Shown: one piece after another, positions 1 to 58,013 of the stretch
Position numbering within the stretch: the first letter of the stretch is position 1
Layout of the letters: each line of letters starts with the position of its first letter
IMG/VR virus record: IMGVR_UViG_3300045988_029198
Location: 1 to 58,013 of that record
Strand: one strand, 5' to 3'
From: a virus
Lineage: Duplodnaviria > Heunggongvirae > Uroviricota > Caudoviricetes
Length of the DNA: 58,013 bases
Made by a program: the position numbers and the translations under genes
The notes under the pieces: model-generated
Seen by the model: the letters and a program-made list of their open reading frames with translations, nothing else
Told to the model about the DNA's origin: nothing
The model's database searches: none

Positions 1-8904: not shown

Positions 8905-9315
8905 TCAGAACGGAATGTCGTCTGAAAAGTCCATCGGAGGCTCATTGCCTCCTTGTGGGCTTTGTTGTTTTTGTGGCTGCTGTTGCTGATTTGTTACCCA
9001 TCCGCCTTGAGGTTGTTGGCCTGATTGCTGGCGCGGTTGCTGACCAGAATCATCACGTTTACCACCAAGCATCTGCATAACGCCACCCATCTGTGGAATG
9101 ACAATCTCCGTAGTGTATCGGTCTACGCCGTTGCTGTCAGACCACTTACGAGTGCGCAGCTGTCCTTCGATATAAACCTGTGAACCTTTGCGAAGGTATT
9201 CTCCTGCAACTTCCGCAAGTTTCCCGAAGATGACTATGCGATGCCATTCAGTCTGTTCCTTCTTTTCTCCTGTCTGCTTATCTTTCCACTGCTCAGATGT
9301 TGCAACAAAAAACAA
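8905..9315 (-). CDS. ssb: N-terminally truncated SSB-like protein (TTG start), retains acidic C-terminal tip DDIPF
   Basis: 136 aa aligns with E. coli SSB from about residue 33 to the C-terminus ([17 protein letters not shown]...[15 protein letters not shown]...MDFSDDIPF); an in-frame TAA lies 3 codons upstream of the TTG, so the first OB-fold strand is absent. Confidence 0.6.
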
Positions 9316-9336
9316 GCCAACGGCTTAGATAACTTG

Positions 9337-11868
9337 TTATAAATCATCCTGATAATAACGTGCATCGTAATTGATGCACGTTAAACCTACCTGATAGTTA
9401 TTATCCCTTCCTGACGGTTCCATACTCTGAACAAGCATTGCTAATTTGCTACGCTCATCATCAGCACGGATCACATATGCTGTACGGTCACGCAACCATC
9501 CTGTATAAATTTCTTCAGATGGCTGGTAAGCCATTATCACGGAAAATTTATCATCCCCGGCAGTTACAGGAATGTTTTCAAGTGTTCCCAGTCGGTGTGT
9601 TAACGTTATGCTGTATGTATTACCCGTGGCGAACGTAACAGGATCGCTAAGAATAAGTGTTAAACCATCAACATCGACTACAATGCCTTCATGCTGTTTC
9701 ATACGAGTGTTATCAATCATATCCACACGCATGCCTGGAGTAGCCTGTAACCCGATACTAAGCGCTGTACATTCGTGAGTAATACGTTGGTAACGCAACT
9801 TATTCATCTCACGATTAGCACGGATATTTGCAAGATATCGCGATTGACACGCAACAAGATCTATCTTATTAAGGTTTGTTTCTTCACCTTTGGTTACATA
9901 CAAATATGATTTTTCATCGTGGTCGAAGTATTTAACCTGAACACCCGTATATTCTTTAGGTGGTGCAAAAGAACGTGTGCGTTTATCACTGTCAGGGATC
10001 TTAAACGCGTGACCAAACTGCATTGCTGACTGGTCCTGCGGTAATTCAGGCCAGAAATACAATACACTACCGATCTGATACGGTTTAACATTCACCGTGT
10101 TACAGATAGTGTCCAATCCTTCTTCGTACGTCGTACTGTTATTATCAAACGTATAGCCAACTTCAATTGCTCGTTGGTCACCAAAATATTCAAAAAGTTG
10201 TTCCTGAACAGCATATAAAGCATCGCGATCAATAGTGTCCAATGTGCGACGACCAAATAAAGGATCTGTGTGCATTGACATTACAACGTCTGCAAAATTA
10301 CTACTTGCAACATCGTTATACACACGTGTTGCAATCATGTTTAATTTACGTTCTTTTTGTTTCAGTGCAGCGTTTGTTGCTTTCGTCACAGTATGGATCA
10401 ATGTCACATCACCGTAGGAACGCGGGGAAACGTTCGTGATAGCGTATAAATCGCGCCACTTAATGTTATCAACAACAGACCCTTCGAAATCTTTGTCTGT
10501 ATTTGACAGTCGTCTTACAGACACGTTAACAGGACCGTCAAAAGGGTTGTCCACAATTAACGAACTGCCTACAGCTTCTGTATAGCGACCACTGACAGAC
10601 ATAGAATGTGTCACATTTGTTTTCACACCGTTCGGGTCCGACAAAACTACCTGGAAGTTACAGGTAAACGGGTAAACATCACCGTCCGTTTTATACACGC
10701 CATTCTGTGCATAAAGGTTAATCATCAACTTATCCGCACTATCAATCAGATAAGGCCCGACAACATATGGCATGGTACTGTCAAGAGACGGTGAAAATTT
10801 GTATAAAAAATTTCCGCTTCCTTCAGTGGGTTCAAATTCCCAGTAACCGTCGTTTCGCAAGTAAGCCTGTGTATATGCAGCCTGACCACTTTCAGACAGA
10901 GCATCCCAACCATCACGACCATTAATATCAATGATTAACGTATTCTCACCTGCATAAATAACATCATATTCACCGGACAGGTCATTACGTACATACGTGT
11001 TTAACGGTAACGTATTAGGTGTAAAACTGTAAAATTGTGACAAACGAATTTTACTACCGATTGGTGCACGTTCTGACCAGTCAATCGTAGTGTTATCATC
11101 GCTGGAAATCGTAGTATCAATTTCACCTGTGCTGTAAATTTTAAAACTTGCTTTACTGATATCCGCATAGTTTGGTGGCTTGACTTCAGATCCGTCTGCT
11201 TCGTTCGATGACTTAGCAACCATGATCGGAAAAGTGTTAATATCAATTGCACCACCGATATTCATATACGGAGAACCATAACCAGGTGCATTACCTTTTT
11301 TATAAAAGTCTAATTTTTCACCGCTGATATTTACAGCAGGTGTAATACCATCACGAACGTCTTCGACTTCGTATTCACCAGCACCCAGACACAGAAACTG
11401 AACTTCGTATTCTATTCGGTCAATGAAGATTCGGTAGTCCATTAACAGGTCAGGATATGCCAGTACACGACCACGGATATCAGAAATACGTTCACCCGGT
11501 CGTGAAGCATTAGTACGCCCCTGAAGCGCGTTGTTAGACGACGCTGAACGTGAATTCTTAAGATTAGCCGACGCACTGGTGTTCGGCATAAACAATTTTA
11601 AAATGGGGTTTAGAATTGTGCTAATAACTTTCGTTATTGCACTAACCACTCCACCTTTTGGTAGTTCATAAATATGATAAACAGCGTCAGGATCAGTCAA
11701 TACGCTGGGGTCAGTAACCCACTTTTGGGTAATGTTTTCGTCGTTTTTATAAATCAGTAACCCACGCGGACGAACTGTACCCACGGGCCAGCGTTTCAGC
11801 ATCCATTCACCAAAGTCAACGTTATCAGCGTGTTCAACAGGGTTAGTGTGATAGATGACTTTAGACAC
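9337..11868 (-). CDS. tail tip / central tail fibre protein (host-specificity J-like)
   Basis: 843 aa, GTG start; last large gene of the tail operon downstream of tape measure and minor tail proteins. Confidence 0.5.
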   Translation of the reverse strand: MSKVIYHTNPVEHADNVDFGEWMLKRWPVGTVRPRGLLIYKNDENITQKWVTDPSVLTDPDAVYHIYELPKGGVVSAITKVISTILNPILKLFMPNTSASANLKNSRSASSNNALQGRTNASRPGERISDIRGRVLAYPDLLMDYRIFIDRIEYEVQFLCLGAGEYEVEDVRDGITPAVNISGEKLDFYKKGNAPGYGSPYMNIGGAIDINTFPIMVAKSSNEADGSEVKPPNYADISKASFKIYSTGEIDTTISSDDNTTIDWSERAPIGSKIRLSQFYSFTPNTLPLNTYVRNDLSGEYDVIYAGENTLIIDINGRDGWDALSESGQAAYTQAYLRNDGYWEFEPTEGSGNFLYKFSPSLDSTMPYVVGPYLIDSADKLMINLYAQNGVYKTDGDVYPFTCNFQVVLSDPNGVKTNVTHSMSVSGRYTEAVGSSLIVDNPFDGPVNVSVRRLSNTDKDFEGSVVDNIKWRDLYAITNVSPRSYGDVTLIHTVTKATNAALKQKERKLNMIATRVYNDVASSNFADVVMSMHTDPLFGRRTLDTIDRDALYAVQEQLFEYFGDQRAIEVGYTFDNNSTTYEEGLDTICNTVNVKPYQIGSVLYFWPELPQDQSAMQFGHAFKIPDSDKRTRSFAPPKEYTGVQVKYFDHDEKSYLYVTKGEETNLNKIDLVACQSRYLANIRANREMNKLRYQRITHECTALSIGLQATPGMRVDMIDNTRMKQHEGIVVDVDGLTLILSDPVTFATGNTYSITLTHRLGTLENIPVTAGDDKFSVIMAYQPSEEIYTGWLRDRTAYVIRADDERSKLAMLVQSMEPSGRDNNYQVGLTCINYDARYYQDDL

Positions 11869-12220
11869 TTTTCATTCTCCAGAACGTGATTTCTTTATGT
11901 GCTGTCTTGATTATACTTAAAGGTGATCTGATTGTCTGTCCTGGTGAATCACCAGGTGGCTGATAACAATGATGAACCATTCCACAATCCCACACGCCGA
12001 CATGAAAACCGCCTGAATATCTGTTCTTCATCAGTACAAGCGCGCCTTGTTCCGGTGTGGTAATTGATGAAAAACGTTTTCGCATCCATCTGACAAACGC
12101 AATATCCCATTCATCACCTGAAACAGTTTTCAATACGTGTGGGTAATTGTGCACCTGATACCACTGACTGACCTCGTGTGTACAATTCCATTTATCAATA
12201 TCGTAGCGATCACCGATCAT
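11861..12220 (-). CDS. tail-associated NlpC/P60-family peptidase (gpK-like)
   Basis: 119 aa; Cys-His-His arrangement (WNCTHE, GFHVGVW, VHHCY); tail operon position. Confidence 0.55.
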   Translation of the reverse strand: MIGDRYDIDKWNCTHEVSQWYQVHNYPHVLKTVSGDEWDIAFVRWMRKRFSSITTPEQGALVLMKNRYSGGFHVGVWDCGMVHHCYQPPGDSPGQTIRSPLSIIKTAHKEITFWRMKSV

Positions 12221-12723
12221 GTTGCATACGCCAGCAATGTAGGAAAACGTTCGAACGTATATAATTCACCTGTCCCGGCGAAGTTTGTAATAGGTGGTGA
12301 TGCTGTGAACGTACAACCCTGTGGTTCGGTAGTAATATCACCAGATTCCAGAAGATATGGCCCATCCTGAATATCAGACATGGAACCATCTTCACGATAA
12401 ACAAACGTTCGTAACTCAACAGATGGTTTTTCATTACTGTCAAGCGGAATTAAGTCCAGATATACACCGACGACTTCATTCAGATCCTGAATGGTGAATG
12501 AATAATCCTGTGATAAATCGTTTTGTTTATTCGCCTTCTTGACGGACATAGGAACGTATTCGTACTCATATTCCTTACCGTCTTCATGTACAGCGATAAA
12601 TCCCGGATAAACACTGGTTATGTATACCGGATTGGGCCATGAACTGTGATTCAGTTTCACACCGTCAACAACACCTTTACCAGTTGTTGCAACGGTTAAT
12701 AATTCACGCAGTTCGTCTTTCAT
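12217..12723 (-). CDS. minor tail protein
   Basis: ATG at codon 5 of track ORF overlaps upstream stop; between tape measure and tail tip genes. Confidence 0.45.
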   Translation of the reverse strand: MKDELRELLTVATTGKGVVDGVKLNHSSWPNPVYITSVYPGFIAVHEDGKEYEYEYVPMSVKKANKQNDLSQDYSFTIQDLNEVVGVYLDLIPLDSNEKPSVELRTFVYREDGSMSDIQDGPYLLESGDITTEPQGCTFTASPPITNFAGTGELYTFERFPTLLAYAT

Positions 12724-13223
12724 TCTGGTGTCCACGCGTTATTTAAGAGTAAGCCAGTATCAATAATTTCTTTAAGGTAACAAGCAGCATAATCACCCTG
12801 GCATTTAGTGATTAACAATCGTGATGCCATTGCACAACGGTCGATTACCGGAACAGCTTGTAACTGTAAATCGACAGATCCTTTCCATCCTACAACAGAG
12901 GATGAAGGGTTACTGACAATCTGAACAACGTGTTCCTGAATCAAACCGTTCACAAACAGTTGCATCACAAACCGCTTACTACCTTCAGCGATTTCCAGAT
13001 TATAAAAATCGTCCCACCACTGAAGCATCGCCGGACTATATAACTGAATTGTACACGATACCTGAGCAGGTCCACCAAAGGCGCTACGACCTAACCGTGA
13101 TAACGTCCCGGAAACATCAGATTTAGTTACACCCCACGGTGGGCTATAACTGTAATTATCACGCTCAGGTAACACCATTTTCGCGCCGTACTCAAGCCGT
13201 GGTAAATCATCTGTATTGCTCAT
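12720..13223 (-). CDS. minor tail protein
   Basis: 167 aa directly downstream of tape measure gene, overlapping stop/start. Confidence 0.45.
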   Translation of the reverse strand: MSNTDDLPRLEYGAKMVLPERDNYSYSPPWGVTKSDVSGTLSRLGRSAFGGPAQVSCTIQLYSPAMLQWWDDFYNLEIAEGSKRFVMQLFVNGLIQEHVVQIVSNPSSSVVGWKGSVDLQLQAVPVIDRCAMASRLLITKCQGDYAACYLKEIIDTGLLLNNAWTPE

Positions 13224-15790
13224 TATATTTTCCTGTTCGCATCATAGTTAGACCTGAACGCTTTATTCGTCTGACTGTACGGGTCATTCCATTGTGCCGC
13301 TGATTGTCGTGGGAATTCTTCACCTATGATAAGCACTACGTCATCCCGTGTTAATCCTTGTTTCACCTGAACACGTTCGCCACCGTAGTTATGAACCTGA
13401 ATATTAGGTGATGAACCACCTTCAGATCCGGGGGTGTATGTCCCACGATTCATTGCTTCCAGAGTGCTACGATAACGACTCGTAGCCTGTTTGGTACTGA
13501 CAAATTCACCATTACTCAAACGTGCGTTTATACTGTCACTCTGACCTGTACCCGGACCTTTAACATAACCACCCGTTGCAAAACCTGTTGCAGCCACAGA
13601 CTGAATGTTACCTAACACGCTTGTCCCGTATGATAAAGCCTGTGCAATGAACGGAATATTCGCCGGGAACGGCAACGTCATAGCCTGACTAACGGCTGTC
13701 CACAGGTTAATACTCGCCTGTGCGATACTAAAGGCTTTAGACAGTGCAAACATCGCTTTATATGCGTTTGATTGCTCACCTTTAGATTGTGCCAGACCAG
13801 CAGCCATTTGACCCAAAAAATCAGCACTGGATTGTAGCAACAAGCTGTAGTTAGCATTTGCAAGATTCATACGGGCTTGTTCCCCGGCCTGTTGAATCTG
13901 CGTTTTCATGTCCTGGTATTGTTGTTCGTTGATTAAATCTTGTTCACGGGCTTGTTGTATGACAGTAAGGCGTTGTGCTTCCTGCTGATTAACCTGATCA
14001 ACCTGTGATTGATACGGGTTTAACTCACCCTGTACATCGGTTTGTACCTGTGAAACCTGACCAGCTAACTGTTGCGCCTGCTGTTGACGTTGCAATGCAG
14101 CTACATGTGCATCAACAGCGGCACGTTCAGCATCAGTCGCGTCTTTATTCAGTCGTGACTGTGCTTCCGCCTGTTGTGAAGCCAGCGTTAACTGTTGACG
14201 TACCTGATATTCTTTCTGATACGTTGCTGTAAGTTGTTCAACAGACGATCCTTGTGTTAAAGCAATCTGAACCTGTTCGCGTGCTAACTGAACATCATAA
14301 TTACCAGCGTTGATTTTATCCTGAAGAGTTTTCAGGTATTTCTGGTTAGCAGCCTGATTACGTTCCAGTTCTTTCTGTGCACGTTTAGCCGCAGACGCTT
14401 CAGCACTCGCTGATTTCTTCTGGTTTTTTTGATTTTCTTTATATTCTGCCTGTTGTTTCAACAATGCAGCATAGTCTGCAATCTGTTCCTTAGTTGCTTT
14501 GTTACCCAGTTTCTGACTTGCTGCCAGTTCATAATTACCGTCAGCAAGCGCCTGGGTGTAAGTGATCTGTTCTTTCAGGTTTTTAATCTGTTTTTGTGCT
14601 TCCGCGTCTGATGCATTTGTCCCTTTTATAGAAATAGGTTTTGTAACATCACTGTTTTTTTTAGCTTGTTCGTATCCAGCAGCAGATGCTTTAACAAATC
14701 TATCAACCTGGTCATTGTACGCTTTTGCATTATTTACATCATCATTTGACCAGACCAGATCGGCAAGGGATGCCCCGATAGCACCTGGATGTAACTTAGA
14801 TATTACGCCAGCTATTGACCACAATTTATCAGCAGTTGTTGTTGAATCATCGCCTAATTTATTGATGAAACCTGTAAGTGTATCAATGACGTTTACAGCA
14901 AGATTTGATGCTCCAGTCACGTCATTCATACTTGCAACAAACGTGGCTAACGATACAGATAACGAATTCGTAGCCTGATCTAAAGACCGTGGCAATTTGC
15001 TAAATTCTTCATCAACATTTTGCGTTTGACGAATGATAGCATTCAATGCTTGTTCCGCTGTGAGTTCACCATTCAGCATTTGCTGACGTAACTCACCCAT
15101 TGAAACACCTAAACCAGCAGCCATCTGTCTTGCCAGTTCTGGCATCTGTTCAACAATGCTGTTAAATTCTTCCGCACGAACTACACCAGATGAAATTGAC
15201 TGACCAAACTGACGTAATGCGTTAGACATTTCTTCAGCAGATGAACCACCAACACGACCTATTTTCTGAAGTGTTTCAGTTAATCGTAATATCTGATCGT
15301 TTGTTGCCCCGCTATCCTTTAATGACGATGATAAGGTTTCCCATAAACGTTCAGTATCAGCAAGACCACCACCTGTTTTAGAGGCAATATCCGCGAGTGT
15401 TTGAAATGTTTGTTCGGCTGATGATGTACTCCCGGTCAATCTTGCAATACGAGCTTCGAGTTGATTAGCTGCATCACCCGCAACAATAAACGCTTTTCCT
15501 AACTCAATAGCAGAAGACACCGCACCTATTGCCATAAAACCACGAACGGCGTTTGTTGCAAGATTTACGCCAGATGCCATCGACTTTAAAGATGATGTAG
15601 CGTTACCAGTATTTGACGCCATTACTTGTGCAGATTTTGCAGCTTGCTGTTCACTTTTTGATAAAGTGTTTGCAGCTTGTGCGGCAGATTTTGCAGAATT
15701 AGCTGTTTGGTCTAACTGGTTATTAAGACTGTTAAGATTTCTGTCAGCGTTACCAGTGTCTATTTTTATATCAATCGGATACTGTGCCAT
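13223..15790 (-). CDS. tail tape measure protein
   Basis: 855 aa from ATG at codon 7 of track ORF; long Ala/Gln-rich coiled-coil-like sequence; follows chaperone genes. Confidence 0.8.
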   Translation of the reverse strand: MAQYPIDIKIDTGNADRNLNSLNNQLDQTANSAKSAAQAANTLSKSEQQAAKSAQVMASNTGNATSSLKSMASGVNLATNAVRGFMAIGAVSSAIELGKAFIVAGDAANQLEARIARLTGSTSSAEQTFQTLADIASKTGGGLADTERLWETLSSSLKDSGATNDQILRLTETLQKIGRVGGSSAEEMSNALRQFGQSISSGVVRAEEFNSIVEQMPELARQMAAGLGVSMGELRQQMLNGELTAEQALNAIIRQTQNVDEEFSKLPRSLDQATNSLSVSLATFVASMNDVTGASNLAVNVIDTLTGFINKLGDDSTTTADKLWSIAGVISKLHPGAIGASLADLVWSNDDVNNAKAYNDQVDRFVKASAAGYEQAKKNSDVTKPISIKGTNASDAEAQKQIKNLKEQITYTQALADGNYELAASQKLGNKATKEQIADYAALLKQQAEYKENQKNQKKSASAEASAAKRAQKELERNQAANQKYLKTLQDKINAGNYDVQLAREQVQIALTQGSSVEQLTATYQKEYQVRQQLTLASQQAEAQSRLNKDATDAERAAVDAHVAALQRQQQAQQLAGQVSQVQTDVQGELNPYQSQVDQVNQQEAQRLTVIQQAREQDLINEQQYQDMKTQIQQAGEQARMNLANANYSLLLQSSADFLGQMAAGLAQSKGEQSNAYKAMFALSKAFSIAQASINLWTAVSQAMTLPFPANIPFIAQALSYGTSVLGNIQSVAATGFATGGYVKGPGTGQSDSINARLSNGEFVSTKQATSRYRSTLEAMNRGTYTPGSEGGSSPNIQVHNYGGERVQVKQGLTRDDVVLIIGEEFPRQSAAQWNDPYSQTNKAFRSNYDANRKI

Positions 15791-15852
15791 TGTGGTTAAC
15801 CTTTTCACGAAGCATATACACAGTTTAACACGGGTCTAAAAAGCGACAAACG

Positions 15853-15900
15853 TTTAAAATAATTCTTGACGGATTACACAAGGACGTGTAACCTACAATC
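15853..15900 (+). promoter_or_regulatory. conserved promoter module copy (TTTAAAATAATTCTTGACG) with extended leader shared with the copy at 33201
   Basis: -35 TTGACG about 15866-15871 with AT-rich UP-like element; ~70 bp nearly identical to 33201-33272 including GGAGG RBS. Confidence 0.55.
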
Positions 15901-15924
15901 AACAAAACAACGGAGGGTTACAAA

Positions 15925-16104
15925 ATGGCTACTTTCATCATTCTTTTCTTAATCGGTGCTGTATATCTGATCCCAGCACTCATCGCGATTAACGTTAAAC
16001 ATAAACAACAAACAGCAATTATTTTACTTAACATCTTTGCGGGTTGGACATTCGTCGGTTGGTTAGGTGCGTTAATCTGGTCTGTGTTAAAAAGCGACAA
16101 ATAA
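15925..16104 (+). CDS. small membrane protein, superinfection-immunity-like (Imm_superinfect-type)
   Basis: 59-aa ORF below track cutoff; GGAGGG RBS 7 nt upstream; sequence AIILLNIFAGWTFVGWLGALIWSV; stop is 1 nt before HE1 start. Confidence 0.55.
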   Translation: MATFIILFLIGAVYLIPALIAINVKHKQQTAIILLNIFAGWTFVGWLGALIWSVLKSDK

Positions 16105-16105
16105 G

Positions 16106-17017
16106 ATGAGTAGGAAACGTTTAACCACAGAAGAGTTTATCACGCGTGCCCGTGAAGTTCATGGACACAAATACGATTACTCGCTAGTGGAGTATGTGAA
16201 TTGGCGCACACCTGTGAAAATCATCTGTCCTATACATGGAGTGTTTGAACAAATTCCTAATAATCATTTAAAAGGACGCAAGTGTTTATTCTGTGCAGGA
16301 AATCAACAATCAAATACCAATGAATTTACCACAAGGGGGCGCGAAGTTCATGGGGGTAAGTATGGTTATTCGTTGGTGAAATATAAAGACTCTCGGGCCA
16401 AAGTGAAAATCATTTGTCCGATACACGGAATGTTTGAACAACGTCCATATAGTCACTTGCAGCAAAAAGCAGGTTGCCCACAATGTGCTTGGGAACAACT
16501 GTCTGAACAAAGACGTTTATCCGCCGAAGAATTTATTACCCGTGCTCGCGAAGTTCACGGGGACCGTTACGATTATTCGTTGGTGATGTATGTTAACAAT
16601 TCCACCTCTGTAAAAATCATCTGTCCTGAGCATGGGATGTTTGAACAGGCTCCGAACAATCACACTTCAATGAAAACCGGTTGTCCTCGGTGTTCACAAA
16701 CAGGTTTTAACCCGTCAGAACCCGGTACACTCTACGTGTTAGCTGACGATAAAAAGTGCCCTACTCTGCTTAAAGTCGGTATCACAAACGACTTAAAACG
16801 GCGACTACGACAACTACAACGCGAAACAACACACCCAGTGGTTAAACTCGTGTCGTACCCGTTTCCACACGGCGCTGATGCTTACAAACTGGAACAAGAG
16901 GTACACAAGGTCTTCCGTGAACTTAATGCGCGTCTCAAAGGCTTTGACGGTGCTACAGAGTGGTTTAAATACTCTCCTGCAATCCTCGACTACATAAATG
17001 AAAAAGCCCGGAACTAA
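16106..17017 (+). CDS. T5orf172-domain (GIY-YIG superfamily) putative homing endonuclease with three N-terminal Cys/His repeats
   Basis: 303 aa; three ~45-aa repeats EFITRAREVHGxKYDYSLV...VKIICPIHGxFEQ...C; C-terminal LYVL...KVGITNDLKRRLRQLQ T5orf172-like core. Confidence 0.7.
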   Translation: MSRKRLTTEEFITRAREVHGHKYDYSLVEYVNWRTPVKIICPIHGVFEQIPNNHLKGRKCLFCAGNQQSNTNEFTTRGREVHGGKYGYSLVKYKDSRAKVKIICPIHGMFEQRPYSHLQQKAGCPQCAWEQLSEQRRLSAEEFITRAREVHGDRYDYSLVMYVNNSTSVKIICPEHGMFEQAPNNHTSMKTGCPRCSQTGFNPSEPGTLYVLADDKKCPTLLKVGITNDLKRRLRQLQRETTHPVVKLVSYPFPHGADAYKLEQEVHKVFRELNARLKGFDGATEWFKYSPAILDYINEKARN

Positions 17018-17038
17018 CCGGGCTTATGTTTATTTTTC
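17002..17038. terminator. rho-independent terminator at end of HE1
   Basis: hairpin gcccgg-aactaa-ccgggc flanked by A-run and T-run. Confidence 0.65.
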
Positions 17039-17732
17039 TTCATCTCGACAACACGTGCAGACCGCAATGCTACCAATAATTTCCATAGGAACTGTACATC
17101 AACGTTGTACACCCGTGCGTAACGTTCACAGGCAACCCAATCACTATTTATCAAATCAAGATAAGCATACCAATAAAAAACAGCATCAGGTCGCAATTCA
17201 GGACGTTTCTGTACAACAACCGGAACAGATATACCACGTGCAGCCGCCCCTTGTGTAACCCAGTCCAGGTCGTCCCCGTCTGTCTTATCGTTCCACAAGA
17301 GGAAGTCGATCAGTTTTTTTCAATCTGTTTTTCCCATTCGTCCTGGAAGAATGCGGAATTAATTGCGAACTGAATAACACGGCTGTAGATCACCTGACCG
17401 AAACGTTCATCACTTAACAGTTCAATAGCTTCTTCAACACTGAATGGTTCCGGTTTGTCATCTTCACCAATCAGTTTCCAGTCCAGCATAAGAACGTTAG
17501 CCACGAACTTAACACCTTCTGGTGTATATTCCTGATTCCACAGTTTTTCAAAGAAGTTTTCAGACAACACACCGTTCTGTTTTACATAGTCCGCGACTGT
17601 TACGTTATATACCTGGTTAGCGGTGTTCAGGTTCAACACGGTGATACTGAAATTTTCATTTAAAATCAGTTCAGCAGAAGACTTCAGCACCAGTGGAGAA
17701 AGTGCTTTTTTCAGATGGTCAAACTTTGACAT
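17014..17732 (-). CDS. tail assembly chaperone GT fusion product via programmed -1 frameshift
   Basis: Slippery heptamer A_AAA_AAC at 17313..17319 (minus strand) just before the G stop; the -1 frame stays open to the stop at 17014 (track ORF 17014..17298). Confidence 0.5.
17310..17732 (-). CDS. tail assembly chaperone (G-like)
   Basis: 140 aa immediately upstream of tape measure gene; ends ...EWEKQIEKN on slippery run. Confidence 0.6.
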   Translation of the reverse strand: MSKFDHLKKALSPLVLKSSAELILNENFSITVLNLNTANQVYNVTVADYVKQNGVLSENFFEKLWNQEYTPEGVKFVANVLMLDWKLIGEDDKPEPFSVEEAIELLSDERFGQVIYSRVIQFAINSAFFQDEWEKQIEKN

Positions 17733-17792
17733 GGTTTTTACCTTTTATGTAGTAGACGATTAGATAATAATAGTTCTGTACAAATTACGCAA

Positions 17793-17817
17793 CAAAAAAG
17801 CCCGGCGTTAACCGGGC
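17793..17817 (-). terminator. rho-independent terminator downstream of major tail protein gene
   Basis: hairpin gcccgg-cgttaa-ccgggc followed by U-run on minus strand. Confidence 0.6.
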
Positions 17818-17837
17818 AACCACTACCACCCACCATG

Positions 17838-19295
17838 TCATGCTGTAGGCAAGTACGGGAACAAGCTGAAACCAATCATAAAGCCAATCGATTCTTCTTC
17901 GTGAGCATTACCACTGACAGTAACTTTCACTTTTTCACCAGTTGCCAGGTTCTTAGAACCGTCGCCCAGCGTCATCGCAGGAATGTTAACCACGATTGCA
18001 CCATCACCGTTTACCCCAGCAAGTTCGAAGTTGACTGTTGCGTTGTTACGGATCGCAGCCAGTACAGCACCGTCCGTCATCACCGTTTCAGTTTCCATCG
18101 TGATTTCCAGGTTGCCGATGTTAGTAAACGCAGCACCCATCACGCCCAGCACGTTTTCGCCTGACACGTTGTTGTTCACTGTGACAGTAACGTCTTTCAG
18201 GAACGTACTGAGACCACTATCATCAATCCCGGTCAGTCGTACACGGTTCAGGTTCGTTACGGTGTTGTACGCTTCGTTAGCCACGAATTCAATATACCCG
18301 GAACCTGGTAGCGCGGTTTCTGACGGTGCTGACAAGTCTTGTACTACAAACGTCAGATCCATTGTCATTTTTTCAGTCAACGGTGCGTTGATTGTCATCT
18401 GGTTTGCAGCTACAGCACGCGCGTATTCATAAATAACAGGTGTCGTGTTGTAACGTGCTTCCATTGTGTATTCAGTTTTCACGAACTCTGCAGAATCAAC
18501 AGGAACGTTTCGAACAAAACTGGAAACAAATAAACGTACAGTTTTACCCGTACCTTCTTCAGTGGTGAATTCACTGTTAGCGAGAGTCAGAACATGATCA
18601 CCAACCATAGTCACACGGGCCATTTTACTGGTTACGGACTGTGTTAGACCATCAATATAAATATACTGTCCCGGTACTAAACCCAATGTGGAAAAATCCA
18701 GGGTGGTAGACGTCAACTGACCATTACTGTTAACAGCGATGTCACCAGACGCTGCAGCATACCCCACGAGATATAAACGAGCTTCAGCAGGCGGTGACGC
18801 TTCAGCAGTAAGCCCTGACACGTTGATAGCAGTAGTGGTACTATCAGCGCCTACAGTTTTCAAACCGTTGTTTGCAGCCAGTGTAAAACCTGTCGCATAA
18901 ACAAGAGCACCTTCAGGTAATGCCGCATCAAGAGTAGTAACGTTATAAGCATCAGCGCCAACACTGGTAACGTCAATATCAATTGCACCAGCACCGACCC
19001 ATTTACTATAAAGGAATCCGTCACCCCAGTACCGGAATGTATCAAGTGTCAGGTCTGTCTGAAAACCCGGTGCAACTTCAACGTTAGTTACTGTGCCTTT
19101 ACGTGCAGATCGGTCCGTACTGATCGGTGTACGCTGAGTCTTTGTAATATCAGCACTGTAAGAACTGATTTCATTCGGTTGTTGAACCGTCCAGGGTGTA
19201 CCAGAAACAGGTTCACAGACTTTTGCTACACTGAGTCGTGTTGCGTTTACATCAGCAGCAGGTGTTTGCGAACATTTAAAAATTGATTCAGCCAT
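17838..19295 (-). CDS. major tail protein
   Basis: 485 aa, Thr/Val/Ala-rich beta-type sequence; upstream of tail chaperones and tape measure; own terminator. Confidence 0.65.
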   Translation of the reverse strand: MAESIFKCSQTPAADVNATRLSVAKVCEPVSGTPWTVQQPNEISSYSADITKTQRTPISTDRSARKGTVTNVEVAPGFQTDLTLDTFRYWGDGFLYSKWVGAGAIDIDVTSVGADAYNVTTLDAALPEGALVYATGFTLAANNGLKTVGADSTTTAINVSGLTAEASPPAEARLYLVGYAAASGDIAVNSNGQLTSTTLDFSTLGLVPGQYIYIDGLTQSVTSKMARVTMVGDHVLTLANSEFTTEEGTGKTVRLFVSSFVRNVPVDSAEFVKTEYTMEARYNTTPVIYEYARAVAANQMTINAPLTEKMTMDLTFVVQDLSAPSETALPGSGYIEFVANEAYNTVTNLNRVRLTGIDDSGLSTFLKDVTVTVNNNVSGENVLGVMGAAFTNIGNLEITMETETVMTDGAVLAAIRNNATVNFELAGVNGDGAIVVNIPAMTLGDGSKNLATGEKVKVTVSGNAHEEESIGFMIGFSLFPYLPTA

Positions 19296-19331
19296 TGTTC
19301 TAAGCCTCGTTTGATTGCAATCATTCGTAGT

Positions 19332-19754
19332 TTAATATATTTCTTCGTATTCGTAACTAAGTACGACGTTCGTTAAAAACCACGCGTTATCACGACCCTG
19401 ATGACGAATATCAACACTCGTGTAAATTAACGGGCGGTCCTGCCAGACACCTTCAAATAATTTTGCAAGCCGATCCGCAATATCAATACTCAAAGTGTCC
19501 ATACCATACTGAGCAGGTGTACGCACCTGTAAAAAAACGTTTCCTGTTCTTAAACGACGACGACAAACACCTTCCCCACCCAGCGTGGTTATTGTCCACG
19601 GACCGGGATTGTGTGTCAGAATCAGACCGGGTTTTTCTGTAGTGTCATCAGGGAGTTGACCAGAAGCAATTGTAAATCTGTCAGGCGTAATTTCCACGGG
19701 GAGATTCGCCAGAACGCGATTATAAACAATTCCTGAAACATCTGAGAGTGTCAT
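19332..19754 (-). CDS. tail terminator / tail completion protein (putative)
   Basis: 140 aa directly upstream of major tail protein gene; synteny only. Confidence 0.4.
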   Translation of the reverse strand: MTLSDVSGIVYNRVLANLPVEITPDRFTIASGQLPDDTTEKPGLILTHNPGPWTITTLGGEGVCRRRLRTGNVFLQVRTPAQYGMDTLSIDIADRLAKLFEGVWQDRPLIYTSVDIRHQGRDNAWFLTNVVLSYEYEEIY

Positions 19755-20182
19755 CGCTGATTAAACCTCACCATTATTCCGGCTTTTAATATAGCACGTT
19801 CGACAAACCCGGAAGGTGTCTGTGTACTGCTACCACCATTGAGAACCCCAATGTAAGGAACGTTATTAGTAATGTGCAGTTCCTGACCATTAACTTTAAT
19901 ACTGCTAATAGTGACCGTATCCTGTTCGATACGCGCTTTACTGGCTTCAACATTACCTGTTGGTGTATCAGGACTATTAGCGGGTTGCCCCTGATCGAAC
20001 CACCAGTTGTTGCTTGCCCAGCCACTCAATATTGGTGTACCATCAGGAGGCTCACTTATGAGTATGTTACGTAGTGTTAAAACATATCTAATGACTTGAC
20101 GATCCGTAAAATCTTGTAAGTCGGCTTTTATGTCTTTAAACACTCCAGTAATACGATTTATATCATTGATTTTGCTAGTCAT
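19751..20182 (-). CDS. head-tail connector/neck protein (putative)
   Basis: ATG at codon 23 of track ORF; synteny only. Confidence 0.4.
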   Translation of the reverse strand: MTSKINDINRITGVFKDIKADLQDFTDRQVIRYVLTLRNILISEPPDGTPILSGWASNNWWFDQGQPANSPDTPTGNVEASKARIEQDTVTISSIKVNGQELHITNNVPYIGVLNGGSSTQTPSGFVERAILKAGIMVRFNQR

Positions 20183-20204
20183 TGACAAACCTAAAGGTAG
20201 AAAA

Positions 20205-21101
20205 ATGGGCGGTAAAAGACTAACCAAAGAACAACTAGAGCATAACATAAAAGATATTTGTCAATCAAAAAATTACAAATTTATAAAATGGAAAGACGGG
20301 TTTAAAAACAAAGAATCACGAATTATTTTATCTTGTGTTACACACGGGGAATGGGACACTAAATGTTATCATTTTTTGAATGGTTCTGGTTGTCCGATCT
20401 GTGGTGGAACACGAACCACAAAAGGGTTAAGAATTGCACAGATTAAAGACAGTTTAACAAATTCTAAATCAAAGTTTATTAAATTTAAAACTAATTTTCA
20501 AAATGGAAATTCTGTTTGTTTGCTGAGCTGTATTGATCATGGTGGATGGGAGACAACAGTCAATAGACTAATCTTTACATCTGTTGATTGCCCGTTGTGT
20601 ATAACGAATAGACAGAAAACTAAACAAGAACGAGAAATTGAAATAACAAATAGATGTAAAGAAACAGGGTTGTTTTTTAATAAGATATTCGACGAACATC
20701 CGACATGGAAATCTAAAATATCATTAAAGTGTTCAACGCATGGTGATTTTGTTACAACAATTAATTCTTTTCTTAGTAAACAAAAAGGTTGTCCAAACTG
20801 TAGTAAAACAGGGTTTAAAGCTGGTAAGTATGCAACACTTTATGTCTTGCGGTCCACATGCGGTCGTTACGTTAAAATAGGTGTCAGTAATTGTGTAGAG
20901 CAAAGAATTAATACACTTCGTAGAAAAACACCATTTGATTTTCAAGTAATAGAAAAATTGAATGGACACGGGGCAACCATTCGTTCACTTGAAAAAGATT
21001 TTCATTCTCATTTTGAATCTGCAGGATTAACCGGGTTCGATGGTTGTACAGAGTGGTTAAAATGGAATCCAAATATAACCACTCTGATACGGATGTTATA
21101 G
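20205..21101 (+). CDS. T5orf172-domain putative homing endonuclease (paralogue 2)
   Basis: ATG at codon 26 of track ORF; Cys/His repeats plus T5orf172-like core; AT-rich; opposite strand inside the tail/neck operon. Confidence 0.7.
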   Translation: MGGKRLTKEQLEHNIKDICQSKNYKFIKWKDGFKNKESRIILSCVTHGEWDTKCYHFLNGSGCPICGGTRTTKGLRIAQIKDSLTNSKSKFIKFKTNFQNGNSVCLLSCIDHGGWETTVNRLIFTSVDCPLCITNRQKTKQEREIEITNRCKETGLFFNKIFDEHPTWKSKISLKCSTHGDFVTTINSFLSKQKGCPNCSKTGFKAGKYATLYVLRSTCGRYVKIGVSNCVEQRINTLRRKTPFDFQVIEKLNGHGATIRSLEKDFHSHFESAGLTGFDGCTEWLKWNPNITTLIRML

Positions 21102-21476
21102 TTATACCGCTCCAACAGGATGAATAAATGCCATATCATCCCCTAACAATCGTGGGTTTTGACGATCAAGAAGGCGATATTCTTTACCACGTTCATCAAC
21201 CACAACATCACCCCGATCAGGAACAAATCGTGGTTCAAAACTCTGACTATCCATAATTACCATCGTTGTGGTTATTCTGGTCATAGTAGTCGGATCCCAC
21301 TTTTCTAATGGGTAAATATAACCACGACACGTATGCGATTCAGTAACGGTTGTACCCGGTAATGTAGGATTAGACGGGTTGGGAACTGTTATCACACGTT
21401 TTACCGTCAAATCCTCACCTACTTCAGCAAGTGCACGAGTAACACCTTTCAGGACACTTTGACGTTTGTCTGCCAT
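21102..21476 (-). CDS. virion structural protein (head-tail joining candidate)
   Basis: 124 aa; ATG is second codon of track ORF and overlaps upstream stop. Confidence 0.4.
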   Translation of the reverse strand: MADKRQSVLKGVTRALAEVGEDLTVKRVITVPNPSNPTLPGTTVTESHTCRGYIYPLEKWDPTTMTRITTTMVIMDSQSFEPRFVPDRGDVVVDERGKEYRLLDRQNPRLLGDDMAFIHPVGAV

Positions 21477-21886
21477 CACCGTTCACCCTCGTTAAGTGCA
21501 CGACCACCGCTTTCAAGTGTTACAGGTGGGTTGTCGAACTGACCACGTTGAATAGCAGGTTGCATACCAGCGCCAGTTAATGTAGCTCCACCAACACCCA
21601 TAAAACTACCTAACAAACCGCCACCTGAATCAGCGCCAGTATTAATACGTAAAATAAAATCTTTTTTAAGTTTATTCCAGGCGTCTGCTGACTGACTACT
21701 GCTGAGTGAGATCGGACCTACTTTAATGTCAGTATCGTTGCTGGCAATAGACGCCATATAATCACAGAGAGCGACGCAAATACTGAGAGGATTTGTATAA
21801 CCGTTGTCAATGTACCACTGAATTTGTTCATCAGTAACATCAGGGACACTGATCAAATAACGAATACCTTCAACTGTAATAGCCAT
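21476..21886 (-). CDS. virion structural protein (head completion candidate)
   Basis: ATG at codon 59 of track ORF 21476..22060 with AGGTGA RBS; the track N-terminal extension runs through a structured leader and is unlikely to be coding. Confidence 0.4.
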   Translation of the reverse strand: MAITVEGIRYLISVPDVTDEQIQWYIDNGYTNPLSICVALCDYMASIASNDTDIKVGPISLSSSQSADAWNKLKKDFILRINTGADSGGGLLGSFMGVGGATLTGAGMQPAIQRGQFDNPPVTLESGGRALNEGER

Positions 21887-22059
21887 GTGATCACCTGTGA
21901 GAAATGTTTTCGTTATATTAGCACGAAAAAAAGCCGTCTTAAACAGACGGCAAATGGCTCTGGGTGATAATGAGGGTTTTACATAACTGGTCATCCACAC
22001 CTGACGTCCCAACATACCCCTATGCGTGACACGTGAATAACCAGTTATGTAAAACGACA

Positions 22060-22432
22060 CGCAGTTCAGGATGTTTCACAACATGCTTTACCCACGATTT
22101 GCGGCTTTCCCGCCAGCAAGATAAGGATCACCTCCTTATCAGCGAGTGTTTGGGTTGTGGCGGTTGGAATCGAACCAACTCCCATCGGTGCGATGCCGAT
22201 CGCAGTACGTGCAGCGGTCCGCTACATGACTAGTATTTTCACGGTCGCCTATCTGCTAGCTCGCCATTGAGCTTCACCACAACGGAAAGAGCACTGGAAC
22301 TTGGGCTGAGTATTACCGCATGTCTTTCGACTTCGAACCAAGGCTGACATTACCCAATGCTCTTACCTGTTATGTGCCGGTTACGTTTATCCGGCGTCTT
22401 TCGACCGATTAAGTGATAGTGTCTGCTATGCA
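22060..22432 (-). other. ~370-nt untranslated leader / candidate ncRNA with tRNA-like 3' fragment and anti-16S-complementary motif
   Basis: No ORF on the transcribed (minus) strand; T-arm-like GTTGG-TTCGATT-CCAAC plus 7-nt acceptor-like strand at about 22155-22179; TAAGGAGGTGATCC at 22125-22138 (minus). Confidence 0.35.
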
Positions 22433-22480
22433 GTTCTGTCACTGACTTAACAATAGGTCAAGAATAGTTATATGTCAAGC
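22433..22480 (-). promoter_or_regulatory. variant copy of conserved promoter module (ATAACTATTCTTGACC) driving the leader and downstream structural genes
   Basis: Two TTGAC boxes on minus strand about 22456-22478 with TATTGT/CAGAAC -10 candidates. Confidence 0.4.
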
Positions 22481-22811
22481 CTTGTGATTCACACCATTCA
22501 GCAGCGGCACTTTTACTACTAAACGATTCTGAATTCATCGGCATACCCATAACATAAACATTATAGGTTTTTGGCGCATCACGTCGGATTTCAGCCGCAG
22601 TGGTTGATGCCGATTCTTCGGTTGCTACAGTCACTGGTTCTTCAACAGTCGCAGTAGCTGGTTCAATGTGGCGCATACGCACAAGGGCATTTAAAACAGC
22701 CGGGATAGCTTTTGATGTTGATACTTTATCGCCAGCGGACATCTGTTTACCGTTCCACAGCATCGGGCGGGTGAAAACATATTTCAGTGACGGATCATAT
22801 GAATTACGCAT
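22458..22811 (-). CDS. hypothetical protein (head module)
   Basis: ATG at codon 14 of track ORF; GAGG RBS; directly downstream of the MCP terminator. Confidence 0.45.
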   Translation of the reverse strand: MRNSYDPSLKYVFTRPMLWNGKQMSAGDKVSTSKAIPAVLNALVRMRHIEPATATVEEPVTVATEESASTTAAEIRRDAPKTYNVYVMGMPMNSESFSSKSAAAEWCESQGLTYNYS

Positions 22812-22826
22812 GATTTTAACCTCATG

Positions 22827-22853
22827 AAAAAAAGGGGCAGCATAAGCCACCCC
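22827..22853 (-). terminator. imperfect hairpin plus U-run immediately after major capsid gene (probable leaky terminator)
   Basis: GGGG..GC-ttat-GC..CCCC followed by TTTTTTT on minus strand, 16 nt before next start codon. Confidence 0.4.
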
Positions 22854-22874
22854 TTAATGATACCACAGTTGTTA

Positions 22875-23894
22875 TTAAACCGCGTCGTAGAACAGAACGC
22901 CCAGGTCAGGTGCAACCATCTGAACATCAATGGCAAATTCCGCTTCAACGAAATTACCACGACGACCTTCAACACCCGGATAGGTGCGGATAGACGGACC
23001 GTTGTTAACACCCAGATCGATGAACTCGTTCCACACGAAGCCAGCAGCAGCAACAGGTTTCATGTTACCAACAGTCGGTTCAACATAGTTGAGCATCAGC
23101 ACACCAGTTTTAGCAAACTGGAAGTCTGACAGTGGATTGCCGTCACCGTCTTCAACGCCATCAGCAGCCATGTTGACCACTGACTGCATGATTTCCAGTT
23201 CGTCAACTTCCAGCAGTGCGGCCAGTGCCTGTTTAGTCACGATGCCGGGGTTCTGAGTGGTAGAACCACCGTTAATACGGTCAATAACAGCCGGGCTACG
23301 GGTCAGTGCGTCATACACGTCCAGCGTCATCAGTGCTTTGTTCCAGCGACGACCACCGGATGCCAGAGAGAACGCAACACGACGTGACAGGATATCACCA
23401 ATCGGATCGGCATTCGCATTAGACCATTTCAGGAATTGACCCGCGGACGGAGACGTGTCTTTGCCCTGGAAATCAAGACCCCATTTACCAGCAGTCAGGA
23501 ATTTTTCAGCAAAATCCACTTCTTTGTTGATCAGCAACGCATCTGTGGTTACTGCTGACGCTTCCATATCCAGTTGCTGACCGTTCTGAACGTTTGCACG
23601 TTTTTTGTCAGAAATAAAGATACGGATCGCATCGTCATCAACGGTGTAACCCTGGTTTTTGGTTTTGTAACCAATAGTATTAGCAACACCATCTTCGGCA
23701 CGTTTGGAGTTAACCGGACGACCGAAATAACCTTTCGGGTAAGTCAGGAATTTACCAGCAGCCTGGTTAACAGGAACTACCGGGAAATAACGAGTACCGA
23801 CAAACAGTGACGTATCCTGCCAGTAACTTACAGAAAAGTTAGACAGGAATGTATCTGGTGCGCCAACGTCGCGAAAATTCTGTTTGTAACTCAT
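22875..23894 (-). CDS. major capsid protein
   Basis: 339 aa; AAGGAG RBS 8 nt upstream; follows scaffold and decoration-like genes and precedes terminator. Confidence 0.7.
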   Translation of the reverse strand: MSYKQNFRDVGAPDTFLSNFSVSYWQDTSLFVGTRYFPVVPVNQAAGKFLTYPKGYFGRPVNSKRAEDGVANTIGYKTKNQGYTVDDDAIRIFISDKKRANVQNGQQLDMEASAVTTDALLINKEVDFAEKFLTAGKWGLDFQGKDTSPSAGQFLKWSNANADPIGDILSRRVAFSLASGGRRWNKALMTLDVYDALTRSPAVIDRINGGSTTQNPGIVTKQALAALLEVDELEIMQSVVNMAADGVEDGDGNPLSDFQFAKTGVLMLNYVEPTVGNMKPVAAAGFVWNEFIDLGVNNGPSIRTYPGVEGRRGNFVEAEFAIDVQMVAPDLGVLFYDAV

Positions 23895-23897
23895 CGG

Positions 23898-24308
23898 TTA
23901 TGCTCCTTTAGAATACGGTGCAATAAGTAATGCGGTAACTACCTGGTTTTCTGCAGTGGCTGCAGTTTGAGAAATAGCCACGACCAGTTGTGTAGCAGTA
24001 GCGGTCTGGAATCGTCCGTCAGCACCAACAGCAAGCTCAACACCTGTGGCGAACGTTGCAGCAGCTTTTACTGGTACGAATTTTTCTTTTTCGTTTACCA
24101 GGTCGAAGAATACACCAGCAGTGGCATCATCAACAGCTACACCGTCGATACGACCGCCAGCCGTTGGGAGTTTGTATTTAGGTACACACTGGTTAGTGTC
24201 ACCTAAACTGGTATCCAGAACAAGACCAACACCTGCCGAAATAGCCACGGATGCAACGGCACGGGTCGGGCGCTCATAGTTCCAGTAGATTTTGCTGTTC
24301 TTAGCCAT
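23898..24308 (-). CDS. head decoration protein (putative)
   Basis: 136 aa Ala/Val/Thr-rich, between scaffold-like gene and MCP; synteny only. Confidence 0.4.
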   Translation of the reverse strand: MAKNSKIYWNYERPTRAVASVAISAGVGLVLDTSLGDTNQCVPKYKLPTAGGRIDGVAVDDATAGVFFDLVNEKEKFVPVKAAATFATGVELAVGADGRFQTATATQLVVAISQTAATAENQVVTALLIAPYSKGA

Positions 24309-25573
24309 TATTCGTCACCTCGCATCGCTTCGATTGCTTCCTGACCTTTTTTAGTTGCAGAAACTGCCTGCATAGCCTGGGTGCGTGTTTTACCCGGATT
24401 TGCTTTCAGCCATTCGTTGATCATGTCTTCCAGTGCACTGGAACCTTTACCACTGCCGTTCGGCGCGGCTGGCTCTTTACGTGCTTTCCAGAGTTCGTCG
24501 GCCTGTTTGAGTTTTTCAACCAGAAAGTTACGATCCGCTTCCGGTAAACGCTCAAGAGTCATGACCATCTGGGTTTTCTGTACCATTTCACCCGGAATGT
24601 GTGCGAAATCAGTGTTCACGGTTTTTTCAGCTTTCGCCAGTGCCGCTTCAGTCTGTGCTTTGCGAAGTTGTTCGTCCTGAGATTTCAGAACGTCGTACAT
24701 CGGACCAGCTACAGATTTCTGAACAACCTGACCAGCAATCGTGGTAAATGATTCATCAGCCTGTTTAGCCATCGTCACGAGGGCGTCGCGAGCAGTCGCA
24801 TCCATTTTACGGAATGCTTCCTGATCAGATTCAGGCAGAGAATTATGATACGCCTTATGGACGTCGTTCATCTCAGCCAGGGCTTTGTATTTTTCCAGTT
24901 CCAGTTCGGACATTTCGATTTCCTCTGCCGTTTTTAAAACTTGAGGTACTTCCTGGTCCGGGTGTAATTTTTTCCACGCGGATCGGACTTTGTTTTTCAC
25001 ACCTGCTAAATCGGCTTCAGGGATTTCAACTTTGTTACCGCGATAACCCGGACCTAATGCAGCAAGTGCAGCGCTTACAATACGCGCATCAGGTTCACCG
25101 CCAGGGGTAGCTGTTAAACGAAGTTTCCAGGTTGAAGGTTTTTCTGGATCTGGTACATATGCATAATCAGATGCCGGGAAAACTTCACCATCTTCAGTTT
25201 TGCCACCTTTCGCTTTATTCATCGAAATACCAGCGGCCTGTTGCAACATTATAATATATTCATTTACCGCGTCACGCAACGCTGCTTGTTTATCGGTAAT
25301 AGAATCATCTTTTGCAATATCCTCTGCTGCTTCATAAAGCGCATCGTTCAACATCCACGAATTAGAGAGGAAATCACGAACTTTCTGTTCAAGTTCTTTT
25401 TCAGCCAGTGCTGCACTAAATGTTGACTTTAAAAGAACAACAGCAGGCGGTTCTGAATGTGATTTAAGAACAAGAGCATTTGCTCCCTCGTGAGCAGGTT
25501 TTGTCACGCCGGACAGAAAACCGATCTTCATCGATTTAGCGCGGCGTAAATGATTAGTACCATCTGTACGCAT
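24308..25573 (-). CDS. head scaffolding protein (possibly protease-scaffold fusion)
   Basis: 421 aa, charged coiled-coil-rich C-terminal half; upstream of decoration and MCP genes. Confidence 0.45.
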   Translation of the reverse strand: MRTDGTNHLRRAKSMKIGFLSGVTKPAHEGANALVLKSHSEPPAVVLLKSTFSAALAEKELEQKVRDFLSNSWMLNDALYEAAEDIAKDDSITDKQAALRDAVNEYIIMLQQAAGISMNKAKGGKTEDGEVFPASDYAYVPDPEKPSTWKLRLTATPGGEPDARIVSAALAALGPGYRGNKVEIPEADLAGVKNKVRSAWKKLHPDQEVPQVLKTAEEIEMSELELEKYKALAEMNDVHKAYHNSLPESDQEAFRKMDATARDALVTMAKQADESFTTIAGQVVQKSVAGPMYDVLKSQDEQLRKAQTEAALAKAEKTVNTDFAHIPGEMVQKTQMVMTLERLPEADRNFLVEKLKQADELWKARKEPAAPNGSGKGSSALEDMINEWLKANPGKTRTQAMQAVSATKKGQEAIEAMRGDE

Positions 25574-25983
25574 TATTCCACATCCTCATAATATGCAGTT
25601 CCACCGATACTATATCCCGTATATTCACCAGTCTGAAACTTTTTCAAAACTTCGTCATCAGTTATCAACGTACCAACAATGACGCCTGTCTGATCCAGTT
25701 TATCAACCAGTCCAAAACTTGCCGCAATGTCTTCAGTCATCGGAAACGCAAACACAACTTTCCCAACAGGTTGTTCATTGTGCATATTGTCCATGATGCG
25801 CTGATCAGAATTCATGAAATCCAACCATGCTTTCAGAGTGACATCCTCGGGAAATTGCTCGTTGTCCGTGTCTGTGTAAATTTCTAACTGACCTGTCTCC
25901 TGATTACGTTTTTTACAGATACTACCCCAACCGAATACCATACGTAGTGAGTTGTCAACCTTATTAACTTTTACGTTAATCAC
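25573..25983 (-). CDS. hypothetical protein (head module)
   Basis: track ORF 136 aa; GTG start overlaps upstream stop (GTGA). Confidence 0.4.
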   Translation of the reverse strand: MINVKVNKVDNSLRMVFGWGSICKKRNQETGQLEIYTDTDNEQFPEDVTLKAWLDFMNSDQRIMDNMHNEQPVGKVVFAFPMTEDIAASFGLVDKLDQTGVIVGTLITDDEVLKKFQTGEYTGYSIGGTAYYEDVE

Positions 25984-26327
25984 GGGGATTGTCCTCGTAT
26001 TGTTTCAACATGACTAAATTCTAACATTTCGGATGAATAATTGCACTGGTGATACACGCTGTTTACAACGTTACCGAATATCTCAGAAAGATTCTTGATC
26101 GGTTCAACAGCAGTCGTTACTGGTTCAACAGCAGTCGTTACTGGTTCAACACCGTCCAGATGTTCAGCGACAACCTGGAAAAACACTGTGTTAGTTTCAC
26201 AGTCAATAATAACCACTGTGCTGGAAATATCTTCAACAATGCTGAATGAGTAGTCGTAACGATCACCGTGAACTTTACGGGCGCGACGAATGAATTCGTC
26301 TGTAGCAACTCTGATGTTCGGATCCAT
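25980..26327 (-). CDS. small protein with one homing-endonuclease-type repeat and a 7-aa tandem repeat (possible HE remnant)
   Basis: ATG at codon 11 of track ORF; EFIRRARKVHGDRYDYS matches the N-terminal repeat of the three T5orf172 genes; VEPVTTA x2 from a 21-bp DNA repeat at 26101-26154. Confidence 0.45.
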   Translation of the reverse strand: MDPNIRVATDEFIRRARKVHGDRYDYSFSIVEDISSTVVIIDCETNTVFFQVVAEHLDGVEPVTTAVEPVTTAVEPIKNLSEIFGNVVNSVYHQCNYSSEMLEFSHVETIRGQSP

Positions 26328-26354
26328 ACCTTCAACCCTTCTTGTTTTCTTGAC

Positions 26355-26400
26355 CACAGGGTAGTTGTGTCGATGTAATCCGTCAAGAATTATTTTACGT
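26355..26400 (-). promoter_or_regulatory. conserved promoter module copy (minus strand)
   Basis: reverse complement of cgtcaagaattatttta at 26381-26397 gives AAAATAATTCTTGACG. Confidence 0.55.
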
Positions 26401-26484
26401 ATAGATTCATGAGAAGTATGCGACTCCCTATACCTTTTAAACCTCTTCTACTTACAACAACTTTTACTACTTATACCACTCTTC

Positions 26485-26587
26485 TATTTATTTATGTTTT
26501 CTATGTTATCTATAAAAATATAATAAAAAGAATAAGATAGAGAATAGTCGGTTAAAAAATAAACATGACGCGATCTATGAATCTATG
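26485..26587. repeat. ~95-bp AT-rich dispersed repeat, copy 1 (second copy 43476..43576)
   Basis: ctatgttttctatgttatctataaaaa.ataataaaaagaataagatagaga...ggttaaaaa.taaacatgacg..atctatg shared at ~85-90% identity between two intergenic regions. Confidence 0.8.
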
Positions 26588-26590
26588 ATC

Positions 26591-26680
26591 TACTAATACA
26601 CGTTCTGTATTAGCTGCAACTCAAAATCATGAAACCTATGTAAAACCATGTGTAGCTAATACAGAACGTGTATTAGCTGT
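26591..26680. promoter_or_regulatory. iteron/operator cluster upstream of plus-strand promoter
   Basis: two inverted copies of TAATACA-N5-TGTATTA flanked by AGCTG (about 26593-26614 and 26655-26678); AGCTAATACA motif shared with 43255-43700. Confidence 0.6.
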
Positions 26681-26682
26681 AT

Positions 26683-26730
26683 CTTTAAAATAATTCTTGA
26701 CGGATTACAGATGGTAGGGTATCTTTATCA
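26683..26730 (+). promoter_or_regulatory. conserved promoter module copy
   Basis: CTTTAAAATAATTCTTGACG, -35 at 26697-26702. Confidence 0.6.
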
Positions 26731-26771
26731 CGGGAAGCAGCGATGGGTTGCTTATGAACGAGGGTGTGAAA

Positions 26772-27155
26772 ATGGGAATGTATACCGAATTAGTGTTGAA
26801 GTGTCAGATTAAAGAAAATGTACCTGTGGATGTGAAAGCTGTTATTGCACATATGTTCTGTGGTGAAAAAGAACCAGAGAAACTACCACAACATAAGTTT
26901 TTCAGTCTCCCCAGATGGAATTTTATTGGTAGTTGTAGCAGTTTTTATCATCACCCGGAAGTAATAAATAGTTGTCCTAAATTTGATTTCACCGATACTC
27001 AATATATTTTTAGTCGTAGCGATATTAAAAATTATGATGGTGAGATTGAACAATTTATCGATTGGTTGAAACCGTATATTGATACTGAAGATGGTGCATG
27101 CATTGGTTGGACTTGGTATGAAAAAGACTTACAACCAACATTAATCATTAAATAA
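26772..27155 (+). CDS. hypothetical protein
   Basis: ATG at codon 9 of track ORF with GAGGG upstream. Confidence 0.45.
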   Translation: MGMYTELVLKCQIKENVPVDVKAVIAHMFCGEKEPEKLPQHKFFSLPRWNFIGSCSSFYHHPEVINSCPKFDFTDTQYIFSRSDIKNYDGEIEQFIDWLKPYIDTEDGACIGWTWYEKDLQPTLIIK

Positions 27156-27170
27156 CTCCGAGACACTAAA

Positions 27171-27506
27171 ATGAAGAAACTGATTCTATGCGCATTACTG
27201 ACAACAACCCTGACAGCCTGTGATAATGCTGCTGATGTTGCCAGTCGTAACGTTGCAACCGCTGCAGCTAACTTTGAAGTAAATCGTCGTATCGTTTTCT
27301 ATAACGTTCGTAACGGTGAGTATCTTTTGTCTATCGAAGGTCGTTGTGCCCGTGAGAACACTAGCAAAGAGATCGAAATCACCTGTAAAACTGGTCCGAA
27401 CGACGTTAAGAAACACTTTATGGGGTTAACCACGGAGGTAACTTATTTCATTGAACAAACAGACCCCCTCGCCAACAGATCAGTATCGTTATCGTGTTAC
27501 TTTTAA
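27171..27506 (+). CDS. lipoprotein (signal peptide and lipobox LTAC); superinfection-exclusion candidate
   Basis: 111 aa, MKKLILCALLTTTLTAC N-terminus. Confidence 0.5.
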   Translation: MKKLILCALLTTTLTACDNAADVASRNVATAAANFEVNRRIVFYNVRNGEYLLSIEGRCARENTSKEIEITCKTGPNDVKKHFMGLTTEVTYFIEQTDPLANRSVSLSCYF

Positions 27507-27558
27507 CCCGATGCAAATTCTCCCGGATCTAAACATCCGTCACCTTGGGGAATAACCT

Positions 27559-27720
27559 ATGGGTAAAAAGAAACGGAAACAGCCTGTCAAGAAAGAACCA
27601 TATAACCCACGACATGTTAATGAGTTATGGGCTAAAGACGTGGACGACTTTACTGAATCTGACTGGAGTAAAGTCACAAGGTTGATCGTTAAATTAAGAC
27701 GATTATCGAGGTACGCGTAA
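27559..27720 (+). CDS. small basic protein (53 aa)
   Basis: ORF below track cutoff; stop overlaps next start (TAATG). Confidence 0.35.
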   Translation: MGKKKRKQPVKKEPYNPRHVNELWAKDVDDFTESDWSKVTRLIVKLRRLSRYA

Positions 27721-27995
27721 TGTGTGACTGTATGAAAAAAGTTGGTGACGAACTTCAAAAACGTCTGATGGTAAAAGTACCAGTAGGTTCGGAAGTCAGC
27801 ACTAACCTGTTTGATAAAGTTGGCTGGGATAATCAGTGTTTCAGTCTGACGTCTGGTAAAACTCACGTTATGTTGAAATATCGTCTTGCATACCGCGCTA
27901 AAAAGAAAAACGGTGAACTGGCGAAGAACTTCACACGCCTGGAAACCAATATCAAAATGTCTTATTGTCCGTTCTGCGGGGAGAAACAGGAATGA
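27720..27995 (+). CDS. zinc-ribbon protein
   Basis: 91 aa with CDC...CPFCG cysteine pairs. Confidence 0.45.
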   Translation: MCDCMKKVGDELQKRLMVKVPVGSEVSTNLFDKVGWDNQCFSLTSGKTHVMLKYRLAYRAKKKNGELAKNFTRLETNIKMSYCPFCGEKQE

Positions 27996-28204
27996 ATAAA
28001 TTAACAGTAGAACAAGCGGTTGTGTTATCTGGTTTTACAGGGTTACTACATGGATCGTTCAACAAATTTCATGAGGGTTTGGAAAAACGAATGGGGCGTC
28101 CGGTATTTAGTCACGAATTGGGTAGTAAAGAGTTTACTGCAAAAGTCAAAGAACTTTACCGTGATGATTTCATGGCAATGCAGCCCGATAACGCCGAGGA
28201 ATGA
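27992..28204 (+). CDS. hypothetical protein
   Basis: ATG at codon 10 of track ORF, ATGA overlap with upstream stop. Confidence 0.45.
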   Translation: MNKLTVEQAVVLSGFTGLLHGSFNKFHEGLEKRMGRPVFSHELGSKEFTAKVKELYRDDFMAMQPDNAEE

Positions 28205-28437
28205 TAATGGGAATGAAACAGATTTGGGATGGTAAAAACCTACCTCCAGTTGGTTGTGAAGTGTTGATCCATCTGGCAAGTATTAACAAGTGGGTGGTAC
28301 GAACTGTTCAGGGTTATGAAATATGGCCTTCTGTTTATGAAAATGATACTGCACATCACAGGATAAACATAAAATTTGAAGATAATGTTCGTCTGTTATG
28401 TGATGTGCGACCTCTTGACTGGCGTGAACCTGATTAA
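28201..28437 (+). CDS. hypothetical protein (shares WDGxxLPPVG motif with 32498..32959)
   Basis: 78 aa; ATGA overlap with upstream gene. Confidence 0.45.
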   Translation: MIMGMKQIWDGKNLPPVGCEVLIHLASINKWVVRTVQGYEIWPSVYENDTAHHRINIKFEDNVRLLCDVRPLDWREPD

Positions 28438-28470
28438 CCCAACGAACCAATATCTTGCTTGACCACTTAA

Positions 28471-28513
28471 CCTCCTGTTGCTAATATTGAGTTAAACAAC
28501 AGGAGGTTTTATT
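28471..28513 (+). terminator. hairpin plus T-run that also sequesters the Shine-Dalgarno sequence of HE3
   Basis: 10-bp stem cctcctgttg/caacaggagg with 16-nt loop, T-run, then TTG start at 28514 eight nt after AGGAGG. Confidence 0.55.
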
Positions 28514-29437
28514 TTGACTAAACGAAAAACAGAACATGAAAGACTTTCAGAGATTTCAGAAATTTGCAAAGGTACTATTTATCATTTTGTCAGATTCTTA
28601 AATGGTTACAAGAATGCATCAAGTAGACTAATAATGCATTGTCAAAAACATGGTGAGTGGGAAACATCCTCTGATTTGATAGTGAATGGTAGAAATTTTT
28701 GTAAGAAATGTAGTAATGAGAACATAGCACTAAAAAATAGTATAGACCAAAAAGAATATGAAAAACGTATCACTAATATTTGTAACTCGCGAGGTTATAA
28801 ATTTGTAAAATGGATTGAAAATTATCATGGTGTTCGCACAAAAGCATTAATAGAATGTACTAAACATGGTCAGTGGGTGTCTTCTGGCAACAACATTACT
28901 ATAAATAAAAGTTTCTGTAAGAAATGTTATTTTGAAAATAAAAAGACACCATTACACATAAGAGAAAAAGAGATAAACGAAAAATGTTTGTCATTAAATT
29001 ATGAATTTTTGGGTTGGGTCAACGGGTATGTTAATCAATACAGTAAGATAAAAATTAAATGTCAAAAACATGGTGAATTTATAACAACACCTACAACATT
29101 ATTACATACTGGCAGACGTTGTGCAGGTTGCGCTACAACAGGTTTTAAAATCAAAAACAAAGCTAGCTTATATGTTTTAAGATCTCTATGTGGTAGTTAT
29201 GTTAAAATAGGTATTAGCAACAATGTTGAAAATAGAATAAAAATATTGAAGAAAAGAACACCTTTCGAATTCAATGTTATTGAAATATATAATTCTGATG
29301 GTAAAACCATTCGTTCACTTGAAAAAGATTTTCATTCTCATTTTGAGTCAGCAGAGTTGACTGGGTTCGATGGTTGTACTGAGTGGTTAAAATGGAATCC
29401 AAATATAACCACTCTGATACGTATAATCACGGGATAA
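28514..29437 (+). CDS. T5orf172-domain putative homing endonuclease (paralogue 3, TTG start)
   Basis: 307 aa; Cys/His repeats plus T5orf172-like core; last 116 bp ~92% identical to the 3' end of paralogue 2; AT-rich. Confidence 0.65.
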   Translation: MTKRKTEHERLSEISEICKGTIYHFVRFLNGYKNASSRLIMHCQKHGEWETSSDLIVNGRNFCKKCSNENIALKNSIDQKEYEKRITNICNSRGYKFVKWIENYHGVRTKALIECTKHGQWVSSGNNITINKSFCKKCYFENKKTPLHIREKEINEKCLSLNYEFLGWVNGYVNQYSKIKIKCQKHGEFITTPTTLLHTGRRCAGCATTGFKIKNKASLYVLRSLCGSYVKIGISNNVENRIKILKKRTPFEFNVIEIYNSDGKTIRSLEKDFHSHFESAELTGFDGCTEWLKWNPNITTLIRIITG

Positions 29438-30386
29438 CATTTATATCTTGAGGGAGAGAATAAGCAACCCTGCAACGGCAATTAATCACATTCGCTGCAC
29501 TACCGTTAGGATCACGAGGAAACATAAGTGGTCCTAACGGCGTTGAAAACGGTCTGTCCATTGGTATCCAGCCATTCGTTTCACCTGTGGAAATATGCGC
29601 GTCACGTGTCCGACCATCCTTCCTGTACAACCAACGTTTTAATAACTCGTTACTGATTGACCCTGTAACCTGCCCTTGACGAATAGCCTGGTCCTGACCA
29701 ACTGATACAGCACGAAGTGATTCAGTACGCGCTATTGTCTCTGTACGCTGTTTTACGTAACGCAAGCGTGTCTGTTCGATTATCTGGTCAATCTTCGCCT
29801 GTGATAGTTTCCCTGCACTTACAGCGTTCTTTGCACTGTCTGTAACTGTTGTCAGACTGTTCACATAACCTGCTTCACCTTTTTCCAGTGCTGATCGCAG
29901 ACGTTGAACCGTCATTTCCTGCCGTGTGGTTAACCCTATTGACGATCGAAAATCACGAGCTATCTGACGCGGATTTCGTCCAGTTACCACACCCTGGTTA
30001 ACAGCAATCTGAACAGCTTTGACTGTTTCATCACTGACTTCACGGATCAGTTGTCCGACATAGTTGTTGATGTATGTACTGACCTGTGGGGTTACCAGAC
30101 TGAACACAACCGGACCTGTCACAGCCGCTTTCGGTAGAACCTGAACGACTACACGACCTGATTCAGCGATCGCATCTTCAATAACCGGGCGCAACTGTGC
30201 ACTAAGTTCATCAGGAAGTGTTTCAAGAATGGGGAGTAACCCGGCAATACCTTGGGTTTCAATAATGTATTCCAGGTTGGCTAACGACTCACTACGACGC
30301 ACGTTTTCCCACACAACGTCCAGTGCTTCACGAATGCGAGCATCATATTTGTCTGAAATATCCGGGTATGGGTCTTTAGTAGCCAT
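29427..30386 (-). CDS. head morphogenesis protein (Mu F / SPP1 gp7-like)
   Basis: 319 aa; C-terminal RDAHISTGETNGW...NCRCRV motif; between portal and scaffold genes. Confidence 0.6.
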   Translation of the reverse strand: MATKDPYPDISDKYDARIREALDVVWENVRRSESLANLEYIIETQGIAGLLPILETLPDELSAQLRPVIEDAIAESGRVVVQVLPKAAVTGPVVFSLVTPQVSTYINNYVGQLIREVSDETVKAVQIAVNQGVVTGRNPRQIARDFRSSIGLTTRQEMTVQRLRSALEKGEAGYVNSLTTVTDSAKNAVSAGKLSQAKIDQIIEQTRLRYVKQRTETIARTESLRAVSVGQDQAIRQGQVTGSISNELLKRWLYRKDGRTRDAHISTGETNGWIPMDRPFSTPLGPLMFPRDPNGSAANVINCRCRVAYSLPQDINVIP

Positions 30387-30414
30387 AAAAAAGCCTCAGT
30401 TAACACACTGAGGC
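30387..30414 (-). terminator. hairpin plus U-run immediately upstream of head morphogenesis start codon
   Basis: stem gcctcag/ctgaggc, 8-nt loop, T-run on minus strand then ATG; GAGG of 3' arm is the only SD candidate. Confidence 0.45.
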
Positions 30415-30559
30415 CGATTATACCACGTGTTACGGGCGTGGAAGATTACGTTTTTCAGTTCCCTGAATGCGGTTCTTAACTTCGCGGATCTGTTCTTCCA
30501 GAAACTGTAACGCTTTTTGTGCTCGTTCGTAGTCTATTTCAAGTTCACGTAATAATTTT

Positions 30560-30754
30560 TCATCTTTTGTCACGAGTATAACGTCCTTTAAAACCGGGTC
30601 TGACCATCAACTTACCATTCACCACTGCGTGAAATTCACCATTGGTGTCATCCATATATTTATAAACTGTCGCTTTGTTACACCCAATCCTCCTGGCAAG
30701 TTCTGTCACATTACCATAAACGGTGGGTAGTAATTCAGAAATAGTTTGAACCAT
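30560..30754 (-). CDS. small helix-turn-helix DNA-binding protein
   Basis: 64 aa; LARRIGCNKATVYKYM HTH-like segment. Confidence 0.5.
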   Translation of the reverse strand: MVQTISELLPTVYGNVTELARRIGCNKATVYKYMDDTNGEFHAVVNGKLMVRPGFKGRYTRDKR

Positions 30755-30936
30755 TATAATAGTTCCCCTCTGTCACGTGCCACACGTTCGATTAACCGAA
30801 TTGTGGCAGACCGTTTATCACCGTCATAAGGTTCTTCATAACGAAGATCGTCTGTGAAAACGATCTGTTCACGGTCACAGTGAATAACAATAATGTCGTA
30901 TTTAACCAGAAGGTCGAATGCTTGTTCACCGTTCAT
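30754..30936 (-). CDS. hypothetical protein
   Basis: track ORF 60 aa, overlapping neighbours in operon arrangement. Confidence 0.4.
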   Translation of the reverse strand: MNGEQAFDLLVKYDIIVIHCDREQIVFTDDLRYEEPYDGDKRSATIRLIERVARDRGELL

Positions 30937-31561
30937 CGTTAAGATATTCCTCTGCGTGTAATGCTGCGTAACTGATCAGATCTTCCAGACTGTCACGATG
31001 TGGTGTTTCAGTGTTGGAATAGAAACGAACCGCTTTTAACAACATCAGGAACAACCATCCTTCACCCGGTGTTAAGTCGCGCCCGGTAATTGTGTTAAAC
31101 GCAGCAACGATTTTAGCTGACGAACGTTCCTGACCAGACGTGTCATACTGCTTACCACGTTCTGTCAGTAGCTGTTCAGCCTGTTTCAGTAAATCAGACG
31201 CTGTTGATGGTTGTTGAACAGGTGTGAATAGATGCGCCAGGTGTAAGTCTGCTAATGACTGTTGTTTATATTTTGTTATTTCATCATTGGTACGAATAGA
31301 ATAACCATGCATGGCTAACTTGTCGTCATTAACACGAGTAACCATTACATCCCGTGGTGAACCTACAGGGCGTTTTTCAACGATTTCCCAGAAATTTTCA
31401 CTTGCCATTATAAAGTCAGTACCTGTTTCAATTCTCATCATGCGTGCATCTGCACGGGGTTCTTCTGACCAGTGATAATCAACACTGAATTTATTAATTT
31501 TCGGTTTAACAACACATGTGGCCCAGTCAGGTGCTTTACTCCAGTTAATGTTACGCATCAT
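30926..31561 (-). CDS. hypothetical protein with conserved C-terminal phage domain
   Basis: 211 aa; GAGGA RBS 5 nt upstream. Confidence 0.45.
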   Translation of the reverse strand: MMRNINWSKAPDWATCVVKPKINKFSVDYHWSEEPRADARMMRIETGTDFIMASENFWEIVEKRPVGSPRDVMVTRVNDDKLAMHGYSIRTNDEITKYKQQSLADLHLAHLFTPVQQPSTASDLLKQAEQLLTERGKQYDTSGQERSSAKIVAAFNTITGRDLTPGEGWLFLMLLKAVRFYSNTETPHRDSLEDLISYAALHAEEYLNDER

Positions 31562-31590
31562 TTATTCCTCATTGGTTAACGTTGACAGAA

Positions 31591-31634
31591 GTTTAAAATA
31601 ATTCTTGACACATTGCAAGCGATCACACTAACAT
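31591..31634 (+). promoter_or_regulatory. conserved promoter module copy
   Basis: GTTTAAAATAATTCTTGACA, 18-bp spacer, TAACAT -10. Confidence 0.65.
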
Positions 31635-31668
31635 TTGTCACGAACGAAACACACTGAGGAATCAAACA

Positions 31669-32175
31669 ATGACTAACCTGTATATCAAAAAAAAACTAAC
31701 ACCCCACGCTGAACTTCCGACACGGGCAACACCAGACAGCGCCGGATTAGACGTTCGTGCTTGTCTGTGGGAAGAATCGGTAACTATATTCACAGAATCA
31801 GGCGCTAAAGTGGAACGTCCAGTTGTTGCAGGAACAATAGCACTATGGCCTGGCGACCGCGCTATGATCCCCACTGGTCTGAAAATGTCAGTTGATAGCG
31901 GATATTGCATTAAATTCTATCCACGTTCCGGCATGAGTCTTAAACACGGTTTGTCACTGATCAACTGTGTGGGTATCGGTGATCGTGATTACAAAGAAGA
32001 ATACTACGTTACGCTGACTAACCACGGGCAGAAATTACAGACTATCGCAGACGGTGAACGCGTTTGTCAGCTCATGGTTGAACGTGTCGAACCTGTTAAT
32101 CTGGTTGAAGTGGAAGAATTACCAGATGTTGATAGTCAGCGTAATGGCGGGTTTGGATCAACAGGACGGGTATGA
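31669..32175 (+). CDS. dut: dUTP diphosphatase (dUTPase)
   Basis: 168 aa; motifs AGLDV, RSGMSLK, GIGDRDYKEE, GERVCQL, RNGGFGSTG. Confidence 0.85.
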   Translation: MTNLYIKKKLTPHAELPTRATPDSAGLDVRACLWEESVTIFTESGAKVERPVVAGTIALWPGDRAMIPTGLKMSVDSGYCIKFYPRSGMSLKHGLSLINCVGIGDRDYKEEYYVTLTNHGQKLQTIADGERVCQLMVERVEPVNLVEVEELPDVDSQRNGGFGSTGRV

Positions 32176-32501
32176 TGAACAATCGTGATTTATTAGTCAA
32201 CGCAGCACGGGCTGCTGAAATCCAGGGTAAATATTACGTCGCGTACGACGAACGTTACATAAACGAAGGTATTGATATAGGTAATGGTCGCCTGTGGAAC
32301 CCTCTTACACGTAATGAGGATGCTTTCAGTCTGATGGTTAACATGTACATGGATCTGGATGTTCGTGACAACGAAGTGACGGTTAATAACCCTGACACCG
32401 GCGTTAATTATAAACAACCAGTTAGCCACGGAGAAGACCGTGAAAAAGCAACGCGTTTAGCGATCGTCAACTGTGCTGCAATTGTGGGGTCGTATTTATG
32501 A
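32172..32501 (+). CDS. hypothetical protein
   Basis: 109 aa; ATGA overlap with dUTPase stop. Confidence 0.45.
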   Translation: MMNNRDLLVNAARAAEIQGKYYVAYDERYINEGIDIGNGRLWNPLTRNEDAFSLMVNMYMDLDVRDNEVTVNNPDTGVNYKQPVSHGEDREKATRLAIVNCAAIVGSYL

Positions 32502-32959
32502 AAAGTTTTTGTGAAAAACACATGCGTGATAACAGTGGTCAAAAACATGGTATTTGTCCTGACTGTGTGAATGAAAAACAACAATGGGATGGTGAAGGTT
32601 TACCACCTGTCGGTACAGTATGCGAGTGGTTAGCAAGCGTTGATCACGATTGGGTAAAAGTAACGGTGTTAGGTCATCATGGTGATGATACATGGTTAAA
32701 ACCTGACGACGGCACACAATCGTTTATTGTAGGTAACGCGGAAAACTTCAGACCTATTCCGAATGAACGTGAAAAGGCTATTGATGAAATTTTGCAAATC
32801 ATCGATCACAATGGTGTAGGTCCTCTTAATTCTGCAAAACAAATTTATGATGCTGGTTACCGTAAATTGTCAGCAAGACCCGGTTTTGAATGGCGCTATG
32901 TTTGTAAATGTTGTGGTACTCGTGTTCAACCAGGTCAGGAACTTAATCATGGGTGCTAA
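32498..32959 (+). CDS. hypothetical Cys-rich protein (shares WDGxxLPPVG motif with 28201..28437)
   Basis: 153 aa; CPDC and CKCCG cysteine clusters. Confidence 0.45.
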   Translation: MKSFCEKHMRDNSGQKHGICPDCVNEKQQWDGEGLPPVGTVCEWLASVDHDWVKVTVLGHHGDDTWLKPDDGTQSFIVGNAENFRPIPNEREKAIDEILQIIDHNGVGPLNSAKQIYDAGYRKLSARPGFEWRYVCKCCGTRVQPGQELNHGC

Positions 32960-32961
32960 CT

Positions 32962-33210
32962 ATGACGATATTTAAAAACGCAATGGGCGATACTGTCGCG
33001 TATCTGCCGAAAGTCATCATTGCAGATCCATCCTGTGTGGATTACCCACACAGCAAGCAATCTGAAGCGACCTACAACGACCTGTGCACCGATATCATAC
33101 GTGGTTGTGACATCGGTATTGAACGACTTCAGAAACTTCGGGAGGAATACGAAAAACGGTCTGTACAGGCTGCAATGGGCTTACCGCCTGTCTACGATAA
33201 TTTAAAATAA
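32962..33210 (+). CDS. hypothetical protein
   Basis: ATG at codon 4 of track ORF with GGGTG upstream. Confidence 0.4.
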   Translation: MTIFKNAMGDTVAYLPKVIIADPSCVDYPHSKQSEATYNDLCTDIIRGCDIGIERLQKLREEYEKRSVQAAMGLPPVYDNLK

Positions 33211-33250
33211 TTCTTGACGGATTACACAAGGACGTGCAACCTACAAACAT
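33201..33250 (+). promoter_or_regulatory. conserved promoter module copy with extended leader (paralogue of 15853..15924)
   Basis: TTTAAAATAATTCTTGACGGATTACACAAGGACGTG.AACCTACA, near-identical to the copy at 15853. Confidence 0.55.
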
Positions 33251-33272
33251 CAAAACAAAGGAGGACACAATC

Positions 33273-33617
33273 ATGTTATTCGCTATTTTATGGGTTCTTT
33301 TCTCTCTGGTTGTCGCTGGTGTTGCCAAACAAACAGGTCGCAACCCTGGTGCATGGTTCTTTATCGCATTTCTCACAAGTCCTGTGATCGGTGGTCTGAT
33401 TCTGCTAATCGCATATCTGTTTAACGGTAAGGTCGTAAGGGAACAACCGAAAGTGGTAACCACGGGGATGTTCAGCAATTACCTTGCAGCCTATAACTAT
33501 GTCAATGAACATTACATTATTGATACTGACTACCGGGCAGAAGCAGCCAGTGACCTGTTTAAGTATGCTACCTGTCGCGAGGACTGTGATAAACTGATTG
33601 CGAAGTATGTTAACTGA
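33273..33617 (+). CDS. small membrane protein
   Basis: ATG at codon 14 of track ORF, AGGAGG 8 nt upstream; two predicted TM helices. Confidence 0.5.
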   Translation: MLFAILWVLFSLVVAGVAKQTGRNPGAWFFIAFLTSPVIGGLILLIAYLFNGKVVREQPKVVTTGMFSNYLAAYNYVNEHYIIDTDYRAEAASDLFKYATCREDCDKLIAKYVN

Positions 33618-33632
33618 CAGGAGAAGACTTAA

Positions 33633-33965
33633 ATGCGTTTTGAAATTCTTGAACTTGTTAAATATGACAAGACTGCTGCTGAAATTCTGGTTGATGCAGT
33701 TGCTGACAACGAAGTGAAATTTAAACTACTTAACAAGGTCTGGAAATACATTGTAACCACGACTATTGTTGAGCAAGCATCACAGTTTAAAGAAGTTGTT
33801 GCTGATATGTACGCGTTCACTGGCGATGATGAAGTCAAACTGCAATTGCTTGATAAAACGCTGGAACGTGCGATCAACAACAGTTATCCGTTACAGACTC
33901 GTATTCAGACTGCGGTTGATGAAGCGAGTAAATTACTGTCAATCGTGCAGCCTGAAACTAAGTAA
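33633..33965 (+). CDS. hypothetical protein
   Basis: 110 aa; AGGAG RBS. Confidence 0.45.
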   Translation: MRFEILELVKYDKTAAEILVDAVADNEVKFKLLNKVWKYIVTTTIVEQASQFKEVVADMYAFTGDDEVKLQLLDKTLERAINNSYPLQTRIQTAVDEASKLLSIVQPETK

Positions 33966-33972
33966 AAATTAA

Positions 33973-33995
33973 GGGACCAGTAACGGTCCCTTTTT
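33973..33995. terminator. rho-independent terminator between convergent genes
   Basis: gggacc-agtaac-ggtccc then TTTTT. Confidence 0.65.
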
Positions 33996-33998
33996 CAT

Positions 33999-35354
33999 TT
34001 AGTCGTCAATAGACGGTAATCCGTCCCCGGCTTTATCAATCCCCGTAATAGGTAGACCCGCCTCTTTATATACGTATTCCTGAAGGTCTGGATCCGGGAA
34101 TACAGGTGCGCCAGCTTGTGCAAGTCGTGCAAGTGCAGTGGTCAACGTTTCAATACTATCTTTACTGATTGACCCGGCGCGAATCGACGGGCGGTATTCA
34201 TCGGGAAATGCGTTTAATGACCATAACTGCGGTATCAACTGACGATTAACACATTCTACAATGCTGTCAATACGTGATTGCATTGCGCGGATCCATAATT
34301 CAGTACGACTACCCAGGTTAGCATTATTCCCGGTATTACCACCCGTTCCGAAAAACATGAAATCTGCCAGTAACGCGCGGGCAATACTGGTATCCAGACG
34401 TTTAATCGTCCGATCAATATCCACGGAACTGGTCTGGTTAGGTGTAACGAATTCCAGTTTCACCTGTTGTTCACCACCATACGTGGTAACACCTGTTTCG
34501 TTATCGTAACCCGTGATATACGGTTTAGAATAAATCACCAGTCCTGATTGTTCATTGCGTTTGATATTAGCGACGATGTTTTCATAGTTATCAATCATCG
34601 CCTGTGCTGCCTGACGTTGTTGTTCAGGAACGTTGGGGTCATTAGCCGCTTTCTTAATATCTGCGTTAACAGTAATTACCGGGAACCCTGTACCACGTTC
34701 GGCAAGTATGGATTCGATTTCCATATTCACTTTTTTGTAGTACCACGGACGATAAGCTGTGCGCAGCAGTGATAAACCTTCCGGGTTACCTTTATTCGGA
34801 CTTGAAATCAAATGAAGCGAACGGTCACGCGTGATTAACGTCGTTGTACCCTGGTTAGGTGAACATTGATAAATACCACGAACATAACCTGTCGGTTCTT
34901 CAATATCCCATCCAGCAAGCGTTTCAGGTGCTACAGGAACCAGACGGGCAATACCCACCGTGCCATCATCAAGATCTTTCACCCAAATGTCATACCAACC
35001 CCAGCCAAACACATCAACATCTGTCCATGTCTGAACGAACGCGGACCAGGTATCATCCGGGAGTGCACCACGAGGATCACCCATTTTATTTTCAATAGCG
35101 TCCTGTAACCATTCTGAATAACGAATAGCTTCTGGATCATCTTTGTCAGATGGGTCAAAAATCCACTGTACAGAACGATAAACGCTACTCATGGCAAACA
35201 GTACACCACCGATCGTTTCGTCGTTCTCAGCCATCTGACGAAGAATACGACGGCCTTGTTTACCGTTCAGTTTAGGAAGGAAATCGTCGTTTACCTGGTT
35301 GCCTGTTCGACTGTACCCGGCAACGGCTAGTTGTTCGAATTGTTGATCAGCCAT
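33999..35354 (-). CDS. portal protein (putative)
   Basis: 451 aa; position between terL and head morphogenesis gene; synteny-based. Confidence 0.55.
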   Translation of the reverse strand: MADQQFEQLAVAGYSRTGNQVNDDFLPKLNGKQGRRILRQMAENDETIGGVLFAMSSVYRSVQWIFDPSDKDDPEAIRYSEWLQDAIENKMGDPRGALPDDTWSAFVQTWTDVDVFGWGWYDIWVKDLDDGTVGIARLVPVAPETLAGWDIEEPTGYVRGIYQCSPNQGTTTLITRDRSLHLISSPNKGNPEGLSLLRTAYRPWYYKKVNMEIESILAERGTGFPVITVNADIKKAANDPNVPEQQRQAAQAMIDNYENIVANIKRNEQSGLVIYSKPYITGYDNETGVTTYGGEQQVKLEFVTPNQTSSVDIDRTIKRLDTSIARALLADFMFFGTGGNTGNNANLGSRTELWIRAMQSRIDSIVECVNRQLIPQLWSLNAFPDEYRPSIRAGSISKDSIETLTTALARLAQAGAPVFPDPDLQEYVYKEAGLPITGIDKAGDGLPSIDD

Positions 35355-35428
35355 GTTTTACAGGCTCCATACGGTTTACGGTTCTTAACGTATGTTATAT
35401 CAGTGATGGTTTTTTTGCACGGTGTTAA

Positions 35429-35465
35429 AATAATTCTTGACGGATTGCAAACGTGCGATTATGTT
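35429..35465 (+). promoter_or_regulatory. conserved promoter module copy
   Basis: TTAAAATAATTCTTGACG, 17-bp spacer, TATGTT -10. Confidence 0.65.
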
Positions 35466-35496
35466 TTAGTCATTAAATCAACAAAGGATGGTAACT

Positions 35497-35808
35497 ATGA
35501 AACCGAATGAAAATATTACACAACTGGATATTGCTTTTGGACCTAAAAACATTGCTGAATTTCTCCCGGCGATGGGTAGTATTCCGAAAGAATTTTTTGA
35601 AAATTCTAACCCGTGGAATCAGTGGGTCAGCAAATGGTTTTTCAATGGTTTGAAAGAATACGCAGTTGCTGTTAACGGTGTGAACTTTAAACAGGCCCAC
35701 GTACACATCAATGTAATTCTTGGTAGTTTCGAACCTAAACACGAACATAAAATTGCCGGGTGTGCGTATCTCGCGTCAATGTGGTTTGTACCGGAGACAG
35801 TTAAATGA
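35497..35808 (+). CDS. hypothetical protein
   Basis: ATG at codon 4 of track ORF; AAGGATGG upstream. Confidence 0.45.
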   Translation: MKPNENITQLDIAFGPKNIAEFLPAMGSIPKEFFENSNPWNQWVSKWFFNGLKEYAVAVNGVNFKQAHVHINVILGSFEPKHEHKIAGCAYLASMWFVPETVK

Positions 35809-35951
35809 ATCCGAGAAATATTACCCGGTCACTGGTTGAAAATTCACGTGTCGATCACTTTGAACGTCGTAAAGTCGAAATTAAACGCTTAATTGCTGCT
35901 GGTCACACTAAAAAACGTGCACAACAAATTGCTAAAAGTAAGGGGTTTTGA
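35805..35951 (+). CDS. small basic protein (48 aa)
   Basis: ORF below track cutoff, ATGA overlap with upstream stop. Confidence 0.35.
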   Translation: MNPRNITRSLVENSRVDHFERRKVEIKRLIAAGHTKKRAQQIAKSKGF

Positions 35952-35954
35952 ATT

Positions 35955-36155
35955 ATGAAAAGTACAATGAAACGTATGGTAAGAGCTTACGATAAAGAAT
36001 TAAAAATATTTTTAGACCTTCGTAACAGTAAGAAAAAACGTCGTAAACAAGCGCGTGAATGTGCTAAAGAATGGCATGACGATAACACCTTAATCGAATG
36101 TCAGGAAGACGCTGATGAATTGGCCCGTGATAACATTTATTACTTAGTCAACTGA
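35955..36155 (+). CDS. hypothetical protein
   Basis: track ORF 66 aa, basic N-terminus. Confidence 0.4.
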   Translation: MKSTMKRMVRAYDKELKIFLDLRNSKKKRRKQARECAKEWHDDNTLIECQEDADELARDNIYYLVN

Positions 36156-36172
36156 ATAACAGGAGAATAATC

Positions 36173-36502
36173 ATGAACCATGTAAACGCTATTCGTTGTA
36201 ACGATGAATATCAGTGTTCACACTGTGGTAAATCGTGGGATATCCACGAAGAAGCGCCAGATTGTAAAATGACACTGGTTGAAATGGGTCTTTATAAAAC
36301 TGTAATGTATTTTGGATTGTCAGTAACTATACCAGAAAACTATACAGTTATTACTACTGATGCTGATGGTGAAGTTTACGCGTGGGAACACGACCCATAC
36401 ATTAGCGGTAGCTCGTGGTATGATCCTGATATTCCGTTTATTCATATATGTAAAGTAAACCTACACGGGCTGAACTGGCGGGAGACTCTTAGAAAATGTT
36501 AA
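36173..36502 (+). CDS. hypothetical protein with CxxC motif
   Basis: 109 aa; AGGAG 8 nt upstream. Confidence 0.45.
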   Translation: MNHVNAIRCNDEYQCSHCGKSWDIHEEAPDCKMTLVEMGLYKTVMYFGLSVTIPENYTVITTDADGEVYAWEHDPYISGSSWYDPDIPFIHICKVNLHGLNWRETLRKC

Positions 36503-36657
36503 TTGGTTATGTACTGGTACTTGTTCTGCATAGTGTGGCTATTGAACCTGTGACAGAACGCATTATGACGTTCGAACAGTGTCAGGGTGCGTTACAAGCT
36601 GAACAGGCTTACAACCCTGGTAAAATTTACGGGTGCGCTGAAGTTTATCGGGACTAA
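36496..36657 (+). CDS. small membrane-anchored protein (53 aa)
   Basis: ORF below track cutoff; hydrophobic N-terminus; start overlaps upstream stop. Confidence 0.35.
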   Translation: MLIGYVLVLVLHSVAIEPVTERIMTFEQCQGALQAEQAYNPGKIYGCAEVYRD

Positions 36658-36662
36658 TCATT

Positions 36663-36938
36663 ATGGAATACATATACATTGCTTTTTCACTTCTGTTAAT
36701 GATTGTTGTCGTTATTACAACTGAGAAAAAAGAACAAGGGGTGATAGGGTTAGCAGTTGCTCTGATTCGTGTTCTTTCAATCATGTTGTTGGTAACCAGT
36801 TTTTCAATTGCTTTTGACATCGTGGAATTACAAAGCGATTATTACGGTTTTGTGAAACTTCAACATCAGTTGACATACGCCGTCATATTCGGTTTAGGTT
36901 CTGTTAGCCTCGCTGTTCTTTCATCTTTCAGACATTGA
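36663..36938 (+). CDS. membrane protein
   Basis: 91 aa with three hydrophobic segments. Confidence 0.45.
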   Translation: MEYIYIAFSLLLMIVVVITTEKKEQGVIGLAVALIRVLSIMLLVTSFSIAFDIVELQSDYYGFVKLQHQLTYAVIFGLGSVSLAVLSSFRH

Positions 36939-36964
36939 AAAAAAGCCCCGGACAGTTCCGGGGC
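36936..36964 (-). terminator. rho-independent terminator (minus-strand orientation) downstream of terL
   Basis: stem gccccgga/tccggggc with U-run on minus strand. Confidence 0.55.
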
Positions 36965-37064
36965 GAAGTCGATTAGTAAAACGTGAACGCGGAAAATTGT
37001 AGTGGTACGATTACAGGAGTAGTAAACCCTATGAAAACGGGCGGGGATAATCCCGCCACACTGT

Positions 37065-38828
37065 TTAAAAAATGTCACCGTATTCAGGAGTACCAACAGG
37101 GTTCACACCACCAGTAAATGGTTCTTCAACGAATTCAGTGCGTTTTGGTGATAGTGCAATAACCGCAGCATCGAAAAAGTTTGGTGACTTACTTCTGTTT
37201 GGTTTCTTGTCGATCACAATCTTCCCGGCACCGTTACTGGTATACGTTGGCTGACTTAACTCAGCTTCTAACCGTTGTGCATTTTCCAGTGATGGATCAA
37301 TCAGAATGATTTCGTCCGGATCCTGTGGTTGACCTTCCACATACCATTTATAAATTCGCTGACAACGCAGGCGTAACGCCCACGATGCCTGTGCTTTATA
37401 ATTTGAGAAATAATCTTTGTTTGATTTACGGTCTTTGTCACCAGGTTTCGTGCCACCGATAATATCACCACCCGGATCCACAACTTTTCCATTCGGTAAC
37501 CACGGGCGCACACGGAAGCGTAAAGTATCTTTCCGGTCGTTTGCCGCTACTTTAACGCCTGTACCAACACCGTTAACTTCGTACCAGTATTCATCAACAC
37601 CCAGCATATTAGCCATCGTCAACATTCCCGGTGCAGCCAGTTCAGCACCCCTGTGGTCAAGTTGCAGATGTGTCAGGAATACACCGTGAGCAATTACCAG
37701 TGCACTTGCGTCTTCACCACCGTCTGCGGCATCCTGTCCGGCGATACGTTGACCTGTTGGTGTAAGTAGTCCATTAACTTTGCGCCATTCTGTGTCACGG
37801 AAAGCGTCAAAAGCAGCACGTACCCATTCAGCTTTAATCAGTACACCCTGAACAGCAGCGGCATAATCGCGATCGACTTCCTGTGCGAAAATATGCTGCA
37901 AACCTTTTTCAGCGAACGATTGTTTTTCTCGTTTATACCATTCGTCGTCTTTAGCCGGGTGATCACGCCAGTCCAGAACCATGACACGCAATTTACCACG
38001 GGGTAATTTCTTACCTGGTTCCCATTCCAGACCAGCTTTACGATTACGATAAAAAACGTTACCAACACCGTTAACTGAACTGATGTCGATACGAACGTTG
38101 GTGTTAGCTGACAACGACGCTTCGATCAGTTCAGGACGATCTACGTGTGCTGCCTCGTCGAGAAAATAGACAGATTTACGACCACCACGACCGATGTTAT
38201 CGCCAGCTTCACCAGTAATTGTTGCACCGTTTTCTGGGTTGATACATTTCATGTAAACCAGATGGTCTTTTTCACGCAGACCGATCGGGCGTAATTCCGG
38301 TGGTAATGCGCGGATAATCTGGCGAATCTTTTCAAAAATACTATCCGGGTCGCCCAGTTTATCAACAAGCTGTTCTTTACGTGATCCCCAGCCAACTGAA
38401 GAACCAGGACGATACAGCCACGCCCATACGGACAAACCACAGGCTACCCAGGTCGCGCCATAGTCTCGCGATTTTTCCCAAAGTCCTTTCTCTTTGTCTT
38501 CAAGCGCTTCGTAAACAAACTGAACCATGTCAATTTGACGTTCGAAAAGGCAGAAAGGCATGTTGGGTGGATATTCAGTACCAACGTTACGCGGGTCATA
38601 AGTAAACGCCCAGTCGAGAATGAATGCTACCGGGTTTGTTTCGTAATACTTTTTCAGCACCGGGACAATTGCCCGATCCGTGCGCATACGGTTTAACAGG
38701 TTAATGCGGTCAATGTAACACTGTTTATAATCCGGTCGTGGCTGACCTTTTCGCCAGATACGTTCGTCATTTGCGTAGGCATCCCGCCAACGCGGGTAAT
38801 TATGAATATTTCCAGTAAACTTATTCAT
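37065..38828 (-). CDS. terminase large subunit
   Basis: 587 aa; deviant Walker A region KSRDYGATW, size and position upstream of portal. Confidence 0.75.
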   Translation of the reverse strand: MNKFTGNIHNYPRWRDAYANDERIWRKGQPRPDYKQCYIDRINLLNRMRTDRAIVPVLKKYYETNPVAFILDWAFTYDPRNVGTEYPPNMPFCLFERQIDMVQFVYEALEDKEKGLWEKSRDYGATWVACGLSVWAWLYRPGSSVGWGSRKEQLVDKLGDPDSIFEKIRQIIRALPPELRPIGLREKDHLVYMKCINPENGATITGEAGDNIGRGGRKSVYFLDEAAHVDRPELIEASLSANTNVRIDISSVNGVGNVFYRNRKAGLEWEPGKKLPRGKLRVMVLDWRDHPAKDDEWYKREKQSFAEKGLQHIFAQEVDRDYAAAVQGVLIKAEWVRAAFDAFRDTEWRKVNGLLTPTGQRIAGQDAADGGEDASALVIAHGVFLTHLQLDHRGAELAAPGMLTMANMLGVDEYWYEVNGVGTGVKVAANDRKDTLRFRVRPWLPNGKVVDPGGDIIGGTKPGDKDRKSNKDYFSNYKAQASWALRLRCQRIYKWYVEGQPQDPDEIILIDPSLENAQRLEAELSQPTYTSNGAGKIVIDKKPNRSKSPNFFDAAVIALSPKRTEFVEEPFTGGVNPVGTPEYGDIF

Positions 38829-38891
38829 GATTATCGGTCCGTTTGTAACTGTTCTGTACAGTTTACCACGGGTGATTGGTGGTGACAGAGA

Positions 38892-38933
38892 TTTAAAATA
38901 ATTCTTGACGGATTACATAAGTGGTGTCAGAAT
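38892..38933 (+). promoter_or_regulatory. conserved promoter module copy
   Basis: ATTTAAAATAATTCTTGACG, 17-bp spacer, CAGAAT -10. Confidence 0.6.
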
Positions 38934-38965
38934 CTGATTATCAATTGAACAGGAGTAACACAGGT

Positions 38966-39298
38966 ATGAAAATTAAAGACCACAACGGATTATTTAAAGA
39001 AGTTCTTACCGTTCGTCTTGAACGTAATGCACAACCTGAATACGGGCAAAATGCCGTTTACTGTGTTCATTTTAAAGACACTACATTTTCATATTTTGAA
39101 GATGATGTAGACACTGTTGAAATTGGTGGCGATCTTTCAATATTCGTAAAACTTTATAATACTGAACTTATGACTTACATGCTTCAAACGGTCCTGAATA
39201 CGTTCGGTCGCACTGATGGGGTGTATGTCACTACTCAGACAAAACAACGTGTAATTGAAAACATTCGTGAACTACTGGAGCGCGTCGAACATGGGTGA
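38966..39298 (+). CDS. hypothetical protein
   Basis: ATG at codon 16 of track ORF. Confidence 0.45.
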   Translation: MKIKDHNGLFKEVLTVRLERNAQPEYGQNAVYCVHFKDTTFSYFEDDVDTVEIGGDLSIFVKLYNTELMTYMLQTVLNTFGRTDGVYVTTQTKQRVIENIRELLERVEHG

Positions 39299-39473
39299 TA
39301 AACCAACTCTGACACCGTGGCGGATCCGTCTGGAAGCTGATGACGTTGCGACGATTTACGCTTATCAGGATAAACCACGAAATTTAGCACTGGGGCAATA
39401 CGCGCAATTATTCATGTTATCGTCCTGGCAGATTGTGCAACAAGCATTGGGGAAGATTAAAAGAGGTTGTTAG
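39291..39473 (+). CDS. hypothetical protein
   Basis: ATG at codon 13 of track ORF, overlapping upstream stop. Confidence 0.4.
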   Translation: MGDKPTLTPWRIRLEADDVATIYAYQDKPRNLALGQYAQLFMLSSWQIVQQALGKIKRGC

Positions 39474-39476
39474 GTT

Positions 39477-39686
39477 ATGTTTGATTACAGAAGTATGACC
39501 ATATTTGAATGTTTAAATCTATTGGTAACAACCGACCGTCCTGTACTTTGCGACGCAGATTGGCAATGTGCGTATCTTGGTGAGCTTGAGGAAGAGGATT
39601 TTCAAAGAAAACAATACAGTTTGTTTTGCACCAGGTCACAAGGTTATCGCTATTCAGGCGGTAGTTTTAAGGTTTATAAATTATGA
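39477..39686 (+). CDS. hypothetical protein
   Basis: track ORF 69 aa, AGAGG RBS. Confidence 0.4.
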   Translation: MFDYRSMTIFECLNLLVTTDRPVLCDADWQCAYLGELEEEDFQRKQYSLFCTRSQGYRYSGGSFKVYKL

Positions 39687-39738
39687 TCAGTAATCTTTTA
39701 TTCTACATGCTAATTTTTATTATTGGTGTATTAGCGAA

Positions 39739-39930
39739 ATGACGACTTGGAACATTTGTCATAAATCCGGGCGCGTACTGTTCACCACAAATGATGAACA
39801 GACCGCTATGAATCGTGCTAAATATGGGTGGAGGGTTGAAAAAGTGGATGACCGTTACGAAATTGCAAAACAGCACGGAATGTCGATAGAGTTCATCGAC
39901 TGTTCTGGGAGAACAAGAAAGCCAGTTTAG
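39739..39930 (+). CDS. hypothetical protein
   Basis: track ORF 63 aa. Confidence 0.4.
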   Translation: MTTWNICHKSGRVLFTTNDEQTAMNRAKYGWRVEKVDDRYEIAKQHGMSIEFIDCSGRTRKPV

Positions 39931-39950
39931 GTAGTGCCTGGTTTATCACC

Positions 39951-40127
39951 ATGAGCGCAATGTGGGAAGGGTGGAAAGTCAGTCGGGAACAGTTGGTAAT
40001 TGAATTACCAAAGCATGCTGGCATTTGTATTAAATCACCCGCAACACCTGTAGACGGATATGAAGCTGGTGTGCGCGATGTTGCTAACGTTCTGACCAAT
40101 GCCGGATTAACTGTTAAATTATCGTAA
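39951..40127 (+). CDS. small hypothetical ORF (58 aa)
   Basis: open frame between flanking genes on coding strand; weak RBS. Confidence 0.3.
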   Translation: MSAMWEGWKVSREQLVIELPKHAGICIKSPATPVDGYEAGVRDVANVLTNAGLTVKLS

Positions 40128-40188
40128 ATCCTATACCATCTTCGCCAGTTCCACACTACCCTGAAACTATCAAACAGGAGTGTGGAAC

Positions 40189-40395
40189 ATGTTCAGATAC
40201 GTTTTAAAATTACTCGCCATTATTGCAACATGGCTGATCATACAGTCCGGGTATGACCTGCGTGTTCGTAACCAATGCTCAGACTATCAACGAATTACAC
40301 GAACTGCGACAATCTACAGTCACGGTATTTGCTATGCTGCAGACAGTGACGGACAATTTAAAATAATTCTTGACGGTTTACACATCATCAGATAG
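40189..40395 (+). CDS. small secreted/membrane-anchored protein
   Basis: ATG at codon 4 of track ORF with AGGAG upstream; hydrophobic N-terminus; 3' end overlaps promoter copy. Confidence 0.45.
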   Translation: MFRYVLKLLAIIATWLIIQSGYDLRVRNQCSDYQRITRTATIYSHGICYAADSDGQFKIILDGLHIIR

Positions 40396-40398
40396 ACT
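40356..40398 (+). promoter_or_regulatory. conserved promoter module copy (overlaps 3' end of upstream gene)
   Basis: AATTTAAAATAATTCTTGACG, TAGACT -10 candidate. Confidence 0.55.
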
Positions 40399-40431
40399 TC
40401 AGTTTGTGTAAAACAACTGGAGTCTATCACC

Positions 40432-40698
40432 ATGTTTAAAACTGGTCAACACGTGGAAATCACCAGCCCACGACTGTTAGAAATTCTCGCACGTCGCAAA
40501 TCTAAACCATTCGGCACTGTTGTAGCGGTCGATCCGCAAGCTGAATACCCGGTTAAAGTTCGCATCACTGACGATACAGGGTTTCAAATCCCCTTCACGT
40601 TCAACGGTGAACAGTGCGATTACACGTTCTCATTTACTATGAACGGTCATCATGACCATCGTAGCCTTTCACCTGATTTAAAAGTGGTGAACGTATGA
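40432..40698 (+). CDS. hypothetical protein
   Basis: track ORF 88 aa. Confidence 0.45.
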   Translation: MFKTGQHVEITSPRLLEILARRKSKPFGTVVAVDPQAEYPVKVRITDDTGFQIPFTFNGEQCDYTFSFTMNGHHDHRSLSPDLKVVNV

Positions 40699-40850
40699 TT
40701 TTAGATTACGCGATTAAAGTGTTAGGTTCCACTAACACTTTGTGGAGTATTCCACCACAACGACTTATTACTGACCGTAAACAACCACATCGTAAAACAG
40801 GTATTGCAAAAGCCCGACGCGATGCGAAGAAAAGAAGGAACCGGAAATGA
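40695..40850 (+). CDS. small basic protein (51 aa)
   Basis: ORF below track cutoff, ATGA overlap with upstream stop. Confidence 0.35.
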   Translation: MILDYAIKVLGSTNTLWSIPPQRLITDRKQPHRKTGIAKARRDAKKRRNRK

Positions 40851-40893
40851 AACGGTTGATTATCTCATTCACGAATAAAACAGGAAAACAACT

Positions 40894-41808
40894 ATGAACT
40901 TCTTTAAAAACGCAATTATTTATCGTCTGACTAACCCGATGGTATTAATGGCCCAGTTACCAACACTGGAAGACAGCCTGTGTGCGTTTCAATTCAATCC
41001 GTGCGGTTCACAGGATATGGCGCGTACTGGATGGATTCCGGCAACTGAACAACATCATACACTGGTTCACCAGGCTAATGGGCAATATCTGCTGACACTA
41101 CAGAAACAGGAAAAGATTATTCCTGTTCCGGTCATCAAACAGCATCTGAACGCGCGAATCGCCAAACTGGAAGCTGAACAGGCGCGTAAGCTGAAGAAAA
41201 CAGAGAAAGATAGCCTGAAAGATGAAGTGTTGCACAGTCTGTTACCACGGGCATTCGTTAAAAACAGTCGTACACAGTTGTGGATTGATATTACTAACGG
41301 GTTGATCGTGGTTGATGCGTCCAGTGCTAAACGGGCTGAAGATGCGTTAGCGCTGTTGCGTAAATCCCTGGGTAGTCTGCCTGTAGTCCCACTGACAACT
41401 GAAAACCCTGTTGAACTGACAACAACGGAGTGGGTACGTTCAGGAAACGCGCCAGCAGGTTTCATAATGGGTGATTCTGCTGAACTGAAAGCAATCCTGA
41501 CTGATGGCGGTGTTGCACGCGTTAAAAAACAGGATTTAACCAGTGACGAAATAGCCACGCATATTGAAACCGGGAAAGTCGTTACAAAACTGGCTCTGGA
41601 TTGGCAGCAGCGGGTAACGTTTACGCTAACTGACAGCATGACGTTAAGCCGTCTGAAGTTCTGCGACGAGTTGCTCGACCAGAACGACGATATTGACCTT
41701 GAAGACAGTCTGGCACGATTTGACGCTGATTTTGTACTAATGACAGGTGAACTTCAGGCGCTGATCAAACAACTTATCACTGCTTTGGGTGGGGAGGCGA
41801 AACGATGA
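40894..41808 (+). CDS. rdgC: recombination-associated protein RdgC
   Basis: 304 aa; RdgC hallmark FKNxIIYRL ... [16 protein letters not shown] and full-length colinearity with bacterial RdgC. Confidence 0.8.
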
Positions 41809-42140
41809 AAACAGAACAGGAACGTATTATTCAGTGGTTATGCTCTGGTGAAACCGGACTAAGTTCTAAAACGATGGTCTGCATTCACACAGGTAATGAA
41901 ATGGGTGGCGACTGGGGATTTCGTGCACCACGGGATGTTGCTGATTTCCGTCGTTGTTGGTTCCTGGTTGAAGCTGTACCAGAAATCAGAAACAGTTTTC
42001 CATTGATTGCTGAAAAATGTCCGGCGTTTAAAGGAGTGATTGAAAACTGGGACGCTATCAGTGCAGCTTATGAACGTGAACGCGGATCCGGTAAATGTCC
42101 TGAAACGTATCGGTTGTTGAAAGAAGCGTTGGGCGAATAA
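41805..42140 (+). CDS. hypothetical protein
   Basis: 111 aa, ATGA overlap with rdgC stop. Confidence 0.45.
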
Positions 42141-42148
42141 TGAACATT

Positions 42149-42176
42149 AACCCCGGTTAACCCGGGGTTTTTATTT
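42149..42176 (+). terminator. rho-independent terminator
   Basis: ccccgg-ttaac-ccgggg then TTTTTATTT. Confidence 0.65.
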
Positions 42177-42178
42177 AA

Positions 42179-42216
42179 AATAATTCTTGACGAATTACAG
42201 TAAAACAACCTATAAT
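42179..42216 (+). promoter_or_regulatory. conserved promoter module copy, near-consensus sigma70
   Basis: AAAATAATTCTTGACG, 18-bp spacer, TATAAT at 42211-42216. Confidence 0.7.
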
Positions 42217-42250
42217 GACCTCATTGAAACGAACTGTGAGGAACTGAAAA

Positions 42251-42439
42251 ATGGAACTGAAAGTAATCAAACGCGCTAAAGACCTGACACCCGGTGCTTT
42301 TAAAATCGGAACCGTTGTTGATCTGGATACTGACGACATGGTTGTTTATCACAAGGGTCTGGAATGGAATGTTCGTAAAACTGACGATGGTTACTACACG
42401 ATGGGTAACAGTGAAACAGTTTTTGAAGTTGTTGTGTAA
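42251..42439 (+). CDS. hypothetical protein
   Basis: track ORF 62 aa, GAGGA RBS. Confidence 0.45.
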   Translation: MELKVIKRAKDLTPGAFKIGTVVDLDTDDMVVYHKGLEWNVRKTDDGYYTMGNSETVFEVVV

Positions 42440-42468
42440 AACATCGCCCGGAATTAACCGGGCTTTCT
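42440..42468 (+). terminator. rho-independent terminator
   Basis: gcccgg-aattaa-ccgggc then TTTCT. Confidence 0.6.
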
Positions 42469-42555
42469 AAAACGCTCTCTGACGAACTTAACACCCCACA
42501 CTGTACCATCGCACCACCCAACCACCAATCGTCAAAAAGCAAACGGTTTCCGGCG

Positions 42556-43191
42556 TTATTTGAGTGCCTTCTGATACAGTTGCGCGATATCGTCGATGGT
42601 TGCACCTTCAGGAACACTCTGAACCACGTTTCCAACCACACCTGACAATTCCACACGGTCGATACTGTTCCCGGTGATCTTATCCAGTTGTTCAGACGCT
42701 TTTGCACGAGTTTTCGGGTCGAACAGTTCACGTGTCACCAGGATGTATCCGCCCAGCATGTAACGTTTGTAGCAAACTACGTACTGTTGCAGATGGCTGG
42801 GGATATCGTCGGTACTGTTCACCCACAGGTGTTTCGCTTCCGTGTCGTCTTCACCAGGAACAATGACACGCTGACAATACGGTTCCAGTAATTCTTCAGC
42901 CGTGCTTGCCGCTCGTTTCCACCACTCGACACGACTCGTTAACGATTCCCCGACAGACTCAAGCGCATGACTTCCCATCGCGTCCAGATAGTTCAACACC
43001 TTCGTATTCGACAGGAGGCGATGTGCGGTAACTTTAGCTGCGTCAGGGTCTTTATGTCCCGGATAAGCGTGTAAGACGCACTGAGCGTTGCTGAAGCCGT
43101 TATTGACACGATCTAACCACAGGTTAGCAAAACGGAGTTGATCGGTTGTTAACTCCAGAGCAGCCCTTTTAGCCCGGTCTGAAATTTTCAT
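42556..43191 (-). CDS. terminase small subunit (Terminase_2-like)
   Basis: ATG at codon 40 of track ORF with GGGAG RBS; LTTDQLRFANLWL...FSNAQCVLHAYPG...RLLSNTKVLNYL resembles TerS HTH region. Confidence 0.6.
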   Translation of the reverse strand: MKISDRAKRAALELTTDQLRFANLWLDRVNNGFSNAQCVLHAYPGHKDPDAAKVTAHRLLSNTKVLNYLDAMGSHALESVGESLTSRVEWWKRAASTAEELLEPYCQRVIVPGEDDTEAKHLWVNSTDDIPSHLQQYVVCYKRYMLGGYILVTRELFDPKTRAKASEQLDKITGNSIDRVELSGVVGNVVQSVPEGATIDDIAQLYQKALK

Positions 43192-43254
43192 AAATTTGTC
43201 TCCCATAAATTTTAAATTAGTTTCCCACAGATACCCACGGGTTGTCCACACGCC

Positions 43255-43700
43255 CTGTTTTACAGCTAATACAATGTTAGTATTAAGTTTACAGTTAGTG
43301 CACAACATGCACTAATTTTCGACCACATACATAAATAAGTAACCCATAATCACAATCATTTCAAAGACTTGCATAAAAACATAGATTACAATAGGTATCT
43401 CCCAGACTTTTATTTTAGCTCTATTTACAGCTAATACACTATATGCACTATCTCTATCTTTCTATACTACTTCTTCTTTATATCTATGTTTTCTATGTTA
43501 TCTATAAAAAGATAATAAAAAGAATAAGATAGAGAGAGGTTGGTTAAAAAGTAAACATGACGAAATCTATGTTAAGTATAACTTTAATGCACAACATGCA
43601 TTATATAATTCACAACGTGCATTAGCTGTACCAACATAGATACACAACGTGCACTAACAGCTAATACACAACGTGCATCTTGCACTAGCTGCTAACGCGC
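43255..43700. promoter_or_regulatory. AT-rich iteron cluster between divergent terS and a DNA-binding-protein gene (candidate operator / pac / ori)
   Basis: at least 5 copies of CACAAC(A/G)TGCA and 3 copies of AGCTAATACA; contains copy 2 of the 95-bp repeat. Confidence 0.55.
43476..43576. repeat. ~95-bp AT-rich dispersed repeat, copy 2
   Basis: see copy 1 at 26485..26587. Confidence 0.8.
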
Positions 43701-43739
43701 GTTATGATTTATCCGTGGTCAAACAAGAAGGGTATGATA

Positions 43740-44516
43740 ATGAAAAAGAACCTTTTAGACGAATTGATAGATTTAAAAGGCGGGGTACAAAATGCTGTTG
43801 AATACCTTAATCGTCGAGGTGTTAAGGTGACTGTTGGTCGTTACAACCAATGGTTGAGCGGTAGGTTTCATCCTAAATATGAAACGATCAGTATTATTCT
43901 TGAAGAGATTACTGACTTCACACTGTCACCCTTGCCAGTACAACATTCTGACGAAAACATTGTTCTTAAACACACAATACCGGTTACCGAACTGCGTCAG
44001 AAATTACCACACAGGCGTTTTGCTAATAACTACTGGCAACGTGTCAGATACGTTGATTCACAGATCCTGGAAGCTGTTCACGGTCACGACGTGTGGACAC
44101 GGTTTGAGGCGATGTGTGGTAATTTTGAATGCGCAAGATACGTGTTACGCAGAAATTTAAACGAACACACAATTACTGACAGTTGGATTCAGAATGGTTT
44201 GCGCCGGGGATGGGTCCCGGAATGTGTAAATGTAATGGCCGATTTGCTTGAAAAATACGAAGGCACCGGGACACCGTTTAACGTGATGGTTTGTGAAGCA
44301 CCTGTAGCACGAGTGGAACCACCTGTAGCACGAGTGGAACCACCTGTAGCACGAGTGGAACCACCTGTAGCACGAGTGGAACCACCTGTAGTCGATGTCA
44401 GCGATTTGAAGGAGAAAATCAGACTGTATGCGTTATCACACAACCCGCATTGCGATGTAGATAATATGCCTGATGATGTTGTTTTGATGATGTATAAAGA
44501 TATGATGGGTCAATAA
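43740..44516 (+). CDS. putative DNA-binding protein (N-terminal HTH-like) with (PVARVEP)4 tandem repeat
   Basis: ATG at codon 13 of track ORF with GAAGGG upstream; start ambiguous between 43704, 43734 and 43740. Confidence 0.45.
   Translation: MKKNLLDELIDLKGGVQNAVEYLNRRGVKVTVGRYNQWLSGRFHPKYETISIILEEITDFTLSPLPVQHSDENIVLKHTIPVTELRQKLPHRRFANNYWQRVRYVDSQILEAVHGHDVWTRFEAMCGNFECARYVLRRNLNEHTITDSWIQNGLRRGWVPECVNVMADLLEKYEGTGTPFNVMVCEAPVARVEPPVARVEPPVARVEPPVARVEPPVVDVSDLKEKIRLYALSHNPHCDVDNMPDDVVLMMYKDMMGQ
44299..44393. repeat. 21-bp tandem repeat, ~4.4 copies, in-frame
   Basis: cacctgtagcacgagtggaac repeated head-to-tail. Confidence 0.9.
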
Positions 44517-44520
44517 AGAT

Positions 44521-44547
44521 AGCGGGGTAGTTAGCCCCGCTTTTTTG
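44521..44547. terminator. rho-independent terminator between convergent genes
   Basis: gcgggg-tagttag-ccccgc then TTTTTT. Confidence 0.7.
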
Positions 44548-44742
44548 TTAGTATTCGTCGCTATCATCCTTGTCATTGTATTCGATAAAATGACCCAATC
44601 GTTGTAATTCAGCACCTGCCATGAAATAACCTAGTGCGTCTGCTCTTTCGGAATCATTTTTAAATTCAGAAAGCGGATAACGTTCATAGAATTTATTAAT
44701 CAAAAGTGCTTGATCGAATTTTGTTGCATCATGATTCTTCAT
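44548..44742 (-). CDS. hypothetical acidic protein
   Basis: track ORF 64 aa. Confidence 0.4.
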   Translation of the reverse strand: MKNHDATKFDQALLINKFYERYPLSEFKNDSERADALGYFMAGAELQRLGHFIEYNDKDDSDEY

Positions 44743-44805
44743 CCGTACACCTCATAGAAAACGTGCGCCACATAGAGCGCACTGATAATTAATATGAACA
44801 GGTAG

Positions 44806-45060
44806 TTATTCACTTTTCAGGCACTCTACGCAAGTGCCGTTGATGAAGTGATGTTTGTGGTTGCTGAGGCTTTCGAATTGCTGGTTGGTGGTGTCACAAT
44901 CGTCTGCTATTTTGTTCAGTATCCCGTAAGAATGAGAAACCAGCGAATTAAATTCATCATCACTGATTACCGGTACAGGGACAAATCTAATCCCGGCATG
45001 TGCAAGACTGTTTGCCATTTCAAGACATTTGCGTATTTCTACAGGCGATGCTTTATTCAT
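44806..45060 (-). CDS. hypothetical protein
   Basis: ATG at codon 3 of track ORF, 2 nt after HD gene stop. Confidence 0.4.
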   Translation of the reverse strand: MNKASPVEIRKCLEMANSLAHAGIRFVPVPVISDDEFNSLVSHSYGILNKIADDCDTTNQQFESLSNHKHHFINGTCVECLKSE

Positions 45061-45062
45061 AA

Positions 45063-45632
45063 TCACAGATTCCCCATCGCTTTAACCAGCGCGTCGTAGT
45101 GTTTGTCAAACGCGGTTAACTGGACGTTCGTTAGTTTGTATTTGGCTTTAAACAATTCACGCTCAACAAGCGCGTATAACTCCTGGTTGCTTGCGTCTGA
45201 CAGATGAGCAAGCATGAGTTGTTTTTCAGCCAGGTACGTTACAGCAAACTTCGGATCGTGTCGGACAATTGAAGATGTGTTATCCAGCAGATCACACAGT
45301 TTTATAGTTTTCACCACAGGTTCAGCCCGTGATAAATGGTCGATATCCCGTGCTTTACGCTTAACACGGTTGCCGTGGTGTGGACGACTCACATCAGTAA
45401 GCTGATCAACATAACGTGCCACAGTCTCACCGAACTGCGAACACACATCACCCACGGTCACTGGCGTATCTTCAACGACGTCATGCAGCCAGGCAGCGGT
45501 AACCATATCCGGCGTACCACCATAGCGTTTAACCAGTTCAGCAACGTTCCGGCAGTGGTTCACATATGGGTCGTTGGTGTACTTACGAAGTTGATCACCG
45601 TGTGCGGCTGTTGCGAATTGTTCAGGTGTCAT
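45063..45632 (-). CDS. HD-domain (p)ppGpp hydrolase-like protein (small alarmone hydrolase-like)
   Basis: 189 aa; RelA/SpoT-type HD motifs AHGDQLRKYTNDPYVNH, AAWLHDVVEDT, KTIKLCDLLDN. Confidence 0.7.
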   Translation of the reverse strand: MTPEQFATAAHGDQLRKYTNDPYVNHCRNVAELVKRYGGTPDMVTAAWLHDVVEDTPVTVGDVCSQFGETVARYVDQLTDVSRPHHGNRVKRKARDIDHLSRAEPVVKTIKLCDLLDNTSSIVRHDPKFAVTYLAEKQLMLAHLSDASNQELYALVERELFKAKYKLTNVQLTAFDKHYDALVKAMGNL

Positions 45633-45916
45633 GATGGTTGTACCTCAAGTTTTATAGCGAATACTTTCACTGGATTATTTCCGAAAAATTCATGATTGAT
45701 TGTTTTTATTTCATAACCTCGATAGTGCATATTCAGAATCCGTTCGTTGTCATCTTTGCGCGGATAACCACGAGTGATGATTAACCTGTCATAGGTTCGG
45801 TTAATTAAACGTTTTTCCAGTAGTCATTGAACAAACGGTATTCTTCGGTTTTTTTCACCATTTTTAATCTGGTCAAAGTATTTACCATTAACGGCAAGTT
45901 GAAGTTTAGTGCTCAT
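45629..45916 (-). pseudogene. ASCH-like ORF interrupted by a single in-frame TGA (codon 31, at 45824..45826)
   Basis: one frame reads MSTKLQLAVNGKYFDQIKNGEKNRRIPFVQ-TGA-LLEKRLINRTYDRLIITRGYPRKDD...KLEVQPS; final stop overlaps HD gene start. Confidence 0.4.
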
Positions 45917-45918
45917 AT

Positions 45919-46182
45919 TCAATACCCTTTTAATTTTCTACACTCAGGACAGCGCCATCTACCTTTTTGGTAAACTCGCGTATGACCACGTTTACATTTA
46001 TTGGTTACCAGTGATATACCGAGACGTGACGCTTTAATGTGCACCGCTTCAACGTCCCGGCGAAGGTGATACGCTATTTCGTCCGCACTGATCTTTCCTG
46101 CATTAATTTTTAATAACGCCAGATCTCGTGCGGACCACTTCAAACCGTTACGAGGGAACCTGTTAGTCTGATACTCATACAC
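45919..46182 (-). CDS. putative DNA-binding protein (HTH-like plus C-terminal CPEC zinc ribbon), GTG start
   Basis: GTG at codon 27 of track ORF with AGGTGA RBS; SARDLALLKINAGKISADEIAYHL HTH-like segment. Confidence 0.4.
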   Translation of the reverse strand: MYEYQTNRFPRNGLKWSARDLALLKINAGKISADEIAYHLRRDVEAVHIKASRLGISLVTNKCKRGHTRVYQKGRWRCPECRKLKGY

Positions 46183-46186
46183 GAAC

Positions 46187-46378
46187 TCACCTTTTACGAA
46201 GCTGTATGGCAAATTCACGGATAGTGTCATCAAGGTCTGGACATAACAGATTGTCAGCAAACATCTCTACCCCCTGTGCCCGTACTTCAGCCAGAAAAGC
46301 ATCGGTGGCTGGGGTTTTGCAGGACGTTTGAATTGTCTCCTCTGTGTATAAAACACCCGTTCGATTGGCGGTATACAT
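46187..46378 (-). CDS. hypothetical protein (overlaps 46287..46541 in another frame)
   Basis: track ORF 63 aa; no clear RBS. Confidence 0.3.
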   Translation of the reverse strand: MYTANRTGVLYTEETIQTSCKTPATDAFLAEVRAQGVEMFADNLLCPDLDDTIREFAIQLRKR

Positions 46379-46541
46379 GATGTGCTGATTTCACAGCCTC
46401 AACTTCAGCAGCCAGCGCCGCACATTTATTTTCAAGTTCACCAAATTTGCGTACCAGATATTCAGCGTTTGTTTCGTTAACTTTCAGATCACCCGGGACA
46501 CATTTACCACGAAGAAAACCTTCCATTTCGTACACAGTCAT
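46287..46541 (-). CDS. hypothetical protein (true 3' end uncertain)
   Basis: track ORF 84 aa; ATG directly after upstream stop. Confidence 0.35.
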   Translation of the reverse strand: MTVYEMEGFLRGKCVPGDLKVNETNAEYLVRKFGELENKCAALAAEVEAVKSAHHVYRQSNGCFIHRGDNSNVLQNPSHRCFSG

Positions 46542-46766
46542 TTAACGCACCTCGACATCAATCATTAAATCTTCTGGTACTGTCACCACAACGCGGTCGT
46601 TTTCGTAAAATGGTGATAGCGGTTCCTCTTCCGGTTGTAAGCGAATGGTAAGTGTTGCCCCGTGGTAATTGATATAGCGTACCCAGTACCATTCGTTAAA
46701 TACTTCAATCTTGTCACCTGGTTTAATATCACGGGCAACGGTTGGATTCATCAGTCGGATAGTCAT
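46542..46766 (-). CDS. hypothetical protein
   Basis: track ORF 74 aa, GGGAG RBS. Confidence 0.45.
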   Translation of the reverse strand: MTIRLMNPTVARDIKPGDKIEVFNEWYWVRYINYHGATLTIRLQPEEEPLSPFYENDRVVVTVPEDLMIDVEVR

Positions 46767-46924
46767 TTCTTTTTACTCCCGGTTAGTTTGGCAATCCAAC
46801 GATTTTCATTAACGCTGGGGAAACTATTATTGAATTTACACTGATGTTCTTCTTCTTTTGTCAACGGTTTAAATTTAGAACGACAGGTCAATGTACCGTA
46901 AATTGATGTTAAGTTGTCTGACAT
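46763..46924 (-). CDS. small ORF (53 aa)
   Basis: below track cutoff; fills gap after ParB-like gene; ATGA overlap with next gene. Confidence 0.3.
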   Translation of the reverse strand: MSDNLTSIYGTLTCRSKFKPLTKEEEHQCKFNNSFPSVNENRWIAKLTGSKKK

Positions 46925-46929
46925 AGTTT

Positions 46930-47697
46930 TCATAACTGGTGCTCCTTCAGTGCTTTTAACGCTTCGAACTGTTCAGCGGTAAGTTCAACCAGTACTTTAC
47001 CACCTTCCGAACGGGTTACAGACCGTTCACCACGGATTGCTTCCACTGCAGACCGTACCAGTTTAGCAGGTGGACGACGCGTTACTACTGGTTCTTTATC
47101 ACCTGCTTTAAACTGGCGAATGGCTGCTGATGCGCTGATTTCACCGTTCTGAATACGACGTTTAAGTTCCAGCGGCATATCAAGAATATTCAGTTGTTCG
47201 TAAACGTGTTGGACGGTTTTACCGACCTGTGTAGCGATCTGCTCAACACTCATACCATATGAACGGAAACGACCGTAAATAACAGCACGTTCAACGGGTG
47301 ACCACGGTTTACCCTCATTACCTTTTAACAGTGTCAGGGTCTGTTGTAGTTCGTCACCGGACGATTCAACAACGTCTACTGTCAGAATCGGCGTCCCGGC
47401 CTCAATAGCTGCCAATACGCCACGTAAACGATGCTCACCATCCTGAACATAAGGAACACCATCAACAACCTGTACCACGATCGGTGGAACGAAATCGCCG
47501 TTGGTATAAGCCTGACGAAAGTTTTCAATGTGTGCCAGTGCTGCTTCAGTTTCCCAGTAGTTGTCGGTAAATACACCGCGTGGGTTATGTCCTGGACGAA
47601 TCTTGATAATACGCGGATCAATGCGATATGCGTTACCACGTTTTACGTTGGTTTTATCGGTATCAGATAGCTTGCGAAGGGAGTTAATGTTAGCCAT
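46930..47697 (-). CDS. ParB-like nuclease domain protein
   Basis: 255 aa; ParB N-domain motif VQDGEHRLRG; own promoter copy upstream. Confidence 0.7.
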   Translation of the reverse strand: MANINSLRKLSDTDKTNVKRGNAYRIDPRIIKIRPGHNPRGVFTDNYWETEAALAHIENFRQAYTNGDFVPPIVVQVVDGVPYVQDGEHRLRGVLAAIEAGTPILTVDVVESSGDELQQTLTLLKGNEGKPWSPVERAVIYGRFRSYGMSVEQIATQVGKTVQHVYEQLNILDMPLELKRRIQNGEISASAAIRQFKAGDKEPVVTRRPPAKLVRSAVEAIRGERSVTRSEGGKVLVELTAEQFEALKALKEHQL

Positions 47698-47731
47698 TTG
47701 TGTTTAGCCTCATGTGTGTTAACTGAGGCTA

Positions 47732-47775
47732 ATTATCGGGTGGGGTTGGTAATCTGTCAAGAATTATTTTGAACT
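47732..47775 (-). promoter_or_regulatory. conserved promoter module copy (minus strand) for ParB-like operon
   Basis: reverse complement gives AAAATAATTCTTGACA, 17-bp spacer, GATAAT -10; 8-bp-stem hairpin in the 5' UTR. Confidence 0.65.
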
Positions 47776-48200
47776 ATCAGAGGGTAGATTTCGAACCAGA
47801 ATACCACGGGGCGTTCAATCACTTGAAGCAGTCCGAAACGTTCAGCCGTGCGAAAATTAACGCTGTATGACCTAGCGCGGTTTACTTGTTCACCGATTTG
47901 TTTACGGAATTGTTCCAGCGTATACGTAGTTTTAAACAGATTACAAGGTGCACAAGCTGGGTACAGATTTTCAAGAACATCATTATGTTCCCGATAATGT
48001 TCTCCGGTTGCTTTTAGTTTCCATAAACCTTTTTTAGCCGCGTCCATATCCTGTTCAAGTTTACGATAAACAGCCTGAACATGGTCCGCGTGCCAGCCTT
48101 TTTCCGGCAACAACTGACCACAGTAAGCACAATACCCGCCGAATTTCATACGCAGTTCCTGACGCTGTTTTTTAGACAGTTTCACGAGTAAGGCACCCAC
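47757..48200 (-). CDS. HNH endonuclease
   Basis: 147 aa; CAYCG ... HADHV ... N ... PACAPCN. Confidence 0.7.
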   Translation of the reverse strand: MGALLVKLSKKQRQELRMKFGGYCAYCGQLLPEKGWHADHVQAVYRKLEQDMDAAKKGLWKLKATGEHYREHNDVLENLYPACAPCNLFKTTYTLEQFRKQIGEQVNRARSYSVNFRTAERFGLLQVIERPVVFWFEIYPLIVQNNS

Positions 48201-48577
48201 ACAGTTAAACCAGCTTTCAACATGCGACGGTGCATATCAGCAGTACCACGCCCACCGGGGAACACAACACCGTATGTAGGCCGTGGTTCACCCTCTAACA
48301 TTGCCTGATTACGTTGATGACCTGCAACAGCGTTATAAGGCCCGTGCTTGCCCTGTTTTACAACTGCACCTGGTACAGTCAGATCGTCCCACGCTGCCGG
48401 ACAACTACGCACAGGAATACCGTGTAATTGCGCCCATTGCTTACACAGGTTATCAACACCTAACGCACCACCTTCAATTAGTTCGGTAATGGGGAATTGT
48501 TTGTGAAGTAGTCCTAACGCGGAAAATACTGCTGTTCTGTCGTTGAAGTCACGACCACCTGTAACGACTATTATCAT
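48182..48577 (-). CDS. SLOG-superfamily protein (DUF2493 / YspA-like Rossmann fold)
   Basis: 131 aa; VVTGGRDF ... IEGGALGVD ... VVFPGGRGTADM pattern. Confidence 0.6.
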   Translation of the reverse strand: MIIVVTGGRDFNDRTAVFSALGLLHKQFPITELIEGGALGVDNLCKQWAQLHGIPVRSCPAAWDDLTVPGAVVKQGKHGPYNAVAGHQRNQAMLEGEPRPTYGVVFPGGRGTADMHRRMLKAGLTVWVPYS

Positions 48578-49254
48578 TGTTTATTAGCCTCAAATACAGC
48601 GCGAGCAAAACCACGCGGGGTTAATGAACGTAACTGTTTAGTTGTTTCAGATTTACCACCCAGATATTTCCAGCCCCAGAAAAAGCCGATGTTAATCGGT
48701 CCGGGACGTTTTTCAGGCATTCTGAAACCGTTACCGAACCACAGACACGTTTTCTTCGTGTATCCGTCAAACATCGGCATTTTAGGGTGAAAAGGTTTAT
48801 CATCTGTTGTCATATAACCGCCATATTCCCACGGGTGAAAATAAGCATCAGGTGTCCCCATCATTTCAGGACGCGATAAAGCACCGACAGGGTTTTCGAC
48901 CATCCAGGGTACGTTATAACGTTCTCCGAGTTCACGGATCAGTTTTGCGTTTGCCAGTGCATACTGTAGTTCAGCGTCATCCCGGTCATGTTGCGAACCG
49001 CTTTGAGCAAACAGGGTGCAATCCGGAAAACCAAAAATAATTGACGGTAAAGGTGTTCCCAGTATTTCCTGCTTAATTGCAAATTGTGGGTCAATCCACT
49101 GATTAACGTAATGAAGATTTGGGTGTTGCATTTTGATTTTATATTCCCCGTGATTACCGGAATCAGCATTAAAGCAATAAACCTGATAGCCAGCCTTAGC
49201 CCACGGTAAGCCCATAATCCCGGAACCATCGAATAATGACCAGACAATTTTCAT
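48574..49254 (-). CDS. DNA (cytosine-5)-methyltransferase-like protein (short, reduced target-recognition region)
   Basis: 226 aa; motif I LFDGSG, motif IV-like FPDCTLFAQSG, motif VI ENP. Confidence 0.5.
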   Translation of the reverse strand: MKIVWSLFDGSGIMGLPWAKAGYQVYCFNADSGNHGEYKIKMQHPNLHYVNQWIDPQFAIKQEILGTPLPSIIFGFPDCTLFAQSGSQHDRDDAELQYALANAKLIRELGERYNVPWMVENPVGALSRPEMMGTPDAYFHPWEYGGYMTTDDKPFHPKMPMFDGYTKKTCLWFGNGFRMPEKRPGPINIGFFWGWKYLGGKSETTKQLRSLTPRGFARAVFEANKQ

Positions 49255-49466
49255 CCTTCTGTTTCCTCTACGATCCGCGTGATTTTAACAGGCGCAATTG
49301 TTACTTTTCTGCAATTGAAACCCTGATCGCGAAGTGCTTTAAGTGCAACACCAGCCATGTAAGTTGAACTGAACAGAGTAGCTTCACTGATATCAACCCA
49401 GGTAATCCGGGTATCAATATGTGCATAACGGTCTTCTTTTTTGATCACAGCACCGAATTCAGTCAT
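49251..49466 (-). CDS. hypothetical protein
   Basis: track ORF 71 aa, ATGA-type overlap. Confidence 0.4.
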   Translation of the reverse strand: MTEFGAVIKKEDRYAHIDTRITWVDISEATLFSSTYMAGVALKALRDQGFNCRKVTIAPVKITRIVEETEG

Positions 49467-49656
49467 GATCGTTTTTCACTCCCCACATGCAAGCGCCAAT
49501 TGATGCCGCAGCCGCTAATAATCCAAGACCAGCCAGAAACCACCACGGAGTTTCCGCATGATTACCACGGGTCATTAGTCCGACAATGCAAGACGCTAGT
49601 GTTACGGACACAAGGAACACGATAACAGTGATTAAACGGTCAAATATGTTTTTCAT
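49459..49656 (-). CDS. small membrane protein
   Basis: track ORF 65 aa, two hydrophobic segments. Confidence 0.4.
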   Translation of the reverse strand: MKNIFDRLITVIVFLVSVTLASCIVGLMTRGNHAETPWWFLAGLGLLAAAASIGACMWGVKNDHD

Positions 49657-49886
49657 GGTTTTTTGTACCCCGTGTTAAACTTTTCTATTGCTTCTTCTTT
49701 AGTTGCTGAAATACAAATACCAATGCCGTTATCTAATAAGAAAGACCAGTAGTTTTCACCGTACTTTTTAATCATTTCTGGATGTAAAGATTTTCTTTTG
49801 ATAAGTGTTGGATTGTGTGACTCAACAAAAGAATATAAGTCTTCGCCTTGTAAGTTTTCAAAGTCTGTTAATTTAGATGGTTTCAT
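49653..49886 (-). CDS. hypothetical protein
   Basis: ATG at codon 47 of track ORF 49653..50024. Confidence 0.4.
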   Translation of the reverse strand: MKPSKLTDFENLQGEDLYSFVESHNPTLIKRKSLHPEMIKKYGENYWSFLLDNGIGICISATKEEAIEKFNTGYKKP

Positions 49887-50112
49887 GGTTTTTCTTCCAG
49901 TTCCATTCGCGACGTGCAGCCGCTGATGTTGTTTGATAAGTGTGACCGCAGTTTTTACAATGACAGGTGTACACGTTTCCATTTTCACCAGTAACTTCAA
50001 CGTTTTCCCAGTTGCGTGTACCAAACCCTAATAAATAATCACGTAGGTTTCGCTCATAACACTTACTGCAGCGTAATGAACGAGTTCGACGACATGATCC
50101 ACGACCACCCAT
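49873..50112 (-). CDS. zinc-finger protein
   Basis: 79 aa; CSKC ... CHCKNCGH cysteine/histidine clusters. Confidence 0.45.
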   Translation of the reverse strand: MGGRGSCRRTRSLRCSKCYERNLRDYLLGFGTRNWENVEVTGENGNVYTCHCKNCGHTYQTTSAAARREWNWKKNHETI

Positions 50113-50114
50113 TA

Positions 50115-50327
50115 TTAGTTCACCTTAGCCCATACAAGTTTATGAATAGATGTTCTGTATTTTCTCGCGGTAATATTAAAATCATGACCCTCGTGATAAA
50201 TACTTTCGTGTTTCTTGAAGCTGTTAGCAATTAACGTGAAAGGTAATAGTTGCTTCAGACGATAAAAATAAAACCGTGTTCCATTAGGACACTGTGAAAG
50301 TCTCATTAATCGGTAGCGTGGTTTCAT
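50115..50327 (-). CDS. hypothetical protein
   Basis: ATG at codon 16 of track ORF with AAGGAG 9 nt upstream. Confidence 0.45.
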   Translation of the reverse strand: MKPRYRLMRLSQCPNGTRFYFYRLKQLLPFTLIANSFKKHESIYHEGHDFNITARKYRTSIHKLVWAKVN

Positions 50328-50358
50328 AACAATCACTCCTTGTTCACTTGATGTACAG

Positions 50359-50398
50359 ACTATAGCGCACATATCTGTAATTCGTCAAGAATTATTTT
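50359..50398 (-). promoter_or_regulatory. conserved promoter module copy (minus strand)
   Basis: reverse complement gives AAAATAATTCTTGACG, 18-bp spacer, TATAGT -10. Confidence 0.65.
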
Positions 50399-50417
50399 AC
50401 ACATCCTTGTGCAATGA

Positions 50418-52772
50418 CTAACCGTTACTCGCAGGTGGGAAAGGCACTACATTAGCTGTTGATTGAAAATGGAGAAGACGAATACCCCTGAAACCGTTTA
50501 ATCGTACGTTATTTATATTAACAACGTCTTTTTTCACTTTACCACGAAGGGTGGATTTAAACGCCCGACTAAATGCAGTTTTAGTCATTGCTGGACCACC
50601 TTCCTGTGTTTTCCAAAGACGATAACGACCATAGAGTTCTTCAGTATGTACCTCACCATCAGATACCAATTCGCAACAATCTCTGATAAAACTTCTAAGT
50701 GGTGATTGTTGATCCATAATTTCCTGACGTTCTTCCAGACTTGCTTTTGGTTCAGTAAACCGTCCGTTTGCACGTAACCGTTGTAAACCTTCAATCGCCC
50801 AGTTACAGATCCCCGGTAGTTCTTTCATCAGTCGTGCTTCCAGAGTGGTATCTTCACGACCCAGGAACGAAATGTTGAATGGCAGGATCAGCAAACGGTT
50901 AGCCATTGCACCTGAATCATCAGCAAATGCCGGTATGTTGTTAGCAGCCAGTGTCATACGTCCCGGTAAACGACCGTTCCACGCACCTTTATACTTACGA
51001 TTAACCGGAATCGCATCACAACCTGTAATAGATTTGAAACGGTCCAGAATTCGGTTGCGATCAGGCCCGGACACACTGTGAGCATCACCAATAAACAGCA
51101 CAGATTTATCCAGCACAGTTTCAAGTACCGCATCACTGGCTAAACCCTCTAGTGTGATCCCTGCATACGCTTCATCACCTACCAGTGCCTGAATGATGCG
51201 ACCAATCGTACCTTTACCGGAACGTGGTGCACCAATCAACAGCATCGCTTTCTGATAGTCATACGAGTTGACAAGCATGTAACCCAGCCATTCCTGCAAC
51301 AATGCAATACGTTCCTGATCACCTTCCAGAGTTGTATTTAAAAACTGTTCAAACGCTGGTGCACGGGCAAACGGATCATAGCTATATGGTAAAATACTGG
51401 TCGTAAAGAAATCCGGGTTATGTGCGTCACATTTACCAGTATGTACATCCAGTATCCCGTTCTGGCAAACAATATAGTGTGATACATCAACGCCGGGCCA
51501 TGTTCCAAGCTCACGATCAGCCCGTGTGAATAAATACGACAATACCTTGTACGTACCATTAATCATGTCGGCTTTTGGTTCGCTGGCAAGCATTGCCATA
51601 GATATCTGATGTTTCAGTTCATCTTCACTGACACGTTCCCACACACGACCATTGAACCGGTACGGCTGTTGCTGGACGAAAATCAATGTGTTGTTCGGAT
51701 AATAGTTATTAACGAACGTGGATGCGTTAACCGTGTGGTTTGAACCATATGCACCTTCACCGGGTTTCACACTCATGTACGCAGGTGTTCCACCATTAGG
51801 AACGACGGTAGGCGCTGGTGTGACTGCTTTCATCAGTTCTGGTGTCATTGTCGGTTGACTACGATACACAGCATCACAACGTTCCACAGCGCCCAGAATC
51901 GTGTTTTCACGGTAATCCTGACGATCTGTCCATTTACCACGAACCAGCCCGGAACGGTTAAACAATCGTTCAATACGTTCGCAATCTTTCCCGGTCCAGA
52001 ACGCAAGGTGTGAACACAGGGCAGCATCTGCTGCTGATGCGTTGTAGTCTTTCCCCTGGTCACTAGGATATGACACAGACAGGCGTTCAACGTTTGCATT
52101 CCACAGATCCGCAAATGACGCTTTATTGCCAAATACTGAAGCAGCACTGGACGAATTTAACGCCATTTTAATCAGTTCATCGTCGTCTGTCGGTCCTGAC
52201 CAGTCATCACAAGGTGCTGTTGTCCAGCGTGCGGAACGGTCTGAACGGATACGACCATACCGGGCAATAGAATCATGAATACCCTGGGTATAATCAATAT
52301 CAACATCACCATTACCCGTGAGCGTCATCGCGACGAAACGATCACGCCAGTACATTTCCAGCCCGGTTTTCTGGTCGTTCAGACTGTTAAAACCTTCCGG
52401 TATGCTGGTATAAGCACAGATGATATGCAAACCTGTTCCTGACTGACTGACTTCGGTGTACGCGTTTGGAAAACGGTTTACGAATTCATGCGCCAGTGGT
52501 GACCACGTAGCTGTTGCCTGGTCTATCAGACAGTTATCAACATCAATAAAGAAGTACGGATCGTTTTCTGTGAATACAAAACCAACACCAGACATACCGT
52601 ACATTTGTGCCATACCTAACGCGGTGTGATAGTCAGACCAGTCGTTAGGGTTAGTGGTACTGGCTTTATAACCATGTACCGGACTGTATGGTACTTTCGT
52701 TGGTTTTTGACGATCGGCGACTGTCTCAAGTCGCCACATGACCCACTGTTTACGGTTCAGTAACCCTTTCAT
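50418..52772 (-). CDS. DNA primase/helicase (D5-like: primase-polymerase N-domain plus SF3 helicase)
   Basis: 784 aa; Walker A GAPRSGKGT in C-terminal half. Confidence 0.75.
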   Translation of the reverse strand: MKGLLNRKQWVMWRLETVADRQKPTKVPYSPVHGYKASTTNPNDWSDYHTALGMAQMYGMSGVGFVFTENDPYFFIDVDNCLIDQATATWSPLAHEFVNRFPNAYTEVSQSGTGLHIICAYTSIPEGFNSLNDQKTGLEMYWRDRFVAMTLTGNGDVDIDYTQGIHDSIARYGRIRSDRSARWTTAPCDDWSGPTDDDELIKMALNSSSAASVFGNKASFADLWNANVERLSVSYPSDQGKDYNASAADAALCSHLAFWTGKDCERIERLFNRSGLVRGKWTDRQDYRENTILGAVERCDAVYRSQPTMTPELMKAVTPAPTVVPNGGTPAYMSVKPGEGAYGSNHTVNASTFVNNYYPNNTLIFVQQQPYRFNGRVWERVSEDELKHQISMAMLASEPKADMINGTYKVLSYLFTRADRELGTWPGVDVSHYIVCQNGILDVHTGKCDAHNPDFFTTSILPYSYDPFARAPAFEQFLNTTLEGDQERIALLQEWLGYMLVNSYDYQKAMLLIGAPRSGKGTIGRIIQALVGDEAYAGITLEGLASDAVLETVLDKSVLFIGDAHSVSGPDRNRILDRFKSITGCDAIPVNRKYKGAWNGRLPGRMTLAANNIPAFADDSGAMANRLLILPFNISFLGREDTTLEARLMKELPGICNWAIEGLQRLRANGRFTEPKASLEERQEIMDQQSPLRSFIRDCCELVSDGEVHTEELYGRYRLWKTQEGGPAMTKTAFSRAFKSTLRGKVKKDVVNINNVRLNGFRGIRLLHFQSTANVVPFPPASNG

Positions 52773-52775
52773 AAT

Positions 52776-53051
52776 TTACGCTCCGAACTGACGTTCAGCA
52801 GCCATCAGTTTGACCAGGTTGATAGCAGATCGCCCGGTAAGCAGATTACGTTTAACATGAATTTCAGTAACGTTCAGACGTTTAGCAACAGCCTCAATAC
52901 CGTGGTTATTAATCAGTTTTTGTAGACGTGATACGCGCTGGTTTGTTTTTTTAACGTCATCAAAATCAGAAACAATTTCAGACGTTATTGATTCACGTTT
53001 TTGTTTGTATTCAGGACTTACAATTGTTGCGATTAAAGATTTTTTATTCAT
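52776..53051 (-). CDS. small helix-turn-helix protein
   Basis: track ORF 91 aa; GIEAVAKRLNVTEIHVKRNL HTH-like. Confidence 0.4.
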   Translation of the reverse strand: MNKKSLIATIVSPEYKQKRESITSEIVSDFDDVKKTNQRVSRLQKLINNHGIEAVAKRLNVTEIHVKRNLLTGRSAINLVKLMAAERQFGA

Positions 53052-53539
53052 TGTTTAATCCATTTTTCAAATTGTGAAGGATGAGTGATGAAACGAAATT
53101 CACCACCTGCGTTTTCAACAATCGCACCGAAAGTGGCCTGTGCTTGTGCATGTCTGTCACTCTGGGTCATGTGCCAGTCAGGGCGTTTCATTTCGGCAGC
53201 AATAAAGACGCCAACTTTCGAACCGATCATATCCGGTGTAACGATTTTGGTTTTAATGCCGATGTAGTCGCTTGACTTCATAACAGCGTTGATTTTCGCA
53301 CTGGTATTGCCAAGACCATAACGAACCATCATTCCTTTTTCGTTTTTCAGAGCACCTGAGTTATTACGCCAGATACGTTGCCCTGCACGTGCCGCAATAA
53401 GTTCACATTCTTTACTGGTGGCGCTTTCACTTACACCGTCTTCGTGTGGTGTTCCGTCAGGCTGATAAAGAGCGTATAACTCGTACAACGCCATCTGACT
53501 AACACCGTGACGAATCGCCCATTGTTCAAGCGTTGTCAT
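53048..53539 (-). CDS. VRR-NUC domain nuclease
   Basis: 163 aa; PD-(D/E)xK-like D...EMK arrangement. Confidence 0.6.
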   Translation of the reverse strand: MTTLEQWAIRHGVSQMALYELYALYQPDGTPHEDGVSESATSKECELIAARAGQRIWRNNSGALKNEKGMMVRYGLGNTSAKINAVMKSSDYIGIKTKIVTPDMIGSKVGVFIAAEMKRPDWHMTQSDRHAQAQATFGAIVENAGGEFRFITHPSQFEKWIKQ

Positions 53540-53580
53540 TACAGTTCCTTACGTTTAAAATATTTCTATGCAGATTACCA

Positions 53581-55242
53581 TCAGATTAATGAACTTGCAA
53601 CCCTTGCGGCGAGTTCATTAGCTTCACGAGTACGTAACCCCTGAGCGCTAAGTACATCAACACCAAACACCCTGTAAAACATCTTGTAAGCGTCATCAAC
53701 GGGTATACCTTTATCACGCTGAATACCGGCCCATGTGGTAATCATGCTACGTAATTTACGTTGTGCATCGTTCATTGCCTGAATGTTTTTCATTGCACTG
53801 TAAGCTGCAACAGGGGGTGCACCAGCGTTTAACATTTGTTCTTTTACCGCAACAGGGTCACGGTCGATTATCACAACTGCCCTGCGTAATTCTTCCAGTT
53901 CTTCAGGTGTCAGTTCACGTAAATTACCTTCTACACGATCCGGGCCTGAGCGTTCGGCTTTTTCAGGAACATGACCACAATACGGGCAGCACGGCAGACC
54001 AGACGGATAAGGCTTCAGACACGGTGGAATACCGTTATCAGGATCACCCTTGTTTGTACACGTTGTGTTACTGTTCCCACTGCTGTTTGATGAACGACGG
54101 TCACGGTCATCTAAAGACCAGTTGTAGTGCTGATCGGGAAGTGGAAAACCACGGGCCAGAAATCGACGAACATTACCGACTTTATCAATAATCAGTGCTT
54201 TTTTACCGGGTTTGAAACGCAACGGTCGGCCCATTTGTTGTACAAACAAAGAGTAAGATTCTGTTGGACGGTCCATTACAGCACATTCCATCGCCGGGCA
54301 ATCGTACCCTTCACCGAATAAATCGTTGTTACATAGCACGAGTGTTTTACGTCGTTCAAAACGTTCCAGAATATCCGCTCGTTCCTGATTGCTGTTTCGT
54401 GAGCTGATCGCCTCTGCAGGAATGCCAGCATCGCGAAATTCTTTTGCCAGTGCTTCAGCAGAATCTACGTCACACGTAAAAACAACAGTGAGTAAGCCAT
54501 CTGCATATGTTTTCCACGTACTGACGGTATCACCAACGATGTTTGAATCTTCCATCGCTTTTTTTAACGCAGAGGGTTTGTAATCACCCGTAGTATGGGA
54601 AATCATTTCTACAGTTAATTCCAGGTCTGTTTCAGCCATAATCAGGCGATAATCAGCCAGGTGTTGTTGACTGATTAACTCACGCATTGACGGACCAATG
54701 ATCATCTGATCTGCGTAACCTGACGCATGACGACCCAAGCCTTTACCGTCAGCACGGATCGGTGTAGCTGTAACACCCAGACCTTTAGCGTTAGGGAATT
54801 TTTCCCGGCAGTCTCCCCACTGTGTGCCACGCACCAGGTGATGCGCTTCGTCGCTGAACACAAGAGACACGTCGTTGTACCATCGTTCGTACTGTTTTGT
54901 TCTTAACGTTTGTGAACTGGTAATAACGATGTCAGCACCGGGGGAATAGGTACTGTAACCAAGCGTTTTCATCTGCTGATTAGTTGCAAACTTAACAGTA
55001 TCTTTTTGCGCTATAAATCTGTGTGGTAATCCCTGGCGAGCAACAGCCATTGCGATTTGACTAACCAGTTCTTTACGGTGTGCCTGGATGACTTTTACAC
55101 CGTCTCTTGTTTTTACCAGTTCAGACATACAGAACGTTTTTCCTGCCCCCGTGGGAAGCACAAGAATCACGTCGTCAGCACCGCTTGACCATGCCTGACA
55201 TACGTTATTGATAGCTTCAGTCTGATAATAACGAGCTTTCAT
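53581..55242 (-). CDS. superfamily 2 DNA helicase (DEAD/DEAH-box, ResIII-like) with C-terminal zinc ribbon
   Basis: 553 aa; Walker A PTGAGKT, DEAH box FSDEAHH, CCPYCGH. Confidence 0.75.
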   Translation of the reverse strand: MKARYYQTEAINNVCQAWSSGADDVILVLPTGAGKTFCMSELVKTRDGVKVIQAHRKELVSQIAMAVARQGLPHRFIAQKDTVKFATNQQMKTLGYSTYSPGADIVITSSQTLRTKQYERWYNDVSLVFSDEAHHLVRGTQWGDCREKFPNAKGLGVTATPIRADGKGLGRHASGYADQMIIGPSMRELISQQHLADYRLIMAETDLELTVEMISHTTGDYKPSALKKAMEDSNIVGDTVSTWKTYADGLLTVVFTCDVDSAEALAKEFRDAGIPAEAISSRNSNQERADILERFERRKTLVLCNNDLFGEGYDCPAMECAVMDRPTESYSLFVQQMGRPLRFKPGKKALIIDKVGNVRRFLARGFPLPDQHYNWSLDDRDRRSSNSSGNSNTTCTNKGDPDNGIPPCLKPYPSGLPCCPYCGHVPEKAERSGPDRVEGNLRELTPEELEELRRAVVIIDRDPVAVKEQMLNAGAPPVAAYSAMKNIQAMNDAQRKLRSMITTWAGIQRDKGIPVDDAYKMFYRVFGVDVLSAQGLRTREANELAARVASSLI

Positions 55243-55274
55243 TTTCTACCCTGTAATATCGAATCGTGAAAAAA

Positions 55275-55318
55275 GTTTAAAATAGTTCTTGACGCATTGC
55301 AACTTATTCCTCTAACAT
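55275..55318 (+). promoter_or_regulatory. conserved promoter module copy (variant AAAATAGTTCTTGACG)
   Basis: -35 at 55289-55294, 18-bp spacer, TAACAT -10. Confidence 0.6.
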
Positions 55319-55340
55319 CTGCATCAACGAAAGGTGAGTG

Positions 55341-58013: not shown

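Follow-up and report, generated by a model that had tools for sequence, protein, structure and literature searches.

In lambdoid phages, the N-terminal specificity domain of the O protein co-varies with the iterons, and its C-terminal part contacts a conserved helicase-loading partner. In iteron plasmids (P1 RepA-oriR, F RepE and pSC101 RepA), an AT-rich unwinding element is followed by the iterons and then by the rep gene; the gene-proximal iterons also act as operators for autoregulation, and another cluster of iterons is found elsewhere on the replicon. The virulent pac-type siphophage SPP1 has two origins, oriL and oriR, each with the same G38P repeats beside AT-rich DNA; one of the two origins is in the late region. 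Papillomavirus E2, a dimeric reader of palindromes with a variable flexible hinge, flanks the AT-rich origin core, recruits an SF3 helicase and also regulates transcription. Repeated boxes are likewise found at the pac sites of SPP1 and P1, where they flank an AT-rich or bent region near terS and are read by TerS or the pacase. XRE/Cro-type helix-turn-helix domains are typically found in transcription regulators, whereas most known initiators of phages and plasmids bind DNA through winged helices. No origin, initiator or regulator has been assigned in the 9NA-like phages (Nonanavirus/Sashavirus, including BASEL Bas82).

The window analysed here, meaning the whole stretch of 58,013 nt, carries an identical 30-bp tandem repeat at either end and is therefore a whole, circularly permuted genome, that of a 9NA/Sasha-like siphophage. 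By megablast, positions 42500-44600 are 94-97% identical to Sasha, Sergei, Solent, AVIO78A, PDP46, PJ16 and KarinMuster_Bas82, and for the terS part, 9NA and SP-062/069 show 80-84% identity. The locus under study is a gap of 548 bp (43192-43739) directly upstream of terS, between this gene and a divergent gene coding for a protein of 258 amino acids, which adjoins terS in every lineage examined. The start of terS was placed at 43191, as a longer open frame reaching to 43308 is not conserved in the relatives, and that of the 258-aa gene at 43740 (MKKN...), matching the homologues, rather than at 43704. The CCCGTGGGTATCT motif, about 40 nt upstream of terS, is possibly a promoter or leader element. 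A sigma-70 scan of the region returned no promoter at the scan threshold; we read the TTGCAC-17-TATGAT pair as a putative promoter of the 258-aa gene. The GC skew reverses both here (43.5 kb) and at the second locus described below (26.5 kb), but is uninformative for an origin because its turns coincide with switches in gene orientation.

The first-pass annotation of this DNA had listed at least five CACAAC(A/G)TGCA iterons and three AGCTAATACA motifs upstream of terS, and both counts were borne out. Exactly five exact copies of CACAACRTGCA are present (43301, 43590, 43611, 43643 and 43667), all between 43301 and 43677, and the whole 58-kb genome contains only one-mismatch matches outside the gap. 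Exact copies of AGCTAATACA lie at 43264, 43429 and 43659, together with a one-mismatch copy on the minus strand at 43618, and three further exact copies are located within 26606-26678; the 11 matches observed were reached in 0 of 100 shuffles. Both motifs belong to a single unit. The 11-mers are the centres of 19-bp dyads of the form TAAT(G/A)CA-N5-TG(C/T)ATTA, with arms of 7 bp and a spacer of 5 bp, and AGCTAATACA is the left arm of the same dyad, which is often preceded by ACAGC. Scanning the genome for this dyad with up to two mismatches gave nine sites, all of them within two intergenic regions totalling 962 bp: seven in the terS gap (43267, 43296, 43432, 43585, 43606, 43638 and 43662) and two in the other region (26594 and 26657). 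The terS gap thus holds seven or eight 19-bp dyad sites, on both sides of an AT-rich element of about 100 bp, and one of them (43585-43603) is a perfect palindrome. Four close relatives carry one extra 77-bp unit near the degenerate unit that follows site R4, so that the number of sites is variable. No other iteron array was found in the genome. The repeats are non-random and are predicted to be protein-binding sites.

The second intergenic region (26334..26747) is located upstream of the head-scaffold-capsid operon and repeats the same module. The core of the AT-rich element in the terS gap (43472-43571) is 89% identical over 100 nt to positions 26480-26579, and the two copies have the same orientation relative to the late genes on their left. 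Downstream of the second copy are two 25-bp palindromes, AGCTAATACA-GAACG-TGTATTAGCT. In nearest-neighbour sums, the two least stable 100-bp windows of the genome have values of -104.1 and -104.6 kcal/mol (genome mean -134.3, SD 6.9). One contains the second copy and the other, the second least stable (43432-43531), contains the left part of the AT-rich element of the terS gap; both are more than 4 SD from the genome mean. Six of the eight genomic copies of ATCTATG fall within the two gaps, where 0.13 would be expected. Scans for DnaA boxes and for the IHF consensus gave no match in either region. The AT-rich element was also considered as an RNA gene and rejected, as no Rfam family was found and the two copies gave inconsistent folding z-scores (-3.0 and -2.1 vs -1.2 and +0.3). 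The features of both regions are listed in Table 1.

Table 1. Location of the predicted sites, AT-rich elements and neighbouring genes of the two modules.
Feature	Position	Strand	Remarks
AT-rich element, second copy	26480..26579	.	head-operon intergenic region; within the least stable 100-bp window (26462-26561)
Site H1, CTAATACA-CGTTC-TGTATTAGCTG	26593..26618	+	motif scan
Site H2, AGCTAATACA-GAACG-TGTATTAGCT	26651..26676	+	abuts UP-like element of the rightward promoter repeat at 26684
terS, small terminase, 211 aa	42556..43191	-	PHROG 51 terminase small subunit, E 7.5e-12; annotated as terS in Sasha and Bas82
CCCGTGGGTATCT motif	43227..43243	-	kept in all lineages
Site L1, ACAGC-TAATACA-ATGTT-AGTATTA, degenerate dyad	43262..43285	+	motif scan
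Site L2, TAGTGCA-CAACA-TGCACTA	43291..43314	+	'terminator' in the annotation of the Sasha record
Site L3, TAATACA-CTATA-TGCACTA	43427..43450	+	motif scan
AT-rich element	43455..43575	.	9-bp tandem TATCTATGT units and ATCTATG boxes
Site R1, TAATGCA-CAACA-TGCATTA, perfect dyad	43585..43603	+	motif scan
Site R2, TAATTCA-CAACG-TGCATTA-GCTGTA	43606..43630	+	motif scan
Site R3, AGATACA-CAACG-TGCACTA	43638..43656	+	motif scan
Site R4, ACAGC-TAATACA-CAACG-TGCATCT	43657..43680	+	motif scan
Degenerate unit CATCTTGCACTAGCTGCTAA	43676..43708	+	overlaps TTGCAC-17-TATGAT promoter-like pair of the 258-aa gene
258-aa orphan protein, 9NA gp84 / Sasha gp81 family	43740..44516	+	PHROG 25538
21-nt tandem repeat, 4.6 copies, 98% match	44295..44391	+	encodes the (PVARVEP)4 linker
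Bidirectional intrinsic terminator, strong	44521..44541	.	ends the single-gene unit of the 258-aa gene

Both gaps were gathered from relatives, and five genomes had both gaps readable. The architecture was constant in all lineages, with a late gene, a spacer, the AT element, the repeated dyads and the next gene in this order. The dyad sequence is lineage-specific, its symmetry being retained in each lineage: 9NA and the IMG/VR contig 3300048904_000047 (contig 47) have (A/C)TAACA-N5-TGTTA with a TAGTTNC extension, the contigs 3300045988_057523 and _062584 have CTTACCA-N3-TGGTAAG and the Logan contig L013 has TACTAT-S-ATAGTA. In all five genomes each gap contained the half-site of the own lineage, those of the other lineages being absent or at background level. 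The counts in the two gaps were 11 and 4 in the window, 9 and 2 in 9NA, 9 and 4 in contig 47, and 5 and 3 in each of contigs 57523 and 62584; in 9NA, seven of the eight exact genomic matches to TAACA-N5-TGTTA lie within the two gaps. Since each lineage shares its own half-site between its two gaps, one factor per lineage therefore appears to read both loci. The ATCTAT box was found in each of the five cross-tabulated genomes.

These comparisons also bear on the view that slippage or recombination in an AT-rich spacer left the repeats behind as remnants without function. Copy number does differ between close relatives, through duplication or deletion of 77 bp, but lineages whose flanking proteins share no more than 38-43% identity have the same architecture, the dyads stay symmetric as their sequence changes, and two loci separated by 17 kb change in concert. 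We leave hardly any probability to this view, which the comparative data effectively refute.

The lineages were then compared for the protein that could read the sites. Between the window and 9NA, TerS is 87% identical (9NA gp1), the ParB-like protein 90%, the primase-helicase 91% and the helicase 81%; for the neighbouring 258-aa protein the identity is 42.5%, and across lineages it is 38-43%. Its divergence is concentrated in residues 1-60, the core and the tail being well conserved. TerS, the ParB-like protein (46930..47697) and the primase-helicase were rejected as readers, as they are 87-91% conserved between lineages with unrelated sites. The homologue P0003 is an almost exact match to the window protein from about residue 75 onwards and has a different N-domain; in its contig the AT element is nearly unchanged and the window-type sites are replaced by TACTAT-S-ATAGTA. 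P0003 represents a natural swap of the N-domain plus the sites only. In contig L014, a stand-alone gene for a 9NA-type N-domain directly precedes a full-length gene with another N-domain, and the N-domain therefore moves as a unit. When IMG/VR was scanned for exact matches to the P0003-type site CACTATGATAGTATTA, only single chance matches in unrelated contigs were obtained. From this co-variation, the N-terminal domain of the neighbouring protein very probably reads the dyads, and at least four natural specificity classes of N-domain and sites are predicted. The proposal of the first-pass annotation that the adjacent protein binds the iterons is thus strengthened, as the sites co-vary with its N-terminal helix-turn-helix across five lineages, each with its own site sequence, including one domain-plus-site swap.

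The same annotation had put forward the iterons as a candidate packaging initiation site. As a classical pac read by TerS they fare poorly: in lineages whose sites have nothing in common, the TerS proteins retain 82-87% overall identity and hardly differ over residues 1-60, and a module duplicated at a distance of 17 kb would lead to two packaging series. The pac sites of SPP1 and P1 differ from the module in the same two respects. The constancy expected of a TerS-read pac was found instead in the AT element and its ATCTATG boxes, since the boxes and TerS are both conserved across lineages. Packaging could accordingly be served in two ways, either by the AT element with its ATCTATG boxes as the pac read by TerS, or by the neighbouring protein as an adaptor that reads the lineage-specific sites and delivers the conserved terminase to the DNA, so that packaging would be specific to each lineage. 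The position of the module directly upstream of terS and the presence of the 258-aa gene beside terS in every lineage are in keeping with a role in packaging. Pac-site headful packaging is described for 9NA-like phages in two reports (PMC4153490; PMC8954984, citing Zeng et al. 2019), and a pac fragment was reported for 9NA (PMC4153490). Given the duplicated module and the lack of co-variation between the iterons and TerS, we regard a packaging function as improbable. To our knowledge, no such adaptor exists in the terminase systems of virulent pac phages, and this was also counted against it. In the boldest form of this idea, the swappable N-domain would read the sites by terS, and the core and tail would hand the terminase, or alternatively the primase-helicase, to the DNA; we consider this variant, too, to have a small chance of being correct.

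The 258-aa protein is annotated as hypothetical in every phage record examined. It contains no Pfam domain and no Phage_rep_O match, and PHROG 25538 is a family of unknown function. Homology to known initiator families (Phage_rep_O, Rep_3, DnaD etc.) was looked for in the protein and not found. A search of 1.84 billion representatives yielded about a dozen true relatives, which all appear to be orphan homologues from the 9NA-like phage group and of which none is annotated; the other matches concerned the Pro-rich repeat only, and the conserved core had no detectable relatives outside the 9NA-like phages in this search. The protein is composed of a variable XRE/Cro-like helix-turn-helix (residues 1-60), a conserved helical core (75-180), the PVARVEP linker (184-216) and a conserved tail (217-258). 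The (PVARVEP)4 tandem repeat noted earlier is indeed encoded by a 21-nt repeat (44295-44391, 4.6 copies). Four copies are present here, 9NA gp84 and P0006 have none, and the repeat is longer in P0001 and in Sasha, where the coding repeat region measures 282 bp. Because of this absence in 9NA and greater length in P0001 and Sasha, the repeat is, as far as the comparison goes, a variable linker that is predicted to have no part in DNA recognition, and it seems to behave as a flexible hinge of variable length between the core and the tail of about 40 residues.

When modelled alone, residues 1-64 gave four helices with a pLDDT of 91. The top PDB folds for this model (DdrO NTD, Xfaso1 Cro, P2 C, N15 Cro, Aca2, CylR2, ImmR and C.Csp231I) belong to a set of matches that are almost all XRE/Cro-type helix-turn-helix domains, with TM-scores of about 0.55-0.62 and rmsd of 2.2-3.3 A; the Foldseek E-values were 0.7-3, as expected for a domain of only 64 residues. 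The Pfam family HTH_3 was matched below threshold by four of the six lineage N-domains, always at profile positions 19-51 (E about 0.1-0.23, about 12-13 bits vs a cut-off of 23), and a PDB profile search with the N-domain gave no match. On these models, the N-terminal domain is predicted, with moderate but not strong confidence, to be an XRE/Cro-type helix-turn-helix. The full-length AF2 model, built from an alignment of six sequences, had a mean pLDDT of 61 and was poor outside residues 1-60, and the fold search with it was uninformative for the conserved core, given the low pLDDT. With hhalign, the core aligned with the N-domain over 25 columns at a probability of only 10%, which is no more than a hint that the N-domain fold is repeated in the core. 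In one lineage the core is duplicated.

This fold is typical of repressors and, together with the dyad symmetry of the predicted target sites and the recurrent weak HTH_3 match, it is what one would expect if the module served transcription control only, with a Cro/C-protein-like regulator acting on dyad operators in two divergent control regions. Such a regulator would repress its own gene, and in 9NA-type phages also terS, and would modulate the rightward early promoter beside the head operon, and the AT element would be promoter or UP-element DNA or a platform for host factors, unrelated to replication. Several positional features agree with this: sites adjoin the ribosome-binding regions of terS and of the protein's own gene in 9NA, contig 47 and contig 57523; the -35-like TTGCAC of the promoter-like pair of the 258-aa gene is overlapped by the last degenerate unit in the window; this gene forms a single unit ended by a terminator; and the UP-like element of a conserved rightward promoter repeat directly adjoins the last head-region site in all lineages. 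Cro/CI, the C proteins of restriction-modification systems and phi29 p4 are similarly small helix-turn-helix dimers with dyad operators upstream of their own gene and divergent early/late control, but the window protein has about 200 additional conserved residues, and the phage has 8-10 sites per region and a duplicated AT element. A spread of eight to ten sites over 450 bp is far beyond the need of autoregulation, and the duplication at 89% identity of the least stable DNA of the genome is not explained by transcription control. In addition, 25, 25, 31 or 33 bp separate the last site from the -35 of the head-region promoter, depending on the lineage, and this shift of 6-8 bp is awkward for face-of-helix activation; the other late operons are without the dyad sites, and the gene content to the right of the head region is not the same in all lineages. 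Control of transcription as the sole function is possible, but on balance we think it rather unlikely.

Taking the comparative evidence together, the module is most likely a replication-origin or control module and not a site read by a packaging enzyme. Our preferred, still tentative reading, to which we would give a probability of roughly 0.45, is that it is a replication origin with its own recognition protein, which would also regulate itself. Dimers of the XRE/Cro-type N-domain would bind the 19-bp dyads around the easily melted AT element. The module at 43.5 kb would be a replication origin and the copy at 26.5 kb a second origin or a helper site. The protein would mark the origin, and its core and tail, on the Pro-rich hinge, would bring in the NrS-1/D5-type primase-helicase. 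The replication machinery may seat on the conserved ATCTATG boxes of the AT element, which by analogy would suit a conserved partner such as this enzyme. The sites nearest its own gene would let the protein shut off its own synthesis, and in 9NA-type lineages the site beside terS may likewise shut off terS.

The replication genes of the window comprise polymerase A, a Gp2.5-like SSB, an exonuclease and an NrS-1-type primpol fused to D5_N and an SF3 helicase, and no recognisable initiator was found beside the primpol-SF3 helicase or in the replication gene set. The late genes terL, portal and tape measure have tightly packed back-to-back promoters without the insert of 300-450 bp, which therefore looks like a discrete DNA module rather than general late-gene control. 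It was counted in favour of an origin that the dyad iterons flank the most easily melted DNA of the genome with the gene of the reader adjacent, that sites and specificity domain are swapped jointly, as a single cassette, and that the iteron number varies between close relatives in a genome with no other iteron array. Counted against it were the XRE/Cro fold, since such domains typify transcription regulators, the weak Foldseek and HTH_3 scores of the N-domain, the restriction of the conserved core to 9NA-like phages in the searches, the lack of a DnaA or IHF consensus in either region, and the site by the terS ribosome-binding site in 9NA, contig 47 and contig 57523, which fits an operator better. 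Autoregulation is likely whether the module is an origin or a transcription switch, and the two functions could hold together.

As a replication origin, the module resembles ori-lambda and its O protein in having several dyad iterons of about 19 bp beside an AT-rich tract, in a number that varies between relatives. Lambdoid origins have four iterons in lambda and six in Stx phages, and two iterons with the AT tract suffice for unwinding (PMC7466680); the 26.5-kb copy, with two sites and an AT element, matches this minimal unit. Unlike O, with which it shares no sequence similarity, the window protein has a predicted XRE/Cro N-domain and not a winged helix; the sites are upstream of the gene and not inside it, two loci are present, and the phage has its own primpol-SF3 helicase, whereas lambda borrows DnaB. 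The order of AT element, sites and reader gene, as well as the second cluster, is that of the iteron plasmids, whose Rep proteins, however, are two-winged-helix monomers acting on direct repeats, as opposed to dyads and an XRE-like fold in a virulent phage. SPP1 has in common with the window the two loci with the same sites and AT-rich DNA, but no sequence relationship was found, and SPP1 oriL is inside the initiator gene. The likeness to papillomavirus E2/E1, which extends to the SF3/D5-type helicase of the phage, is an analogy only, as the proteins and the host domain are unrelated.

A sequence-specific reader with repeated sites is a known kind of system, and what is noteworthy here is the layout over two loci and the swappable domain-plus-site cassette. 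For the 9NA-like group, the comparison pairs a specific protein domain with predicted DNA sites and removes TerS as their reader. If the protein were a packaging adaptor, the choice of the DNA that is packaged or replicated would have moved from TerS or the helicase to an exchangeable module, which related virulent phages could trade and thereby avoid cross-talk in mixed infections. If the module were a transcription switch, its protein would be the first regulator known in the 9NA-like group. Whether origin or switch, the swappable cassette would be useful for the engineering of orthogonal phage parts. If the module is a replication origin, it would define the replicon of the 9NA-like group, with an XRE-type reader serving an SF3 primase-helicase.

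Short repeated motifs with promoter-like features are distributed along the window (see table below). One that is highly conserved, TTTAAAATAATTCTTGACGGATTACA, combines an UP-like A/T tract with TTGAC and is present in at least 14 copies on both strands, most of which head small plus-strand gene clusters scattered among the late genes. No copy of this repeat heads terS or the gene at 43740, which codes for the orphan HTH-type protein. The heptamer CCCGTGG is found 25 times in the window versus 4.5 expected, a number that none of 100 shuffles reached, and 18 of these copies are on the minus strand. A copy or near-copy is located just upstream of each of terS, terL, the tape-measure gene and the gene at 43740 (for the latter, CCGTGGT at 43713), and the context of such upstream elements is often TGnTAnnnT, which resembles an extended -10 element. 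CCCGTGG could mark promoters or start sites of the phage, or else its abundance could be an effect of codon usage.

Coordinates of the repeated features in the window; (-), minus strand
Feature	Positions
TTTAAAATAATTCTTGACGGATTACA repeat	15853, 26374(-), 26684, 31592, 33201, 35424, 38892, 40357, 42174, 47748(-), 50376(-), 53554, 55276, 55339
CCCGTGG (examples)	43235, 38866, 37996, 47804, 49565
Endonuclease-like paralogues	16106..17017, 20130..21101, 28514..29437
ACACCAGCGGCAGCACCTGTAGCAGCGCCT end repeat	1-121, 57905-58013

In the record of the related phage Bas82, terS is annotated as a 250-aa product, which would extend the gene upstream over window 43192-43308 and place its start inside a dyad site. 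In the distant relative L008 a stop codon closes this extension, so that terS likely begins at 43191 and encodes 211 aa, the form also present in Sasha and 9NA. The dyad site at 43296-43314 corresponds to positions 152-172 of the Sasha record (KX987158), where it is labelled 'terminator'. As no upstream gene reads into it, the site probably received this label only because it is palindromic. Just past the 3' end of terS, a small gene on the opposite strand (42251..42439) encodes a product matching Pfam PF25180, 'Phage antiviral trigger protein Gp54' (E 3.6e-21).

Both window ends carry the 30-bp tandem repeat ACACCAGCGGCAGCACCTGTAGCAGCGCCT, which shows that the window holds the whole genome in permuted form, with the cut falling within a repeat-bearing gene that adjoins the DNA polymerase gene and probably encodes the Gp2.5-like SSB. 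The core CACCTGTAGCA is common to this end repeat and to the PVARVEP repeat at 44295-44391. The three paralogous endonuclease-like genes (repeat families D5, D6, D9 and D11), inserted among the structural genes, look like homing-endonuclease-type insertions; 9NA has one counterpart, at about 21.7-22.6 kb.

In L014, a relative's contig, a stand-alone gene (1-151) encodes only the 9NA-type N-terminal HTH domain, directly upstream of a full-length orphan-family member with a different N-domain (148-831). The stand-alone gene may have been left behind by recombination, or its product may compete for the sites of another lineage. In the more distant relative L042 (IMGVR_UViG_3300036785_000282), whose head protein is 72% identical, the region upstream of the head operon contains different repeats again, namely GTTTCAC/GTGACAC units and three ATACCG-N3-CGGTAT palindromes. 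With these repeats in the equivalent region, the layout thus reaches beyond the lineages analysed here.

Follow-up and report, generated by a model that had tools for sequence, protein, structure and literature searches.

Does a small RelA/SpoT-type HD-domain gene carried by a phage encode a working alarmone hydrolase, and if so, against which alarmones or toxins would the phage use it? We addressed this question in a stretch of 58,013 nucleotides, hereafter the window, which corresponds to a Nonanavirus/Sashavirus-type E. coli siphophage. A 189-aa ORF with an ATG start occupies positions 45063 to 45632, stop codon included, and its ends coincide exactly with those of the coding gene in the original prediction, which had not given the strand; we find the gene on the minus strand and identify it as a small alarmone hydrolase (SAH) gene (Table 1). 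The Shine-Dalgarno block in front of it (GAGGTACAACCATCATG) is the same in phage KarinMuster (Bas82), while farther upstream the two sequences are unrelated. The GC content of the gene is 48.8% compared with 43.3% for the genome, which puts it in the top 4% of GC windows.

Table 1. Positions of the SAH gene, its sequence elements and its surroundings in the window (strand: -, minus;., not assigned to a strand)
Feature	Position	Strand	Basis
SAH coding sequence, PaSpo-like	45063..45632	-	ORF; HD_4 match of 56 bits; 52% identity to SSU5 PaSpo; dN/dS
Shine-Dalgarno GAGGT, 9 nt upstream of the SAH ATG	45642..45646	-	Direct sequence reading
HD_4 catalytic core, residues 5-127	45252..45620	-	Pfam envelope; helical HD fold of the predicted model, superposable on the hydrolase domains of MESH1, SAHs and Rel
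Codon R16, motif HD1, predicted to stack on the substrate base	45585..45587	-	Aligned to the MESH1 RRK motif; 63/63 family members; PMC9293644
Codon H26, motif HD2, predicted metal ligand	45555..45557	-	63/63 family members; motif of PMC9293644
Codons H50-D51 (HD3, predicted metal ligands) and E54-D55 (HD4, predicted catalytic Glu-Asp pair) in HDVVED	45468..45485	-	
Codons D114 (HD5, predicted metal ligand), L115 (hydrophobic; Arg/Lys usual) and N118 (HD6) in DLLDN	45279..45293	-	
Variable accessory genes at the end of the primase/ParB-like operon, among which the SAH gene lies (context only)	44548..46933	-	Comparison with relatives
GC-rich hairpin flanked by convergent genes, a candidate for a bidirectional terminator at the operon end	44521..44541	.	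Consensus scan only
Sigma-70-like promoter match TTGACA-17-GATAAT (11/12), upstream of the ParB-like gene	47732..47760	-	Consensus scan only

The protein matches the Pfam family HD_4 (PF13328) over residues 5-127 with an E value of 3.9e-15 and 56.3 bits, the gathering score being 27.2 bits, and it matches the NCBIfam model TIGR00691 (spoT_relA) with an E value of 1e-20 over model positions 4-122 of 687, that is, over the hydrolase domain alone. The search against RelA/SpoT HD models that had been proposed as a check on the gene is thus positive with both models. HD_4 and HD are the only Pfam families found in the 189-aa protein, long-RSH models align to it only in their first ~120 positions, and synthetase, TGS and ACT regions are ruled out because 189 aa leave no room for them, confirming a stand-alone SAH devoid of synthetase or regulatory domain, as had been claimed. 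The best sequence matches in the PDB are all RSH hydrolases (Lmo0812, MESH1, Rel/SpoT N-terminal domains, the P. aeruginosa SAH and Aph1), with E values of 1e-13 to 1e-15 for MESH1 and Lmo0812. An AlphaFold2 model (pLDDT 97.5, pTM 0.92) predicts one compact helical domain, and the best 50 matches of this model in a Foldseek search of the PDB are again all RSH hydrolases, with MESH1 (TM 0.77/0.81, rmsd 2.1 Å; TM 0.75-0.81 and rmsd 2.0-2.4 Å over the top matches) and bacterial SAHs at the head of the list.

The catalytic motifs of such hydrolases comprise an Arg (HD1), a His (HD2), His-Asp (HD3), Glu-Asp (HD4), Asp followed by Arg or Lys (HD5), and an Asn (HD6) (PMC9293644). We found all six in the protein, as R16, H26, H50-D51, E54-D55, D114 and N118, so that the RelA/SpoT-type HD motifs of the original prediction are present by residue, by profile and by fold. 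In a 63-sequence family alignment, seven of these eight catalytic residues are invariant, and D55 is Asp in 62 of the 63 members. The one departure concerns HD5, where Asp is followed by Leu instead of Arg or Lys; residue 115 is L, I or V in every one of the 63 sequences, and the same DLLDN motif occurs in the experimentally active PaSpo of phage SSU5. On the plus strand, the DNA under HDVVED reads gtcatg at 45480-45485 and atcttc at 45468-45473. The identification as an SAH is far beyond chance.

Among characterized proteins, the nearest relative is SSU5_099 (AFL47026.1), the PaSpo of Salmonella phage SSU5, with 52% identity over 145 aa (BLASTP, E 1e-45). The other exemplars gave E values of 1e-13 (MESH1), 2e-5 (PaSAH) and 7e-3 (Aph1), and the PbcSpo-type candidate of phage PVP-SE1 gave 5e-6, with 36% identity over 73 aa only. 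By these pairwise scores, on which its placement rests, the protein belongs to the PaSpo subfamily of SAHs, as defined by Atkinson 2011 and Jimmy 2020. Both the SSU5 protein and the window SAH are stand-alone phage HD_4 proteins with identical catalytic motifs, including the unusual DLLDN, and neither gene adjoins a synthetase gene. The alignment spans SAH residues 6-147, the C-terminal 40 residues being barely alignable, and the SSU5 protein has 24 additional aa and contains an internal insertion. SSU5 itself is a 103-kb phage, of the phage-plasmid type according to published abstracts, whereas the window is a 58-kb siphophage. The window SAH also carries Cys27 and Cys113, where SSU5 PaSpo has Pro and Ala. 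These two cysteines flank the metal ligands H26 and D114; we considered whether they form a coupled redox or metal feature specific to the clade and rejected this as a strong signal, as each Cys is found independently among the 63 family members (residues 27/113 are C/C in 5, P/C in 8 and C/A in 3).

PaSpo(SSU5) neutralizes all the toxic small alarmone synthetases (toxSAS) against which it was tested, namely CapRel, PhRel, PhRel2, FaRel2 and FaRel (PMC7229694). It has also been published to remove the 3′-CCA pyrophosphate that FaRel2 installs on tRNA, and its co-expression made the production of CapRel-SJ46 possible (PMC9712102). The best-documented products undone by PaSpo are those of toxSAS, (pp)pApp and 3′-pyrophosphorylated tRNA. 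The original suggestion, cautiously worded, that the window SAH could blunt the stringent response or alarmone-based toxins and defences agrees with this work and is supported by analogy with that homologue.

Based on these data, the SAH is most likely a Mn2+-dependent 3′-pyrophosphohydrolase used against growth arrest imposed by host alarmones or toxSAS. Going by the conserved residues and the fold, one Mn2+ would be held by H26, H50, D51 and D114, a water would be activated by E54 and D55 for attack on the 3′-pyrophosphate ester, and the purine base would be positioned by R16 and N118; from such a site, it follows that the 3′-pyrophosphate of (pp)pGpp or (pp)pApp would be removed. If the enzyme behaves as its 52%-identical SSU5 relative, tRNA pyrophosphorylated at its 3′-CCA by toxSAS would probably also be cleared. 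The gene order suggests that the SAH shares a minus-strand transcript with the replication and ParB-like genes, and its erasure of what host or prophage RSH enzymes produce would allow translation and metabolism to continue in the infected cell. The best-supported targets would be toxSAS defences such as CapRel, with RelA/SpoT-made (p)ppGpp or (p)ppApp toxins as secondary ones. We consider it probable that this PaSpo-subfamily RSH hydrolase erases host or prophage RSH products, with toxSAS such as CapRel foremost. CapRel systems, which pyrophosphorylate tRNA upon phage infection, are carried by E. coli, Salmonella, Klebsiella and Enterobacter prophages and offer a plausible target within the host range. 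No tRNA genes were found in the window, and the phage therefore lacks a substitute tRNA supply. We put forward, more tentatively, a narrower model in which the SAH is an anti-defence gene of strictly lytic enterobacterial siphophages that would repair tRNA 3′-CCA ends pyrophosphorylated by CapRel-type toxSAS, themselves triggered by the capsid, and clear (pp)pApp and (p)ppGpp, and whose patchy presence would set which prophage-armed strains can be infected.

This patchiness is apparent from the comparison with related phages. We found the SAH in six E. coli isolates and two Salmonella drafts (SP-062 and SP069) but not in Sasha, Sergei, Solent or 9NA. In Sasha, just three small genes separate the ParB-like gene from the terminator, and in Sasha, Sergei and Solent the operon backbone is 97% identical with the SAH naturally missing. 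Where it is present, the SAH block is 96-98% identical among Bas82, PJ16, PDP46, AVIO78A and SP-062 while the flanking genes vary, and the protein is 97.9-99.5% identical in six related coliphages (99.5% in Bas82, a phage of the BASEL collection), the BDX09P1 copy being frameshifted. With the gene missing from Sasha, Sergei and Solent and frameshifted in BDX09P1, the SAH must be dispensable on some hosts. The gene is nonetheless under purifying selection, with dN/dS values of 0.02-0.16 across five intact full-length orthologues and the partial SP-062 gene. Its immediate neighbours, DUF1382 and phrog_625 (function unknown), are replaced by other genes in relatives, and some genes near the SAH in the window are disrupted. 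This accessory location in a variable region hints at phage counter-defence, and is suggestive only. Concerning transcription, Sasha and AVIO78A have annotated terminators at the place equivalent to the hairpin that follows the operon. The sigma-70-like match is a possible promoter of the distal operon including the SAH, weak as evidence because promoter-like sites are less frequent there than in shuffled controls. PADLOC defence-system models gave no match, and neither did a megablast against PLSDB plasmids, so that a phage-plasmid origin of the SAH is without evidence, despite the ParB-like neighbour and the kinship with SSU5.

Comparison with known hydrolases places the protein among enzymes of different substrates and settings. 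The closest structural match of the predicted model is MESH1 from human and Drosophila (PDB 3nr1, 5vxa, 9chy and 3nqw; TM 0.75-0.81, rmsd 2.0-2.7 Å over ~170 residues), which is likewise a single-domain protein and shares the HD1-HD6 residues but is metazoan and has Asp-Lys at HD5, whereas the window SAH has Asp-Leu. MESH1 hydrolyzes (p)ppGpp, its physiological role is reported to be that of an NADPH phosphatase, and both MESH1 and ATfaRel restore the aminoacylation of pyrophosphorylated tRNA. The P. aeruginosa SAH (6yvc) and the RelH proteins of C. glutamicum and L. levettii (7qod, 7qoe) are predicted to share the fold (TM 0.64-0.71 to the model) and the Mn2+ site architecture, at 22-25% identity; they are chromosomal housekeeping or competition enzymes, and PaSAH has a Leu at HD1 where the window SAH retains the Arg. 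The PbcSpo-type proteins, the C. marina ATfaRel and the SAH of Salmonella phage PVP-SE1, are hydrolase-only RSH proteins that neutralize toxSAS (PMC7229694) and fall outside the PaSpo subfamily. ATfaRel is encoded in a toxin-antitoxin operon of three genes, while the window SAH has no toxin partner; the PVP-SE1 SAH is a stand-alone phage gene, as here. Our candidate for the published PVP-SE1 SAH is gene 220 (record positions 136782-137291), from a comparison that covered the record outside bases 50001-96000 and in which bases 1-50000 contained no SAH homologue. Aph1 (PDB 7smg), from a temperate phage of Bacteroides, is likewise a phage-borne monofunctional HD-domain alarmone hydrolase, with marginal likeness to the window SAH (phmmer E 0.007, TM ~0.5, 20% identity). 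It is (p)ppApp-specific, has no (p)ppGpp activity, and serves as the immunity protein against its cognate MuF-fused synthetase toxin, Apk2, whose gene lies upstream (PMC10083569).

MESH1 matches the structure best, yet its physiological activity is that of an NADPH phosphatase, so the substrate does not follow from the shared fold, and a preference for G, A or tRNA is not readable from the SAH sequence. Several functions have to be weighed. The same enzyme might have as its main job the hydrolysis of (p)ppGpp made by host RelA/SpoT, with anti-toxSAS activity secondary, thereby suppressing the stringent response so that rRNA synthesis, translation and replication would be kept running. This would suit the co-orientation of the SAH with replication genes, the position of one distant homologue next to a MazG-like pyrophosphohydrolase and nucleotide-metabolism genes, the literature linking phage infection to alarmone accumulation (PMC7229694), and the presence of bona fide (p)ppGpp hydrolases (MESH1, Rel, SpoT, RelH and PaSAH) among the nearest solved relatives. 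However, the documented activity of PaSpo is toxSAS neutralization, in the literature searched we found no PaSpo enzyme for which (p)ppGpp hydrolysis had been measured directly, and a patchy distribution among near-identical phages is better suited to host-specific counter-defence than to a general need of phage physiology. We judge (p)ppGpp rather unlikely to be the main target, the two roles not being mutually exclusive. Much less probable is a MESH1-like enzyme acting mainly on a non-alarmone 3′-phosphorylated metabolite such as NADPH or PAPS, by which host cofactor pools would be reprogrammed. The best structural matches are human MESH1 with NADPH (5vxa) and with PAPS (9chy), MESH1 is reported to be an NADPH phosphatase, and a bacterial orphan SAH hydrolyzes NADPH besides alarmones; yet that SAH is ~40-fold less efficient than MESH1 on NADPH, which was put down to a missing nicotinamide-riboside motif (PMC9765508), and the window SAH is only 27-28% identical to MESH1, compared with 52% to PaSpo.

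A different possibility is that the phage itself makes a synthetase toxin for which the SAH acts as immunity protein or antitoxin, on the model of ATfaRel-FaRel or Aph1-Apk2. Such synthetase-hydrolase pairs are known, temperate phages included (PMC7229694; PMC10083569), and one ORF in the set from the second half of the window (26748-57316) has a Phage_Mu_F domain. Against this, the RelA_SpoT synthetase domain (PF04607) is absent from all 53 ORFs of 105 aa or more in the window, in a search whose family lists were complete (20 and 22 families), and nothing toxin-like was seen among the small neighbours. The three distant homologues of the SAH, which are also stand-alone and lie in phage or prophage settings, have no synthetase neighbour either, the flanking DUF1382 and phrog_625 genes are swapped in relatives while the SAH stays, and the resemblance to Aph1 is marginal. 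As no synthetase domain turned up among these ORFs, we regard the SAH as an orphan accessory gene rather than one half of a toxin-immunity pair, which we find very improbable. We give equally little credit to the notion of a catalytically dead protein or a decaying passenger gene that plays no role in infection: the frameshift in BDX09P1, the loss of the gene from several close relatives and the disrupted genes nearby would point that way, but the catalytic residues are all intact, the dN/dS values are low, the ribosome-binding site is conserved, and the predicted fold has very high confidence. As a side observation, the Phage_Mu_F ORF was not among the eight ORFs that were re-scanned, and no ORF of the second-half set exceeds 784 aa.

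The bypass of alarmone-mediated defence by phage SAHs was already proposed by Jimmy et al. 2020, so that the gene falls, as expected, within a class already described and the anti-alarmone idea is not new; we found no infection-level test of any phage SAH in the literature searched. In E. coli, Salmonella and Klebsiella prophages, toxSAS such as CapRel do serve as defences against phages, and if the anti-defence reading is true, this would be the first natural infection-level case of a virus enzymatically reversing a toxSAS immune effector. If the enzyme acts like its SSU5 relative, it would be a general eraser of (pp)pApp, (p)ppGpp and pyrophosphorylated tRNA in this phage group. The locus makes a handy test bed for these proposals, as near-isogenic phages with the SAH (Bas82) and without it (Sasha, Sergei and Solent) are available in public collections.

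Annotation around the locus is uneven. PDP46 annotates a fragment of the gene upstream of the SAH as an “RNA-binding protein”; we considered an ASCH-type RNA-binding protein for this upstream gene and discarded it, as Pfam gave no match and only phrog_625 was matched. The SAH gene itself appears in databases as “polyphosphate hydrolase,” “metal-dependent phosphohydrolase,” or “(p)ppGpp synthetase,” the last of which is wrong; its proper annotation name is small alarmone hydrolase, PaSpo family.

The gene that the original prediction assigned to an RSH-type phosphohydrolase corresponds exactly to an ATG-started minus-strand ORF (45063..45632). The ORF and its coordinates are real, given this exact match, a good Shine-Dalgarno sequence seen on inspection 9 nt from the start codon (directly upstream sequence GAGGTACAACCATC-ATG), and a ribosome-binding block identical to that of Bas82 (BASEL phage KarinMuster), whose more distal upstream DNA is unrelated. 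The protein had been described as a RelA/SpoT-type HD domain without synthetase or regulatory domain, to be checked by HMM search, and the search bears this out: HD_4 (PF13328, RelA/SpoT-type HD domain) scored 56.3 bits over residues 5-127 (gathering score, 27.2), the generic HD family was barely above its cut-off, and the long NCBIfam RelA/SpoT model TIGR00691 matched at model positions 4-122 of 687 (E 1e-20), which is the hydrolase domain alone. PHROGs returned phrog_990, “metal-dependent phosphohydrolase” (1e-38), while a PADLOC search with the protein gave no match. All significant PDB sequence matches were RSH hydrolases, including Lmo0812, human and fly MESH1, Rel/SpoT N-terminal domains, RelH and a P. 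aeruginosa small alarmone hydrolase (SAH), with a weak match to the (p)ppApp hydrolase Aph1. An AlphaFold2 model built from an alignment with 63 homologues is all-helical (mean pLDDT 97.5, pTM 0.92) and displays an intact SAH fold, with RSH hydrolase domains as 50 of the 50 top Foldseek matches in the PDB and MESH1 as the best (TM 0.75-0.81, rmsd 2.0-2.4 Å, ~169 columns). The protein is thus very probably an SAH.

Bisiak et al. have defined six RSH hydrolase motifs, of which two (HD1 Arg, HD6 Asn) hold the base in place, three (HD2 His, HD3 His-Asp, HD5 Asp with Arg/Lys) coordinate Mn2+, and one, the Glu-Asp pair of HD4, carries out the attack on the 3′-phosphate (PMC9293644). Mapping through the MESH1 and family alignments identified R16, H26, H50-D51, E54-D55, D114 and N118, so that the metal-binding and catalytic site is intact; these residues are invariant in the 63-sequence alignment, except for D55 (D in 62/63). 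The residue following the HD5 Asp, Arg/Lys in the motif definition, is Leu here and L, I or V in 63/63 family members, a “D-hydrophobic” variant noted by Bisiak et al., who described its effect as unknown (PMC9293644). Since the motifs are conserved and SSU5 PaSpo, which has the same DLLDN, is active in vivo (PMC7229694), the enzyme looks catalytically competent.

Of 50,697 phage records searched with tblastn, 346 contain SAH homologues, among them 10 with orthologues of 90-99.5% protein identity. Salmonella phage SSU5 supplied the next best characterised match, SSU5_099 (residues 6-147, 52% identity, BLASTP E 1e-45), a few uncharacterised phage proteins scoring about equally. SSU5_099 is the “PaSpo” SAH tested by Jimmy et al. 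2020, whose other tested phage SAH, from PVP-SE1, is of the PbcSpo type (PMC7229694). PVP-SE1 gene 220, which we infer to be the published PbcSpo SAH from a search of that genome outside its middle third, aligned over 73 residues only (E 5e-6). On the strength of this difference, the protein groups with the PaSpo subfamily, as judged by pairwise scores rather than by the original HMMs or a tree. The wider family comprises 1886 database clusters at E <1e-5, with a typical length of ~167 aa.

The window is the genome of a Nonanavirus/Sashavirus-type siphophage (58 kb, 43.3% GC), with KarinMuster_Bas82, PJ16, PDP46, AVIO78A, 536P12 and BDX09P1 as its neighbours, and the SAH gene lies in a long string of co-oriented genes, whose candidate promoter and terminator sites come from consensus matching alone.

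Features of the SAH gene string and other genes of the window
Feature	Position	Strand	Remarks
Tailspike, 999 aa	5869..8868	+	complete endosialidase architecture, E down to 5e-233
Convergent ORF, 270 aa	43704..44516	+	opposite hairpin, facing SAH operon
GC-rich hairpin	44521-44541		end of SAH gene string; consensus match, candidate terminator
DUF1382 protein	44806..45066	-	downstream neighbour; PF07131, E 3e-21, first 42 residues
SAH	45063..45632	-	ATG start, 189 aa, ORF listing
Disrupted phrog_625 gene	45629..45922	-	upstream neighbour; three short ORFs
phrog_614 ORFs, 63 + 84 aa	46187..46541	-	overlapping; match consecutive parts of phrog_614
ParB-like protein	46930..47697	-	gene string, then run of small genes
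HNH endonuclease	47757..48200	-	gene string
SLOG-domain protein, 131 aa	48182..48577	-	gene string; Pfam YAcAr E 1.7e-19; phrog_289, “GTP-binding domain”
Primase	50418..52772	-	gene string
Helicase	53581..55242	-	gene string

The operon backbone is 97% identical to the window in Sasha, Sergei and Solent and ~80% identical in 9NA and Klebsiella relatives, and none of these phages has an SAH match at E 1e-20 or better; in Sasha the ParB-like gene is separated from the terminator by 3 small genes only. Among SAH-carrying phages, the SAH block is 96-98% identical while the flanking genes are shuffled. The GC content of the gene (48.8%) is in the top 4% among same-size windows, and pairwise dN/dS of 0.02-0.16 across 5 full-length orthologues with an intact frame plus the partial gene of SP-062 shows purifying selection. 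The BDX09P1 orthologue (L008 1501..2072) is 2 nt longer, with a frameshift after about residue 49 and multiple stops, representing either natural inactivation or an assembly error. Taken with this frameshift, the low dN/dS, the shuffled flanks and the relatives devoid of the gene show the SAH to be an accessory cassette of a hypervariable operon tail, kept by selection yet dispensable.

The stop of the disrupted phrog_625 gene overlaps the SAH start (ATGA). When repaired (one A removed from A7, one added to A5), it encodes 95 aa matching phrog_625 end to end (E 1.8e-39); PDP46 has the same A5 frameshift and an intact A6 at the first site, and the gene is either a pseudogene or the product of homopolymer sequencing errors. 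The phrog_614 ORFs, in whose place in the gene order Bas82 has one 129-aa gene, are probably a second frameshift-split gene in this tail. The DUF1382 protein has a Cys/His-rich C-terminal extension (HKHHFINGTCVECLKSE); matching sequence is found 3′ of the SAH in PDP46, PJ16 and BDX09P1, adjacent to it in PDP46 and BDX09P1, and Bas82 has an unrelated gene instead. The YAcAr (YspA/cpYpsA-related SLOG) family is a predicted nucleotide-binding domain, here in one operon with an alarmone hydrolase, and a link of this protein to nucleotide signalling is possible; Bas82, too, has a gene annotated as “GTP-binding domain” of the phrog_289 type.

Hydrolases that serve as antitoxins or immunity proteins, ATfaRel and Aph1 for example, are encoded beside their synthetase toxin (PMC7229694; PMC10083569). 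A Pfam scan of 53 ORFs from the window, each 105 aa or longer, gave complete lists of 20 and 22 families with no RelA_SpoT synthetase domain among them, and the SAH is flanked by the DUF1382 gene and the phrog_625 gene of unknown function. Three more distant homologues also stand alone, in a phage contig, a phage contig with a MazG-like gene and a Burkholderia prophage remnant. Given these stand-alone homologues and window ORFs lacking a synthetase, the SAH as half of a toxin-immunity pair is not supported, and it is an orphan gene. In the metagenomic phage contig L011 (4469..5531), the gene for the PaSpo-like homologue P0018 is the next one downstream of that for a MazG-like PRA-PH pyrophosphohydrolase, in a nucleotide-metabolism cluster with thymidylate synthase, dCMP deaminase and DNA polymerase A; SAH-MazG pairing may recur.

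We propose that the SAH would be expressed together with the phage replication genes and strip 3′-pyrophosphates from alarmones and/or tRNA, which would prevent translational or metabolic arrest. PaSpo(SSU5) neutralises both the (pp)pApp producer FaRel and the tRNA-pyrophosphorylating toxic small alarmone synthetases (toxSAS) FaRel2, PhRel2, PhRel and CapRel (PMC7229694), and was used to tame the toxin in the purification of CapRel-SJ46 (PMC9712102). In vitro, pyrophosphorylated tRNA can be aminoacylated again through the action of MESH1 or ATfaRel, and CapRel systems, which phage capsid proteins switch on, are carried on E. coli, Salmonella, Klebsiella and Enterobacter prophages. The main in vivo target could be either RelA/SpoT-made (p)ppGpp or toxSAS products; we give somewhat higher weight to toxSAS products, because the nearest relative, PaSpo(SSU5), acts on them and because the patchy distribution of the SAH resembles host-specific counter-defence. 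Enzyme class and mechanism or role, taken as one statement, are held with moderate confidence.

The SAH call is correct but ordinary, since phage-encoded stand-alone SAHs are an established, already described class, with a role in bypassing alarmone-mediated defence proposed in 2020 (PMC7229694). Similar genes are mentioned in other phage genome papers (e.g., Pseudomonas phage Adele), and our literature searches found no study in which a phage SAH was tested at the level of infection; the locus has modest practical value as a tractable test system. GenBank names for the gene are inconsistent (“polyphosphate hydrolase,” “metal-dependent phosphohydrolase”) or erroneous (“RelA/SpoT family (p)ppGpp synthetase”). 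The main text of the BASEL paper describes the extra genome content of KarinMuster as having “no recognizable additional locus” and contains neither “alarmone” nor “phosphohydrolase.”

The product of the convergent ORF, without a Pfam match, contains a PVARVEP heptad in four tandem copies plus a fifth degenerate one, and a “direct tandem repeat region” is annotated inside its Sasha equivalent, gp81. No tRNA genes were found in the window. T5orf172/MUG113 (GIY-YIG-like) and CapR-homology domains occur in 3 window ORFs and DUF723 in 2 (ORF sets A4 and A5, scanned against Pfam), which, together with the one HNH gene, suggests several homing-endonuclease-type insertions. The tailspike comprises End_N_terminal, beta-propeller, beta-barrel, End_tail_spike and S74 chaperone domains and is predicted to be K1-type, so that E. 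coli with a K1 (polysialic acid) capsule would be the target of this phage, in contrast to the O16-dependent Bas82.

What the first reader, a model, noticed from the sequence alone, without database searches (positions are those of the whole stretch)
45629..45916. ASCH-like gene with a single in-frame TGA, translationally coupled to the HD hydrolase
One continuous frame encodes an ASCH-like ~95-aa protein except for one TGA at codon 31 (45824..45826). Its final stop overlaps the HD gene start (ATGA). Possible explanations are a recent nonsense mutation, a sequencing error, or regulated readthrough that controls translation of the downstream hydrolase.
Basis: seen in the sequence. Interest (0 to 1): 0.5.

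Follow-up and report, generated by a model that had tools for sequence, protein, structure and literature searches.

The report
Frameshifted, decaying ASCH gene in phage
The "in-frame TGA" is a side effect of two single-base length changes in poly-A runs that have broken a small, dispensable phage accessory gene; it is an ordinary decaying gene, not a regulated stop-codon readthrough.

Summary
On the minus strand, ATG 45916 opens a 95-codon frame with one TGA (45826..45824), and its final TGA overlaps the HD gene's ATG (ATGA).

The interpretation does not hold. Intact orthologues have A6 at both poly-A runs. They sit in the same position, 4 nt overlapped with the same HD_4 gene, and one is identical to my repaired protein on 9 contigs. 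The window has A7 (45855..45849, +1) and A5 (45816..45812, -1). The 32 nt between the runs are therefore read out of frame.

- **The TGA:** it is the out-of-frame AAT GAC (Asn-Asp) of the intact gene, not a substitution.
- **What is lost:** the conserved TEEYRLFNDYWK, with family-invariant E25, Y26, R27 and W33, lies in the other frame. Readthrough would give a protein with a scrambled core (-30 bits).
- **Both lesions occur elsewhere:** A6/A5 is in phage PDP46 and 4 contigs; A7/A6 is inferred from products called on 4 contigs.
- **ASCH is dispensable:** PJ16 lacks it precisely, and Bas82 and AVIO78A carry other genes there.
- **HD does not depend on it:** HD keeps its own GAGGT Shine-Dalgarno site in all relatives.

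Three other small genes in the window are also broken, while all large genes are intact. The best reading is a pseudogene in a 9NA-like coliphage. Sequencing error is the main rival. Interest is low.

The parts
45629..45916 (-). ASCH-family gene remnant (pseudogene). It has 95 codons from ATG 45916 to TGA 45629 and is disrupted by two opposite 1-nt homopolymer indels.
   Evidence: Intact 95-aa orthologues P0001 and P0124 are 99-100% identical to the repaired translation.
45849..45855 (-). Poly-A run of 7 (GGTG-AAAAAAA-CC on the minus strand). It carries a +1 insertion relative to A6 in the intact alleles and in PDP46.
   Evidence: Alignments; run located. The A7 allele also follows from the called products P0134 and P0138 (MVNTLTRLKMVKKTEEYRL...).
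45817..45848 (-). 32-nt segment between the two runs. The ATG frame reads it out of frame as (N)RRIPFVQ*LL(E). The conserved reading is (T)EEYRLFNDYW(K).
   Evidence: The family invariants E25, Y26, R27 and W33 lie here.
45824..45826 (-). It is the out-of-frame overlap of codons AAT GAC (Asn30-Asp31) of the intact gene.
   Evidence: these bases are identical in the intact relatives.
45812..45816 (-). Poly-A run of 5 (TGG-AAAAA-CG). It carries a -1 deletion relative to A6 in the intact alleles. The deletion is shared with phage PDP46.
   Evidence: The 36-aa product of the A6/A5 allele is also on 4 further contigs.
45805..45897 (-). Alternate-frame ORF (30 aa) that carries the conserved KTEEYRLFNDYWK segment.
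   Evidence: family profile hit at E = 3.5e-8.
45629..45730 (-). Residual 33-aa ORF (MHYRGYEIK...), the C-terminal third of ASCH. PDP46 annotates it as a separate hypothetical protein.
45642..45646 (-). GAGGT Shine-Dalgarno site of the HD gene, 9 nt upstream of its ATG. It lies inside the ASCH 3' end.
   Evidence: The block GAGGTACAACCATC-ATG is conserved in Bas82 and AVIO78A, whose upstream genes are unrelated.
45063..45632 (-). Intact 189-aa HD_4 (RelA/SpoT-type hydrolase domain) gene immediately downstream.
   Evidence: Pfam HD_4 E = 3.9e-15. TIGR00691 matches the hydrolase part only. 98.4% identical to the PDP46 orthologue.
45919..46260 (-). Upstream 113-aa gene of the same operon. Its stop lies 2 nt before the ASCH ATG. 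In phage PJ16 this gene abuts the HD gene directly, with no ASCH.

Best explanation
The locus is a small ASCH-family accessory gene of a 9NA-like (Nonanavirus/Sashavirus) E. coli/Salmonella siphophage. Two replication-slippage changes in poly-A runs have inactivated it: A6->A5 at 45816..45812 and A6->A7 at 45855..45849.

The A5 deletion is shared with phage PDP46, so it probably came first. The A7 insertion then followed on an already dead gene. That order is inferred, not shown.

The two indels have opposite sign, so the frame after the second run happens to match the frame before the first. This creates the appearance of one long ORF with a single stop.

How the locus behaves now:
- Ribosomes starting at ATG 45916 make a 30-residue peptide and stop at the exposed TGA.
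- No functional ASCH protein is made.
- The downstream HD_4 hydrolase gene is translated from its own GAGGT Shine-Dalgarno site, independently of ASCH.

Shown: the two indels, the frame relations, intact orthologues in the same synteny, recurrence of both alleles elsewhere, dispensability of ASCH, and the conserved SD of the HD gene.

Inferred: that the changes are real mutations rather than assembly errors, their order, and the absence of any recoding.
For: **Intact orthologues.** An intact orthologue with A6/A6 sits in identical synteny, with the ATGA overlap to HD_4 (L009). A second is in L010. P0124 is identical to the repaired protein and occurs on 9 contigs.

**Frame relations.** Distant homologues (RCS47, Sf11, Klebsiella phage 6991, 933W) align without gaps only to the repaired reading. 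Profile scores are 163.5 bits for the repaired protein and 133.3 bits for the readthrough frame, and the alternate frame is found at E = 3.5e-8.

**Lost residues.** E25, Y26, R27 and W33 are invariant in 47 homologues and fall in the scrambled segment. In the AF2 model this segment forms strand 24-28 and the start of helix 31-37.

**Both lesions occur elsewhere.** A6/A5 is in PDP46, and its 36-aa product is on 4 more contigs. A7/A6 is implied by the 86-aa products P0134 (3 contigs) and P0138 (1 contig), on different SNP backgrounds.

**ASCH is dispensable.** PJ16 joins the upstream gene directly to HD. Bas82 and AVIO78A have unrelated genes in the slot.

**The sequence looks accurate.**
- All large genes are intact against PDP46.
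- By my inspection of the coordinates, about 11 of about 14 isolated 1-nt indels against PDP46 are intergenic, although PDP46's annotated CDSs cover 94% of its genome.
- The chance that 3 random coding hits all fall in genes of 130 aa or fewer is 0.018.

**Other genes are decaying too.** The neighbouring gene 46187..46541 carries a 20-nt deletion between CATCATG direct repeats, which is not a homopolymer-type error.

**No recoding signal.** RNA folding around the sites gives z = -0.05, and there is no Rfam match.
Against: - No reads are available, so the A7 and A5 lengths in this particular assembly cannot be verified.
- The window carries two further window-specific single-base indels in short runs (C5 at about 27468, G at about 39903). 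These could equally indicate a slightly error-prone assembly.
- The A7/A6 allele is inferred from called protein sequences, not from DNA I could read.
- UGA followed by C is regarded as a leaky stop context in E. coli (my own knowledge), so a trace of readthrough product cannot be excluded.
Confidence: 0.8

Rival explanations
1. One or both homopolymer lengths are sequencing or assembly errors. The real phage would then carry either an intact ASCH gene (A6/A6) or the PDP46-type single frameshift (A6/A5).
For: - Both lesions are 1-nt length changes in A runs, the classic error type.
- The window has two more window-specific 1-nt indels in short runs that break small genes. All 4 or 5 relatives differ from the window at those sites.
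- The window is a circular-style assembly cut inside a 30-nt tandem repeat.
Against: - The A5 allele is present in an independently sequenced isolate (PDP46) and on 4 other contigs.
- The A7 allele is implied on 4 other contigs.
- All large genes are intact, and single-base indels against PDP46 are concentrated in the roughly 6% of sequence that is non-coding. That is the signature of selection, not random error.
- The adjacent gene is broken by a 20-nt repeat-mediated deletion, which is not an error type.
Confidence: 0.13
2. The two A runs act as a contingency (phase-variable) switch, or as a target of recurrent selection for loss. ASCH would then be turned off and on in phage populations by run-length changes, perhaps because the protein is costly or sensed in some hosts.
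For: About 10 of about 30 observed copies of this near-identical gene carry a frameshift at one of the same two runs. At least three allele states occur, on different SNP backgrounds.
Against: - Runs of 5-7 are short for classical phase variation (my own knowledge).
- The window has accumulated two lesions and an exposed stop, which is decay rather than a reversible switch.
- Distant homologues have no A run at either site.
- Neighbouring accessory genes are also broken, by unrelated mechanisms.
- Contig counts are not independent samples.
Confidence: 0.05
3. Programmed recoding: UGA readthrough, or frameshifting or transcriptional slippage at the A runs, yields a regulated amount of full-length protein and thereby tunes translation of the coupled HD gene.
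For: - The frame is continuous apart from one UGA, and the next base is C.
- A_AAA_AAC is a known type of -1 slippery heptamer (my own knowledge).
- ATGA overlap with the HD gene.
Against: - No relative has a stop here, and the majority state is a plain intact ORF.
- Readthrough yields a protein lacking four invariant residues.
- The homologous protein would need two opposite shifts: +1 at the first run and -1 at the second. A -1 slip at A_AAA_AAC enters the wrong frame (read directly from the sequence).
- No stimulatory structure and no Rfam element.
- The HD gene has its own conserved SD and functions behind unrelated genes.
Confidence: 0.02

Closest known systems
ASCH domain proteins (Pfam PF04266, PUA-like fold; e.g. 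E. coli YqfB, Zymomonas ZmASCH, E. faecalis 3IUW), specifically the short phage/prophage subgroup PHROG 625 found next to eaa/ea22 in lambdoid, P22-like and P1-like phages
   Same: - The repaired protein is 61-73% identical to proteins that NCBI names 'ASCH domain-containing protein'.
- PHROG 625 matches at E = 1.8e-39.
- The AF2 model of the intact allele has ASCH structures as its top 15 PDB matches.
- The G-x-K-x-x-E-x-R motif is present (G20..R27).
   Different: - The copy in the window is broken and cannot make this protein.
- The Pfam ASCH model itself is matched only below threshold (15.9 against 21.2 bits).
- No function has been tested for this phage subgroup.
Homopolymer-slippage frameshift pseudogenes in dispensable accessory (moron-like) genes of mosaic phage genomes
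   Same: - Single-base run-length changes, intact orthologues in the same synteny, and accumulation of a second lesion.
- Neighbouring accessory genes are also decaying.
- The slot is variable among relatives.
   Different: Nothing essential. The only curiosity is that the two indels have opposite sign and so mimic a single in-frame stop. The same two runs are also hit in several other isolates.
Leaky UGA readthrough (e.g. the Qbeta coat/A1 extension) and programmed frameshifting (dnaX, phage tail chaperone G/GT)
   Same: Superficially: one UGA in an otherwise open frame, A-rich heptamers, and a downstream overlapping gene.
   Different: The defining conservation of the recoding site among relatives is absent. 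The product of readthrough would not be the homologous protein, and there is no stimulatory element.
Translational coupling through ATGA stop/start overlap
   Same: A 4-nt overlap between ASCH and HD_4 is present in the window and in the intact relatives.
   Different: - The downstream gene has a good SD of its own, which travels with the HD cassette.
- In the window, upstream ribosomes terminate 192 nt before the junction.

Membership tests
ASCH domain family (PF04266) | Sequence match to the Pfam ASCH model above its gathering score | tested here: not met
   Repaired protein: E = 0.022, 15.9 bits against a cut-off of 21.2, covering residues 8-28 only. The as-is frame gives no ASCH hit at all. 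NCBIfam: no hit.
ASCH domain family (PF04266) | PUA-like beta-barrel fold resembling solved ASCH structures | tested here: met
   This was tested on the intact allele P0001, not on the window's broken copy. AF2 gives pLDDT 88.5 and pTM 0.77. The top 15 Foldseek PDB hits are all ASCH proteins (3iuw, 2z0t, 5gus, 9kyh YqfB, 1xne), with probability 0.57-0.99 (0.82 or higher for 14 of the 15), TM about 0.4-0.6, and a best E-value of 0.012.
ASCH domain family (PF04266) | N-terminal GxKxxExR signature (recalled from the original description of the family, not checked here) | tested here: met
   G20-E-K22-T-E-E25-Y-R27 is present in the repaired and intact alleles. G20, K22, E25 and R27 are invariant in 47 homologues. 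In the window's ATG frame the E-x-R half is lost (GEKNRRIP).
Programmed stop-codon readthrough | The stop codon is conserved at that position in relatives, with coding conservation on both sides in the same frame | tested here: not met
   No relative has a stop there. The TGA bases are AAT GAC read out of frame, and the 12 codons around it are in the wrong frame.
Programmed ribosomal frameshifting / transcriptional slippage | A shift site conserved among relatives, such that one defined shift yields the conserved product | tested here: not met
   Most near-identical copies are plain ORFs (A6/A6). Distant homologues lack A runs. The window would need two opposite shifts.
Programmed ribosomal frameshifting / transcriptional slippage | A stimulatory RNA structure or known element next to the site | tested here: not met
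   MFE z-score -0.05 against shuffles. No Rfam match at E <= 1.
Translational coupling (downstream gene dependent on upstream translation) | Stop/start overlap | tested here: met
   ATGA at 45632..45629. The same overlap is in L009, L010 and L011.
Translational coupling (downstream gene dependent on upstream translation) | The downstream start lacks an independent ribosome-binding site | tested here: not met
   GAGGT lies 9 nt upstream of the HD ATG. It is conserved with the HD cassette in Bas82 and AVIO78A, behind unrelated genes. PJ16 uses a different AAGGG site.
Phase-variable contingency locus | Several run-length alleles among close relatives | tested here: met
   A6/A6, A6/A5, A7/A6 (inferred) and A7/A5 are all observed.
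Phase-variable contingency locus | Reversible high-frequency switching within a clonal population | not testable with these tools
   This needs read-level or experimental data. Runs of 5-7 nt are shorter than typical contingency tracts (my own knowledge).
Pseudogene (decaying accessory gene) | Intact orthologues in conserved synteny, plus disabling lesions in this copy | tested here: met
   L009 and L010 are intact, with the same neighbours. The window has two frameshifts and a premature stop at codon 31.
Pseudogene (decaying accessory gene) | The gene is dispensable in the lineage | tested here: met
   The gene is precisely absent in PJ16, replaced in Bas82 and AVIO78A, and not found in Sasha/Sergei, which match only the first 61 bases of a query that did not reach ASCH.

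The most novel reading that the evidence does not exclude
The two short A runs in this ASCH gene are recurrent targets of inactivation in 9NA-like phages. Roughly a third of observed copies are frameshifted at one of the same two sites. This could reflect selection against ASCH in some hosts, for example if a defence system senses it, or a crude on/off contingency switch. The alternative is neutral decay.
Probability: 0.06. Interest if true: 0.45.

Novelty: already known. Interest (0 to 1): 0.12.

Why it matters
It matters mainly for annotation.
- The locus should be labelled as a frameshifted ASCH pseudogene. It is not two hypothetical ORFs, as in PDP46, where one fragment is called 'RNA-binding protein'. 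It is also not a recoding candidate.
- An apparent 'single in-frame stop' can be produced by two compensating indels. Checking the frame of the flanking codons against homologues separates this case from a nonsense mutation or readthrough.
- The recurrence of lesions at the same two runs in several isolates is a minor lead on the dispensability or cost of phage ASCH proteins, whose function is unknown.

Tried and rejected
**Nonsense substitution.** Rejected, because the TGA bases are identical in the intact genes.

**Readthrough, selenocysteine or recoding element.** No Rfam hit, no unusual RNA structure, and the flanking codons are out of frame.

**A -1 slip at A_AAA_AAC in the first run.** It enters the frame PKNTVCSMTTGKTFN*, not the conserved one (read).

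**Searches for more DNA copies.**
- Gapped exact patterns in viral contigs gave 0 hits.
- The long pattern gave 0 hits in metagenome contigs and genome contigs.
- The short pattern gave 24 hits, all of them chance matches in unrelated organisms with no ASCH homology.
- E. coli complete genomes gave no match.

**Look-ups.**
- The window's own 30-aa and 33-aa products are not on record.

**PDB sequence search with the family profile.** Nothing significant. The fold search was needed instead.

**First structure job.** I re-ran it with P0001 as the first row.

Full report
**1. What is in the sequence**

The feature lies on the minus strand. From ATG 45916..45914 the frame reads MSTKLQLAVNGKYFDQIKNGEKNRRIPFVQ. 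A TGA follows at 45826..45824. The frame then continues as LLEKRLINRTYDRLIITRGYPRKDDNERILNMHYRGYEIKTINHEFFGNNPVKVFAIKLEVQPS to a TGA at 45631..45629. That last stop overlaps the ATG (45632..45630) of a 189-aa HD_4 gene at 45063..45632 (Pfam HD_4 E = 3.9e-15).

**2. The key correction**

I aligned the locus with intact homologues from phages RCS47, Sf11, Klebsiella phage 6991 and 933W. These encode 92-94 aa proteins that are 61-67% identical to the repaired translation. The window's ATG frame matches them at residues 1-22 and 35-95 but not at 23-34. The homologous residues TEEYRLFNDYWK are encoded in the neighbouring frame, in ORF 45805..45897.

At DNA level the window has one extra A in the run GGTG-A7-CC (45855..45849). 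It has one A too few in TGG-A5-CG (45816..45812). The 32 nt in between are therefore read out of frame. The TGA is the AA-TGA-C of codons Asn-Asp.

A profile built from 45 homologues, leaving out the two closest, gave these scores:

| Sequence tested | Result |
|---|---|
| Repaired protein | 163.5 bits |
| Window frame with the stop read through | 133.3 bits |
| Alternate frame alone | E = 3.5e-8, over exactly this segment |

In an alignment of 47 homologues, E25, Y26, R27 and W33 are invariant, and E24 and L28 nearly so. All of these fall in the scrambled stretch.

**3. Near-identical relatives give the ancestral state**

- The contig encoding P0001 (Logan SRR25571679, L009) has the same gene order: ParB-like, DUF2737, and so on, then ASCH, HD_4 and DUF1382. 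It also has the same 4-nt ASCH/HD overlap.
- Its DNA is A6 at both runs and otherwise almost identical to the window. L010 is the same.
- Cluster members include P0124. It is identical to my repaired protein and is present on 9 contigs of up to 59 kb.

The intact gene is therefore the common state in this phage group.

**4. Both lesions circulate elsewhere**

| Allele (first run / second run) | Where seen |
|---|---|
| A6/A6, intact | about 19 contigs plus one nr record |
| A6/A5 | phage PDP46 (PQ783785, 99.3% identical here), annotated as a 36-aa 'RNA-binding protein' plus a 33-aa hypothetical protein; the same 36-aa product (P0139) is on 4 further contigs |
| A7/A6, inferred | the 86-aa called products P0134 (3 contigs) and P0138 (1 contig) |
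| A7/A5 | the window only |

P0134 and P0138 begin MVNTLTRLKMVKKTEEYRL.... That N-terminus can join the TEEYRL frame only if the first run is A7. Their YWKKRL shows A6 at the second run. They sit on SNP backgrounds different from the window's.

By my count, about 10 copies are frameshifted at one of these two runs. Contig counts are not independent samples.

**5. Real mutation or sequencing error**

No reads are available, so this is an inference.

The window is a complete, circularly permuted genome of about 58 kb. It starts and ends in the same 30-nt tandem repeat. It is about 93-97% identical to PDP46. Every large gene is full-length, including TerL, portal, major capsid, tail tube, tail tip, DNA polymerase, primase and the exonucleases.

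By my inspection of the coordinates, about 14 isolated single-base indels separate the window from PDP46, and about 11 of them lie in intergenic DNA. PDP46's annotated CDSs cover 94% of its genome. The three coding indels all fall in small genes. Genes of 130 aa or fewer make up only 26% of coding length, so three random hits would all land there with P = 0.018. This is the pattern of mutations filtered by selection, not of random error.

The gene two positions upstream (46187..46541) is broken by a 20-nt deletion between CATCATG direct repeats, relative to the intact 124-aa gene in L009. That is a replication-slippage lesion, not a base-calling artefact.

Against this, two other window-specific single-base changes break small genes. 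One is C5 for C4 near 27468. The other is G for GG near 39903. All 4-5 relatives disagree with the window at these sites. An error-prone assembly therefore cannot be excluded. I put it at about 13%.

**6. The HD gene does not depend on ASCH**

The block GAGGTACAACCATC-ATG precedes the HD start in the window, PDP46, L009-L011, Bas82 and AVIO78A. In the last two the upstream gene is unrelated to ASCH. The SD therefore travels with the HD cassette.

In PJ16 the 113-aa gene that precedes ASCH in the window is joined directly to the HD ATG, using what is ASCH's own ribosome-binding region. ASCH is thus a discrete, dispensable cassette.

A strong promoter-like site (TTGACA-17-GATAAT, 11 of 12 matches) lies at 47760..47732 on the minus strand, upstream of the ParB-like gene. 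A terminator-like hairpin lies at 44541..44521. ASCH and HD would then sit in one accessory-gene operon (consensus matches only).

**7. Recoding alternatives**

- **Readthrough.** It would produce a protein lacking four invariant residues. In the AF2 model of the intact allele the scrambled stretch covers strand 24-28 and the start of helix 31-37.
- **Frameshifting.** Producing the homologous protein from the window allele would need a +1 event at the first run and a -1 event at the second. A -1 slip on A_AAA_AAC enters a third frame that stops after 15 codons (read).
- **Signals.** There is no unusual RNA structure (z = -0.05) and no Rfam match. Distant homologues have no A runs at these sites.

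I consider programmed recoding effectively excluded, at about 2%.

**8. Family assignment**

- The intact allele folds with confidence (pLDDT 88.5, pTM 0.77).
- Its 15 best PDB matches are all ASCH proteins, including 3IUW, PH0355, ZmASCH and YqfB, although the E-values are modest (best 0.012).
- NCBI names the homologues ASCH domain-containing, and PHROG 625 matches at E = 1.8e-39.
- The Pfam ASCH model is matched only below threshold.
- The motif G-E-K-T-E-E-Y-R fits the ASCH signature GxKxxExR, which I recall from the literature and did not check.

The gene is a divergent short ASCH, and its function is untested.

**9. Verdict**

This is an ordinary frameshifted pseudogene of a dispensable accessory gene in a Nonanavirus/Sashavirus-like coliphage. 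For context on this phage group see PMC11990801. The two compensating indels mimic a single in-frame stop.

The only mildly interesting residue is the recurrence of lesions at the same two A runs in several isolates. That could reflect mutational hot spots under relaxed selection, which I think most likely. Less likely, it reflects selection for loss or crude phase variation.

Noticed in passing
window 46187..46541 (-), deletion junction near 46378: The gene two positions upstream of ASCH is split into 84-aa and 63-aa ORFs by a 20-nt deletion between CATCATG direct repeats. It is Eae-like at its C-terminus, and it is an intact 124-aa gene in L009 2356-2730. This is a second pseudogene within 700 bp.
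   Followed up: yes
window 27171..27552 (+), C run at about 27464-27468: A lipoprotein-like gene of about 126 aa (MKKLILCALLTTTLTAC...) is frameshifted by a window-specific extra C (C5 against C4). All 4 relatives lack the extra base.
   Followed up: partly
window 39739..40127 (+), around 39903: A small gene that is a single 108-aa ORF in PDP46 is split into 63-aa and 58-aa ORFs by a window-specific loss of one G (GG to G). All 5 relatives have the extra base.
   Followed up: partly
L011 3001-3333 (Logan SRR28001094): P0007 is a 110-aa in-frame fusion of the ParB-like N-terminus (MANINSLRKL...TDNYW) to the ASCH C-terminus (KKRLINRTY...). A deletion of all intervening genes, at the shared AACTACTGG (N-Y-W) microhomology, appears to have produced it.
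   Followed up: partly
window 1..111 and 57935..58013: The window begins and ends in the same 30-nt tandem repeat (ACACCAGCGGCAGCACCTGTAGCAGCGCCT), inside the Gp2.5-like ssDNA-binding gene. The window is therefore a whole circularly permuted genome cut in a repeat, and the repeat copy number may be unreliable.
   Followed up: partly
window 44295..44391 (in gene 43704..44516, +): A 21-nt tandem repeat encodes (PPVARVE) x4.6 in a 270-aa protein. PDP46 has one more unit, so the repeat is length-polymorphic and in frame.
   Followed up: no
window 31687..31695 (in the dUTPase gene 31669..32172, +): An A9 run where PDP46 has A6. This is an in-frame 3-nt expansion near the 5' end of the dUTPase gene, and it is the longest homopolymer in the window.
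   Followed up: no
PDP46 (PQ783785) loci PDP46_0093 to PDP46_0095: The public annotation calls the ASCH N-terminal fragment 'RNA-binding protein'. It calls the HD_4-only protein 'RelA/SpoT family (p)ppGpp synthetase', although only the hydrolase (HD) part of RelA/SpoT is matched (TIGR00691 positions 4-122 of 687).
   Followed up: partly
window 45633..45649 and the equivalent region in L002, L003: The mosaic breakpoint upstream of the HD gene falls immediately 5' of the conserved AGAGGTACAACCATC-ATG block. Unrelated upstream genes in Bas82 and AVIO78A therefore end with the same last codons and the same ATGA overlap.
   Followed up: partly
P0129 (164 aa; Logan/ENA contig of about 60 kb): In one relative the ASCH ORF is fused in frame to a downstream 68-aa gene (MNTNDYLYLV...). 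That 68-aa protein family was co-clustered with ASCH for this reason.
   Followed up: no

Follow-up and report, generated by a model that had tools for sequence, protein, structure and literature searches.

The closest described loci

The gene array discussed here was annotated before now in the phages Sasha, Sergei and Solent. Four of the genes in Salmonella phage Sasha (gp71-gp77) are labelled DNA methyltransferase (MTase), "GTP-binding domain", HNH endonuclease and ParB-like partition protein, and their order, MTase-SLOG-HNH-ParB, is identical to that found in region 46930-50398 of the window (the whole stretch of 58,013 nucleotides that was analyzed). A member of the short Dcm-like MTase family has been studied experimentally: Dcm of phage K42 (Drexlerviridae, KarlJaspers-like) generates 5mC, as detected by LC-MS, and triggers retron Ec86; a short Dcm-like MTase functions alone from a plasmid, and the CCWGG assignment made in that study is indirect (bioRxiv 10.1101/2023.08.16.553469). 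For this key gene, the statement of an earlier note that no characterised system with exactly this gene set is known is therefore outdated.

The other three proteins also belong to described families. Free-standing phage HNH homing endonucleases share the zinc-finger motif CxxC...HADH...N...CxxCN with the HNH protein of the window and are sporadically spread, and chromosomal ParB/Spo0J, Noc and KorB are CTP-dependent DNA clamps. YAcAr proteins (YspA/cpYpsA-related, DUF2493, PF10686) occur elsewhere fused to a helicase or to NADAR, whereas the protein encoded in the window is stand-alone; a family member with demonstrated biochemical activity was not found in the literature. For YAcAr SLOG domains of jumbo phages, an action on NAD-derived signals has been predicted (PMC7824862), and phage NADAR proteins are described as counter-defence proteins that neutralise the DarTG1 toxin-antitoxin system (PMC11257639).

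The window derives from a 9NA-like (Nonanavirus/Sashavirus) virulent siphophage. Region 46930-50398 has 95-97% nucleotide identity with the annotated phages PDP46, PJ16, Sasha, Sergei and Solent, and our verdict is that it is ordinary and known already. A two-gene zinc-ribbon cassette is present in the window and in PDP46 and missing in Sasha and PJ16, and the Escherichia phages PDP46 and PJ16 are without the HNH gene, unlike the window. A primase-helicase gene is located directly upstream, and the region would represent the distal, mosaic accessory part of a leftward early/DNA-metabolism operon.

Gene content and transcription

All minus-strand open reading frames listed in the earlier note are present, at or near the positions given there. 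The following features were assigned:

50359-50398, minus strand: promoter copy 1 (AAATAATTCTTGAC at 50384-50397, -35 TTGACG, 18-nt spacer, -10 TATAGT)
50115-50327, minus strand: small gene, 70 aa, phrog_9291, function not assigned; a 213-nt gene is annotated at this place in PDP46 and Sasha
49873-50112, minus strand: small gene, 79 aa, CxxC...CxxC, zinc-ribbon-like; indel cassette, missing in Sasha and PJ16
49653-49886, minus strand: small gene, ~77 aa, function not assigned; shares the indel cassette with the zinc-ribbon gene
49459-49656, minus strand: small membrane protein, 65 aa, phrog_22517; annotated in Sasha as a lipoprotein, two transmembrane segments
49251-49466, minus strand: small gene, 71 aa, phrog_26050; retained in relatives without the MTase
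48574-49254, minus strand: orphan short Dcm-like C5 DNA cytosine MTase (predicted), 226 aa; LFDGSG, C79, E120, K167/K168
48182-48577, minus strand: YAcAr-family SLOG protein (DUF2493), 131 aa; 4 nt (48574-48577) are shared between its start and the MTase stop
47757-48185, minus strand: free-standing HNH endonuclease, ~142 aa when started at GTG 48185, within an ORF that reaches to 48200
47732-47769, minus strand: promoter copy 2 (AAATAATTCTTGAC at 47756-47769, -35 TTGACA, 17-nt spacer, -10 GATAAT)
46930-47697, minus strand: ParB/Spo0J-like protein with HTH, 255 aa; present in every relative examined
44521-44541, either strand: bidirectional intrinsic-terminator-like hairpin, likely the true end of the transcription unit

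The five small genes include a zinc-finger-like one, as had been proposed: besides its CxxC...CxxC motif, the 49873-50112 product gives a weak Pfam zinc-binding match (E 0.005). Since the upstream ATG of the first gene falls within the promoter, its start was moved to give 50115-50327, where an AAGGAG ribosome-binding site lies ahead of the ATG. The coordinates of the third small gene were revised to 49653-49886, and the most likely start of the HNH gene is the GTG at 48185, which overlaps the SLOG stop codon.

The element AAATAATTCTTGAC is present in 12 exact copies in the window, and 14 matches were found when up to two mismatches were allowed, compared to 1.0 expected. Both local copies are on the minus strand and precede a TTGAC(G/A) hexamer that is separated by 17-18 nt from TATAGT or GATAAT, which confirms the two conserved promoters reported earlier. 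Host sigma-70-type promoters with a phage-specific upstream element would start transcription of the operon; copy 2 drives the ParB-like gene and overlaps the final codons of the HNH ORF. The assumption of a single transcription unit was right as far as a minus-strand operon is concerned and wrong about its end at 46930, since the unit continues to the hairpin at 44521-44541, with ~8 more small genes and an HD hydrolase gene between the ParB-like gene and the hairpin. The promoters and the dense packing with 4-nt overlaps indicate that the genes are co-expressed; they would nevertheless be separate cassettes with separate jobs.

Other genes had been linked to the region. The HD protein (45063-45632) is a RelA/SpoT-type hydrolase (TIGR00691, E 1e-20), in agreement with its earlier label. 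The gene called ASCH-like does not deserve that name, as its only match is phrog_625 (function not assigned) and two frameshifts break the gene. From the pair at 3098-4220, described as a second SLOG protein plus an N6-MTase, the latter was recovered (N6_N4 MTase, E 2e-33); the 3098-3448 protein is nucleoside-2-deoxyribosyltransferase-like (DUF7768/DUF4406, phrog_355) and has no SLOG Pfam match.

The predicted short cytosine methyltransferase

The 226-aa protein escapes Pfam: no match was obtained at E<0.1, the PF00145 gathering score is not reached, and a precomputed PF00145 match is attached to only one of the 120 listed homologues. The C5-MTase-like call is nevertheless upheld by a match to phrog_757 (1.7e-79), by motifs I, IV and VI, which align with M.HaeIII, and by the predicted fold; the PADLOC MTase_II model matches the N-terminal 100 residues (E 6.8e-5). 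The SAM-binding loop of motif I, LFDGSG (residues 7-12), is invariant among 30 homologues. Motif IV (FPDC79T) has an invariant Cys in the homologue alignment, with P-D-C instead of the usual P-P-C or PCQ, and in motif VI (VE120NPVG) N-P-V-G is invariant and E120 nearly so. A QxRxR motif VIII is not visible in the protein. The segment from motif VI to X comprises ~80 aa and is highly conserved, in contrast to the variable target-recognition domain (TRD) of ~80-100 aa in this class; a family-specific YTKKTC/FFWGW region stands in for QxRxR and the variable TRD. The AF2 model (pLDDT 90.5) was matched by Foldseek with probability 1.00 to DNMT3A/B, M.HaeIII, 3g7u, DNMT1 and DNMT2 (TM 0.45-0.55), and DNMT3A was likewise reported as the nearest solved fold by the authors of the K42 Dcm study.

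The family is widespread. Homologues of 215-250 aa number 638, with ~60% identity that includes the "TRD" region, and come from unrelated phages. The family was found in 1492 of 50,697 phage records (~3%), among them Drexlerviridae, Dhillonvirus, Vequintavirinae, RB49 and phiKO2, and comprises 1781 representatives of 50%-identity clusters. K42 Dcm, the homologue for which 5mC was detected, is ~45% identical to the 226-aa protein and falls into the same short (~225-236 aa) family. In the Drexlerviridae homologue of Jahat_MG145 (47% identical), C82, E128, K175 and K176 align with the invariant C79, E120, K167 and K168, and the mutations made in K42 Dcm affect exactly these four positions. The window enzyme differs from those of Drexlerviridae in that it is only 43-47% identical and comes from another phage genus with another gene context. 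Judged from its family and conserved catalytic residues, the 226-aa protein is predicted to be a genuine C5 cytosine methyltransferase. It would use SAM and Cys79 to place 5mC on phage and host DNA, which would most plausibly blunt some restriction enzymes. Sensing of a relative's enzyme by retron Ec86 would explain the sporadic loss of the gene.

The SLOG protein

The assignment of the 131-aa protein to SLOG/DUF2493 holds, both by Pfam HMM (full-length PF10686 match, E 1.7e-19, 69.8 bits, cut-off 28.2) and by a Rossmannoid structure model (pLDDT 96.4). The conserved motifs are TGGRD, GxAxGxD and FPGGxGTADM (here FPGGRGTADM), and the best fold matches are ShosA, DprA, LOG, TT1465 and the Moco-carrier protein. 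In unrelated phages the gene is neighboured by helicase and primase genes; it is fused to the SF1B helicase HelB in ICP1 and to NADAR in a jumbo-phage contig. NADAR is a recurrent partner elsewhere, and the window is without it; in AVIO78A and KP13-27 a NADAR gene (domain confirmed) is located beside SLOG, in the slot of the HNH gene. The protein would thus be a nucleotide- or ssDNA-binding Rossmannoid protein with NADAR and replication genes, not methyltransferases, as recurrent partners, and its role here may be NAD/ADP-ribose-related or replication-accessory.

The HNH and ParB-like proteins

The HNH call was borne out by PF01844 (23.5 bits, cut-off 21.4) and phrog_2118 (1.4e-55), with the motif C24xxC27, H37ADH40, N78, C83xxC86N. 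Compared to PJ16 and PDP46 the gene is an insertion of ~410 bp with clean indel boundaries, and gp80 of 9NA is a decayed HNH remnant (43 aa, C-terminal, without the catalytic motif). The clean insertion and the decayed remnant fit a homing endonuclease, and like such enzymes the window HNH sits precisely between two conserved genes. Its motif and distribution suggest a putative selfish endonuclease of the homing type, with the gene placed between SLOG and the promoter of ParB.

The first part of the label "ParB-like nuclease" agrees with the matches: the 255-aa protein matches phrog_1033 (8e-60), HTH_ParB (28.4, cut-off 22.6) and, among solved Spo0J/ParB/Noc structures, Spo0J of T. thermophilus (E 3e-7), besides Noc and KorB. 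The nuclease part found no support, as every sequence match is a DNA-binding partition, Noc or KorB protein. Residues 69-192 align with Spo0J over a stretch that takes in the arginine-rich box and the HTH, the span of the homology to the chromosomal proteins. TIGR00180 matches partially (37 bits, cut-off 58) and PF02195 does not match. In contrast to chromosomal ParB, the GERRxRA box reads GEHRLRG and the CTPase box is degenerate: ENLQRED of Spo0J aligns to KGNEGKP, which makes CTP hydrolysis doubtful. The protein also comes from a virulent phage without a plasmid stage, no ParA-like gene is encoded in the operon, and no repeated palindromic (parS-type) site was found within 44000-51000. This clade-conserved HTH protein probably binds DNA, and a function in regulation or in DNA organisation is more likely than one as a nuclease.

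One system or separate cassettes

The region had been proposed to encode a dedicated, co-functioning DNA-modification or counter-defence system rather than housekeeping genes. As far as it makes the genes accessory and not part of the core, this proposal was supported. In the clade, gains and losses of MTase, SLOG and HNH occurred independently of one another, and ParB alone is constant: KarinMuster and AVIO78A have SLOG and lack the MTase, 9NA has the MTase and lacks SLOG, and in KP13-27 an extra gene separates the two. Co-occurrence outside the clade was counted within +/-6 kb for the best 80 loci per query, beyond which ~500 further confirmed matches per query exist. SLOG (profile HMM) was found at 0/71 MTase loci, HNH likewise at 0/71 and ParB at 2/71, and an MTase was present at 2/74 SLOG loci (one adjacent, one a weak match). 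Because the components vary independently and show no co-occurrence among the best 80 loci per query outside the clade, the reading as one module fails. The genes are probably independently swapped mosaic accessory cassettes, which are co-expressed and have separate jobs. Two points speak against a mosaic: the tight translational coupling by ATGA overlaps, which runs from the small genes through the MTase to SLOG, would be equally expected of a functional unit, and in an unrelated phage contig (L158) SLOG is immediately followed by an MTase of the 226-aa family.

Both points also bear on the idea that the MTase-like, SLOG, HNH and ParB proteins jointly install or exploit a DNA (hyper)modification, SLOG possibly dealing with a nucleotide-derived group, ParB with DNA targeting and HNH with the cutting of unmodified DNA. 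Co-transcription, reading-frame overlaps and the single independent SLOG-MTase adjacency would agree with such an integrated system, as would the occurrence of ParB-like proteins in some DNA-modification clusters, e.g. DndB and DpdB. It is nevertheless improbable in the extreme and largely refuted by the presence/absence matrix, since all components but ParB are individually dispensable among close relatives and co-occurrence is absent among the best 80 loci per query outside the clade. Moreover, HNH was inserted recently, 9NA carrying a decayed remnant of it, and a plasmid-expressed member of the MTase family works alone (bioRxiv 10.1101/2023.08.16.553469). Six-base palindromes are strongly avoided across this genome, and KarinMuster (SLOG, ParB and HD, no MTase) was reported to be markedly RM-sensitive (PMC11990801); both argue against bulk DNA modification.

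A looser connection is possible, if rather unlikely: the post-primase site could be a hot spot for independent putative counter-defence genes that act separately under a common theme. The MTase would counter restriction, NADAR would counter DarT1 in the relatives, toxic alarmone synthetases would be the target of the HD alarmone hydrolase, and that of SLOG would be a nucleotide-signalling defence. The cassette-like variability falls in exactly this slot, a RelA/SpoT hydrolase domain is recognised in the HD protein, and the NADAR domains of AVIO78A and KP13-27 and the prediction for jumbo-phage YAcAr SLOG point the same way. However, the PADLOC library is silent except for weak MTase_II and PtuB-like HNH matches, many cassettes are tiny ORFs without a recognisable domain, and replication genes adjoin SLOG in other phages.

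Very unlikely, too, is a functional pair of MTase and SLOG, in which SLOG might tune MTase activity or SAM/nucleotide pools. The two genes overlap by 4 nt and are direct neighbours in the window, in Sasha, in PJ16 and in PDP46 as well as, with SLOG first, in contig L158, but each occurs without the other in the relatives named above and an intervening gene is present in KP13-27. The partner frequencies of 0/71 and 2/74 among the best 80 loci per query are close to a rough chance expectation, as the MTase family is present in ~3% of phage genomes.

The gene array and its promoters

The region under study, 46930-50398 on the minus strand, is matched by 23 phage records. Closest are two Escherichia phages, PDP46 and PJ16 (95-96% identity), together with Sasha, Sergei and Solent from Salmonella (97%); more remote matches are to 9NA (83%) and to Klebsiella relatives. 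These matches identify the window as a 9NA-like (Nonanavirus/Sashavirus) virulent siphophage. The relatives' genes already carry the labels "cytosine specific methyltransferase", "SLOG cluster4 family protein", "HNH endonuclease" and "ParB-like partition protein", and several phages have the array deposited with annotation; as a feature it is ordinary and not new. Since the array is annotated and the family of its most striking member, the methyltransferase (MTase), has been studied, the discovery value is small. The region shows by example that genes of a phage early operon can be co-transcribed and tightly packed and yet not constitute a functional system. Its main genes are:

48574-49254 (-): MTase gene (226 aa)
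48182-48577 (-): SLOG gene (131 aa)
47757-48185 (-): HNH gene
46930-47697 (-): ParB-like gene

The minus-strand open reading frames described in the earlier note are present, and only small corrections of start positions were required. The first small gene starts at 50327, 3' of an AAGGAG ribosome-binding site, the longer reading frame starting within the promoter; the start of the third small gene was corrected to 49886; and the HNH gene most probably starts with a GTG at 48185 that overlaps the SLOG stop codon. Overlaps between the packed operon genes are 4-8 nt. The transcription unit does not end at 46930: it extends over the HD hydrolase gene and some eight additional small genes as far as a bidirectional terminator at 44521-44541. 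The 5' neighbour of the operon region is a primase-helicase with NrS-1 HBD, D5_N and DUF5906 domains. Scanning 44-53 kb against Rfam and for repeats revealed neither a hidden RNA nor a parS-like repeat.

The two claimed copies of a conserved promoter are real; they lie 5' of the first small gene and immediately 5' of the ParB-like gene, and both have a good -35/-10 pair behind them. The conserved sequence AAATAATTCTTGAC, an A/T-rich upstream element fused to the -35 TTGAC, is found in 12 exact copies in the window and in 14 copies with up to two mismatches, compared to about 1.0 expected. These copies resemble a class of promoters specific to the phage, with a UP-like element, that organises most of the genome's transcription.

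Table. Copies of AAATAATTCTTGAC in the window
Exact copies: 15857, 26382(-), 26688, 31596, 33205, 35428, 38896, 40361, 42178, 47756(-), 50384(-), 55343
Near-copies: 20315, 55280

The MTase belongs to a studied family

Pfam and NCBIfam searches with the MTase gave no matches. A profile search against the PDB yielded a single result, a fibronectin-binding match that is spurious, and a single-sequence PDB search gave a marginal match to M.HaeIII with motifs I, IV and VI aligned. Since these sequence searches were insufficient, the assignment took a fold search and the literature. The protein matches phrog_757 (1.7e-79), and its AF2 model (pLDDT 90.5) has structural matches to DNMT3A/B, M.HaeIII, the prophage MTase 3g7u, DNMT1 and DNMT2. 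Together with the active-site residues, these matches uphold the C5-MTase-like call. PADLOC returned weak matches only (MTase_II and a PtuB-like HNH).

The family is uniform (638 close matches, about 215-250 aa) and large, with 1781 representatives of 50%-identity clusters, and is present in 1492 of 50,697 phage records. Carriers include Drexlerviridae, Dhillonvirus, Vequintavirinae, RB49, phiKO2 and mEp021; in Dhillonvirus members the BASEL authors labelled the protein "Dcm-like C5 cytosine methyltransferase". In the Drexlerviridae phage K42, mutants escaping retron Ec86 map to a 711-bp dcm gene, expression of this gene results in 5mC on msDNA as detected by LC-MS, and the mutations C82A/E128A/K175A/K176A abolish the effect (bioRxiv 10.1101/2023.08.16.553469). 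A Drexlerviridae homologue, that of phage Jahat_MG145, has Cys82, Glu128, Lys175 and Lys176 at identical positions and is 47% identical to the window MTase, in which these residues align with C79, E120, K167 and K168. An alignment of 30 sequences shows no variation at C79, K167 and K168 and hardly any at E120. Alignment with the K42 Dcm positions and this conservation therefore establish family membership and an intact active site; the activity and target motif of the window enzyme itself are putative.

CCWGG specificity of the phage Dcm was assigned indirectly, in MG1655 (bioRxiv 10.1101/2023.08.16.553469). The window contains 95 CCWGG sites; base composition predicts 72 and a Markov model 132, and these numbers are uninformative on specificity. 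Although MG1655 encodes a Dcm itself, the retron stays silent in it unless the phage enzyme is present. As, in addition, the putative TRD region of the family is conserved across hosts rather than variable, the true substrate or motif of the short MTases may differ from that of the host Dcm. A literature search for methylome data on this family found none besides the retron study.

The neighbouring genes vary independently

The SLOG call was confirmed by HMM search (PF10686 YAcAr, E 1.7e-19, well over the cut-off) and by structure prediction (AF2 pLDDT 96.4), the top matches being the SLOG-superfamily ShosA, DprA, LOG-type proteins and a Moco carrier. The HNH protein scores slightly over the cut-off for PF01844, matches phrog_2118 (1e-55) and has a visible CxxC...HADH...N...CxxCN motif, in agreement with its earlier description. 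The label "nuclease" for the ParB-like protein is unsupported. This protein matches phrog_1033 (8e-60), scores over the cut-off for HTH_ParB and is homologous to the solved structures of Spo0J, ParB, Noc and KorB (E down to 3e-7); by these PDB sequence matches its family appears settled. It differs from Spo0J/ParB in that GERRxRA is replaced by GEHRLRG and in lacking a conserved ENLQR CTPase box.

Table. Presence (+) and absence (-) of genes in the window and its relatives
Genome: MTase; SLOG; HNH; NADAR; ParB
Window, Sasha: +; +; +; -; +
PJ16, PDP46: +; +; -; -; +
KarinMuster: -; +; -; -; +
AVIO78A: -; +; -; +; +
9NA: +; -; 43-aa remnant; -; +
KP13-27: +; +; -; +; +

Among these relatives only the ParB gene, which has its own promoter, is constant. 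KP13-27 has one extra gene between MTase and SLOG. The zinc-ribbon gene and its neighbour are another indel cassette, present in PDP46 and missing in Sasha and PJ16. Alignment of the SLOG-ParB junction revealed that the window and Sasha share a clean HNH block, about 410 bp long; PJ16 and PDP46 are without it, and their SLOG stop codon abuts the promoter element. In 9NA, gp80 comprises the final 43 residues of the HNH protein, the catalytic part being missing. The HNH gene is thus an insertion, and its course of invasion, decay and loss is the one typical of a homing endonuclease.

Outside the clade, the best 80 viral loci around MTase homologues were compared in windows of +/-6 kb; 71 of them are not 9NA-like. 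In these 71 loci neither a SLOG gene (family HMM) nor the HNH gene was found within 6 kb of the MTase, and a ParB-like gene was present in two. Conversely, among 74 SLOG loci outside the clade, one has an adjacent short-family MTase and one a weak distant match. The former, on an unrelated 25-kb phage contig (L158, 6001-7088), encodes a YAcAr SLOG followed by a 252-aa short-family MTase (HMM E 4e-38) beside a terminase gene, and is the sole independent SLOG-MTase adjacency (best 80 loci per query, +/-6 kb). By a rough estimate this co-occurrence is near chance, because the MTase family is found in about 3% of phage genomes.

Presence and absence in relatives, co-occurrence outside the clade and the HNH insertion therefore indicate that these genes do not form a system. 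From the dedicated DNA-modification or anti-defence module proposed in the earlier note, one true modification enzyme remains; a co-functioning system does not, the genes varying independently.

Counter-defence and DNA protection

The region around the MTase is variable and plausibly rich in counter-defence genes. The SLOG gene has a recurrent link to NADAR that is independent of the MTase: a jumbo-phage contig of 360 kb encodes a YAcAr SLOG-NADAR fusion (L139, 5758-6780), and a NADAR gene lies directly 3' of SLOG (L002, 3840-4262; L089, 3985-4326) in AVIO78A, KP13-27 and related Klebsiella-type contigs. NADAR is missing from the window, where the HNH gene occupies its slot. The stand-alone SLOG protein of the window may be a counter-defence factor that has immune signals as its ligands or substrates, either NAD+/ADP-ribose-derived or of another nucleotide type, or that helps to reverse DNA ADP-ribosylation. 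If the post-primase slot of 9NA-like phages were an anti-defence hot spot, its cassettes (Dcm-like MTase, SLOG, NADAR and HD alarmone hydrolase) may each act against a different host system. We regard this combination of a counter-defence SLOG and a hot spot as unlikely. In unrelated phages SLOG lies beside genes for SF2 helicases, primase, ssDNA binding and recombination, and in ICP1 SLOG is fused to the SF1B helicase HelB. Clustering of open reading frames near SLOG in the 74 loci is a soft pointer to a replication-gene context, as the clusters are mostly spurious antisense reading frames and related contigs. A literature search found no experimental work on YAcAr function.

KarinMuster, which has SLOG, ParB and HD genes and no MTase, is described by the BASEL authors as markedly RM-sensitive, and they found no locus in it able to encode supplemental DNA modification (PMC11990801). 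The window contains almost no copies of many 6-bp palindromes: AAGCTT, GGTACC and GGCGCC do not occur, CAGCTG occurs once and CCCGGG twice, versus 21 expected. CTAG is also avoided, and CCGG and TCGCGA are over-represented. Such scarcity is probably the signature of a genome exposed to restriction, and points to restriction pressure over a long time rather than to genome-wide modification of the DNA. KarinMuster's RM sensitivity and the palindrome scarcity count against bulk DNA protection.

The analysis established the family memberships, the independence of the genes and the conservation of motifs and promoters. In the mechanism we consider most likely, in which all biochemical roles are predicted, host RNA polymerase would transcribe the early operon from the conserved promoters, and the MTase would use SAM and Cys79 to methylate cytosine C5 in replicating phage DNA. 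Methylation may partially shield the phage against certain restriction enzymes, the price being detection by retron Ec86-type sensors, and may leave it vulnerable to hosts with retron Ec86. SLOG would have a separate role in nucleotide or ADP-ribose metabolism or ssDNA handling, HNH would serve its own propagation, and ParB would bind DNA as a regulator or organiser.

Other loci in the window

3098-3448 (+): deoxyribosyltransferase-like gene
3444-4220 (+): N6_N4 MTase gene
43704-44516: gene with a tandem repeat
45063-45632 (-): HD hydrolase gene
45629-45916 (-): frameshifted gene
46187-46541 (-): split gene

The HD hydrolase was correctly recognised earlier: it has a RelA/SpoT hydrolase domain (HD_4 4e-15, TIGR00691 1e-20), resembles small alarmone hydrolases and could degrade (p)ppGpp or (p)ppApp in infection. 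The N6-MTase is likewise genuine (PF01555, 2e-33). The supposed second SLOG protein is instead nucleoside-2-deoxyribosyltransferase-like (DUF7768/DUF4406, phrog_355), which is not a SLOG Pfam family. Its reading frame overlaps the start of the N6_N4 adenine/cytosine MTase, and in this pair (3098-4220) the association may be more genuine than in the MTase-SLOG-HNH-ParB set.

In the gene at 45629-45916, two frameshifts, one at an A7 run, spread the gene over three reading frames, reflecting either a pseudogene or a sequencing error. The repaired 96-aa product, formerly called ASCH-like, has no Pfam match and matches only phrog_625, a family of unknown function (E 5e-37, end to end), so that the ASCH label finds no support. 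At 46187-46541, overlapping reading frames of 84 and 63 aa match successive parts of phrog_614; since the PDP46 counterpart is one 429-nt gene, this looks like a second frameshift-split gene of the operon. Within the gene at 43704-44516, a 21-nt tandem repeat of about five copies (44295-44399, plus strand) encodes PVARVEP repeats, and a "direct tandem repeat region" is annotated within the homologous Sasha gene.
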